From contig MCFH01000026.1 of NCBI GenBank assembly GCA_002104945.1, forward strand, positions 1 to 64,000: DNA of 64,000 nt, read 5' to 3'. Numbering within the stretch: position 1 is the first letter of the stretch; each line of letters begins with the position of its first letter. The notes under the pieces were generated by a model. The model was not told the origin of the DNA. It worked only from the letters and a program-made list of their open reading frames with translations, and ran no database searches. Both the position numbers and the translations under genes were made by a program. Source of the DNA: Piromyces finnis finn (lineage: Eukaryota; Fungi; Neocallimastigomycota). Below are positions 1 to 64,000 of the stretch, one piece after another.

Positions 1-3000
1 CTATTGTTGTATTGTTTCTTGTAAGAGACTGATTCACTCTACATCATGTAAAAATACTATTCACAAGCTTTCTGGTGTCGACATTCTTGATTCAAATTTT
101 TTACCAATTTAAATATTTAATGAAAAGTAAAGTCAAACAAGTTTAGTGTCAAAAAGCGATTCGAATTTACTAACAACAAACCAAAACTAGAATTTTAAAG
201 AAAATTTACAACTAGAATTCAAAAAAAGAAACTTTAAACAAAGCATCGTAACAATTTTTGTACTATCCCAGTACTTTTAAGAAGAGAGAGAGAGACAGAT
301 TTTTTTTCCATATACGTTATATTTATATTTTTATTAGTATTTATTTTATATTCAATATTTTTAATTAGAATTTATTATCATGTCAGTCCTTTATATTAAA
401 GACAAGAATTATATCAGACGTGGTACCCGGTCTTATGGTATCCCCTTAGATGATATTCGCTCCTTCTTTATCCGTGGTATTCGATCATGGTCAGTAAATA
501 TGCTATGGGAAAAACTCGAGGTTATTCTAGAAGATAAATTTAATTCAGTTATTAGTGTTAAATATTTTCAGACTTTCAATGATCACTTTTTCTTAGTCAA
601 GGTTCATGGTTCATCGAAAGATTGTATTAAAATCTTACACATGTTAAAGAAGAAACTTTCAGTTACCTCAATTTCCTTTTCAGCTCGTAGTAGAAGGAAT
701 CACAAATACACTTTTTCCACTCTCAAACGTAAAATTTTAGTTTCTAATAAACATCAACATTCTATTCAACAATCATTTCAACAATCAGTTCAACAATCTC
801 ATCAACAATCCGATCTTCAACTAGATCTTCAACAAGATCTTCAACAAGTTTCCAATCATGAAAATATTCCAGATCTACAGCAAACACAATTTCAATCTCA
901 ACATTCAACAATTAATTCTAATAGCTCTATCAACTCTGATAACAGTTCAATAGTTGATAGTTCTTCAGTTTCACAGCCATCTAGTAATAGTTCTACTTAT
1001 TCCTCTGATGCATCATCCATTAATAACGATGACTTTAATAATAATAATAATAGCAACGATTCTTCCTCATCCAACAAGCCTGATAACTTTTCTTTTTGTC
1101 TTAGTTGGAACACCAATGGGTGGAATCACGAAAAGAGAGATAGTATTAGCTATTTCACAGCTATTTTCAAACCATTATTTTTATGTTTCCAAGAAACTGG
1201 TAATGGTTCTGGATCGAATACAGATTATCCTTGTCGTGTTACTTTGCGAAACTATAGACACTTTTTCAAGAAAGCTGACGAATCAGTTCCGGGAATGAGA
1301 GGTTTATATTTAGGTTTTCACAATTCATGTCAAGCCTCACTTGAAAACTTCTCTGGAAAGTATATTATTTCTATTTATACTTTTAGTCTCTGGAATAGAT
1401 TCAAATGCTCGATTGGAAATGTTTATATGCCTCATAGTCATCACAACATCTATGTTGATCATGCAAAGTTAGAAGTTCGCTTGTGGTTACAAACTCATTC
1501 ATCCCATCCATCGATTCTTGTTGGTGATTTTAATATGTCTAAAGTAAAATTATCCAACTGGTTATCAACTAATGGATTAGGAGATTGGGAAATTCTTCCG
1601 CTTAGAGGGTCTACTATCTCTTGGACTCGAGGTGATCAATCTTCCGACATTGACCATGCTCTTATCAATTCGAAGATGAAAGATCTTATTCACTCAGGAT
1701 CATTTATAAATAATTTTTATCCTGTATCAGACCATAAGCCACTTCTTATTAATGGTAAAATTATTCCTATGGAAGATTTTTCTAATGACTTTAATGTTCC
1801 TAAGAAAATTCTGAAATGGAATAGATTAAAATGTATTGAGGAAAAGGAATCTATTCTCAGTCATAATAAATTCCAAATACTTTCAGCAAAATCCAACGAT
1901 CCTAATGTTTCTACAGATGAACTTTCCAAAGAGTTTACTTCAACTGCTTTTTCAATTGCAGACGAGCTCAGTATTACTTCAGCAAATAATGTTATAAAGT
2001 CTTCATTTCATATTTCACAACAAATTTTTAATCTTCAAAAAATCAAAATGAAGTTGTATAAGAGATTTAAAAAAGAAAGAATTTATGATATAGATGAATT
2101 TATTAAAAGAATTAAAATCTACCGTAAACTCATTGATTACATCCACAAAAGATGTAATGAATTTAGGAAGCAAGAATATCTTCATTGGATTAAAACAGGA
2201 TGTGAGTATATGAAGAGTCATAATCCTAAGAAGGCCTGGAAATGGATCAAGAAAACTGCAAAAATTGGAAAAGATTCTTTCTTTATTGCTCAACCAATTA
2301 AAAATAAAAATGGAGAATTAGTTGTTGCTACGGAAGAACAACTAGATGTGTGGCATGATCATTTCGAAAATCTTGCATCAGACCCAAGTGGTGTAAGTCT
2401 TGATTTGGAGCATTGGTATGAAGAACCAACGAATAAACGTTTTTCACTTCCTATGCTTGATGAGTGGGATATCAACCAAGATATTAGTATTGATGAAGTC
2501 AAGTCAGCTATCCTCACTACTCCAAATTATAAAGCATCAGGTCCGGATGGTATTCCAATTGAATTTTACAAAGCATTAGTTCCATCAAGTAATGATTCTA
2601 ATAATGCTACAGATAATAATTCTTCTGGTAATACTACTTCAGATAATGATGCTCATGGTTTAAATTTTATTCTTAAATTATTCAACCGTATTTGGGATGG
2701 AGATTTCCCCAACTCATGGAATGAATCCAGTATTGTTTCTATTCCTAAGAAGGGAGATTTGACAGATTGTGATAACTATCGAGGTATATCACTTATCAAT
2801 AATGGTATTAAGTTGATTTCCAAAATTGTCACCACTAGAATCTCAGAATATGGTTTAAAGAATAATTTCATTAGACCTGAACAATTTGGTTTTCGAAAAA
2901 AGGAAGAAAGTATTAGTCTTTTCATTTCAATCCAAGAAATATGCCGTAGACGTCAATTAGATAATAAAGAGACATATTTGGCCTTTTTAGATCTCAGGAA

Positions 3001-5136
3001 AGCATACGATTCAGTCCCAATCGGTAATATTCTCCATAAATTAGATTGTTTAGGAATCCGAGGTAAGAGTCTACAATTTATCAAAAATTTATATTTAACA
3101 TCTAAGGCTAATGTCAAATTAGATGGACAATTCTCGAAATCTTTTGATGTGAAGAAAGGAGTCCGTCAAGGTTGCCCTCTTTCTCCTATTCTCTTTAATC
3201 TCTTTATTAATGATATATTTAGAGAGTGCGAAGATCTAGGAGTCAGTTTAGGTGACACTCGATGCTGTGGTGGACTTTTTGCAGATGATATAGTTATTTG
3301 TGCTCCAACAAGAGGATGCTTAAAAAAGATGCTTAGAAGAGTTAATGAATGGGCATTGTATAATGAAATGGAATTTGGTATCCAGAAATGTTCAACGATG
3401 GTGATTCGTCCTGAATCAATAGAAAATCAGAACAAGAGAGATCCAACATTTTACTTAGCAGGACAACCCATTCCAACTACTGATTGCTATACTTATCTTG
3501 GTGTTCCATTTGATAAGAATCTGTCCCTTAAACCAGTAATTAAAGCTCTTAATAACAAGGTTTTGAAAGGCTTTTCTCAGTCAGTAAATTCTTAAGAAAT
3601 CCTAATATTCCTATTCCTTTCAAAAAACTAGTACTTAACTCACAAGTGATTAGCAGAGTTTCATACTTTGCACCATTACTTGGATCCAACAAAGCTAGGT
3701 CTAGGATTGCTCAGAAGCATGTTAACAAAGGAATACGATGGGTTGCCGGAGTTCATAAAGCTGTATCGTTTATATCTTTATACTCTATTTCAAAAGATTT
3801 GAATATTCCTCCATTGTCAGCCAAATGTGCGTTAGCTCAGGTTAGATGTTTTAACAAATGGAAAAACTCAAATTGTATTATCTCACACCTTGTCAATTAC
3901 ATTCCTAAATTTAGAAAATACACGTGGTGCAAATCAAGTAGGACACTTGATAAAAAATTAAAGAAACATGGAGATGTTAAAGCAGTTAAAAACTTTTATT
4001 GGAAAGATCTCAAAGGGAATTCAATCAAAGCGCAATATTATGATGATAATAAATTTATTGAAACTAAAGATTTTATTAAATTATGTTATGAGTACCCAGA
4101 GTTTGCCTATGGCTTCTACTGGCTATTGAAAGCAAGAAGCGGATACAAGTTGGATGCTAGAGTTGCCAAAGCTGCCAAATTTGTTGATCCAGTTTGTCCT
4201 AACTACTGTCCATGTTGCAAGTGTGGAGATCAAAGTATTAAACATTGGTTATTAGATTGTCCAACATTTAGAGATATCCGTATTAAACATTATGATTCCA
4301 TAGTCCAGCTATTAAATTTTTTCAGTCAACGTAATTCCAATAGTCCTATCAATAATAATGAAATTGATAATATCAGTAGAGATAGTAATAACATTAATAG
4401 TAATAGTAACAATAGTAGTAATAACAATAGTAATAGTAACAATAGTAATAGTAACAATAGTAATAATAACAATAATAGAAATAATAATATTAGTAATGAT
4501 AGCAATAGTGAAGATAATAATTCTAATTTAGATAGTAATTTAGTTAATGATAGTAATAGTTCTAATAATCCGGTGAATATTAATGTGTATGATTATTCTA
4601 GTGTGTGCAGTAAAATATTTAAATTCCTTCTTGGGGGAAGAAGTTTTAACAATATTAATTACAATTCAAGGGAATGGAAAGAACTTTGTAAGCGTCAGAT
4701 TCAATCTGGTACTAACGAAGGAACACCATTCTTGACGGTAACCGCGGAACTTCTAACCAAAATCATGCCTTTTGCTATTGGCCAGCAATGGTCAATGTTC
4801 AAAAGGTTTGAAGCAACATCCAAGAGCGTCAATGCTGAAGAAACAGTAAGACAGGCCAGGAGGGCCAGCGCAACCAATGGAGATCATAATTTTGTTCCAT
4901 GACAAAATTTTGATCTTTGGCTCGGTGTCCCATTGGAAGTCAAATACAATTATTATACTTTAGTATGATAGTGGCTTTCTTACTTTAATTAAAATTACTA
5001 GAATACATTATACCCAATTTTTATTCATTTGTGTTTATTTAAACATATTTTTTTTATTTTTATTTTATTTTAATTTTTTATTACATGTATTATAATTTTA
5101 ATTAAATTAATAATAAAGTTTAAAATATTTGATGCC

Positions 5137-5189
<53 letters not shown>
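1..5189 (+). mobile_element. Non-LTR retrotransposon (APE-RT-CCHC, single long ORF), copy 1; 5' end lies beyond the window start
   Basis: Position 1 matches 5641 and 11427 (same 5' leader in three copies). ORF starts at 380, 3' UTR is 4903-5139, and a 50-nt poly(A) occupies 5140-5189. Confidence 0.95.
380..4902 (+). CDS. Retrotransposon polyprotein (N-terminal domain, AP endonuclease, reverse transcriptase, CCHC finger), split by one 1-nt deletion at 3569-3570; restored length 1507 aa
   Basis: APE motifs LSWNTNG, CFQET, ILVGDFN, DIDHAL, SDHKPL. RT motifs GPDGIP, YRGISL, QFGFR, FLDLRKAYDSV, GVRQGCPLSP, LFADD, YTYLG. Zinc finger CPCCKCGDQSIKHWLLDC. Copy 1 has GG where copies 2 and 3 have GGG (9220-9222, 12800-12802). 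Confidence 0.92.
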
Positions 5190-5192
<3 letters not shown>

Positions 5193-5480
5193 ATGCTCAT
5201 GGTACTGAGAGAGTAGAAAGAATTAAATCCAAGTATTGCGCAATGGATGCTTGGTGCCCTCTTAGGAATGTGCCTTCATTTATTTAATAAATGTAATTTC
5301 TCAAGGGGTCTACTCATGCTCATGGTACTGAGAGAGTAGAAAGAATTAAATCCAAGCATTGCGCAATGGATGCTTGGTTAGTCTTCAAGGGAAAATTATT
5401 AGGACTAAGCTCATGGTACTGAGCGATTAAAAAACATTTTATTCATCAAATTTAAGTATTTGATGAATAAGTGAATGTTT
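5190..5480 (+). repeat. Structured 5' monomer array of copy 2 (modules A-B-C-A-B, then unique hairpins)
   Basis: A = tactcatgctcatggtactgagagagtagaaag, B = aattaaatccaag(t/c)attgcgcaatggatgcttgg, C = ccctctt...ctcaagggg(g)tc. The period is 123 nt here. A perfect 13-bp inverted repeat lies at 5439-5451/5458-5470. Confidence 0.9.
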
Positions 5481-6020
5481 GATTTTCAGGTAAGTTTGTA
5501 TAGTATTTAATTAGAAGAGTAATACATTTTGTTGCTGTATTTTTTCTTTTATTCATGTATTCATGTAGTACTACTCTTCTCTTGTAAGAATCCAATGTAG
5601 TCAACTTTAGCATTTGCATTGTACTTTTATATTCATGTAGCTATTGTTGTATTGTTTCTTGTAAGAGACTGATTCACTCTACATCATGTAAAAATACTAT
5701 TCACAAGCTTTCTGGTGTCGACATTCTTGATTCAAATTTTTTACCAATTTAAATATTTAATGAAAAGTAAAGTCAAACAAGTTTAGTGTCAAAAAGCGAA
5801 TCGAATTTACTAACAACAAACCAAAACTAGAATTTTTAAAGAAAATTTACAACTAGAATTCAAAAAAAGAAACTTTAAACAAAGCATCGTAACAATTTTT
5901 GTACTATCCAGTACTTTTAAGAAGAGAGAGAGAGACAGATTTTTTTCCATATACGTTATATTTGTAATTTTTATTAGTATTTATTTTATATTCAATATTT
6001 TTTAATTAGAATTTATTATC

Positions 6021-9000
6021 ATGTCAGTCCTTTATATTAAAGATAAGAATTATATCAGACGTGGTACCCGGTCTTATGGTATCCCCTTAGATGATATTCG
6101 CTCCTTCTTTATCCGTGGTATTCGATCATGGTCAGTAAATATGCTATGGGAAAAACTCGAGGTTATTCTAGAAGATAAATTTAATTCAGTTATTAGTGTT
6201 AAATATTTTCAGACTTTCAATGATCACTTTTTCTTAGTCAAGGTTCATGGTTCATCAAAAGATTGTATTAAAATCTTACACATGTTAAAGAAGAAACTTT
6301 CAGTTACCTCAATTTCCTTTTCAGCTCGTAGTAGAAGGAATCACAAATACACTTTTTCCACTCTCAAACGTAAAATTTTAGTTTCTAATAAACATCAACA
6401 TTCTATTCAACAATCATTTCAACAATCAGTTCAACAATCAGTTCAACAATCTCATCAACAATCCGATCTTCAACAAGATCTTCAACAGGATCTTCAACAA
6501 GTTTCCCATCATGAAAATATTCCAGATCTACAGCAAACACAATTTCAATCTCAACATTCAACAATTAATTCTAATAGTTCTATCAACTCTGATAACAGTT
6601 CAATAGTTGATAGTTCTTCAGTTTCACAGCCATCTAGTAATAGTTCTACTTATTCCTCTGATGCATCATCCATTAATAACGATGACTTTAATAATAATAA
6701 TAATAGCAACGATTCTTCCTCATCCAACAAGCCTGATAACTTTTCTTTTTGTCTTAGTTGGAACACCAATGGGTGGAATCACGAAAAGAGAGATAGTATT
6801 AGCTATTTCACAGCTATTTTCAAACCATTATTTTATGTTTCCAAGAAACTGGTAATGGTTCTGGATCGAATACAGATTATCCTTGTCGTGTTACTTTGCG
6901 AAACTATAGACACTTTTTCAAGAAAGCTGACGAATCAGTTCCGGGAATGAGAGGTTTATATTTAGGTTTTCACAATTCGTGTCAAGCCTCACTTGAAAAC
7001 TTCTCTGGAAAGTATATTATTTCTATTTATACTTTTAGTCTCTGGAATAGATTCAAATGCTCGATTGGAAATGTTTATATGCCTCATAGTCATCACAACA
7101 TCTATGTTGATCATGCAAAGTTAGAAGTTCGCTTGTGGTTACAAACTCATTCATCCCATCCATCGATTCTTGTTGGTGATTTTAATATGTCTAAAGTAAA
7201 ATTATCCAACTGGTTATCAACTAATGGATTAGGAGATTGGGAAATTCTTCCGCTTAGAGGGTCTACTATCTCTTGGACTCGAGGTGATCAATCTTCCGAC
7301 ATTGACCATGCTCTTATCAATTCGAAGATGAAAGATCTTATTCACTCAGGATCATTTATAAATAATTTTTATCCTGTATCAGACCATAAGCCACTTCTTA
7401 TTAATGGTAAAATTATTCCTATGGAAGATTTTTCTAATGACTTTAATGTTCCTAAGAAAATTCTGAAATGGAATAGATTAAAATGTATTGAGGAAAAGGA
7501 ATCTATTCTCAGTCATAATAAATTCCAAATACTTTCAGCAAAATTCAACGATCCTAATGTTTCTACAGATGAACTTTCCAAAGAGTTTACTTCAACTGCT
7601 TTTTCAATTGCAGACGAGCTCAGTATTACCTCAGCAAATAATGTTATAAAGTCTTCATTTCATATTTCACAACAAATTTTTAATCTCCAAAAAATCAAAA
7701 TGAAGTTGTATAAGAGATTTAAAAAAGAAAGAATTTATGATATAGATGAATTTATTAAAAGAATTAAAATCTACCGTAAGCTCATTGATTACATCCACAA
7801 AAGATGTAATGAATTTAGGAAACAAGAATATCTTCATTGGATTAAAACAGGATGTGAGTATATGAAGAGTCATAATCCTAAGAAGGCCTGGAAATGGATC
7901 AAGAAAACTGCAAAAATTGGAAAAGATTCTTTCTTTATTGCTCAACCAATTAAAAACAAAAATGGAGAATTAGTTGTTGCTACGGAAGAACAACTAGATG
8001 TGTGGCATGATCATTTCGAAAAGCTTGCATCAGATCCAAGTGGTGTAAGTCTTGATTTGGAGCATTGGTATGAAGAACCAACGAATAAACGTTTTTCACT
8101 CCCTATGCTTGATGAATGGGATATCAACCAAGATATTAGTATTGATGAAGTCAAGTCAGCTATCCTCTCTACTCCGAATTATAAAGCATCAGGTCCGGAT
8201 GGTATTCCAATTGAATTTTACAAAGCATTAATTCCATCAAGTAATGATTCTAATAATGCTACAGATAATAATTCTTCCGGTAATACCACTTCAGATAATG
8301 ATGCTTATGGTTTAAATTTTATTCTTAAATTATTCAACCGTATTTGGGATGGAGATTCCCCAACTCATGGAATGAATCCAGTATTGTTTCTATTCCTAAG
8401 AAGGGAGATTTGACAGATTGTGATAACTATCGAGGTATATCACTTATCAATAATGGTATTAAGTTGATTTCCAAAATTGTCACCACTAGAATCTCAGAAT
8501 ATGGTCTAAAGAATAATTTCATTAGACCTGAACAATTTGGTTTTCGAAAAAAGGAAGAAAGTATCAGTCTTTTCATTTCAATCCAAGAAATATGCCGTAG
8601 ACGTCAATTAGATAATAAAGAGACATATTTGGCCTTTTTAGATCTCAGGAAAGCATACGATTCAGTCCCAATCGGTAATATTCTCCATAAATTAGATTGT
8701 TTAGGAATCCGAGGTAAGAGTCTACAATTTATCAAAAATTTATATTTAACATCTAAGGCTAATGTCAAATTAGATGGACAATTCTCGAAATCTTTTGATG
8801 TGAAGAAAGGAGTCCGTCAAGGATGCCCTCTTTCTCCTATTCTCTTTAATCTCTTTATTAATGATATATTTAGAGAGTGCGAAGATCTAGGAGTCAGTTT
8901 AGGTGACACTCGATGCTGTGGTGGACTTTTTGCAGATGATATAGTTATTTGTGCTCCAACAAGAGGATGCTTAAAAAAGATGCTTAGAAGAGTTAATGAA

Positions 9001-10553
9001 TGGGCATTGTATAATGAAATGGAATTTGGTATCCAGAAATGTTCAACGATGGTGATTCGTCCTGAATCAATAGAAAATCAGAACAAGAGAGATCCAACAT
9101 TTTACTTAGCAGGACAACCCATTCCAACTACTGATTGTTATACTTATCTTGGTGTTCCATTTGATAAGAATCTGTCCCTTAAACCAGTAATTAAAGCTCT
9201 TAATAACAAGGTTTTGAAAGGGCTTTTCTCAGTCAGTAAATTCTTAAGAAATCCTAATATTCCTATTCCTTTCAAAAAACTAGTACTTAACTCACAAGTG
9301 ATTAGCAGAGTTTCATACTTTGCACCATTACTTGGATCCAACAAAGCTAGGTCTAGGATTGCTCAGAAGCATGTTAACAAAGGAATACGATGGGTTGCCG
9401 GAGTTCATAAAGCTGTATCGTTTATATCTTTATACTCTATTTCAAAAGATTTGAATATTCCTCCATTGTCAGCCAAATGTGCGTTAGCTCAGGTTAGATG
9501 TTTTAACAAATGGAAAAACTCAAATTGTATTATCTCACACCTTGTCAATTACATTCCTAAATTTAGAAAATACACGTGGTGCAAATCAAGTAGGACACTT
9601 GATAAAAAATTAAAGAAACATGGAGATGTTAAAGCAGTTAAAAACTTTTATTGGAAAGATCTCAAAGGGAATTCAATCAAAGCGCAATATTATGATGATA
9701 ATAAATTTATTGAAACTAAAGATTTTATTAAATTATGTTATGAGTACCCAGAGTTTGCCTATGGCTTCTACTGGCTATTGAAAGCAAGAAGCGGATACAA
9801 GTTGGATGCTAGAGTTGCCAAAGCTGCCAAATTTGTTGATCCAGTTTGTCCTAACTACTGTCCATGTTGCAAGTGTGGAGATCAAAGTATTAAACATTGG
9901 TTATTAGATTGTCCAACATTTAGAGATATCCGTATTAAACATTATGATTCCATAGTCCAGCTATTAAATTTTTTCAGTCAACGTAATTCCAATAGTCCTA
10001 TCAATAATAATGAAATTGATAATATCAGTAGAGATAGTAATAACATTAATATAATAGTAACAATAGTAGTAATAACAATAGTAATAGTAACAATAGTAAT
10101 AGTAACAATAGTAATAATAACAATAATAGAAATAATAATATTAGTAATGATAGCAATAGTGAAGATAATAATTCTAATTTAGATAGTAATTTAGTTAATG
10201 ATAGTAATAGTTCTAATAATCCGGTGAATATTAATGTGTATGATTATTCTAGTGTGTGCAGTAAAATATTTAAATTCCTTCTTGGGGGAAGAAGTTTTAA
10301 CAATATTAATTACAATTCAAGGGAATGGAAAGAACTTTGTAAGCGTCAGATTCAATCTGGTACTAACGAAGGAACACCATTCTTGACGGTAACCGCGGAA
10401 CTTCTAACCAAAATCATGCCTTTTGCTATTGGCCAGCAATGGTCAATGTTCAAAAGGTTTGAAGCAACATCCAAGAGCGTCAATGCTGAAGAAACAGTAA
10501 GACAGGCCAGGAGGGCCAGCGCAACCAATGGAGATCATAATTTTGTTCCATGA
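6021..10553 (+). pseudogene. Copy 2 polyprotein ORF broken by three 1-nt deletions (~6831, ~8356, ~10051); these may be sequencing errors
   Basis: ORF pieces 6021-6950, 6896-8413, 8344-10182 and 10224-10553 rebuild the copy 1 protein. T5->T4 at 6831-6834, T3->T2 at 8356-8357, missing G near 10051. Confidence 0.88.
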
Positions 10554-10815
10554 CAAAATTTTGATCTTTGGCTCGGTGTCCCATTGGAAGTCAAATACAA
10601 TTATTATACTTTAGTATGATAGTGGCTTTCTTACTTTAATTAAAATTACTAGAATACATTATACCCAAATTTTATTCATTTGTGTTTATTTAAACATATT
10701 TTTTTTATTTTTATTTTTATTTTTATTTTTTATTACATGTATTATAATTTTAATTAAATTAATAATAAAGTTTAAAATATTTGATGCCGTTAAAAAAAAA
10801 AAAAAAAAAAAAAAA

Positions 10816-11270
10816 TACTCATGCTCATACCCTCTTGGGAACGTGCCTTCATTTATTTAATAAATGTAGTTTCTCAAGGGGGTCTACTCATGCTCATGGT
10901 ACTGAGAGAGTAGAAAGACCCTCTTGGGTACGTGCCTTCATTTATTTAATAAATGTAGTTTCTCAAGGGGGTCTACTCATGCTCATGGTACTGAGAGAGT
11001 AGAAAGAATTAAATCCAAGTATCGCGCAATGGATGCTTGGTGCCCTCTTGGAAACGTGCCTTCATTTATTTAATAAACGTAGTTTATCAAGGGAGTCTAC
11101 TCATGCTCATGGTACTGAGAGAGTAGAAAGAATTAAATCCAAGCATTGCGCAATGGATGCTTGGTTAGTCTTTAAGGGAAAATTATTAGGACTAAGCTCA
11201 TGGTACTGAGCGATTAAAAAACATTTTATTCATCGAATTAAGTATTTGATGAATAAGTTGAATGTTTGAT
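10816..11270 (+). repeat. Structured 5' monomer array of copy 3 (truncated A, C, A, C, A, B, C, A, B, then unique hairpins)
   Basis: A modules start at 10816 (13 nt only), 10885, 10974 and 11098, so complete monomers have periods of 89 and 124 nt. Confidence 0.9.
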
Positions 11271-11848
11271 ACTCAGGTAAGTTTGTATAGTATTTAATTA
11301 GAAGAGTAATACATTTTGTTGCTGTATTTTTCTTTTATTCATGTATTCATGTAGTACTACTCTTCTCTTGTAAGAATCCAATGTAGTCAACTTTAGCATT
11401 TGCATTGTATTTTTATATTCATGTAGCTATTGTTGTATTGTTTCTTGTAAGAGACTGATTCACTCTACATCATGTGAAAATACTATTCACAAGCTTTCTG
11501 GTGTCGACATTCTTGATTCAAATTTTTTACCAATTTAAATATTTAATGAAAAATAAAGTCAAACAAGTTTAGTGTCAAAAAGCGATTCGAATTTACTAAC
11601 AACAAACCAAAACTAGAATTTTTAAAGAAAATTTACAACTAGAATTCAAAAAAAAGAAACTTTAAACAAAGCATCGTAACAATTTTTGTACTATCCAGTA
11701 CTTTTAAGAAGAGAGAGAGAGACAGATTTTTTTCCATATACGTTATATTTATAATTTTTATTAGTATTTATTTTATATTCAATATTTTTTTAATTAGAAT
11801 TTATTATCATGTCAGTCCTTTATATTAAAGATAAGAATTATATCAGAC

Positions 11849-13930
11849 GTGGTACCCGGTAATACCACTTCAGATAATGATGCTCATGGTTTAAATTTTA
11901 TTCTTAAATTATTCAACCGTATTTGGGATGGAGATTTCCCCAACTCATGGAATGAATCCAGTATTGTTTCTATTCCTAAGAAGGGAGATTTGACAGATTG
12001 TGATAACTATCGAGGTATATCACTTATCAATAATGGCATTAAGTTGATTTCCAAAATTGTCACCACTAGAATCTCAGAATATGGTCTAAAGAATAATTTC
12101 ATTAGACCTGAACAATTTGGTTTTCGAAAAAAGGAAGAAAGTATTAGTCTTTTCATTTCAATCCAAGAAATATGCCGTAGACGTCAATTAGATAATAAAG
12201 AGACATATTTGGCCTTTTTAGATCTCAGGAAAGCATACGATTCAGTCCCAATTGGTAATATTCTCCATAAATTAGATTGTTTAGGAATCCGAGGTAAGAG
12301 TTTACAATTCATCAAAAATTTATATTTAACATCTAAGGCTAATGTCAAATTAGATGGACAATTCTCGAAATCTTTTGATGTGAAGAAAGGAGTCCGTCAA
12401 GGTTGCCCTCTTTCTCCTATTCTCTTTAATCTCTTTATTAATGATATATTTAGAGAGTGCGAAGATCTAGGAGTCAGTTTAGGTGACACTCGATGCTGTG
12501 GTGGACTTTTTGCAGATGATATAGTTATTTGTGCTTCAACAAGAGGATGCTTAAAAAAGATGCTTAGAAGAGTTAATGAATGGGCATTGTATAATGAAAT
12601 GGAATTTGGTATCCAGAAATGTTCAACGATGGTGATTCGTCCTGAATCAATAGAAAATCAGATCAAGAGAGATCCAACATTTTACTTAGCAGGACAACTC
12701 ATTCCAACTACTGATTGCTATACTTATCTTGGTGTTCCATTTGATAAGAATCTGTCCATTAAACCAGTAATTAAAGCTCTTAATAACAAGGTTTTGAAAG
12801 GGCTTTTCTCAGTCAGTAAATTCTTAAGAAATCCTAATATTCCTATTCCTTTCAAAAAACTAGTACTTAACTCTCAAGTGATTAGCAGAGTTTCATACTT
12901 TGCACCATTACTTGGATCCAACAAAGCTAGGTCTAGGATTGCTCAGAAGCATGTTAACAAAGGAATACGATGGGTTGCCGGAGTTCATAAAGCTGTATCG
13001 TTTATATCTTTATACTCTATTTCAAAAGATTTGAATATTCCTCCATTGTCAGCCAAATGTGCGTTAGCTCAGGTTAGATGTTTTAACAAATGGAAAAACT
13101 CAAATTGTATTATCTCACACCTTGTCAATTACATTCCTAAATTTAGAAAATACACGTGGTGCAAATCAAGTAGGACACTTGATAAAAAATTAAAGAAGCA
13201 TGGAGATGTTAAAGCAGTTAAAAACTTTTATTGGAAAGATCTCAAAAGGAATTCAATCAAAGCGCAATATTATGATGATAATAAATTTATTGAAACTAAA
13301 GATTTTATCAAATTATGTTATGAATACCCAGAGTTTTCCTATGGCTTCTACTGGCTCTTGAAAGCAAGAAGCGGATACAAGTTGGATGCTAGAGTTGCCA
13401 AAGCTGCTAAATTTGTTGATCCAGTTTGTCCTAACTACTGTCCATGTTGCAAGTGTGGTGTTCAAAGTATTAAACATTGGTTATTAGATTGTCCAACATT
13501 TAGAGATATCCGTATTAAACATTATGATTCTATAGTCCATCTATTAAATTTTTTCAGTCAACGTAATTCCAATAGTCCTATCAATAATAATGAAAATGTT
13601 AATATCAGTAGAGATAGCAATAACATTAATAGTAATAGTAACAATAGTAGTAATAACAATAGTAATAGTAACAATAGTAATAGTAACAATAGTAGTAATA
13701 ACAATAGTAATAGTAACAATAGTAATAATAACAATAGTAGTAATAGAAATAGTAATAATAACAATAGTAGTAATAGAAATAGTAATAATAACAATAGTAG
13801 TAATAGAAATAATAATATTAGTAATGATAACAATAGTGAAGATAATAATTCTAATTTAGATAGTAATTTAGTTAATAATAGTAATAGTTCTAATAATCCG
13901 GTGAATATTTATGATTATTCTAGTGTATGA
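11849..13930 (+). pseudogene. RT + CCHC remnant ORF of copy 3
   Basis: All RT motifs and the zinc finger are present. The native ATG frame ends at ...ACC CGG TAA just after the deletion, and the listed ORF start is a GTG. Confidence 0.85.
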
Positions 13931-14900
13931 AATAAAATATTTAAATTCTTTTTTGAGGGAAAAAGTCTTAGCAAAGTATAATAGTGATCTTTTTACATTA
14001 ATTAAACACAAAGTTATATAATTCATATCCCTGTAATCAATTTCAAATAAATGGAAAAACTCCAAATTTATTATTTCTTATCTGGTCAATTGTATTCCTA
14101 AATATAGAAAATATACATGGTGTAAATCAAGTAGGCTCACCTGACAAAAAATTACAGAAATATGGAAATGTTAAAGACTTTTTAATTGAAAGATTTCAAA
14201 AAAAGAAAATCATAATAACGAATTTGTAGAAACCAAAAATTTTATTAAAATAGGTTATGAGCACATTGAATTTTTTTATGCTTAATACTGGTTCTTGAAA
14301 GTAAGAAGTGGATACAATTGAGATACTAAATTTGGTTATCTAATTTGTTTGAATTCCTGTCTATGTTGAAAAAGTGGTTATTAGAATATTAAATATTGAT
14401 TAACTAAATATCCAATAATTTAATAATATTCTTATTAAGCCTTTCAATTGATTATCTTAAAAATCGTTATACAATTAACCTTATTAATAATGGAAATAAT
14501 GATTATAATAACGACATTAGAAATAATACTACTAATAATAAATAATATTAGAATAGATAATATTTATGAAAATAAGGAAGATGGTAATTCTAATTCTTCA
14601 AATATGAATAATTATGCTAATTTAAATAAAACATTCTTTCTTAGAGGGAACTTTAGCTTATGATGAACTACAAATCAATAAGGCGGAACATAGACATTTA
14701 AATGAACAATCCATTCATTGGTAGAAAGTCTCTCGGCTTTTTTTTACTAAAATAATCCCTATCATTAGTAGTCATTAGTAGATCAATGAAGCTACTTTTT
14801 TACAGATTTAGTAAAGTACCTAACGTATACAAGAGTGCTGACGTCATACCAATATGAAAAAGGAACATTACAAATGTTCCATACACAGAGTTCAGTGTTA
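13931..14900 (+). mobile_element. Old degenerate relic(s) of the same LINE family (3' part)
   Basis: Decayed matches to KIFKFLLGGRSF (13930-13970), KWKNSNCIISHLVNYIPKFRKYTWCKSSR (14049-14135), DFIKLCYEY...WLLKARSGY (14235-14325) and an N-rich segment. End point is approximate. Confidence 0.75.
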
Positions 14901-15324
14901 GTATTTCTTCGAATAAAAACATGATGAACTCATGAGAGAGTTTAGTAGACACCACACTATCCTACCTGACCTGATGCTACTTTTACTTTTTTATTTCATT
15001 TAATTTATTACTTTATTAGGTAAGGACTCATCCCAAAGAGCACAAATTACAGAGTTCATTGAACAAACTTTTATACAGCTTAAATAATTATTTTATTTTA
15101 TTTTATCTTTATAACTTTATTTATGACTTATTATATCAATATGTAAAATCACAAAATAAATAAATAAATACAAGAAGTTTATACTCTTCATAGAATAAAA
15201 AAATTTTTAAAGTTTTTTTTCTATAAATCTAATTGATATTAATGTATATATCAATATTACAATGTATTAAAAAAAAAAATAAATCTCAAAATTTTTTTAT
15301 TGTGGTGGTAAAAAGTTTTAACAT

Positions 15325-15430
15325 GAATGGAAAGAATTTTGCATGTGTAATGTTAAATTGTGAATATATGGAAGATCATCATTTTTTGACAGTAAATGTG
15401 GAACTGTTAATCAAAATGATGACTTTATTA
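15325..15430 (+). mobile_element. LINE relic (C-terminal segment)
   Basis: tcattttttgacagtaaatgtggaactgttaatcaaaatgatg aligns with the element sequence ccattcttgacggtaaccgcggaacttctaaccaaaatcatg. Confidence 0.65.
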
Positions 15431-15534
15431 TACAATATTATGACAGTTACACTAATTTTTGTCTCCTAAAAACAACATGCTTTTGTTGATTTTGACTCTT
15501 AGTTCTATTGATTGTTCCAAAGATAGCTCTTGGA

Positions 15535-15830
15535 TAATACTAATACTAATACTAATACTAATACTAATACTAATACTAATACTAATACTAATACTAATAC
15601 TAATACTAATACTAATACTAATACTAATACTAATACTAATACTAATACTAATACTAATACTAATACTAATACTAATACTAATACTAATACTAATACTAAT
15701 ACTAATACTAATACTAATACTAATACTAATACTAATACTAATACTAATACTAATACTAATACTAATACTAATACTAATACTAATACTAATACTAATACTA
15801 ATACTAATACTAATACTAATACTAATACTA
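15535..15830. repeat. (TACTAA)n hexamer tract, about 49 perfect units
   Basis: Read directly from the sequence; a short degenerate tail extends to ~15855. Confidence 0.98.
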
Positions 15831-16529
15831 CATACTAATAATACTAATACTAATAATAATGTGATAATAACATAATAACTCCTTCCTTTACCTCATGTGT
15901 TTTTGTATGAGTTTATGCGCATGAATACTTTTTTTCAAAGAATAATTTAATTTAATATAATATTAAATTTAAATTAAAATTTCTTTTTTCATCAATAAAC
16001 GGCTAATTTTATATTAAAAAAAATTCCAATCAGCTAAAAATGATTTTTACCCAAAATACTATGAATAATATTAAAATTATATTTTTTTACAATTGATTTG
16101 CTGGAAAAAAAAAAAGGATCAAATCCTTTTTAATATTATTTTATTTTTAATAAAAGAAATTAATAATATTAATTTTTTTTCTCACCTCACTTGTAAGTAT
16201 TATGCGGAAAAAAGTTAAAGAATTACTAAATGATTAACGGCAAAAAAAATAAAATAAAATGTATAAAAATGAAAATTATTTTCCTTTTTTTTTTTTTTTT
16301 TATTATTCAATATATTTTTTTGATAGAAATATACTTTATAAAATATTTGTAATATTTGTAAAATAAAAAAAAGTTTTATAAATAAAAATAACTACTACTG
16401 GTTAATTATTATTTTTATTAAATTTTTTAAAAAAAAATATTTTATTATTTTTACTTGCTAATTCAAATTAAATTAAATTATATATATAACTATTATTGTT
16501 AAAAAAGTCATTAAAAGTTTAATATCATC

Positions 16530-17948
16530 ATGAAATTTTTAAATACTATAGCTTTAATCGGTTTAGCCATTGTTGGTTCAAAGGCTATGAGAGATATCTC
16601 ATCAAAGGAATTAGTAAAAGATATCAAAATTGGTTGGAATTTAGGTAACACTTTAGATGCTCATTGTCTTGAATTCTTAGATTATTCCGAGGATCAAACT
16701 GCCTCTGAAACATGTTGGTTAAATCCAAGAGCCACCCAAGAACTTTTCGATAAATTAAGTGAAGTTGGTTTCAATACCTTCCGTATTCCAACAACTTGGA
16801 CTGGTCATTTTGGTGAAGGACCAGAATACAAAATTGATGATGCTTGGATGAAGAGAGTTCACGAAGTTGTTCAATATGCTATTAATACCGGTGGTTATGC
16901 CATTTTAAATGTACACCATGAAGATTGGAATTATGCCTTTGCTGATAATTTAGCATCCGCTGAAGTTATTTTAGAAGCACTTTGGAAACAAATTGCTGCC
17001 GAGTTTGAAGAATTTGATGAACATTTAATTTTCGAAGGAATGAACGAACCAAGAAAGGTTAATACTGATGTTGAATGGAATGGAGGAGATGAAGAAGGTT
17101 GGGAATTTGTCAATGAAATGAACGATCTTTTCATGAAAACTGTTCGTGCTTCCGGAGGTAATAATAAACTTCGCCATCTTATGATTCCAACTTATGCTGC
17201 TGCTCTTAATGAACATACTCTTGAAGCCTATAAATATCCAAATAATGATGATAAAGTTATTGTCTCTGTCCACTCCTACACTCCATATAACTTTGCCTTA
17301 GCTACAGATGATACTGCTGTTTCTGTATTTAATAATACTCAACCTATTGAATGGGCTATGAATAACATTAATACTTACTTCAGAAGTAAAGATATTCCAG
17401 TTATTATTGGTGAATTTGGTGCCATGAGTCGTAATAATGATGAAGATCGTATGAGATGGGCAGAATTGTTTGTTAGTAGTGCTAAATCCATGGGTGTTCC
17501 ATGTGTTTTATGGGATAATGGTGTATTTGAAGGAGATGGTGAACGTTTTGGTATTATTGATCGTTCCGAATTAACAATTACTTATCCATTATATCTTAAA
17601 GGATTAATGGCAGGTATTGGCAAAAATATTAATATTTCCGATTTTGAAACAACCCCATCTACTCCAACTACTACAATTCCAGCTATTATTGAAACCCCAA
17701 CTATTGATACTCCAGTTAATCCACCAGTTATTGAAACTCCACCAGTTATTGACACTCCAGTTAATCCACCAGTTATTGATAATGCTACTAATAACGAAGA
17801 TTATCTTTCATGTGCCAAGGATGATTATCAATGCAAATCTAAAAAATCAGAAGAATGTTACAAAAAGGTTTCTGAATGTTGGAATTCTCAACAAGACCAA
17901 AGCGCATGTATTAGTTTAGGTAATACATGTAGTAAAATATGGAATTAA
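16530..17948 (+). CDS. Secreted GH5 endoglucanase (GH5_4-like), intronless, with P/T linker and C-terminal 6-Cys module
   Basis: Signal peptide MKFLNTIALIGLAIVGSKA; GWNLGNTLDA, FRIPTTW, ILNVHHE, acid/base EGMNEP, HSYTP, nucleophile IGEFG, WDNG. Confidence 0.95.
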   Translation: MKFLNTIALIGLAIVGSKAMRDISSKELVKDIKIGWNLGNTLDAHCLEFLDYSEDQTASETCWLNPRATQELFDKLSEVGFNTFRIPTTWTGHFGEGPEYKIDDAWMKRVHEVVQYAINTGGYAILNVHHEDWNYAFADNLASAEVILEALWKQIAAEFEEFDEHLIFEGMNEPRKVNTDVEWNGGDEEGWEFVNEMNDLFMKTVRASGGNNKLRHLMIPTYAAALNEHTLEAYKYPNNDDKVIVSVHSYTPYNFALATDDTAVSVFNNTQPIEWAMNNINTYFRSKDIPVIIGEFGAMSRNNDEDRMRWAELFVSSAKSMGVPCVLWDNGVFEGDGERFGIIDRSELTITYPLYLKGLMAGIGKNINISDFETTPSTPTTTIPAIIETPTIDTPVNPPVIETPPVIDTPVNPPVIDNATNNEDYLSCAKDDYQCKSKKSEECYKKVSECWNSQQDQSACISLGNTCSKIWN

Positions 17949-18289
17949 ATTTAAATGTATTATTTTAAATTCAAAAAACTTTTTTCTTTAATTGTATTTA
18001 ATTACCATTTTAAATTTTATTATTTTTATTTTTGAAAGTTTTTTTTTTTTTTTAAAAAAATTATTGCGAATTACTTTATAACTTCATTTTTATTCTTATT
18101 AATTTCCTATTTAGTTTTTAATTAATATTAAATCAATATGTAAAAATTTTGTAAAAAAAAAAAGTATTATAAATATTTAATATTTGACACTTTTAAAAAA
18201 TATAATAAAATCATTAAAAAAAGTATATATATATATAAATTAATTACATGAATCATATTTTTGTAAGAATTGCGAAATATAGAAAATGT

Positions 18290-18440
18290 AGGTGTTATAC
18301 AAAGAATTTAACTGCTTTTTCAATTGCTAATTAGATCAACATTACTATAATAAATGAAATTGATAAATCGTTATTTAATATATATCATAACAATTCTTTA
18401 ATCTTCTGAAAATCAAATTGAAGCTTTATAAAGAATTCAA
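18290..18440 (+). mobile_element. LINE relic (post-APE linker region)
   Basis: aaagaatttaactgctttttcaattgc...tttaatcttctgaaaatcaaattgaagctttataaagaattc aligns with element positions ~1928-2070 (KEFTSTAFSIA...FNLQKIKMKLYKRF). Confidence 0.7.
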
Positions 18441-18640
18441 AAAAAAAAAAAAAAAAAAAAAAACATATGATGATTATATGGTAAAATTATATGCTTTTCT
18501 ATTTAGATTTTTCATTTTTATGTAAATGTCAACATAATATGCAAGATATAATGACTAAATATCAATAATGTTGATTTTATTATTAATATTCCCTTAAGAA
18601 AAAAAGATACGATAAGAAATTATAAGAAATAATACAATAA

Positions 18641-18740
18641 GAATATGAAACATATTGTAATGTATCAATAATTAGTATAAATAATAGAGTAAAGCTACAT
18701 TATAATATGATACAAAATGATAAAGGATAGTTGATCTTAC
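18641..18740 (+). repeat. ~100-bp direct repeat, left copy
   Basis: Matches 22612-22712 with roughly 7-8 differences counted by eye. Confidence 0.9.
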
Positions 18741-19205
18741 AATTTTTAATAATACACTGCCGTCATCACAATTAAGACAATTGTAATCTAAATTTTTACT
18801 CTCTTCATTACCTCTATTATAATATTAGTTACATAAAATATTTAAATATTTTTATTTTAATAATTAATATTTTTATTGTTAAAATAATCTGCAAATATTT
18901 TTTCTTTTAAAAAATTAACAATGGAATAATAATATTAATATATATAAATAAAATTGCAAATATATGATAAACTATAAAAATTATTCAAATTATATAATAG
19001 TTTGATGAATTTTTGCAACTAGTAATATATTGTTTTTTATTCCTTAAACTCTTCCAATACATTTATTTTCCTCCAATACTATTATGTATTTTTTGTATTA
19101 TTCTTTATCTTGTTCTTCACTTCCACTATTAATTTTGTAGTGGGACGAATTCATTTATAATTTATATATTTAATTATAATCAATTAAAATTTATATACTA
19201 AAAAA

Positions 19206-19293
19206 AATTATTATTATTTTTTATATGGCACTGTTATCACAATTAAAATAATTATTATTATTTTTTATATGGCACTGTTATCACAATTAAAAT
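19206..19293. repeat. Perfect 44-bp tandem duplication
   Basis: aattattattattttttatatggcactgttatcacaattaaaat occurs twice in tandem. Confidence 0.85.
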
Positions 19294-19625
19294 AATTATT
19301 ACCATAATATTCATGTTCATAGCATTCTTTTAAATTGTCATAACGCCATTTTATGAATACTCTTAATGTTTATAGTATTTATAATATTCTTTTTAATCTT
19401 CTTTAACTATTCTTCCAATTTATTTCCTTTTTATATTACTTGTAGTTTTTAGTTTTAGGCATATGATGAAATGATTAAATATTTAATCTATTTCAATTGA
19501 ATTATAAAATTTTTAAAAAATTGAAAAAAGATCACTTTTTAAACTTTTATATTATTAATATATTTCTTTACTTTTTAGTTTTTGTAATAAAAATAAATAT
19601 ATTAAAACTTACTTTATGCTATTTA

Positions 19626-22292
19626 TTATTTATTAAAAATTGATTTGAGAAAATTTTTTATTTTTACTTTGATATTTGAATCTGCACCTTTTTTATTTAA
19701 ATATTTAACTATTTCTTTGTTTCTTTGTTTACTTGCATAATGTAATGGCGTCTTTCCATCTTTATTTTTAGCATTAACATTTATTTTTTCATTTTCAATT
19801 AAATATTTAACTATGTTTTCATTTCCTTGATTGCATGCATAATGTAATGGTGTCCATCCACGTTCATTTTGAATATTAACATTTATTTTTTTATTTTCTA
19901 TTAAATATTTAACTATATTTGTATTTCCTTGATTGCATGCATAATGTAATGGTGTCCATCCATCTTCATTTTGAATATTAATATCTAATGTTTCATTTTC
20001 AATCAAATATTTTACTATATTTTCATTTCCTTGATAACATGCATAATGCAATGGTGTCCATCCATCATTATCTTTAATATTAACATCTAACTTTCTATCT
20101 TCAATTAAATATATAACAAGATTAGCATTATCATATTGAGATTGGCATGCGCAATGTAATGATATTCCTCCATTATTTCTTTTTATGTTTTCATCTGTCC
20201 CCTTTTCAATTAAATATTTAACTATTTTCTCATTTCCTATTTTACATGCAGAATGTAACGGTGTCTCTCCATCATTATCTTTAATATTAATATCTAATGC
20301 TTCATTTTCAATTAAATATTTAACTATTTCTTCATTTCTATGACCACATGCACAATGTAATGGTGTACATCCATCATTATCTTTAATATTAACATCTAAT
20401 CCTCTATCTTCGATTAAATATTTAACAAGATTAACATTTTCTTTTTGTGCTTCGCATGCATAATGCAATAATATTTTTCCATCATTACTTTTTATATTTT
20501 CATCCGCTCCTTTTTCTATCAAATATTTAACTATGTTTTCATTTCCTTGATTGCATGCATAATATAATGGTGTCCATCCACATTCATTTTGAATATTAAC
20601 ATTTATTTTTTTATTTTCTATTAAATATTTAACTATGTTTTCATTTCCTTGATTGCATGCATAATGTAACGGTGTCTCTCCATAATTATTTTGTATATTT
20701 ATGTCTATTTTTTCATTTTTAATTAAATATTTAATTATTTCTTCATTTCCTTGATTGCATGCACATTGTAATGGCGTCTTTCCATATTCGTTTTTAATAT
20801 TAATATCTAATCCTCTATCTTCAATTAAATATTTAACAAGATTAACATTTTCTTTTTGTGCTTCGCATACATAATGTAATGATATTTTTCCATAGTTATT
20901 TTTTATATTTTCATCTGCCCCCTTCTCAATTAAATATTTAATTATTTTTTCATTTCCTCGATCACATGCATAATGTAGTGGTGTACATCCATCATTATCT
21001 TTACTATTAACATCTAATCCTCTATCTTCGATTAAATATTTAACAAGATTAACATTTTCTCTTTCTGCTTCGCATGCATAATGTAATGATATTTTTCCAT
21101 CATTACTTTTTATATTTTCATCCGCTCCTTTTTCTATCAAATATTTAACTATGTTTTCATTTCCTTGACTGTATGCATAATGTAATGGTGTCCATCCACG
21201 TTCATTTTGAATATTTACATCTATTTTTTCATTTTCAATTAAATATTTAACTATTTTTTCATTTCCTTTATTGCATACATAATGTAATGGTGTCCATCCA
21301 CATTCATTTTGAATATTTACATCTATTTTTTCATTTTCAATTAAATATTTAACTATGTTTTCATTTCCTTGACTGCATGCATAATGTAACGGTGTCTCTC
21401 CATAATTATTTTGTATATTTATGTCTATTTTTTCATTTTTAATTAAATATTTAATTATTTCTTCATTTCCTTGATTGCATGCACATTGTAATGGCGTCTT
21501 TCCATATTCGTTTTTAATATTAATATCTAATCCTCTATCTTCAATTAAATATTTAACAAGATTAACATTTTCTTTTTGTGCTTCGCATGCATAATGTAAT
21601 GATATTTTTCCATAGTTATTTTTTATATTTTCATCTGCTCCTTTTTCAATTAAATAGTTAACTATATTTTCATTTCCTTGATTGCATGCACAATGTAATG
21701 GCGTCTTTCCATATTCATTTTTAATATTAATATCTAATCCTCTATCTTCAATTAAATATTTAACAAGATTAACATTTTCTCTTTCTGCTTCGCATGCATA
21801 ATGTAATGATATTTCTCCATCATTATTACTTATATTCTCATCTGCTCCTTTTTCTATTAAGTATTTCACAATATTTTCATATCCTTTTTTACAGGCATAA
21901 TGTAACGAAGTCCAATTATTATTATCTTGTTTGTTGATATCTATATCTCCTTTTCTATTAGTAATTAAATATTTAACAATATTGATGTTTTCTTTTTCTG
22001 CCTGACATGCAAAATGTAAAGGTGTATGTCCATCCTTGTTTTGTATATTGACATCTGCACCTTTATCAATTAAATATTTTACAATAGCTTCACTTCCCTT
22101 TTTGCAAGCATAATGTAAAAGAATACAATTATCATTATCTTTTTTATTTATATCAATTCTTAATTCTTCAATATTATGTTTAAATGACAATATATCGTCA
22201 TCATTGAAAGAAAATCTTTCAGAAAAAAAAATTACCGTTTCGTTTAACGACTCATTAATGTCATTCGTATCATCTGAATCATTAAAGCTCAT
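19626..22292 (-). CDS. Ankyrin-repeat protein (888 aa, more than 20 repeats), intronless
   Basis: Recurrent G.TPLHYAC..GNE.IVKYLIE.GAD.NI units, with DNA-level block duplications (20641 vs 21361). Confidence 0.95.
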   Translation of the reverse strand: MSFNDSDDTNDINESLNETVIFFSERFSFNDDDILSFKHNIEELRIDINKKDNDNCILLHYACKKGSEAIVKYLIDKGADVNIQNKDGHTPLHFACQAEKENINIVKYLITNRKGDIDINKQDNNNWTSLHYACKKGYENIVKYLIEKGADENISNNDGEISLHYACEAERENVNLVKYLIEDRGLDINIKNEYGKTPLHCACNQGNENIVNYLIEKGADENIKNNYGKISLHYACEAQKENVNLVKYLIEDRGLDINIKNEYGKTPLQCACNQGNEEIIKYLIKNEKIDINIQNNYGETPLHYACSQGNENIVKYLIENEKIDVNIQNECGWTPLHYVCNKGNEKIVKYLIENEKIDVNIQNERGWTPLHYAYSQGNENIVKYLIEKGADENIKSNDGKISLHYACEAERENVNLVKYLIEDRGLDVNSKDNDGCTPLHYACDRGNEKIIKYLIEKGADENIKNNYGKISLHYVCEAQKENVNLVKYLIEDRGLDINIKNEYGKTPLQCACNQGNEEIIKYLIKNEKIDINIQNNYGETPLHYACNQGNENIVKYLIENKKINVNIQNECGWTPLYYACNQGNENIVKYLIEKGADENIKSNDGKILLHYACEAQKENVNLVKYLIEDRGLDVNIKDNDGCTPLHCACGHRNEEIVKYLIENEALDINIKDNDGETPLHSACKIGNEKIVKYLIEKGTDENIKRNNGGISLHCACQSQYDNANLVIYLIEDRKLDVNIKDNDGWTPLHYACYQGNENIVKYLIENETLDINIQNEDGWTPLHYACNQGNTNIVKYLIENKKINVNIQNERGWTPLHYACNQGNENIVKYLIENEKINVNAKNKDGKTPLHYASKQRNKEIVKYLNKKGADSNIKVKIKNFLKSIFNK

Positions 22293-22611
22293 TTCTAAAT
22301 AATAATTTCAAAAAAAAAATGAACACTTTAATAATAATAATAATAGCTAAATCCCTAGTGTATTTATGTTTGCTTCCACTTAATTATATACACACTTTAA
22401 TAATAATTTTATAATAAAATTAATTATAAAATTAAAAAAAAATTATAAAAATCAAATAATAAAATTTTTTAAAATTGTTATTTCATTTTTTATAAGAATT
22501 CATTTTATTGATGCCTTTTTTGATAAAATAAAATTATTTCTTTTCATTATTAATTTTAATTATTACAATTTTTTTAATTTTTATATTTTATAAAGTTTTT
22601 TTTTTTGTCTA

Positions 22612-22712
22612 GAATATGAGACATATTGTAATGTGTCAATAATTAGTATAAATAATAGAGAAAAACAACATTATAATAAGATACAAAATGATAAAGGAAA
22701 GGTTGATCTTAC
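22612..22712 (+). repeat. ~100-bp direct repeat, right copy
   Basis: Matches 18641-18740. Confidence 0.9.
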
Positions 22713-23139
22713 TCATTCCAAACTAAATATTTAAATAGAAAATTATAAGCATCTCTTAAATATATTAACATTTAAAAATATTTTTATATTATGTTTAATG
22801 AATGAATTTTAAATTAATAGGAAAAAGGTATGTATACACTATAAAAAAAACTATAAAAAAAACTTTTTTTTAATTAAAAACAAAAATTGAAGAATCGAAT
22901 GTTCTATAGTTTTTGATCTTTAAAAAAAATAAAAGAATAAAAACTTTAATTTTTTTTTTACTAAAAAAGAAGTAATCTATTAATATTTTATGCATGAAGA
23001 AAATAAAGTAAATAAATATTATTAATATTTATTTTTAAAATTAAAGTAATATTATTAATTCATGTTTATTTTGTAAATAATTAATCTTTTACTATTAGTT
23101 AAAAATCCTAAAGTTTTAAATAAATTAAAAATTTGTTAA

Positions 23140-24424
23140 TGTTAAATATTTAATTGGAATTTGTCCAAGCATTAATTAATTGGATGTTATTTGTTGAAAA
23201 AATATGTTTGAAGGTCATAGTGAGAAAGATTCAATAATCAAAGACATAAAACTTTTCATTTTAGATGAATCATACTTTAAAAACTTAAAGTCTATGATGA
23301 AATTGATAGTGATATTATAGTAAATTTTTTTTGTATGATATTTATATGATTATGTTAATAATTATATAAATAATAATAATAAAATTTATATTTATAAAAT
23401 TGTAAAATTATACGATTATAAATAATTTAGGAATGTAGCAAGTGCAGTTTTATAATTAATACCAATGGATTTATTATTAGCATTATATGGAGGTATGTTT
23501 TTATTATTTTATAATTAATAATAATATTATTATTAATCTTTTTAATTTTATATACTACTTTCCATTTTTAATTTTTTTTTATTATATATTTTGTTTACTT
23601 TTAATTATAGAAATCATTTTTAAAAAATATTTAATAATAAAATAATTTTTTTTTAATTAATATTTATTATATAAAGGTATTGAGGAACCTCTTGGAGATA
23701 ACATAATAGCAAATGTTTGTTATGATCAAACTGATGTAGTATTTAAATGTGCTGCTGGAAGACATTTTGTTTTAGAAAATTTTAATAATGATTTTAAAGT
23801 ATATACTGAAAAGCTTTTGGAATATATTAAAGTATGTATAATAGAATTCCTCTCAAATGAAATAACTTGATGACGAAATCGTTGAATATACATTCAAAAA
23901 GATTGATGCTATAAAGGAATTGATGGAAGTAAACATAATGTAGATGGAAAAGTAATTAATGATAAAATATATATTTTATTATTACTATTATTATTATTAT
24001 TTAATATATTACTTTCAAATACATTGTAATTTTTAAAATATTATTATATTTCTATTTACTAATAAATATAATTATTATTAATATTGATCTATAGATGACT
24101 CTTTCAGAAAACCTTGAAGATAACGGTGGTTTAGTCAGTTCATATTAATCATGGAAACTTTCTTTAAACGTAAATCCAGAACGTGTTAAGAAAGAAAATC
24201 AATTACTTTCAGACTTTTTAAAACATACAATGAATCAATCATTCTTTTATTTCATATGGTCAAACATGGTATGATAATGATTATTTATATAGTCAACAAG
24301 ATGTTCATTCTCCAAGTAGTGTTCGTGTTAGAGGATCTGTTGCTAATTATAAAGAATTCGCATCTGCTTTCAATTGTCCACAAAATCAAAAGTGAATCCA
24401 GAAAAGAAATGTGAACTCTGGTAG
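23140..24424 (+). pseudogene. M13 (neprilysin/ECE-like) metallopeptidase pseudogene
   Basis: TLSENLEDNGGL (~24097), FISYGQTW, DVHSPSSVRVRGSVANYKEFASAFNCP, then a frameshift, then NPEKKCELW*. Upstream fragments are disrupted and no HExxH was found. Start is approximate. Confidence 0.75.
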
Positions 24425-25009
24425 ATAAAAAAATTAGAAAATGTTCAGTTAGATTAATTACAATTTAATAAAAATAAATATTATTTATTACAAAATAGAA
24501 TAAATAATATATAAATTATAAAAAATATATATAAGTTATAGAATATATATATATATTCTATTTAATATTGTTTATAAAAAAAAAAACTGAAAAAAAAATT
24601 TATTAATAGCAATAAATTTAATATTGTAATAATTATAATAATTATAATATAAAATATATTATAATTAAATCGGAAGGATATTCACTTCTAAGTTTAACAA
24701 TAATGTTATTATTAATTAAATTGAAAAAAATAAAGAATTAGTTTTATATTATTTTTTTTATGGGTATATTATTTGCTTGATGGTAAATATGATAATATAA
24801 AAGATTTCATTAAAAAGATCGAAAAATCCATGTATTATATTAATACGATTGTTTGTGTTATGATAAAGACAATTTTTTAATAAAAATTACTACGTCCTAC
24901 TCTCGTAGCATTTTTTACCAATGCAATTCTTATTGTTAGTAGCTCTATGAAACTAATTTTTGAAAAGTTTATAGCAAGACATCTAATGTAATATCAAGAA
25001 CGGTGATAT

Positions 25010-25140
25010 ATTTCTTCATTTCAAGCTAAGAAATATGTGAAAGACGTAAATTAGACAATATAGAAACATACTTTACTTTTTTGATCATATAAAAAAAGCC
25101 TGCGATTCAGTTCCTACTGTTAATGTTTTACATAGTTTAT
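25010..25140 (+). mobile_element. LINE relic (RT region)
   Basis: aagaaatatgtgaaagacgtaaattagacaat...aaagcctgcgattcagttcct is a decayed EICRRRQLDNKETYLAFLDLRKAYDSVP. Confidence 0.75.
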
Positions 25141-25452
25141 TATAAATATTTATTATTCATTAAATAAATTTTTTTTTGAATTTTTCCAATAAATTTTTTA
25201 TTATTTTTAATATATATTAATTAAATAAAATATACAAATAAAGAGAAAAATAAAAATTAAAAATAAAAAGTTAAAAAAATAAAAAATAAAAAGTAAAAAG
25301 TAAAAAAAAAAAACAAAAAAAAAAAAAAAACATAAAATTTTAAAATAAACAAGAAAATAAATAAATAAAATAATAAATGAATTAAAGAAAAATAGCACTT
25401 TTGAAATTCAAATAAAAGTAGATTATTGTTATTTTTTTTTTTTTTTTCAGAA

Positions 25453-27519
25453 ATGTCACTAATTCCTATCTCTTCTCGTTTAGTAAATCCAATTCTCAAA
25501 AAAACTTCTCTAACTATTATTAATAATAGTATTGTCAGAAATCGGTAATAATAACGTTATATATATATATGATAAATACATAAAATAGTACTATATAATT
25601 AATTTTTTTTAAAAAAAATACTTATTTAATAACAAATTTTTATATGAAATTATGTTTATACTGATTGAAATCTATCCATTTTTTAAATTTAATAATTAAT
25701 AGTCAATTTTATTCAACTGAAAATGGTCCAAAGGTATATATATATACACAATGTAATAAAAGAACTTAAAATGTAGAAATGAAAGAATCGTTTAATAATT
25801 ACTATGAATATGTATATATATTTAAAATTTAATTATAAAAAAAATATAAATTTTGTAATTAAAATTTAAAGGTAGAAATTTCAAATTTACAATCAAGCAA
25901 AATCTCGGTATTTTATCTCTTCTTTTATAATAATAATTATCATGATATATAATAAATATATATAATACTTATTATTTTTCGAAAAAAAATAATATGTATA
26001 TAGAATAAAAGTATTAATTCAAACTCTATTATTTTATGTTTTAATTATCCAAAAAAAAAAAAAAAAATGTAACAATCATTGAAAAAATTAATATATGAAA
26101 AATGAAAATGATTTATACAATAAGGATAAAACCCCAGAAGAAGATAATAAAACTAATATTCAAGAGAAAACCAATAATTATATTCCTTTAACCAAAAAAC
26201 AAAATAAAAAATTTGCACAAAGAAATAAATCAAAATATTATTTATTTGCCGCTCTTGGATTGTTAAATTTAATTCCATTATACTATATTATAAAAAAGAG
26301 AAATAATTTGGTAACCATAATATGCATTAAATTTATTTATTAAAATTTATTATATATAAATATTATTTCATTTATATATATATGATTTAAATAATTTATT
26401 TTTTGATAATAAGTAATTCTAATTATCTTTTTTATATAAAAAATTAATGGTAAATAATAAAAGAATGATTATAATTCCTCGGATATTTCAAAAGTAAAAG
26501 AAAACCAGAAAAATGTAAATTTTTAAAAAAAAAAAATCATATTTTTATTAAAGTTTTTTTTTGTCAATATATTTATAATAATAAATAACAATTAGTTCTC
26601 TATTAGTTTTATACACATATATATATATCATTAATTGTTCTTTTTTTTTTTTTTTCTTATTATTTAATATATATGAATGATTAGTATGATCCAAATATGC
26701 GTCAACAAATGGCAACTTATTTATATTCTCTTCAAAATGATATAGTTCAAATAATAGAAGAAATAGATCCAAAAATTAAATTTAATCGTAGTAACTGGAA
26801 TCAACGTTCTAAGAACTTAACTGGTGGTGGTACAAATTGTAATTTTGATAATGGTAAAGTGTTTGAAAAAGCCATTGTACAAGTTAATGTAGAATCCGGT
26901 TCTCTTTCACCTTTCCAAGTTATTGAATTATTAACTACAAAACCACCTGTTCAAATTATTTCAAAATCATTAAATGATAAATTTACATATTATAAAGCTA
27001 GCCTTTCCTCTATCCTTTATCCACAAAATCCAAATGTTCCTACATCCTTTTTAGACCTTGCCTATAATGAAATAAAAAATACTTCCACCGGTAAAATTTA
27101 TTGGTGGTTCAGTGGTGGTAATGATTTATCTGAATCCACCCTTTTCCTTAGTCCACAAGAAAATCTACCCACAAAAGATAATGATATTAATGATTTCTTC
27201 CAAAAATTTGAAACTGAATTAAACGAATTTAATCCATCCTATTATCAAGAATTTATTAAAGAGGGTAAAGATACAACATATATATATCATCGTGATGAAA
27301 TTCGTGGTGTTGGTGGTCTTTACTTTAATGATTTAAATGAAGATAAACCACAAAATCTTCTTTCTACTGTTATTCAATGCTTTGCTCAAAAAACATATCA
27401 ATATTATAAACCACTGGTTGAAAAGAGAGATAAACTTGTCTATACCCTTTCAGATAAAGAAAAACAAGCTGAAAAAAATAGTCGACTCGTAGAATATGAA
27501 TTAGTAAGTTTAAAATGAA

Positions 27520-27607
<88 letters not shown>

Positions 27608-27834
27608 GTTATTATTATTACTATTATTATTATTACTTTTTTTTATTACTTTTTTTTTAATTCATATATATATACATATATTTATATATTTATTTTGTAA
27701 CATAATATAATTAATAGGTATCTAAATTATCTTCAAAGGTTGATGATTCTCGTATAAAGAATATTGATAAAGTTCTTCCTTTACTTCCATTAAATGTTTC
27801 ATGGATGAAAAGTAAAGTAGAAATAGAAAATTAA
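25453..27834 (+). CDS. Divergent coproporphyrinogen III oxidase (HemF/Hem13/CPOX fold) with presequence and TM segment; about 7 exons
   Basis: GKVFEKA, SSILYPQNPNVPT, WWFSGGNDL, HRDEIRGVGGLYFNDL, RLVEYEL, LPLNVSW. GT-AG exons join in frame: first exon 25453-, main exon 26685-27503, last exon 27718-27834. Confidence 0.82.
27521..27615. repeat. (TAT)n microsatellite in the last intron of the CPOX-like gene
   Basis: Read directly from the sequence. Confidence 0.95.
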
Positions 27835-28267
27835 AAAAAAAAAGAAAAAGAAAATAATAAAAAAGATTATTTTTTTTTTCTTTTTGAATAAATTATTTAA
27901 TTATTTAATAATATTAACAGTATTATCTTAAATAAAGTAAATCATAAGTAATCAATATAATAAAAATTATTTATAGCTTCGCTTTTTATATATATAAAAA
28001 AAGAGGGTAAATTGATGATTTTATAGTGTAATATATATTTATTATTTTATATTAGCTACTTTCTACTATTAATAATTTTTTACTGTTTTGATCACACTTT
28101 TTCTTTTAAAATGAAAATAAATAAAGTTTTAGAATTAATAATAAAATAGTTTTATTTATATGATTATGAAAAGGGCAATAGAAAAAGAAAAGGTATAGCA
28201 GATAAATTAAATTCATGTTAAGCTTTAATTATTATTGAATTTTTTTTAAAAGAAATAAATTCTAATT

Positions 28268-28300
<33 letters not shown>

Positions 28301-28848
28301 AATTTATAAAAATAATAATAATAATAGAAGAGGTATATATTATAGAATATAAATTCAATTATAATAATGCCTTTTTAAAGCAGTATAATTATTTTAATTC
28401 TTTATGATCCATGGCCCATGTTATATAATAAAGAAATTGAATTTATTTTATTATTTTATTATATATTAATTTTAAGAAAAGTTAAATCCTTTATTATATA
28501 ACTTAAAAAGGTTTCTTTTAACTGTTAATACATATCTTTTTATTTTTACTTTTTTTTTTTTTTTCTATAAATGTTTATATAAATCATTTTCATAATATTT
28601 TAAAAAAATTAAATTTTTTAAATTTTTTAATTAAAGGATACCAATAAATTTAAGGCTTTAATTTTTCTTTAATTTTTAATCTTGAAAAATCATTGCAAAT
28701 TGAAACATTGTTAATTTACTTATCTGTTTTTTTTTTTTTTTTTTTTTAACTATTAATTATATAAATACAAATAAAATAAAGATAATATCTTTTTTAAATA
28801 TTATTATATTTTTAAATAAACTATTTTATTAAAAGTAAAAAAAAAAAA

Positions 28849-30305
28849 ATGTCATTTATTCCACAAGGTGTTTCACCTTTTCTTCCAGGAAATAATTATA
28901 TGAAACTCGACTATGGCGTTAAAAAAGAAGTTGATAGATCATTAATCTTGAGAAAAAAGAATAATAAGATTAATTATAAGAAATGTTCAGATAATGAACT
29001 TTTAGATTTATTAAAAAAGAATGAAGAATTATTAAATAATAAGTATGTATAAATTATTATTATTTAATTTAGTATTTAATATATATATATGTATAATGAT
29101 AATAATAACGATATAATAATACAATAATTATAATTAATTTTATTCTAATTTTATGATAATTTAAAAAATCTTGTATATCAATTTGAAATTTACATTCGAA
29201 AATTTAAGAGAATTGCTTGCAAAACTTCCAGATAAAGGTGAAAAAATTCATATAAAAAATAAAGAAATTAAAGAAGAAATATCAAATAGAAACATTACTA
29301 TTGAAAAGAAGAAAAATAATGATGTTGATAATAATAACAAAGACAAAGATACTCCAACGGAAAATGAAAATAAATCAACCAATTCTAATACAGAGAATCA
29401 AAAAGATAATGAAGATATTAATGTTATGGAAATTGAATCACTTAATCAAAAGTTTAAAACCATTGACATTTCAGATAATACTGATAACATAAATATAAAA
29501 GCACCCAAGGTTAAACGTGGACAAGCTAAAATTGCTGAAAAGATATTACAAAATAGTACTATTGTAAGTTTTATTTGTTGAAATTTATATGCTTATTTAT
29601 TTAAATATATAAGCTTTTAATCATTTTATTAATTCAATAAATATTATGTTTTTTTTTTTTTTTGGAAACTTTATATTTTATAATTACATCATATTATACC
29701 AATTAAATTCATTATATATATATTATTTATATTTTAATAGAATAATTCATCATTTATGATACGTCACGAACCAAATAAAAGTCATTCAAAAATCATTTCA
29801 ATTCAAGAATCCCTTGAACTTCAAATTCAACAAAGGAAAATTCAAAAGGTAAATATATCAGTAAAATAAATAAATAAAAGAATAATAATAACAATATTAG
29901 ATTTAATATAATTATCATTATTATTTATTTATAATCACCCATTAACCATTTTATTATTCTAAAAAAAAAAATAGGAAATTGAAATTAATGAAGCTAAAAA
30001 GAGACTTAAAAAAACTATTATGTCAACAGGTCCAGTTAAATTCCATAGTACAGAGTAAATATTTATATTCATATTTTAAATATTTTATAGTTTTTATAGT
30101 TAATAATTTGTATTAATGTATTGACTTTTTTTTCTTTTATATTGGTAAACTCTATAGATATAGAAACACTAATAATGAATTTGATGATGATGATAATGAT
30201 GACGATGCCATTGATCACAATAATAATGAATTTAATGATAATGATAGTTATTATGACGATAGTTCTGATGCTGAAGCTGATGAATTCTTATTTGGTTATA
30301 AATAA
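28849..30305 (+). CDS. Gdown1/POLR2M (GRINL1A)-like protein, 5 exons
   Basis: N-terminal MSFIPQGVSP...ELLDLLKKNEELLNNK|ELLAKLPDKGEKI and C-terminal KIISIQESLELQIQQRK...EYRNTNNEFDDDD...SSDAEADEF resemble human Gdown1 motifs as recalled (KLPDKGKKI; LLSIEESLALQKQQ; RYREVRDEDDD..SSDEF). All introns are GT-AG and in frame. Confidence 0.62.
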
Positions 30306-30683
30306 ATATAAATTCCAGAAATCCATAAAAATTATTAAAGATAAAATCGATATAACGATATTTTTAAAATATGTCATTAAAAATAATTATATTTTTAATA
30401 TTATCCTTTCATAAAACAAAACTCCAACTAGCGCTAGTAGTATAATAACATTAATCTTATTATAAAATATTATTTTTAGCATATACCATAAATTATAGAT
30501 TGTAAAAAATATTAATTATTTTCATTTTTATATATATATATAAATTAACATATCTTTTAAAGTTTTATAAAATTTAATTAATAAAATATAAAAATTAAAA
30601 ATTCTTTTTTTTCTTATGGTTTTTCATATTATAATAAAAAGAAATTTTACTTTTTTTTCTTAACTTGTATGAATACCTAAATG

Positions 30684-30716
<33 letters not shown>

Positions 30717-30979
30717 ATATTTATTATATTACTTATAAAATAAATAAAAATAAAAAAGTAATAAGAAAAAGAATGAAAAAAGAAAAATAAATTTTGTTTT
30801 TGTATTGATATTTATTCTTTTTATTGAGAAAAAACTATAAAATACATTTAAAAGATTTTAAATAAATTAAATTTTGAGAAATAAAAAAAAAAGATATGTT
30901 TTAATGTAATGGATATATTATGGGTATTTTTCTTTATATTATATAAAAAAATTAAAAGTAAAGATAAATTAATTTTTTG

Positions 30980-31592
30980 TTAACTTGTTTCTCCATCATC
31001 TTCCTTTCCATCATTATTATTTTCGTTATTATTATTGAATCTTCTTTCTGCCGCTTCTGCCATTAATCTTCTTCTTTCTTCTGGTGTCATATTTTTAATA
31101 TCAATACCTGGGTTTTCTGTTCCTATAATATATATGTTATCATTTATTGTTATTATTTTATTATTATTAACAGTAATAGTAGTAGTAATAGCAGTACTAT
31201 TATTATTATTTTATCAATAGTAATGCTAATATTTCTACATAAAATGGAAAATACAACAATTAATATATACCTAGTTTTCTTCCTACTGGAGGTCTATTAT
31301 TTTTCTTTTTATTATTTGGTCTTCTTCCATTATTGTTATTGTTGTTTGACGTATTTGATTGAGTTTCTATTTAAATTAAAATGAAAATACAATGAAATTT
31401 GGTAATTAAATTACATTTTTCAAATTTGAATTTACTATTTTTTTTTTTTCCAATTATTAAATAATAAATAAATGAATATCTTTATTTTATATATATTTTT
31501 AAATAATAAAATATTTTACTTTGATTTGTATTTGTTTTTGTTTTTTGTTGAGTTTTTACTCTTGTTGTTCTTGTCTGTACAGTTCTTGTCAT
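30980..31592 (-). CDS. Small 3-exon protein with a VCP/Cdc48-interacting (VIM)-type motif
   Basis: MTRTVQTRTTRV...GRKLG|GTENPG...PEERRRLMAEAAERRF...ETS*; contains R-x5-AA-x2-R. Canonical splice sites. Not in the ORF track. Confidence 0.6.
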
Positions 31593-31894
31593 ATTAATAT
31601 TTATTAAGTAAAAAGTAAAAAAAAAATAAAAAAATATAATTTAATTTTATTTTTTTAATTTTGATTTTATTAATATAAATTTAATTTAATAATATTATAT
31701 TTTATTATAAAAACTTTAATAAATATGGAATTGTTTTGTAATTATTATTAAAAACTAATTTTGTTATGATTTAAATATTGTACTATAAATTATCTTTTGT
31801 ACTGTAAAATCAACTGTCTCAATCAATTTACAATACTATTATTAATATTTACACATTTACATATAGTTATTTTTTTTTTTTTTACATTTCATTT

Positions 31895-34800
31895 CTAAAA
31901 TATGATTTCATTAACAAGATATAATGTACTTCCAATGAAACGAATACCACTAAGAATGAATACACTACAAAGTACAAATATAAGATATGGATTTATATAC
32001 ATATCTTGGATTTCTATATAACGTTCCTTTGTATTAAATACAGTTAAACAGAAGATTAATAATATTGAATTACAGAATATCCAGAAAAGAACCATATATG
32101 TACGGAACTATACAAAAAAAGTATTATACAATATTAATATTAATTTATATACATTAATTATTATTCTTACTAAAATTATAAAAAATATATGAGTTTTTTA
32201 TACTTACGTTTTGTTTTCCATCTTGAATTACTTGATTAGAATCAACAGATTTTTCAGCAATAGGCTTACCTCTCTTAAGTTCTGGAAGTAATTTCTCATA
32301 ATGAGAATTAATATCATCTTTAGATGGTAATTCAACATGAATTGTATCACCGGGTTTAGCTGTAACACTACCGAGCTTTGAAGATGCATCATCTGTGGAA
32401 CCTTTAGTACCCCAAGAAACATCATGTGTATTACAAAAAGCGTAAACCATTAAAATGTTAACAAAAGATGGTAAAAGAAGCATGTATTGGATAAATGAAG
32501 TAAACATGTGTGCTGGTTGTAAATGAAGGAAAGATGAAATAAAGTAAAGACCATAGGTTGCTAATAATGAGAAGAACATTAATATTAAATTTACATTTTG
32601 GCTTTTTTTTAAAATATATTTATAAAATAGATTTAAAATTATAAATATTATATATATTAATTTATTGATCAATTTATATATATAAGAAATTTATTTATTT
32701 AAAAAAAAAAAAAAAAACACTTACATCATATCACTAAACTCCATATCCTTATATATTTTATAGGCTTGATAAAGTGTAATTGATGTAAGAACTAACATAA
32801 ATCTATATAAAAGAATTATATTAATTTTTCATATTTAATATATAATATATAATATTCATACGTAATAATAATTATTTAATTGTAAACTATTTACATCATG
32901 ACAATAGCAAATAAAATAATACAAGCTAGATATAAGAATCTTGAACCTTGAGGTCTATTACCAAGTGAACAAATAAAAATACAAATAACAGCATATGCAT
33001 AAATAGTTTCCATAATTAAAAAGATACGATCACCATGTTCATCTAAAAATTTAATCTTTTTTTTTTTTATTTTAATTTAATTATATAGTATTATTATTTT
33101 TAATTTTATAAATTTTTTCGATTTTTTTAAAAAAATAATTAAAAGTAAAAATTTAAAAGATTTTGTTAATACATACACCAGTATTTGCTGAATTATCTTT
33201 GACCATACCAGCAAGGAAATAGAATGTTAAGAAGAAGTTTGCTCTAAATTAAAATTATTTACATATTTAAAATATTTTATATAGGAATTTAAAAAAATTA
33301 TACTCGATTGTAAATATTGTATATATATATATCTGTAACATACAATCCAAACCATGAAAAGAAAAGATTAAATAAATTATAAACGTATTCAAAAACAAAA
33401 ATAATTTTCCTGAAAAGAGAATGTTCTGTTCTATATACTTCCATCCAATTATAAGTTGAATATAATGAAGCAAAGAAAGAGCCGTTTAACCAACGACGAC
33501 GTTGAGAAATAAATTCAGGAATATTATCAGGTACATCGGTTTCAGCTTTAGCTGACTATTCATTATATTTATAAAATATATAATGGTAAAAATAATTAAA
33601 AAAAAATAGAAATAATATATATATATAATTTTTTATTTTTATTCACTTACTCTAACATATTTTAAAACATAATTAGCACCTTTTTTAGCTACTAATTCAA
33701 AACATAAAATTCTATCTTCAGCAAGATACATATTAGATTTAAATAAACTTCCATCTGGACGTTCATGTAAAGTTTCTCCTTTAAAGTAGGCATCTAATGG
33801 TTGGCCTTGTAAAGCAGAAAAACGATCTATTTGAATTAATATTAATTATATTAATTAAATATATATATATATATATATTTTTGATATGTTTAATTACAAA
33901 TAAAAAAATATAAAATTATTAATATTTTTACAAGCTGAAAAAGCACCGGGAAGTACAGATATATAACCAAACATTGATTCTAATGGTTTATCTAAAATAT
34001 TACTCATCTTTTTTAAAAAGAATCAAATAATTGAATGAAAAAAAATTTTAATTATAAATATACTATAGAAGTTTTCTTATTATATTTTTTTTTATTGAGA
34101 TTTTGTTATTTTACCTTATATTCAAAATGTTGTGTGGCGACAAGTGGATTTAATAAATTTTTCCAATGTTTACCCAAATCACATTTAATTTCACCACAAG
34201 CACCGGCAACTTGTTTATCTTTATCAAAAGCTTTCCATAAAGCATGAATAGATGTACTAGTTGGTCTTGTTCCAACATCAATTAATACACAAACATTAGG
34301 TTTAAGAATTCTTCCAAATGCATTAAAGAACCAACGATGACTATTAATCTTTTTTTTTTTTCATATTAATAATAATTTAATTATAATTATGAAGAAAATT
34401 GTTAAATAATCATTATAACTTTTTTTAATCTTTTTCTTTATTCACCTTTATTCTATTATATAATTTAAATTTTATATTATAGTAAATTATAATGTTATAA
34501 AAATAAATTACCTTTTTCTTATTTTTTTCTTTTAAACAGAATAATATTTGAACTGGTAAATAATTATCAGTTGCACCTTTAACATTCATTTTAGTATCTA
34601 AAAATAATTGAGTTGTATATCTTTTTTTATATTTATTTAAAAAAAATAAAAAAAAAATTAATATTAAATAATTATATGATTATAATTTTATATCATTAAA
34701 AATATTTTTCGATCCTAATTTTTATATTCATATCCAAATTAATTATATTTTAAAAAAAATCATTTTTTTTATTTTATAAACAAATTATTATAATATAATT

Positions 34801-36185
34801 TTGTTATTTACTCGAAAACATGAGCTTGAACTTCTTTATTATTAACTTTTTCTTTCATTACACCTTCTTGATATACACCCATAAATTCAAGCATATTAAG
34901 AACACGATCATTAATTTTTTTTCTACCATCGGATACTATACAAACAATTACTTTTTTCCATCCATCCATACCCCATTTATTATCTTTATTACACATATAT
35001 GTTATATTTTCCATTACGGATGACATTGAACGAGCAAATAAAACTTCATCTTCATTATACCTATAATAATTTTTATATTTAAAAAAGTTTATAGTTTATA
35101 AATAAATATAGATATATATAAATATTTATAAATTATAATATACTATTTTATTAATATAATTTACATAGTTAATACTATAAAAAGTTCAGTTTGACGTTTC
35201 CATAAACATTGTCTTAATGTGAAATTATTCTTTTCAAAATCATTTGGATCACATGTAACAGCTGAATATCTTTATAAATTAATCATTAGATTATAATTAA
35301 AAACCAAAAAAATCAAAAGAGAAAATAAATAAATAAATATATAGTCTTTATTTTATTAATATTAAACATTTATTTAAAATTAACATATATGTAATTATAA
35401 TTTTGCTATATTTGCTATATAATTTCCCTTTTATTTTACCTTAAATATCCAAATTCTTCAATATCTCTACCAAAAACTCCCTTACTTAATACACCATCTG
35501 GAACTGGACAATTAACAATATAATTACCTTTGTATAATTGAACTTTTTTAATTCTACTATTAATATTAGGAGAAGGTGGTACTTGATTCATTGGTGAAAG
35601 ACCGGGATTAACTGGTTGATATCCAGAATTCAATTGAATATTAGAGTTTGATGAATTTGGAAGTAATTGAATTGATGAATCACCATAGTTTATATTATCA
35701 CTATTATTAGAATAAGTACTATTTTGACGACCATAGTTTTGATTAATTGAAAGATAATCGTTAGATGCCATAGGTCCATTCATATTTTGAGGTGGAGGAC
35801 TCATTATTCTATTTCCATTGTTCATATTCATATTCATGTTTTGTGGTGGTAGTCCACCATTTCCATTATTCATATTCATATTCATATTCATATTTTGTTG
35901 TGGCAGACGACTATTTCCATTGTTCATATTCATATTCATATTTTGTTGTGGCGGACGACTATTTCCATTGTTCATATTCATATTCATATTTTGTTGTGGT
36001 GGACGACTATTTCCATTATTCATATTAATACTCATGTTTTGTTGTGGACGGTCATTTCCATTATTCATATTAATACTCATATTTTGTTGTGGACGGCCAT
36101 TTCCATTATTCATATTTTGTGGTGGTGGACCTCTATTATTATTACCAGGTTGGGGCATAGAATACCCATTATTATTATTACTCAT
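31895..36185 (-). CDS. Chitin synthase, division 1 (class I-III type), multi-exon
   Basis: [29 protein letters not shown] (~33710), SQRRRW (~33495), [18 protein letters not shown] and C-terminal TM helices. Confidence 0.95.
35800..36130 (-). repeat. Coding minisatellite (~48-54 bp) encoding [16 protein letters not shown]-type units at the chitin synthase N-terminus
   Basis: About six imperfect units are visible in ORF 35436-36185. Confidence 0.9.
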
Positions 36186-36688
36186 TTTATTTCAAATACA
36201 ATTTTTTATAATATTAAAATAACAATAACTATTTCTATGAGAAAAAAAAAGAAGAGAAATTATATAAATATAAATAATAAAAAGAAATAATTTTTTAATA
36301 ACTAATATTTATTTCTTTATTTTATTTTATTTTTTTTTTTTTTTTTCACAATAAAAATTAAAATTTATTAAATTTTTACAAGTTTAATAATTTAATAATT
36401 CTTAAGATTTGAAATAAAGCCAAAAACTTTAATATCATTGTTGTTGTTTCACATTAACAAGAAATGATAAAATTATAATATTTTTATTGCATTTAAAAAA
36501 TATCTTTATTTTCAAATAAGAATTCTGCAAAAATATAAGATATTTATTCAAATCTTATTATTAATAAAAATTTAAAATTATATAATGTTTTATTATAGTG
36601 AAGTAATTTTCTATATTTCGACTTATTTTTTTCATACTATTTCTTTTTATAACTTTTTTTATTTTTATGAATATTCATCCAATTTATA

Positions 36689-36699
36689 TTAAGATTATT

Positions 36700-36757
<58 letters not shown>

Positions 36758-36865
36758 TTCCGAGTGCATTTCTCCCATCGATCAGAGTTAGCTCCAATGG
36801 TGGTTCTTAGAGAAACGTTGGCTCATTCCTATTGCTAGGTGGTTGTGACCCTTAAGATTATTTAT
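36689..36865 (-). mobile_element. Short retro-insertion: 97-bp body, ~52-nt poly(A), 14-bp target-site duplication
   Basis: TTAAGATTATTTAT at 36689-36702 and 36852-36865; poly(T) at 36703-36754; GC-richer body at 36755-36851. Confidence 0.88.
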
Positions 36866-37206
36866 GTCATATATTTTTAAATATAAATTTTAAAATGTAC
36901 TAACATATTATAAAATTATGTTATGATCAATTAAATTTTTTTTTTTTTACTTTTTTTTTTTTTAAAACTACTTTTTATTATATAAAAAAATACAATAATA
37001 GAATAAAATATTATTAAGTATTTTATTGTAAAACTTATTTCGTAAAATATTTATCTCTTTTTTTTTTTTTGTATTAAAAATATCAATTTGAATTACATCT
37101 TTTAAATAAATTATTATGTATACTAAAAAAAAAAAAATCATTTAAAAATTAATGAATATACTAATGATTTTAATAAAAGATAAAATAAATAATAATTAAA
37201 TAGGAA

Positions 37207-38628
37207 TTATGATTTCTTTTGTGGACTTAAAATTCCTTCCAATTGAGTCTATTATTTATATTATTTATATATATTGAAAATTAATTATTTATAAATTAAA
37301 TTATTTTTCATAAATTTATATAATTTTTATATATTTTCTATCAATTAGATATTTATAAATTTAAAATATATATTATATCTATTAACCTTTAATTGAACAT
37401 TAGTCTTCTTTAAGAACGCAATTTCTTCTGCATGCTTTCTTTCTTCCATAGCTCTTTGTTCAGCTTCATGTTTTTCTATCATTTCACATTTAGCTTTAAG
37501 TTCTGTAACTTGTTGTTCTAATTGTGCTTTTTCTTCTTCAAGTTCTTTAATCTTGCATTTAGATTAAAAAGAAAATTAAATATAATAAGTTTTTCATATG
37601 ATATGTTAATATATTTATACCTTGATAAAAATGATTATCTTTTTTATTACGATTAAAATAATATCTACCTTAATTTCCATATCTGTTTTTCCTTGTTCTT
37701 CTTGTAATGCTTTTCTCATACCAAATGCAACACTACTTTCATATAATGTTTGATAAGCAGCAATTGACATTCTAATCTCATCACGAATTCTTAATAATAA
37801 TAAACCTCTCTCTTGACAATTAATTGTAACTTGTCTTATAAGTTCATCTAATTTTATAATTTTATAATTATATATATATATTAATTGAATAATAAATATT
37901 TTATTTCCATATTTAGATTTATTAATATTAAATTTTTTTTTAAAAAAAAAAGGTTGAAAAATATATACCAAAACATTGACTGTATAAATCTCTTCTTACT
38001 GGACAAATACCAGTTTCTCTTGCTTGTCTTTTTTGTAGCATATGATCTAATTGTTCCTATTTTCCAGTAAAAATATTTTAATAATCATTTCATATTTTAA
38101 TTTTTTTTGTATATCATTTCTTTTTATTTTTATATTAATTAATATAAAAAGGATAATAGTTGGAAGATGTTTTATATTTTGAAAAATAATGAATATTCCA
38201 AATTATACCTGTAAATTAATAACATCTAAACGAGTTGCTGGAGTACTTGAAACTCTCTGAATCCAGTATTGACCTTGTTCATCCCATTCTCTTGAATATT
38301 ATTAAAAAGTATTTGATTAATTAATTTTTAGTATCTAAATTATTAGTATATATATATATCTTTTTGTTAACAATAGCAATATATACCTTGGTGGTAATAT
38401 TGAATTTAATACATCTTCAGTTTGATTAGGGGTTTTAAGACGACCTTTATCATCGACTGGTGGTAATTTTTTAATTCCAGATGGTTGATTACTAAATTTT
38501 TTATCAATTGCATTATTTTTCATTAAATTTTGAATATTTTTAATTCCAGATATTCCTTGACCATCTGAACGAGAAACCAATACCGGGTTATCGTATTTAA
38601 TTAATGAGGCAGCAGGTTGTATCATCAT
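37207..38628 (-). CDS. DNALI1: Axonemal inner-arm dynein light intermediate chain p28
   Basis: SLIKYDNPVLVS, EDVLNSILPPREW, SSTPATRLDVINL, RQARETGICPVR, DELIRQVTINCQERGLLLLRIRDEIRM, YQTLYESSVAFGMRKAL; ends QLEGILSPQKKS*. Confidence 0.95.
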
Positions 38629-39578
38629 TTTGGTAATAGTTTTTCTTTTTTATATAAAATAATTAAAAAGGTATAATAAATATAATTTTATTTTATTTTA
38701 TTTTATATTTTTTAATATTTTTTTTTTATATTTTATTATTATTATTTCTTTATCTTTCAATTTATATATAATTAAATAATAGATATGTTTTTTTTTTTTT
38801 TTTTGTTTCTATTTATTTTAATGTATTTTAAATTTATTATCAAATAAGCTTTATTAATAATTGTTTTTTTTTTTAAAAAATATATATATATAAAATATAT
38901 ATAAATATGAAATGATGTCTTCAATTAATAATTCAGTTATTAAAAGATAAAAAATGAATGTATACAATTATTCATTTTTCTATTGCGGAGATTAAAATAC
39001 AAAAAATATAAAAATATATTTTTCTTTTAAAGTTTGAAATTAATATAAAAATTTAATTTAAAGAAATAAAAATTAACTGTTTTTAATTAAATTTTTAAAT
39101 AATAATTGAATAAAATAAAAAATAAAACTAATAAATAAAGTTTATTAATTTAATGTAACACAATTATCAAAAAAAAATTATTTAAAAAAAAAAAAAAAAG
39201 ATGTTAATTTGAATTAAAAAAAAAATGGTAATGTTTAACAAATTTTAAAATTGTAATTATAAATTTATACCCAAGAAATTAAAAACATTATAATTACGAC
39301 AATAAAAACAATTTATAATTTATATACGTTAGTAATTAATACATAATAATAATATATATTAAGAAAATTTTGTTAATTCAAATAACAATTACATTAATTC
39401 CAAGTTTAAAACTGTTTTCAATTTAAATATAAAAAAAAAAAAAAAAAAAAAATTGAATTTAAATTATAAATTCAGCAATTTATTGTAATAAAAGTTGAAA
39501 ATAAAAAATTTTTAATTTCATTTTTATTTCTATTTTTTTATTTTATTTTATTCAAAAGTACAAAATTCATTTTAAAAA

Positions 39579-42500
39579 ATGGCATCAAGGAATAAATTAA
39601 CAATACTAGTTACTTGTATTGAAGGTAAGCATTTAACTAGTAATAGGTTTTAACTAATAATTATTATAGCAAAATTAAAATTCATTTCAATTAAAGATAA
39701 AAAGATTTTAAATAAAAGCCAATTCAATAAATTTTAAAATATAATATAAAAATGAAATGTATATACAATCTTTTGTAATATTCATATAAATTTGGGAATA
39801 AATAATAAATTACTAATACTAAAAAAAATAATTTTTTTTTTATTCATATTATTATATGAATATATACAAATATTCAATAATAACCGTAGGAAGATATTTT
39901 TCAAGAGAAAATAAAAAGAAAATATATTTACAATGTCGATTTAATAATGAAATTTTAACAACAGATCCGGTAGATTATACAGATGAGCCAATATGGGATA
40001 CAGAATTAACATGGGATTTAGAATCAAAAGTATTACATTTTTTAAAAAGTCAACGAGTGGCATTAAAACTTATTTGTTTTTCTCTTTATCGTAAAGAAAG
40101 GAAAAATATAGGTTATATTATGTTAGATTTAAGAAGTGCTTCAGGATTTCCACCTAAAGAACGTTGGTATCCATTATTAAATTCAAAAGTCAATGGCTCA
40201 AATAGACCAGAAATTAAAATAGCATTTGGAATTGGAAATATGGATACCTTAAATAGTAGTAGTTTAAATTATTCACCGCCCATTAAATTAATTAATAAAT
40301 CAACTGAAAATATATCAAAAATAGATATTTCCAATGTAGAAAATATACAAGAAATACCAACTTATAAAGATAATAAAAATAATAATAGTATTAATAATAG
40401 TATTATTAATAATAATAATAATAATACCAATTCACTTGAACCTATATTAACAAATGATGGATTCTATAAAATTGGTAATGGAGAGGATTATTTTATTTTA
40501 ATTATATCTCTGATTGCAACATACAATTTGAATAAACTAGTATCAAGCGTTCCAAATCAGATAGATTCAAAAGGATCTTCAAACTATAATTTTTGTTATT
40601 CCATCCTAGGAAATGAAATTACTACAGAAGAATTTGATAATATTAATAAGCCATCATTTTCAATAGAACGAGTATCCATTCGTTTTCGATCTACAAAGCA
40701 AGATATGATTGAATTTTTCAATCAACTTTCTAGTATAAAAATTTTATTAAATAAAGGAACCCAAACAATTGCATATTCAGATATTGATTTACATCAATTA
40801 TGGAAAGAAGATAAGAGTGATTTTAATCCTATTTTTCGTAAAAGTATTCCATTATATAAAGTAGATTCAGATAATAAAACCATTATTTCAAATGAAATTC
40901 AACCACAAGTTATGATATTAATGTGCCTACAGCCCGAAAATAATAATATTGATGAAATTATGAAAGAAGTGGATAGAATCATTGAAAGTAACGATGTAAT
41001 GGAAGCTGATAGTTTTCTTATTAAAAATAATATTGATTATAGTAATAATATAAATACATATAATGACAATTATAATCCACTGAACCTAGAAAATAATCAT
41101 CTTTTAAATGATCATGATGATGATAATTATCCAATTAATGAAAATAATAATAAAGCCAATAATGATGAACAGTTATATATTAATGAGAATATTAATTATG
41201 ACAAAAATAATGAAATTATAAATGATAATGATAATAGTAATAAAATACAATACAATGATGTTGTTAAAAATGATAATAATGAAATGTATTGTGGCAATAT
41301 AATTGTTAATGACAATGATAGTAATAATCATAAAGGCCTTAATGATAACAATGATAATAATAATAATATAATAAATATGGAATACAATGAATTAATATCA
41401 CCTAATATCAATGTAATTAATGAGAATGTTATTGATGAATTAAGTTTTAACATTGAAAGTATCAAAAATACTGAACTTGATGATGGCAATCAACATCAAA
41501 ATTTAACCATGGAAGAAGAAATAATCATAAGAGACGATGTTTTGAATAGCAATAATAATGTAATTGAAAGCACTAAAGACGTTGTTATGTTGAATAATAA
41601 GGATGAAAATATTAATATTACAAATAGTAACCTTAAAATTGAGTACAATTCTCAAGATGAATATAATAGTAACAGTTTTATACCGCTAGATAGTACAAAT
41701 TTTAATTTAGATAATACTGAAAATATTCAAACTGATTTTATTATTGGGGAAGGAAATACAGAACTATTAATTAAAAATGTGGCTACTTCAATAAATAATC
41801 AAAATACTGAAAAGGAAATAACATTACCAGAAGAATTTATTGAAGAAATGCCTCAAGAAATAAATCAAAATTCAAATGATAAATTTACATCTAAATTACC
41901 TATTTCAATGTCATCAAATTTAAAAAAATCGATTTCGTTAGCTAATGTCCCAAATAATGAGGTAAAAACAATTAATGGCAATAATATTTCAAATTCAACA
42001 CCAATATTAAACAAAACTAATTCCGTTAAAAGGGTAAATCCAAATATTCAAAGTACTCAAAATGAAATCAGAAAAACCGAAAATAAAACTCTTAATAAAA
42101 GTAACAATTCTAGCAAAAATATAATTAATGCTACAAATATAAATAGCATTAATAGAAATAAAAGCAGTAATATTAACATTAAGGTCACTGAAAAGCAAAA
42201 ATTTTCAAATAATATCAAAAATAATAATATTAAAATAACAAATTATAATATAAAACAAGAATCCTTACCTCAAACAGAAACAATGGAAACAACTAATATT
42301 TTCCAAACGATAAACCTCCATCAATATAAATTTACAATTAATCTTCAAAGTATACGTAATATTAAATTGAACGCACATAATGTTTATTGTAAATACCTTT
42401 ATTTACCGTTTGGTAATAAATTGCCACAAATAACCTATCCACCAGTTGATATTGTTAATGATAATGAAATATATTTATCGTGTTCATCCTATTCCTATGA

Positions 42501-44799
42501 ATTTTTCATGGATCGTTTGGTACTATCAAATTCTTTAGAATCAATTCCATTAGAGGTGGAATTATGGCAAAAAAACGATCAACTAAATAAAGAAATTAAA
42601 CTTGGTCAATCAACTATTTTTATGAATGAAATATTAAACATGCCAGAAATTTCCAAAAATAATAAAAATAAGCAAGATTATAAGATACAACAATGGTCAA
42701 CATATGTTCCAATATTTTCTATTGAAAATATCGGAGTACCATTTGAAAAAATAGCAGATTTAAAAATTATATTACAAATAGAAGATTTCGGATTAGTAGA
42801 AGATAAGCCATCTCCACCCATTCAACAAAATTCTAGCTTTTTGAACCAAGCCACTCCAACACCAAATAATCATTGTAAGTATTATTACATCAGAAATTTT
42901 TTAATTTCTTTATATTTAGAAACTTTTCAATGACTGCTTTTATTTTATTTTAATAATTATATTGATATTATTTTTATTTATTTATTTTTTTTTGCATAAA
43001 AAGCAGCATTAAACAAACCCAATTGTACTCAACCATTAATAAATAATAATAATGATATCAATTATACCCAAACTCCACAATATAAAAACCAATGTTATCC
43101 TGAGTCGTTAAAAAAGAATTCTAATCCTTATTCTATACCAACAATAAATCCCACCTATGAAGAAAAAGAAGAAGAGAATGAAATCTCTTCTTCATATGAT
43201 GACCAACTTTCAAATTCAAGCATTTCAATACATGAAACAAATGAATACAAAGTTGCTATAGAATTAGAATTATGGAAACAAAATGAACAACAAAAATTTA
43301 AAAATGAATTAAAAAAGAAAGAACAAGAACTAGTGAATCAACTTTCCAAAGAATGGAATAAACGTAACCAAGAACGAAATTCTGTTTTTAATAAAAAAGT
43401 AAAAGAATTAAAGGATTTAGAAGATAAAGTGAAAAAATTAGTTAATGATTTAGAAAATCGAGAACAAAATTTAATGAATGATGAGGAAGAATTAAGAAGA
43501 CGGAGAGATAATTTAGAAAGAGAATTTCGATTAAAAAATTCAACCATTGAAGATTATGAAAAATGTATTCGAGAAGAGTGTCGTTGTAATGTTGAAGTAG
43601 CCACACGGAAAGCCGAAGCAGCAGACAAAAAGTATAAAGAAATAAATAAAGAGTTAGAAAGAGAACATCAAAAGTATAATAAACTTTCTGAAGAATACGA
43701 ACTCTACAAAAGTAAAATGAAAGAATCCACCGAAACTAAATTAACTCAAGAATTGAATCAACTTCAATTAGATAATGAAAAACTAAATAAACAATTATTA
43801 GCCTTAAAGAAGACCAAAAAATATTATAAAACCGAATGGATAATTACCTTGAAAGAGCTTTCGAAAACAAAACAAATTCTTCAAGAAAAAGTAATAAAGG
43901 AACGAGAAAATGAAAAAGAAAAAGAGTTTAAAAGAAAAATTGAACAAGTAAATGAATCTATTGCTCATACCTATAAAACAAGTCCAAATAGGCATCAAGA
44001 AAAAATGAATGGCTTCTATTCTACTAGTAACGATGATGAAATTCCAATCAAATTAAATGATGAAGAAAAAATGAAAAATGTTAATGATAAACAACAATCT
44101 TATCCTAATACTACAAATTCAGTAATGAATCCATTAATGAACTCTGTATTAAATAGCTATAACAATAATAGTATGGGTAATTCAAATCCAAATCCAAATC
44201 AATGGAATATTAATAATACCCCACCAACAGATAATGTCACACAAAATCTTTTAAATCTAATTACTCAAGTTTTATTAAATAATAACAATAACAATAGTAA
44301 AGATATGGAAAATAAAGATAATAAAGATAGCAATAATAATGAAAATAACAAAGATAACAATAGTAAGGATAAAAATGATGATTCAAATAATAACGACAAA
44401 AAAGAAAATAGTACGGATGAAGAAAATAAAAAAGAAATAATTAAAGAAGAAAAAGAATCTCAAAAGGCAAACATTCATGAAAAAATTATTAATGAAGAGT
44501 ATAATGAGAATATGATGGAACCAACAATCTTTGATATTAAAAATCTTAAACGTAAAATAAATGATAAAGGCGTGTACATTTGGGGAGTTTCTTTTAATGA
44601 TAAGCCAAAGGAATGGATTTCTTTTACTAAACAACCAAATCTATATATGATACCCTATCATCTCATGAATCATAAGTTAATTCCAGAAATTAATCGACTC
44701 ATTGATGAACGAGATGATCTATTAAATACCGAAATATATAGTGAAAATGATGATCTGATTTATGGATTAAATAATCGTATTTATGAATTAGTAAAATAA
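39579..44799 (+). CDS. CEP120: Centriolar protein CEP120 (C2 domains plus coiled coil) with long N-rich insertions
   Basis: LVTCIEG|RYF...TDPVDYTDEPIWDTELTW...IGYIMLDLRS; YKVAIELELWK...LSKEWNKR; C-terminal RLIDERDDLLNTEIYS..D.LI..LN.RI.EL. Confidence 0.88.
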
Positions 44800-45327
44800 A
44801 TTGAAACTATCAAAAACCTAAATAAAAATAAAATTATCATATTTAAATCTTATAATACCTTTAAAAATATATATATTATATCTAATATTAATTAATAAAA
44901 TAAAACAATTAAATATTCATTTATTTTATTATTTATATATATCTTTATTATAATTATTAATTATAATTTAAAAATGGTATTATAGCGTTTTAACTTTTCT
45001 AATTTTCTATTATTAAATGATTTATTGCTATTACTATTATATTTATAAACATTAAATTGTTATCTTTGTAAACTTGATTTTTATATTTAAAAAAAAAAAA
45101 AAAAGAAATTATATAAATATACGATTTTCATTTTTCTATTTTTCTTATTAATAACTATGATATCTTTTATAGTTTTTCATATTTTTGTTTCTTTTTCTTT
45201 TTTTCTTTTATATATTATTTATATTTATTTATATTATGAATATATATATATCAACTTTTTTTATAAAATAATTAAAAAAGAAAAGACTGTAGGATTGAAT
45301 TGTTTAAATTAATTATTGTTGCTTTTT

Positions 45328-45361
<34 letters not shown>

Positions 45362-45610
45362 TATTTGTATTTTTATTTTATTATTATTATTTTTTTATTT
45401 TTTTTGCAATTATAATTGTATCTTTATTTTTTTTTTTTTTTTTGGTTTTTTTTTTTTTTTCGTTTTTGGTTTTCGTTTAAAAAATTATAATTTATTTAAT
45501 TTATATATAATAAATTATTTTTTTTCATACTATTTTAAAAACTAATTATATTTTATAATGGCATCTATGCAATGTATTTAATTATATAAAATTTAATAAT
45601 AGTTATTTAA

Positions 45611-47182
<1,572 letters not shown>

Positions 47183-47326
47183 TTTAAATATATTTATTTC
47201 TTATTTATCTTTTCTTCCTCTATATTTTTTATAAAACTACTTAGAATGATAAATATCAATTAATTAATAATAAAATATAATAATATAATTATTAGTATAA
47301 TAAAAATAACCTATTTATTATATATA

Positions 47327-47359
<33 letters not shown>

Positions 47360-49419
47360 TTTACAAATAAAATTGTAAACATTGTTTTATTATTATAAAG
47401 AAATTTCTTTACTACTATAATTATTTATTAATATCTTAATAATTCATTTGTTCATTTATTTATTTTGAATAAATAATAATTGTATTTCGATATTTTATAT
47501 ATTTGTTATAGCGCTTCTTTTTTATTTTTTATCTTTTAGAATCTCCAAGATTTCTAACAAATATTTGTTTTTATTTTAAATGATTTTGCATAAATTATAT
47601 TAATTATTTTATGAATGGAAATATTTGTTATAAATAAAACAGAATTTTATAATGTATGTAATTATTGCAATATTATTTTTCATTAATTCACTTTTGAAAA
47701 TTTAAATTGAATAGTATTAGTAATATAAATAAATTTTAATAAAATATAAGCTATGTATAATATATAATTATAATAATAATAGTAATTTATTATTTCTTCT
47801 TGGTTTCTCCATTTTAGTTTTAATAAAAATATCAAAAAAAAAAAGTATTATTATATTATTGTTAGAAGTTTTTAATGTTTATTTTTTAAAATAAAAACCA
47901 AAAAATGCATCTCAATATGGAGTCAATTGAATTATTGATTGTTACATATATATTATTATTATTATTTATTATATTATATTATTATGATTTAGCATTAATA
48001 TAACTTTTAAAAAAAGCATTAATACTTTATTTTAAATATTCTTATTATATGATAATAATGAATAACAATTATTTCTTTTATTTAAAAGACAAATAAAACA
48101 TTATATCTATTAACCTTTCAACAATATTTATGAATTAAATTTTAAACAGTTTTGAGAAATAAAAAAAAAAAAAAATAAAAAAAAATTATTATTTTATTTA
48201 TATAATTTATTTAGAAAAAAATTAATTAAAATAATTTAATATTTATTTATATTTTAAAATATAAACATCAATGTATGATTTTGATTTTATTACCTAACCC
48301 TTTTGTAAATTAAACCAATCAATATAATAATAAATATAATAAATATAGAAAAAGTTTTTTTTTTTTTTTTTTTAAAAAAATACATTTATTTTCTTTTTTA
48401 TTTGTTTTTTAATAATGTTTTAAAATAAATACTATTTATTTATTTATTTTTATAATAGTTTTGTAGTTACTATTTTTTTTTATTGTTAAATTCATTCCAT
48501 ATTAGATTTTTTCATAAATGTATGTATCATAGATCTTAATTGTATCCACTAAATGTATATAATTAACCAATAAAATAACAATGCTAGAATCAAAAAGAAT
48601 ATACCTAAAAAGTATCATATTTTTCAAATTTTTTAAAAAATTTTACTTTTATATACCTAAAAAAGATGGATTTTTTATATCTTTTCTGGTTAATAAATAA
48701 TTTAAATTCTTTCATTATTATAAAGTTAATAATATAAAATTCTTTACATTGAATATATCAATTTGAAATATTTTATATTTTTAAAAGCTGAATTATTTTC
48801 AAATTCCTTTTTATGTCTTTAATATTAAAATATAATATTCTTTTTTATTATATAAAATTCTACTATTTTTAATATCACTCTTTCCATATAAATAACAACC
48901 ATTTTTATATTACCCTTCCTTTCATTTTAATCAATTAATTACACCGAAAATTCAGAAATAAAAGATACTTTTTTTTTTTTTATTATACAACTTAAAATGA
49001 TATAAACTTTATTTGTTATTAATTTTTTTTCTTTATATACAAGTTGCGTGAAAAATGTATTTAACATTTTTATTTCTTATTTCATACGATAAATATTATA
49101 AATAATGATATTATTTGTTATTTAATGATTGTTAAAATAAATATATATATTTTTGTATATTTAATAATATTTAATAAATTATGATATGAAATGATTTTTT
49201 AATAAATAATACTATATCTTTTATGCTTATTGCCATTACCGTGTGAAATTTTTACTGAAATTTTAATATATTTATATTTAAAACTTCATATCTAAAAACA
49301 TATTTATACTATATTCATTTTTCTATTTTATATTTAAAATAAATTTAGTAAATGATAATATATTTTTCTATATACTTAAAATATTATTAAGTATATATTT
49401 TATATTGAATTTATAACAT

Positions 49420-49988
49420 TTAGAATAATGACATAATGTAGGCAACAACAAAAGCAAAGAAAGTTCCAGAAATCTTAAGAGCATTAACTGAAGAAACATT
49501 AGCAGAATTATCACCAGCAGCACCACCAATTTTGTTAGTGGCAGTAGCAGCAGCAGATGCTTGTGAAGCTTGAGTTAAAATTTCTGGTGGAACAGTCTTA
49601 GTTGCCTTAGCTTGGTTGATAGTAGTTATAGAAGCTAAGAATTCACTTGGTGGAGCCTTAGAGGTTTTTGGAGCAGATGGAGCTGCCTTAGCTGTGGTAA
49701 CAGCATCACCAGTATTTGGGATACCAGTTGGAATAGCCTTGGTATCACTTGGAATAGCCTTAGCATCACTTTGAATATCAGCTGGAATTGTCTTAACACT
49801 TTGTCCGTACTATTAATATTAATATTAAAAATTTATAAATAAAAAATTAATATGAATATTTATAATTTTTGTAAAACTAGTATTTATTTAAAAGTAATTA
49901 TTACTATATAATATTTTAATTATTTTTTTTTAATATTTACAGCAATAGCAATTAAAGCTAAGAAGAATAAGAAAGAGTACTTGTTCAT
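49420..49988 (-). CDS. Small A/T/S/P-rich secreted protein, probably GPI-anchored, 2 exons
   Basis: MNKYSFLFFLALIAIA|YGQSVKTIPADIQSDAKAIPSDTKAIPTG...GDNSANVSSVNALKISGTFFAFVVAYIMSLF*. It has a signal peptide and a hydrophobic C-terminus and is not in the ORF track. Confidence 0.8.
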
Positions 49989-52688
49989 TTTGGATTTATT
50001 AGTTTTTATTATATTGAATTATTTCAACTATTTGTTAAAATTGAAAGAAATTTATCAAAAATTCCTAATATATTTTTTATTATGTTTATATATATAAGTA
50101 ATTACTTATAAAATTATTGATTTTATAATAAAATAAAAAAGGAAATTGTTTCCTATTTATATGAAATTAGATAATAGAATCAATAATCATATATTATTAT
50201 ATATAATATAAATCCAAATCATTTTTCATTTATTTTAATATAAAAAAATTTATTCATCTAGAAGCTACCAATTTTTCTTTACTACTGTTACATTTATCTA
50301 ATAAACAATATATTTAAATTTATTGTATAATATATTAAATATATAAACAATTCATTTGGATATAAGAAAGTAATTTTTATATATAAATTTTAATATTATA
50401 TATTTCAATAAATGATTGAGAGTTACGCATTTAATTTAATATATCAAAAAAGGGAAAATCAATAAATTAAAGTTTGAGACTCATTTATTTTGAATTAGTA
50501 TTGTATTATATGAAACTTTATTTAATATAAAAATTCTGAAATTCTTTAATATAGGAGGTGATGTTTTAATTAATATAATAACCTATTCATTTAAAGAAAA
50601 CACAAAAAAGGAAATACTAAATATTACAGTTTTATATATTGATGGAATATATATTATATAAATTGGAATTTAAACTTTAATTAATAATAAAATCAAATAA
50701 AATTAAAAAAATTTATTTTTAATTAATTGATGTCATACACTATTCGGAAGCGAAGACGTTCCCTTTTCGTCAAAGTTTGGTTTAATAATAATTATATTAT
50801 AATCATGAATGATTTTTTTTTATAATACTATAATAATAGTGGTTTTATTAGTATTATTTGATTATAATTAGTATATTATAAAATCGAAAAAAAACATAAT
50901 TTTAATAATTCAAATAAAAAATTGAAAATAGAGGAATAAAAAGTAAAATAGTTGTATTATTTTAAATCATTTTAATTTTTTAAATTTTTTAAATGGATGC
51001 TCTAAAAATTATCATTAATTCTTTACAGAACTACTATATCATTTCTTGGCATAACACACAATCTATCAGATGTTATTATTAACATTTCGTTTAGTAGTTT
51101 ATATATATAGCTTTCTTTTAGTAATAAAAATGATAGAAAAGAAATAAAAAAAATACCTAATGAAAATTTAATAAAAAAAAAATACTTTTTGAATAGTTTA
51201 TTTATATAATATATATATATATTTTAATGCTAAAGAAATTTTAAAGATAATTTCAAAAAAAAAATTTTTTTTAACAAGAGTAAAAAACATTGGCATTTCT
51301 ATTTTGTATGATTCATTTACTAATTTTCTTCAAGCGATTTTATTAAATATAGCAGTATTTTATTAGTTTAGTTTTATGAATAAAAGCTATTTCATATCAT
51401 TAAAACTTCAATTATATTACTTATTATCCTTTACTTTTATTTTCATATTCTATTATAAATACTTTTGTTAATTCCATTAATATTTATATATTAATTTTAA
51501 ACAGAAAATTCTTATAAAACCTTAAAAATTATTATTTTTTTTTCATAATTAATAATAAAAAAAAATAAAAAATTTCAATAATTAATAAAAAAAATATTTT
51601 TAATTTTGAACCCTAAAAACAATTCTTTTATATTTTATTATGAATATTATCCTTAAAAATGTAAATGATATAAATTACCATTTATATCCCTTTCTCTTAA
51701 TAATTCAAATAATTATAAAAATTACCTTAATTATAATTTTAAAAAACTGCCGTAAAAAGTAAAACTACCTGTAATATTTAAGATTAAAAACGGCTTTTTT
51801 TATATTAATTTTTAATAAATTATTAAAACCTTTATAAATTAATACATTGAAATACATTACAATTACATTAATTCAAATCATGTAGATTTTTGAAAATAAC
51901 CCATGGCAACGATAAAAGGAAAAAGGTAATAATTGTATCTATAAGAATAACTAAAATCATTGTTGGTTGTTTCTTATAATGAATACTATTAATATTTGTT
52001 GAATATAAAATATTTTTATTTGTTTAAAAATAATACAACCATCCTTTAAACTATACTCTATCAAAATTTAAATTATTAATTTTTTAACTAAACTATACTC
52101 TCAAAATTTTAAATTATTAATTTTTTAACAAAGAATAGTAATTTAAATAATATAACGACACCATTTTATCTTATGAATATATATTATATATATTATATAT
52201 TATATATTTTTAAAGATTATTTTTTACTTTATTAAAAGAAGTATTTAATATTATTTTATTTATAAAAAAGAGGAAATAATTTTAATCCCTAACTTAATTT
52301 GATATTTAAATTCTTTTGTTAAATATAAATATATGTATTTTGGGAATTCTTACATAGAAATTTCATATTGTATTTAAATAAAGTTTTGATACTAATTTCT
52401 ATTTTATATTTCTAATAATATCATTAAATAAATAATTCTATTCATTATTAAATTTATTGTATTTTAATAAAGATAGTTACCTTTCGTTTTAGATTCTTAT
52501 AGAATATTAACAGATAAAAAAGTATCATGTAATATAAAGTAGGGAAGAGTGAAATAATCATCTTTTTTTAAAAAATAAAAGTATTATTATGATAAAAAAA
52601 AAATGCTAATAAAAAATTTTAATTAAAAAAAGTTTCCTTATATAGTAATAAGCAATTATATATTAAAATAAAATATATTAATAATAAA

Positions 52689-54350
52689 ATGAATAGTAAT
52701 GTGAAAGGCAGTCATTCCTTGCTATTAAAAATTATTAAAATACCACATTTTGTTGTAGTGTTATTATTTTATTTTTTATTATTTAATCCAAATTTTATAT
52801 TTTTTTCTTCTCACACTTCAAATTCAGAATATAATTTAAAATATAATTACAGTATTACAAACAGTAGTTATAGCATTTACAATCATTTATTTAATAAGAA
52901 ATCAATATTACAAGAATATATTAAATTTTATAAAAAAAATTTAAATGACCCGTTATATGACAAAAACTTTTCAAATCATTTTTTTAATTTAAAAAAAACC
53001 CTACTTTTAAATCATTCCCAAATAAATATTAATGATATAGCTAATCATTATTTACCATTATACAATCCATTACAAAGTATTGAAATTTTACATCAACTAT
53101 TTAAGAATTATACAGTAAATTTCAATTGTAAAAAAACTTGTAAATTCCAAAATCCTGTTGATATAAATAATATTATTTATACACAAAGTAAAAATAAAAC
53201 TATTCTTAAAACAAACGCTGAATATATTTATCACGATAAGGAATTTCAGGAAATTAGTAAAAAACGGTCGGGATTGGAAGAATATTACAATTCAATTTAT
53301 CGTATAAATTTAGAAAATCTATTTAGAAATTATTCAATAAATAACATTTATACTATATTAAAAGAAGAACTTAGCAACTGTGTATATTGTTGTTGTTGCT
53401 ATTCAAATATCAGTAATAAAAATATTTTAAATAATAATAAATATCAATTTGAATTTATTCCTTGTTATTCCTTTTATAAAGTTTTACAAAACGAGCTTGA
53501 AGATATTGTAGTAAAACTTTATATTGAACTTTTAACCAAAGACAACTTTAAAAATTATAAAATATATTCTATTTATAGCACATTAAATTTAGATACTGAA
53601 AATCAAAAAAGATTTTATAAAAGTAATTTTGATAGTCAATCCTTTATTGTATTCTTACTAGATTATATTTCAAAAATAGAATCAAATCATAATTTATATC
53701 AAAAAATTCTATCTAGTATTAAAATTTATAATTCCCATTTTTTGACCTTTATAAATTCAATTTCTAATATTGATATAATAAATAATATTTTAACCTTCTT
53801 AAACTTTGATACATCATTACCAAAAGAGAGAATGTCGGATAAACAATATATTAGTAATTATCAAAAAAATACAATATATGTTTAATATTAATATATAATT
53901 ATTAAAATCAATTTTAGAAAAAATATAAAATTTATTTATAAAAATTTAAACGTAAATATATATATTTATGATGAATAGATGAATATGCTGTTCAAGTTAC
54001 CTCTGGTGTAAATGCAAAAGAATTAGCTGAAAAACTTGGTTTAAGCTTTGGAGTAAGCATCCATAAATAAATGAATAATAATAATAATACAAAAGTATAT
54101 ATACTTAGTAATATATAATAATAAATAATATATATATATATCATTTGTATATTTTAAAATAAAATTTTAATACATACGAAAGGGTCAAATTGGTGAATTA
54201 GAAGGTTATTATCTTTTTAAAGTCATTAATCAGAATGTAAATGATGAAAAATTATATAAAAATATTGAATCCAAATTGAGTAAAGAAAAGAATATAGAGT
54301 GGTATGAACGTCAATATTTAAAATCTTTCCAAAAAAGAAGTGTTTTTTAA
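52689..54350 (+). CDS. Membrane-anchored protein ending in a kexin/furin-type S8 prodomain, with no protease domain
   Basis: Exons 53979-54052 and 54183-54350 give EYAVQV..G..AKELAEKLGLSFG|GQIGELEGYYLF...IEWYERQYLKSFQKRSVF*. Joining these to the long upstream exon (donor 53854) is inferred. Confidence 0.65.
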
Positions 54351-54664
54351 GGAAAAAAATTATCTTAAACAAATATTATTATGTTATAACAAATGAATAC
54401 TATCATGAAGATAGTTCTAAAACACTAATTTATTATTATTTTCAATAAAATTGTAAAATATAAATATCATCGTGTATATAAATAAAATAAAGATAAAAAA
54501 TTAAATAGATTAAATTAATTTTTATTAAAAGAGATTCGTGATATGGGGTTTTAAATTAATATGATTAATAATTTATATATATATGTTTGTTATTTTTATA
54601 ACAAATAAATTGATTCAAAAATTTTTATAATTCATTAATTGCATATGAATGGAATATCGTTAAC

Positions 54665-57600
54665 CTATTCATATCTAATACGTATTTTGAGACATTCTTC
54701 AATTTTATCATTGTCATCATTGATAAAAACTAACAAGTCTTCAACAAGCTGTTTGACGTTACATGGGCTAAACTGTAGTCCAATGTATTGTGTTTCACCG
54801 CCATTTAATTCTAAAACGGATTCCTTGAATTTAAGACGACTTTCTTTATTCGTTTTAAGATAGAATAGTCTTGGATGTTGATATGGATTAGTATAGGTTA
54901 CTCGCTTTGTTTTTAAATTACAGATCATAATATTAATTTTATTATTTTTAGAGAGTATAAAATAATTATATTAAATTAGTTTTATTAACAAAGTATTAAA
55001 ACATATAATGGATTTATTTTCTTAAAATTTATATTGCTAATTTTTACCTTATTAACAAAACGACCACAGGGTAATGTAATTTCAAATGATTTTGTTATAT
55101 TTGGAGGTGAATTATGACTTATTACTGACCATGTACTAATTAACTTTTTATTTTGAACATCTATTTTTTATTATATATAAATATTAAAAATAATGTTTGT
55201 TATGGTGTCACTTTAAAATGTATAAATATATTTTAAATTTAAATTCATTTATTACTTACCAACAATGTTTAATAAAGTTTCATTTAATCCTAAATATTTT
55301 GGTTTAACATTAATATTGATTTCTGATAAAGCATTGGCTGGCATAATAAATGGTGTAAATGGATTAACCTAGAAGTAAAAGCAAATGAAAAAAAAAAAAA
55401 AAAAAAAAAGATTAATATAATAATTAAAAAAAATAATATATTACACTAATTTTAATTTCTATATAAATTTTACCATTAATTCATCACACTTATTACTGAA
55501 ACATTGCATAGCAGTTGGTGTAGATAAACCTTTTAATATTAAATTGGTTGTATTCGTTTGTCCCAATATACAATTAATATCAATTCTAATAAACAATAAA
55601 AGAAAAATTAAGTATATTTTTTTTTGTATTAAATTTTCAACTCTAACTTAATATGATAAATAACCTTTGAACATGATGTACAAATATTCTCCAAATTTCA
55701 TTTAAAGATATCATGTATGGATCATCATAGAAAAATAAATAAAATACTCTTTCATTAGGTGAATTCATACTTTTATATTTAAAAGAAACTTCCTTTGTAT
55801 AGGCCTAAGATTAATTTTAATTTAATATATTTAATTAATAATATAATAAAATGGGGTTTTTTTTTTTATTATTGAAATGTTAATTAACTCACATTAATAT
55901 TTGATATAGAACTAGCAACTTCATCAAGATTTGAGCATACATACTTTTCATTACTATTATTTGATATGTTCGATTCTCCCTTTGATTTTGAATACTTTTT
56001 CTTTTGAGAAGTACTATTCGTACGATTATGATTAGATGTCTTATTGTTATTTTTTAAAAATCCTTCTACTATATTAGATGAAGGACTACTATTAACATTA
56101 AAACGAATGGTTTTTCTTAATATTTCATTTTCTGTTTTATTAAATCTAAAACTACGATCAACAATATATCCTTGTGGGCATACAACAACATCTAAAATGG
56201 ATACAGGTTTTCCATTATTATTTAAAAACATAATCTAAAAAATTAAATAATATGATATTAATAAATAAAAAATTTAAACTCTTTTATATCTTGAAAATAT
56301 ATATATATATATATATATTTTAAAAATTGGGAAATTTTTTCAATTACATTAATTGTTTTCGATATAAATGCTTGACTATTATCATTTAAGTTATAACTTG
56401 ATGAATCAATAAGAGTTCCTTTCTTTATTTCAATTGGGTTTTGATAGGAATAAATAGCAGTTGAGACGGCTGGATCTACTCTTCCTTCCTTTTCAGATCC
56501 AGTAATTTCAAAACTTTGGAATGCAAATGGGATAGTAACTGTTTCATTACCAAACATAAATAATTCTATAGTACCATCAGGTTGTCTTATATTAATTAAA
56601 CGATCGTCCACGGCACCTGTATGAATATTATACATTTTTCGTAAAAGTCGCCATTCTACTATTTCAGAAATAACTCTATAATATATAAAAAGGTATTCCA
56701 CATAAAATAATTATTTTTAATTATACATATAATATATATAATAAATGAAATATAAAAAAATAAAAAACATTAAAATTTAATTTCAATAATCATAAAAAAA
56801 AAATTAGTAGTATTAATACCTCATATTTGCGTCATCAAATTCTATCTGGAATACATGATCATTTGGATATGGATTAGTAAACATATATTCAAAAAAGTAT
56901 ACTCTTCCTAAGGAAGGATAAATTGTATAGACTGTAGTAATTTGTTTTTCTAACCAATTATTAATATAAGAATGTTTTTTTCGTTCCCTAAAGATTTGAA
57001 TAGTATTTAAATCTTGTTGTTTTTCCTTTCTTGAATTTTGATAAAGATTTGGTCTATTTTTACTGGCAAATGATTGTTTATTCGACCACTCTTTCACTAT
57101 TTTTAATTTATAATTTTTATCATTGTTATCATCATTTTGTTGGGCTTTCTTTTTATTTAATCTCTCATTTTCTGCATCAATTAAAAAGTCATTCAATTCA
57201 TTATCTTTATCTCTTAACTTTTTTTTTTTTTTTAGATTTTTATGTATATACAAATATATATATTTAATATTTTAAAATTATTCATATATAATAAAATATA
57301 TAATAATATCATTATTAGTACTTTATAAATATTCTTTTTTATAATATATATAACTAAAATCTATTTTTTTAGTAATTGTCATTATTAATATAATATATAC
57401 CAATTGAACATTTTCTATATAATCTGAATGCCTATTTTTTAAATTAGTTCTGAAATCATAAACAATATGAGAATGCCTATTATCTGAATTTGACATAAAT
57501 TGTGGTTCATTAGATGGTGGTTTTCTACCAATATTTGTAAGTCTAAGATATAATTTTCCTAAAATTTTAACAACGGGACTTTGATATTTATATTCTTCAT

Positions 57601-59481
57601 TTAAATTAAAATCTTTAGTTGAAAATCTTGCATTATCTTCTTCAGGATACTAAGTAGGATTTTTAAAAATCATAATAATTAATAAAATTTAAAAAATTAA
57701 TATATATATCTATTTTATAGAAAGATGAATATTGCTTAAATAGATAAAGTAATATCCCATTTTATCACATTTTTATTATACCTCGGTAAATATAATATCA
57801 ATTTCTTCCGTTATTGAAACTGATGGTTTTCCTTGCCTAAGAATTAATCTAAGTGGTATACTGGCAGATCCTATATAATGCATAGATTCTCCATCCCAAA
57901 TATCAATGGTTAAATTTTTATTATATAAATAATGATGAATAGCAGCTATATTTTTAGGGAGAACTGGTGACATTATACCATCGTCATTATTTGGATTAAT
58001 AAGATAATTGACACTATAACCAGGTTCGGATGAATCTATATATATAAATTAAAAAAAAAAACATGTAAAAAAAAAAATTAAAAAAAAAAAAAAAAAAATA
58101 GAATGAAAATTTACAATTTGGTTGTCCATTATCATTATATTGATAGAGAATTCCAGGAAAGATAGGACTATCTTGATTATCTGAAGCAACACCAACCATA
58201 CCACCATCAAATTGAGATCTTGTTGATTTAAAAGAATTTTGAGACCAGTTTCTTGTTCTATGCCTTGGTACAGAAGAACTACGACGGTGACTAATATCTT
58301 GATGTGGAATTTGTCCAGTATATAATTCTAACTTTTTGGTATACATGTATGGGAAAGTATAGAATTGAAATCCGAAATATAATGATTTTGGATAGGTATC
58401 TATAATTTGTTATTATAAATTTTTAAATTTAATATTCTATTTTATTTTCTATCATATATATATGTTTAAAAATAGAGATCATTTTATTTTTATTTATTTA
58501 CTATACCTGTTATTCCAAACAAAGGTTGATAAAAGGTTACTCCCATAAGTGTAATCCATATATCATTAAAACGTAAAAGACTAGATTCTTCTAAATCTAA
58601 TGAAATATTTGAAAATAAATCGACATAATTTGAATTTTCTTCATTTAGTACATTTCCAACTTGAACTGGTTTTTTACCCTTTTCATCTAAAATAGGTGAA
58701 AATCCTGCGATAATTAATCTTGCTTTTTCAGCTCTCGTTGTATTATTTGAAAGTGGAATAGCTTGTGGATTATTTATTTCAGTATCTTCGTTTGGAATCG
58801 TAGAAGTTGATATATGTCTATCAATGACAGGTGTTTCTGAATAACTAACTGGTGGATAAATGTTTGAATTAGAATTGGTAGAGATTGACATATTATCTGA
58901 TTCATTTTGAGGTAAAGTACTAACACTAAAATCATTATATTTATTTGAAGTTTTTGAATAACTTTTCCTTTTTGAATTTAAAGATATTGTAGATGTCGTT
59001 TTTTGGGTATCCATTTTTTTGTCAAATTCATTAGTTGAATTGGTTATATTACTATTACTTCTTGTTGGATCATTTGATATACCTTATATAGATAGGTAGA
59101 AATATTAATTTTTAATATTATATTTTATTTTATTATATACATAATAAAAGTTTTTTTTTAACATTTATTTTATATAATTTATAATAGTAATTATATATAT
59201 AAAAATTCTTTTGTTTTATATTACCACTTTCTTTCTTTTTAATAGAAGAATATGATATTAAATTATTATTAACATTGAAACTTATATTTATTAAGTAATC
59301 TGTAGGTGATATTTGATTAGAATTATCGTTATTTTTTCTATCTGGAAATATATCGTTAATATCAGATTGATAGATTAAGGATGAAAATGGATTCATTCCA
59401 TTATTTGAATACATTACAATATTGTTTTCTTCTATTATAATTAATTTTTTTTTAAAGTTAATAAATTATTTTGTTTATTTC

Positions 59482-59519
<38 letters not shown>

Positions 59520-60951
59520 TCAAATTATTTTTTTTTTAATAAAATTATTTTTTATTTACCATTTAAATTTTGGAATAATGGCTGTTTCCATATACCCCAT
59601 CCAATAATAACACTTTTTTCATATTGACTACTATCTGTTAACTTTTTTGGTGAAAGTGAAGCTTTGGAAAGTTTTCCATTACTTACTTTTTTTGTTTTAT
59701 CAACTTCTTTTGCATTATAAAGTAATCTATATTCTACCATAAAAATAATAGCTATTCCAGGATCTGAAAAGCAATATTTATCTAAAGATATATTACCATT
59801 AAAGTATAATTCAGATGTTTCATCTTTTCGTTGAGTTGTGTTTGGGAAAACATTAGTAATAGTTGGCATTGATAAAAAGGTATAACCATTATGAACTCCA
59901 ATATGAATACGTCTTTCATTAATTGTTGGATAACTAATTATCATATCTTCATTTAATAAAAAATTATTTGACAAAGACTTATAGACTCTTTTTAAGAATA
60001 TAGATTCCCATTTTGCAAGTTTTATAGGTGTTTTTATTTTTATCTATTTAATATAATTAATAATATTTTTTTTTGAAATTAATTTTTTTTATTTTTTTTA
60101 AAAAACATTCTTTTTTTTTTTTTCTTATTTGATTTTCAAATGGATGTTACAATTCAATATATTATATTTTACTTACATTAGAAAATATTAACTGATCAAA
60201 TTTCTTTTTCCGTATTACATTATTATTCGATATTGATACACCAGGTAAAGAATCAAATGATGAAATAAATACATTTTCTTTCCACATGTTACAACAATTC
60301 AATAAATTGAAATGAACTTCTAACGAACATTCTACATATTGATTAGGATACATAGGTGTGAACTTTTCTATATTTCTTGTACCAAACATTGAAGATATAA
60401 AAAGAAGTATTCTTGGTGAACCTTTATAAACATTTAAACTTTTCAATTTTTTTTTTAAATAAAAAAAAATATAGGATAGAATTAATAATTTTGACTTTAT
60501 AATTATTTGTAATATTTATTAATAATTTTTTTTATTATAATATAAAATAATTAATTATATAAACCTAAATTTTGATTTTGATTTTTTCCCTCTAGCAATT
60601 CTATCTTTATCTACACCAATATTTTCATTAAAAACATTATCATTATATATTGGGAAAAAAGTCCATCCTAATGAAATCATGAAATTTTCTGATGTTTTTA
60701 AATTTTTAACTTGATTAAAAATAGAGTAAAAAAAAAAAATTATTTAATACTAAAGTTTTTTTTTCTTTCTTCAATGATATCATGTATATAATTATATAAT
60801 TATGGTATATTATGAGTATTATAGTATTATATATACCTAGAAGAATAAATTCTAGTACAATAATTATACTTGATGATATAATAGAGGTATGGAAAAATAA
60901 GTTCTGTTGTGGAAAATAATTAAAACGTTATAATAAAAAAGAGATAAATTC

Positions 60952-61008
<57 letters not shown>

Positions 61009-61697
61009 TGGATATTAATTGAATTTAATGCCTTTTTTTTTAAAATTGAGATAGTTACTTTTTTATCTATAATATTAAATGTGCGATCTTTAATAAGAGC
61101 ATGTTCAGCATCACCCATATTGGATTTATCACTTGCTTCTGAAAAAGATGATCTTGATGAAGAAAAACTTGAATCATAATCACTTGAATAATCACTTTCA
61201 CTTCCTGAATATGACCTACTATATGATTCCGATCCACTTATTGGACTACTTGATCTACTAGAACTATTAGAGGAATAATCAGAACGACTTTCATTATCAT
61301 TATAATTTTTTTTACTATTACTATCACTATCCTCATGTATGTCTTCATTACTTTTTCTTTTATGACCTTTACTTCTTCTCCTATTATCTTTATAATTAGG
61401 TTTATTTATATTTAAATTAATACTAAATCTTGAATCAATATTTTTCCATGTTTGACCAAAAAATGTAGATGTCTTTGTATCAAAAAGTGACGCTCTATAC
61501 TCAAAAAAAAATTCGTAATCAGGTGAATATAGTATATTATCATTGACATAATTTGGTATATGTAATGATTTTATTGAATATATAGAAAACAAAAATGGTG
61601 TTGTTGGAAATTGGAAATCTTCACTTTTTTCCCTAGTTAAACTACTTGTTGCAGGGACAGATGTATTTTTAATATTAAATAATGATTTCCAATACAT
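54665..61697 (-). CDS. NPHP4: Nephrocystin-4 (ciliary transition zone), multi-exon
   Basis: N-terminal W..LF..N..VP...FEYRASLFDTKTSTFFGQTWK; IHIGVHNGYTF; IIFMVEY; IDIWDGESMHYIGSA; C-terminal LKFKESVLELNGGETQYIGLQF...LVFINDDNDKIEECLKIRIRYE*. Confidence 0.9.
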
Positions 61698-62400
61698 TTT
61701 AATCTTTATCTAAATAGTTTTTTTTTTTTCTACTAAATTTATCTATATATATTTAATATGTTATATTTGGTATGTTATATTTGATATGTATAAAAAAATA
61801 ATAATTATATTGTTCATCTAGATGTATTTAATTTTAAATATTTATGAAAAAATACTAACATATAAAACCTCATATAGTAATGGTATATAAGTTAGTGTAA
61901 AAATAAAATAATAATTGTAATAAAAAAAAAGAAAAAAAAAAAAAAAAAACTATATGAAAACTTTAATAGTATAATTTAAACCAAATTACAAATGACATTA
62001 ATTTTTTAATAATAATTTTAATTAAAATTTTATTAATTTTTCAAATTCTTCTAATTATTAATTTTAATTATATATAAAAAAAAAGATACCAAAAAAAATT
62101 GTTTTTTACTTTTTTTTTTTGATTCAAATTATTTCGGAGTTTGGTAGTTGTAATTATATGTAAAAGCGGATAATCTGTTAAAACGTTATATTATTACTGA
62201 AATAAAATTATAATTTTTGTGTATATAATTTTATTACATACAAATTATTATTTTTAATTAAATTTTAATTAACTATAATATTTTTTTTATTTTAAATTCT
62301 AAACTTTTATAAAAGAAGAGTTTTTTTTTTTTTATAATTTTGAAAAATAATATATAAAATAGTAAAAATAAAAATAGGAAAACTTTTATAATAGGCATTA

Positions 62401-64000
62401 ATGTTAGAAATGTCGAGTGCAATGAATGTTAATGATTCATTAAATGATATTGATGATGATGATATTAATAATGAAATTTACAATACAAATGAAAATAATA
62501 AAGAACAAAGTATATATGTATATTAGACAAAGATATAAAATGAAATATAACGTATTAACGACGATATAATACTTAATAATAAAAATATTTTTAATGTATA
62601 TATAGGAGAATCAAATGTACCATTAACTACAGGTAATCTTATTCCAAGATTTATAAGAAAGTAATATTTCTATTAATATTTTCTTTTTTTTTTTTTTTAA
62701 ATTAAAATATAATAAAATAATATTAATATTTCTTTCCATATAACATTATTTTTGGAATATTAATACTAAGTTGATATATATATATAAATAATTTTTATAT
62801 ATTTTATTTAAAATAAAGTGAACCTGCATCAGCATTAGCCATTGCTTTTTCACAAAATGATGAATTTATTGCAGTTGCATTAGCTAATAGTGTTATTAAG
62901 GTAGTTGAAAAATCTTATTATAATAATATTACATATTGCAACATTTACATATGTATTAATTTATTATACATTAAAACTAATAAAATTATATATATATTTA
63001 TAATTTATAAATAAAAAAATAAAAAAGGTTTATGAATCTTCGACAGGGGCATTAGTTTCATCTCTTGGTTATCCAAAAACAAATAATGAAGGTTATAGTG
63101 TTCCATGTACATCATTATCATTTAGAAATGTTGATGGATCAGGGAAAAGAGCAAAAAATGTGTTAATTGCAGGATGTAAATAATTTTATTTAGTTACCCT
63201 ATAATATATATTAATATAATTTCAAAAGTATAATAAATTTAACCTTTAACAATTATTTTGTACAATACTATTATATTATATGATTTACTTTAAATTTCAT
63301 TGAAAATTATTATTAATTAATAATAATAAAAAAAAAAGATGCAAGTGGTGCAACTATTCATTGGCATGTTACTTCTGGTCAAGCACTTCAAATGAATATT
63401 GAACGAAACAATCAAATTCATTGCGTATCTTATAATAAACATGGAAGAATGTATTGTACTGCTGGAAGTGATTTTCATGTTAGAGTATATGATGCAACAA
63501 CAACTAATCTTCTTTATGATATGTTTGCAGGGTAAATTTAATAATATTTACAGTGCCATTATTAATTTAATAAAAATTAAATTGTTTCAACAAAAAATAA
63601 TTTAATGGATAAATTATATATATTTAATATAAATATGAAAATATATTTGTTTAATTACCTATATATGACAATGATTAAATGAATTTATAATTATAATTAT
63701 ATATATATATATTTATGGATGTAAAAATTATATATACAGTAAAGATGGATATACATCAGGACATTCAAATAAGATTTTTTCTGTAAAGTTTCATTCAAAA
63801 GATCCAAATATTTTATTATCTGGTGGATGGGATAATACTATTCAAGTAATTTATTATCTTTTATTTAATTTTTTTTTAATCGATCCTAACCCTAATATAA
63901 ATATGAATCTAGATTTGGGATTGTAGATTAAAATACTCAATAAGAAGTATATATGGTCCACATATTTGTGGTGATTCATTAGATATAAATAATGAAGGAG
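62401..64000 (+). CDS. WD40-repeat protein, multi-exon, truncated by the window end
   Basis: TAGSDFHVRVYD, GHSNKIFSVKFHSKDPNILLSGGWDNTIQ|IWD, IYGPHICGDSLD. Start codon is uncertain. Confidence 0.85.

Follow-up and report, generated by a model that had tools for sequence, protein, structure and literature searches.

Introduction

The 5' modules of LINEs such as R2 and L1Tc govern how 5' ends form, how stable the RNA is and how second-strand steps proceed, and they have been used to engineer RNA-templated gene insertion. At the 5' ends of mouse L1 and Dictyostelium TRE5-A, tandem units of ~100-200 bp are present in variable number (monomers and A-modules, respectively). The L1Tc element of Trypanosoma cruzi has an internal promoter and an HDV-like ribozyme combined in its first 77 nt, and the GC-rich 5' stem of this uncapped RNA has been proposed to protect its end (PMC3383444). 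The R2 protein binds a pseudoknotted 5' RNA, which licenses second-strand cleavage (PMC2346776; bioRxiv 10.1101/2023.04.07.536001), and stable 5' folds improve R2-templated insertion (PMC11331408). Our literature search found no description of LINEs in Neocallimastigomycota.

The LINE leader described here resembles L1Tc Pr77/L1TcRz (PMC3383444, PMC3185411) in being a short 5'-end module, with a GC-rich helix at +1 and a pseudoknot, that different elements of one clade have in common and that each new insertion carries along. It differs in having no sequence or Rfam match to that module and in the position of the pseudoknot partner, which lies in a hairpin loop here and in the 3' tail there. 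With the 5' modules of R2 (PMC2346776; 10.1101/2023.04.07.536001; PMC11331408) it shares the character of a structured, pseudoknotted LINE 5' RNA, for which a role as a protein platform is plausible. R2, however, uses a restriction-like endonuclease, is rDNA-specific and relies on co-transcription, whereas the present LINE is of the APE type and dispersed, and its leader has another fold. Unlike the situation in mouse L1 and TRE5-A, only a 124+124 pair of units is inherited, and the other units appear to be truncated stumps at insertion junctions. The arrays recall the tandem dimers of McGurk and Barbash (PMC5932611), in which double insertion at one site yields head-to-tail copies that expand and collapse by recombination, except that here the favoured site is part of the LINE's own leader (nt 54-69 and 74-95) and not of a host target.

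The leader matches no curated RNA family, yet it keeps its architecture and has been swapped between distant LINE families. Being short and well defined, it is a candidate new 5'-end module and possibly a new ribozyme; we regard it as a structured LINE 5' module, with a modest chance that it represents a new class of 5'-end-forming RNA. The preference for self-insertion would offer a simple way in which a dispersed LINE could form head-to-tail arrays and in which families could exchange 5' ends.

Results

The element and its copies in the window

The window is the 64,000-nt stretch of DNA analysed here, the initial 64 kb of contig C152 in the very AT-rich genome (56.46 Mb, 232 contigs) of the anaerobic gut fungus Piromyces finnis. 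Its segments 10816-11270 and 5190-5480 are the 5' leaders of a young, high-copy, poly(A)-ended LINE with APE and RT domains. The ORFs of this 5.67-kb element contain Exo_endo_phos (APE) and RVT_1 (RT) domains (Pfam, window), and the leader lies upstream of the APE and RT ORF in an element that ends in poly(A) and is flanked by target-site duplications (TSDs) of 12-15 bp. Other copies retain intact ORFs of ~1,500 aa.

Three copies, E1, E2 and E3, lie head-to-tail on the (+) strand between position 1 and ~14000. E1 is cut by the contig start and closes with a poly(A) tail of A50 (5140..5189) that is joined directly to leader nt 58/59 of E2. E2 occupies 5190-10815, with its poly(A) tail at 10792..10815; its leader, delimited by blastn against the canonical element and by sequence (5190..5488), is without nt 1-58 and extends through the remainder of unit 1 (5190-5255) and through unit 2 (5256-5379) to the unique hairpins, as far as GTAAGT at 5489. 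E3 starts at 10919 and continues downstream of its leader from 11277 to 13974, with the 5' UTR reaching element nt 941, where an internal deletion joins nt 941 to nt 3146 (window ~11856); its 3' end is missing beyond ~nt 5170. At 11856-11860 and 13650-14600, E3 runs into older fragments of the same clade that are 69-83% identical, and this spot must therefore have been struck repeatedly over a long time.

Layout of the leader

Repeats of 89 and 124 bp had been described in an earlier note made from the sequence; TRF recovered both periods (89 nt at 10829-11007, 98% match; 124 nt at 10919-11165, 94%), and the bases quoted there are correct. The canonical leader consists of two 124-nt units, each with hairpins C, A and B, followed by a unique part. 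In unit 1 of E3 (10919..11042, + strand, as are all features of this leader), helix P1 pairs 10919-10928 with 10962-10971 and spans the pseudoknot strand GUGCC (10932-10936) and an inner hairpin (10939-10955). Hairpin A follows at 10972-11003, with the loop UGGUAC at 10986-10991, and hairpin B at 11015-11040, with the loop GCGCAAUG at 11024-11031. Unit 2 (11043..11166) has A and B intact and uncompensated changes in stem C. The unique part (11167..11276) holds a hairpin of UUAGUCUU and AGGACUAA, another GCUCA-UGGUAC-UGAGC and a 13-bp hairpin, and stops before GTAAGT at 11277; its first ~70 nt are also present in a second family of the same genome (family 2, below).

Two partial leaders precede E3. 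The 13 nt corresponding to nt 57-69, TACTCATGCTCAT, together with one extra A (10816..10829, +), may be what remains, on the right-hand side, of a leader already in place, in the region of the hot-spot target duplication. The 89-nt "monomer" (10830..10918, +) equals leader nt 1-89 (hairpins C and A) and runs straight into nt 1 of the next copy; it would be the left-hand stump of such a resident leader.

The 5' end of the element

A pattern made from the start of unit 1 had 489 matches in the genome against 0 for the reversed control, corresponding to ~490 leader copies. TSD-flanked copies begin exactly at the first C of CCCTCTTGGG, and the element start CCCTCTTGGGAACGTGCC recurs in many unrelated flanks. 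The TSD directly abuts CCCTC in L188 (TCATAATTTTGT), L185 (GTCCGTCAAGGTT) and L008/L223 (GGGGGAAAGAAT), while in L181 it is CTGTCCATGTTGCAA plus one extra T. From these DNA copies we infer that the transposition RNA would start at the first C of CCCUCUUGGG. The 5' ends of relatives likewise begin with 3-5 C. Since a C start is unusual for Pol II, it would be no less compatible with processing than with an internal promoter. Some apparent TSDs are very long: ~30 bp in L191 (G000:C1:855100-865099) and possibly ~150 bp at C57 in L220/L150 (G000:C57:301750-308260).

Fold of the leader RNA

Folding of one unit as RNA gave a minimum free energy of -40.2 kcal/mol (z = -3.9) and the same three hairpins that the earlier note had drawn as modules. 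Hairpin C pairs CCCUCUUGGG with CUCAAGGGGG around CAUUUA/UAAAUG, hairpin A encloses CUCA-UGGUAC-UGAG between UCUACUC and GAGUAGA, and hairpin B pairs CCAAGUAUC with GAUGCUUGG. In the whole leader (10920-11276; z = -5.9), the GCUCA-UGGUAC-UGAGC and 13-bp hairpins that had been spotted in the unique part are present in the fold as well. Other details needed correction. The long stem C exists, but its AGA/UCU extension is limited to internal units, element starts being set by the TSDs at the first C of CCCTCTTGGG. In the second (internal) units, in which A and B are intact, stem C carries uncompensated changes at pairs 2, 8 and 10. The double exchange of C10842/G10869 for T5269/A5296 has the bases as stated, but it is a single event whose pairing depends on the chosen model.

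In alignment-free shuffles, nt 1-90 or 1-130 scored z between -2 and -5.5 in 9-10 of 11 lineages, against values mostly of ~0, and a few of -2 to -3, in control segments from the downstream UTR. In 9 of 10 lineages the sense strand was the more stable one, exceeding the antisense strand by 7.7 kcal/mol on average, because of its G-U pairs. A hairpin acting in the antisense strand or cDNA was excluded on the ground that G-U pairs stabilise the sense strand more in 9 of the 10 leaders.

Because MAFFT alignments of diverged leaders put stem C in the wrong place, the helices were curated by hand, and the structural comparison covers ~8-10 related leaders of roughly five types from relatives with ORFs 45-70% identical to those of the window family. 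Only ~8 close relatives whose 5' ends could be used came from the metagenome scan, and one (L206) from the scan of the genome collection. Contigs of this LINE clade also occur in rumen bins labelled Clostridia, Erysipelotrichaceae, Methanosphaera and Gammaproteobacteria (L205-L208); these are fungal DNA contaminating bacterial and archaeal bins.

The P1, A and B helices and a 5-bp pseudoknot were confirmed in 8 leaders of differing sequence. At least five leader types follow one plan, in which P1 starts no more than 2 bases from nt +1, a single strand lies within P1 from nt 13-15, and a hairpin with a complementary 6-nt loop comes directly after P1. Relatives whose ORFs are 45-60% identical thus preserve the architecture on other sequences: P1, both A stems and the B stem vary with pairing retained, and the B loop GCGCAAUG is kept on three unrelated stems; the inner hairpin is missing in leader type II. 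In the model-fitted alignment, 96% of cells were paired, and pairs changed on both sides numbered 7, where shuffles gave 1.3 +/- 1.0 and slid controls 0-2; the count of 7 depends mainly on one diverged sequence and on the model-fitted alignment itself. A covariance model of the window family retrieved L038 at 54 bits (E = 1.7e-11), gave L031 just 8.8 bits and missed types II-V. The ~5 leader types thus combine compensatory change in relatives with a stability that exceeds that of shuffles and is biased to the sense strand, as in a conserved structured RNA, and the modelled secondary structure is well supported for this small sample of related leaders. The proposal of an uncharacterised structured RNA is accordingly upheld by cross-family covariation, sense-strand bias, strongly negative z values and the lack of an Rfam family.

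A pairing of loop A with the GUGCC strand, also suspected earlier, is retained in five leader types. The paired segments are GUGCC:GGUAC in the window, GUAUC:GGUAC in L038, GUACC:GGUGC in L031, CCGUA:UACGG in L032, L040 and L041, and GUACU:AGUAC in L035 and L115. Shuffle P values per lineage ranged from 0.01 to 0.27, in leaders that share ancestry. The predicted loop-A pseudoknot is probable, with moderate support.

Comparison with known RNA classes

At E <= 1, neither window 1-20000 nor any of 10 related elements matched an Rfam family, the HDV/CPEB3/drz covariance models and those of pistol, hatchet, twister and twister-sister included. The likeness to pistol suggested earlier thereby found no match at this threshold, and the hammerhead register, likewise suggested, contains no CUGANGA (the window has CUGAGAG) and gave no Rfam hammerhead match. 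Inspection by hand also set the fold apart from HDV-like ribozymes: it is the loop of hairpin A that takes up the strand after P1, and there is no conserved P2 partner beyond A. The start of P1 within 2 bases of +1 agrees with an HDV-like topology, but the missing inner hairpin of type II disagrees with it. A tRNA-like origin was rejected, as ARAGORN found no tRNA in the window and the helix order is unlike that of a cloverleaf.

Variable units and insertion hot spots

Successive starts are spaced by 68, 69, 81, 89, 90, 94, 98, 118, 124, 129, 189 or 213 nt. Of the 115 distinct junctions that we sorted by the sequence immediately 5' of nt 1, 50 show unrelated flank, 3 pure poly(A) and 62 element sequence, the latter in the same orientation and often with 0-5 odd bases. 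The extra units end anywhere from position 25 to 129 and always abut nt 1 of the next copy. Hot spots are seen within the leader: left stumps ending at nt 65-69 are followed by nt 1 at 20 loci, and those ending at nt 88-95 at 9 loci and at window 10918. On the other side, poly(A) is joined to nt 54, 55, 57 or 59 in 15 loci and at window 10816. In four arrays, left and right partners lie ~5.7 kb apart and overlap by 11-13 bp, the length of target duplications elsewhere (C1:1521k/1527k, unit-2 nt 54-65; C159, nt 59-69; C232, nt 57-69; C166, nt 84-95). These matched right-hand partners identify the extra units as insertion junctions. Likewise, 10-kb maps and 3' flanks showed that short internal pieces upstream of full copies are older copies broken by a TSD-flanked newcomer. 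Template jumping as the sole source of sequence upstream of nt 1 was overturned by these TSD-flanked nested insertions and now appears as a minor contributor.

The junctions suggest that most 69/89-nt units are what was left of a resident leader when a new copy split it and that leader DNA is, by this evidence, an insertion hot spot for new copies. A "structured target" had been among the possibilities raised, and it is borne out in part only, in that leader DNA is a hot spot for new insertions. The other suggestion, of a promoter-monomer array like that of mouse L1, fails on the extra 69/89-nt units, which are junction products with heterogeneous ends; whole inherited units of one length were not found, and only the 124+124 pair is constant.

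Nested insertion alone fails to account for all stumps because partners are few (only 3 right-hand partners were found for the nt 89-95 class) and because some arrays (C1:910k and C57:302k) run out into plain flank, with the right-hand partner missing. Partnerless stumps would need the collapse of tandem copies by recombination or template switching by the RT. In L204, a 24-nt 3' fragment of tRNA-Met and a T-run trailer lie between the leader stump and nt 1, a junction whose sequence suggests an RT template switch. Two further arrays start 23 and ~90 nt downstream of tRNA-Ala/tRNA-Met genes in the same orientation (L216:143-214; L182:8785-8857). The proximity to tRNAs (including L204:185-215) may reflect either a preference for sites downstream of tRNA genes or a switch of the RT onto pre-tRNA.

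Portability between families and composite leaders

Family 2 of the same genome has an ORF 45-47% identical to that of the window family (66% to P0018) and a 5' UTR of ~1.4 kb, which contains one almost identical C-A-B unit and two unique-part hairpins before the sequences diverge. It was found at L199-L204 (G000:C2:1116560-1117000, C20:20960-21400, C163:331340-331780, C206:114560-115000, C68:778000-778640 and C155:48100-48560). Such a near-identical leader points to a recent exchange of 5' ends between the families. In L038, the window leader type is stacked on the start of another family, CCCGATGATGG, which forms the 5' end by itself in L206. As judged from these sequences, the leader is a portable 5' module common to two distant LINE families.

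A composite leader, [unit1][unit2 1-89]G[unit1][unit2], occurs in L006 and L007, with different flanks, and in L005. Its presence in different flanks means that multi-unit RNAs are made and transposed, with an intact internal unit sometimes retained. The composite was retrotransposed at least twice, an outcome hard to square with every intact unit being cleaved efficiently.

The 5' UTR of each family also contains a consensus 5' splice site, CAG|GTAAGT or ATG|GTAAGT (window 11277-11800 and 5489-6009; L032:505-515; L195:625-635). In the window family, TTAATTAG just before the ATG suggests a putative intron of ~520 nt (GTAAGT at 11277 and 5489); the one spliced junction tried, from GTAAGT to TTAATTAG, was absent from all genomic copies. 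Despite their differing leaders, all related families have kept a non-coding block in which CATGTAG and CTTGTAAGA motifs recur and which has TGATTCACTC as its core (window 11340-11480 and 5550-5700; L031:400-500; L034:410-450; L035:1380-1510; L038:640-790; L040:410-560; L118:130-290); this block may be a promoter or another RNA element.

Discussion

We consider it likely that the segment is the structured, pseudoknotted 5' leader of a young LINE and that its extra units arose mostly by insertion into older leaders. The first ~90 nt would fold into a compact domain opened by the GC-rich helix P1, within 2 bases of nt +1. The strand within P1, from ~nt 13-15, would pair with the 6-nt loop of hairpin A to give a kissing or pseudoknot fold, and hairpin B would come next with its conserved loop GCGCAAUG. 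Such a domain would most likely shield the RNA's 5' end and offer its conserved loops to the element's own protein, and the leader DNA probably also positions the 5' end, like the dual promoter/RNA modules of other LINEs.

The same leader DNA would serve as a target. The 124+124 duplication is fixed and inherited. A first nick before nt 54-59 (or 74-84) and a second after nt 65-69 (or 88-95) would produce the 11-13-bp target duplication, and the extra units of 69 or 89-95 nt would be the stumps left when a new copy integrates into a resident leader. Repeated strikes would build head-to-tail arrays such as E1-E2-E3, and a stump before a newcomer, if transcribed from its own start, could give rise to chimeric leaders such as that of L038. 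At least four successive hits on leaders could account for the array in the window: a copy starting at 10830 would have landed after nt 69 of a resident leader (10829 being the extra A), E3 after nt 89 of that newcomer, the copy bearing E2 before nt 57 of the first resident's stump, and E1 before nt 58/59 of E2.

The fold could have a different purpose. It might be a new self-cleaving ribozyme or the signal for a host RNase (e.g., RNase P), cut immediately 5' of P1, so that read-through transcripts or those of tandem arrays would release uncapped RNA of unit length, as happens with the HDV-like ribozymes of R2 and L1Tc. We regard this as unlikely, even though every leader type opens with 3-5 C and has its P1 beginning no more than 2 bases from nt +1, and the compact pseudoknotted fold is conserved with covariation. 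Co-transcripts are likely given the head-to-tail arrays, the junctions are without an extra-G cap signature, and the internal second units carry stem-C-breaking changes that differ between subfamilies and leave A and B intact, all of which would suit cleavage, for which L1TcRz, cutting just upstream of +1, sets a precedent (PMC3383444). Weighing against it are the lack of an Rfam ribozyme at E <= 1 in window 1-20000 or 10 related elements, a topology that is not HDV-like and loses the inner hairpin in one leader type, and the intact internal unit 1 kept in the composite leader of L006, L007 and L005. Only tentatively, and at a similarly low probability, would we take the kissing-hairpin leader for a new class of 5'-end-forming RNA, be it a ribozyme or an RNase-processed mimic, that yields uncapped, C-started, exonuclease-resistant template RNAs for LINEs of anaerobic gut fungi and marks the leader, be it DNA or nascent RNA, as the landing site that new copies prefer.

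Two other explanations concern the units. If these were DNA promoter monomers like those of mouse L1 or the A-modules of TRE5-A, the hairpins would be incidental and unit number would change by unequal exchange. The tandem units at a LINE 5' end, the movement of the leader between families, as with acquired L1 5' UTRs, and the array at C1:904k, which repeats a 259-bp unit, would all fit, as would the ACGTG/CCGTA motif, which we take to be somewhat like a downstream promoter element. This explanation is nonetheless very improbable, because helices stay paired as the sequences of relatives change, the sense strand is much the stabler through G-U pairs, and the extra units end at positions 25 to 129 with 0-5 odd bases and always abut nt 1, and matched right-hand partners with 11-13-bp overlaps mark insertion junctions. 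It is unlikely that all extra units and arrays stem from single integrations in which the RT jumped from the 5' end of its RNA to the 3' end of another RNA or RNA fragment. This would account for units that always abut nt 1 with few untemplated bases, for the arrays at C1:910k and C57:302k that are without a right-hand partner, for the single 12-bp duplication flanking the composite L008/L223, and for L204, where the tRNA-Met fragment with its T-run trailer is the trace expected of a jump onto the 3' end of a pre-tRNA; template jumping is known for R2-type enzymes (PMC2881922). Jumping, however, does not predict the overlaps of 11-13 bp, equal to the TSD length, in complete arrays, and the internal "snippets" proved to be older copies broken by TSD-flanked insertion. 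Insertion of new copies into resident leaders, with the folded leader RNA at the 5' end of each, is thus the reading that we prefer.

Beyond the array, the window contains other repeats and genes. A perfect (TAATAC) repeat of ~54 copies lies at 15535-15860, and an array of ~21 copies of a 102-nt (34-codon) repeat with 73% match, possibly a repeat-protein gene on the minus strand, at 19690-22150. Between them, at 16530-17948, an intact ORF encodes a glycosyl hydrolase family 5 cellulase domain (E = 1e-70).
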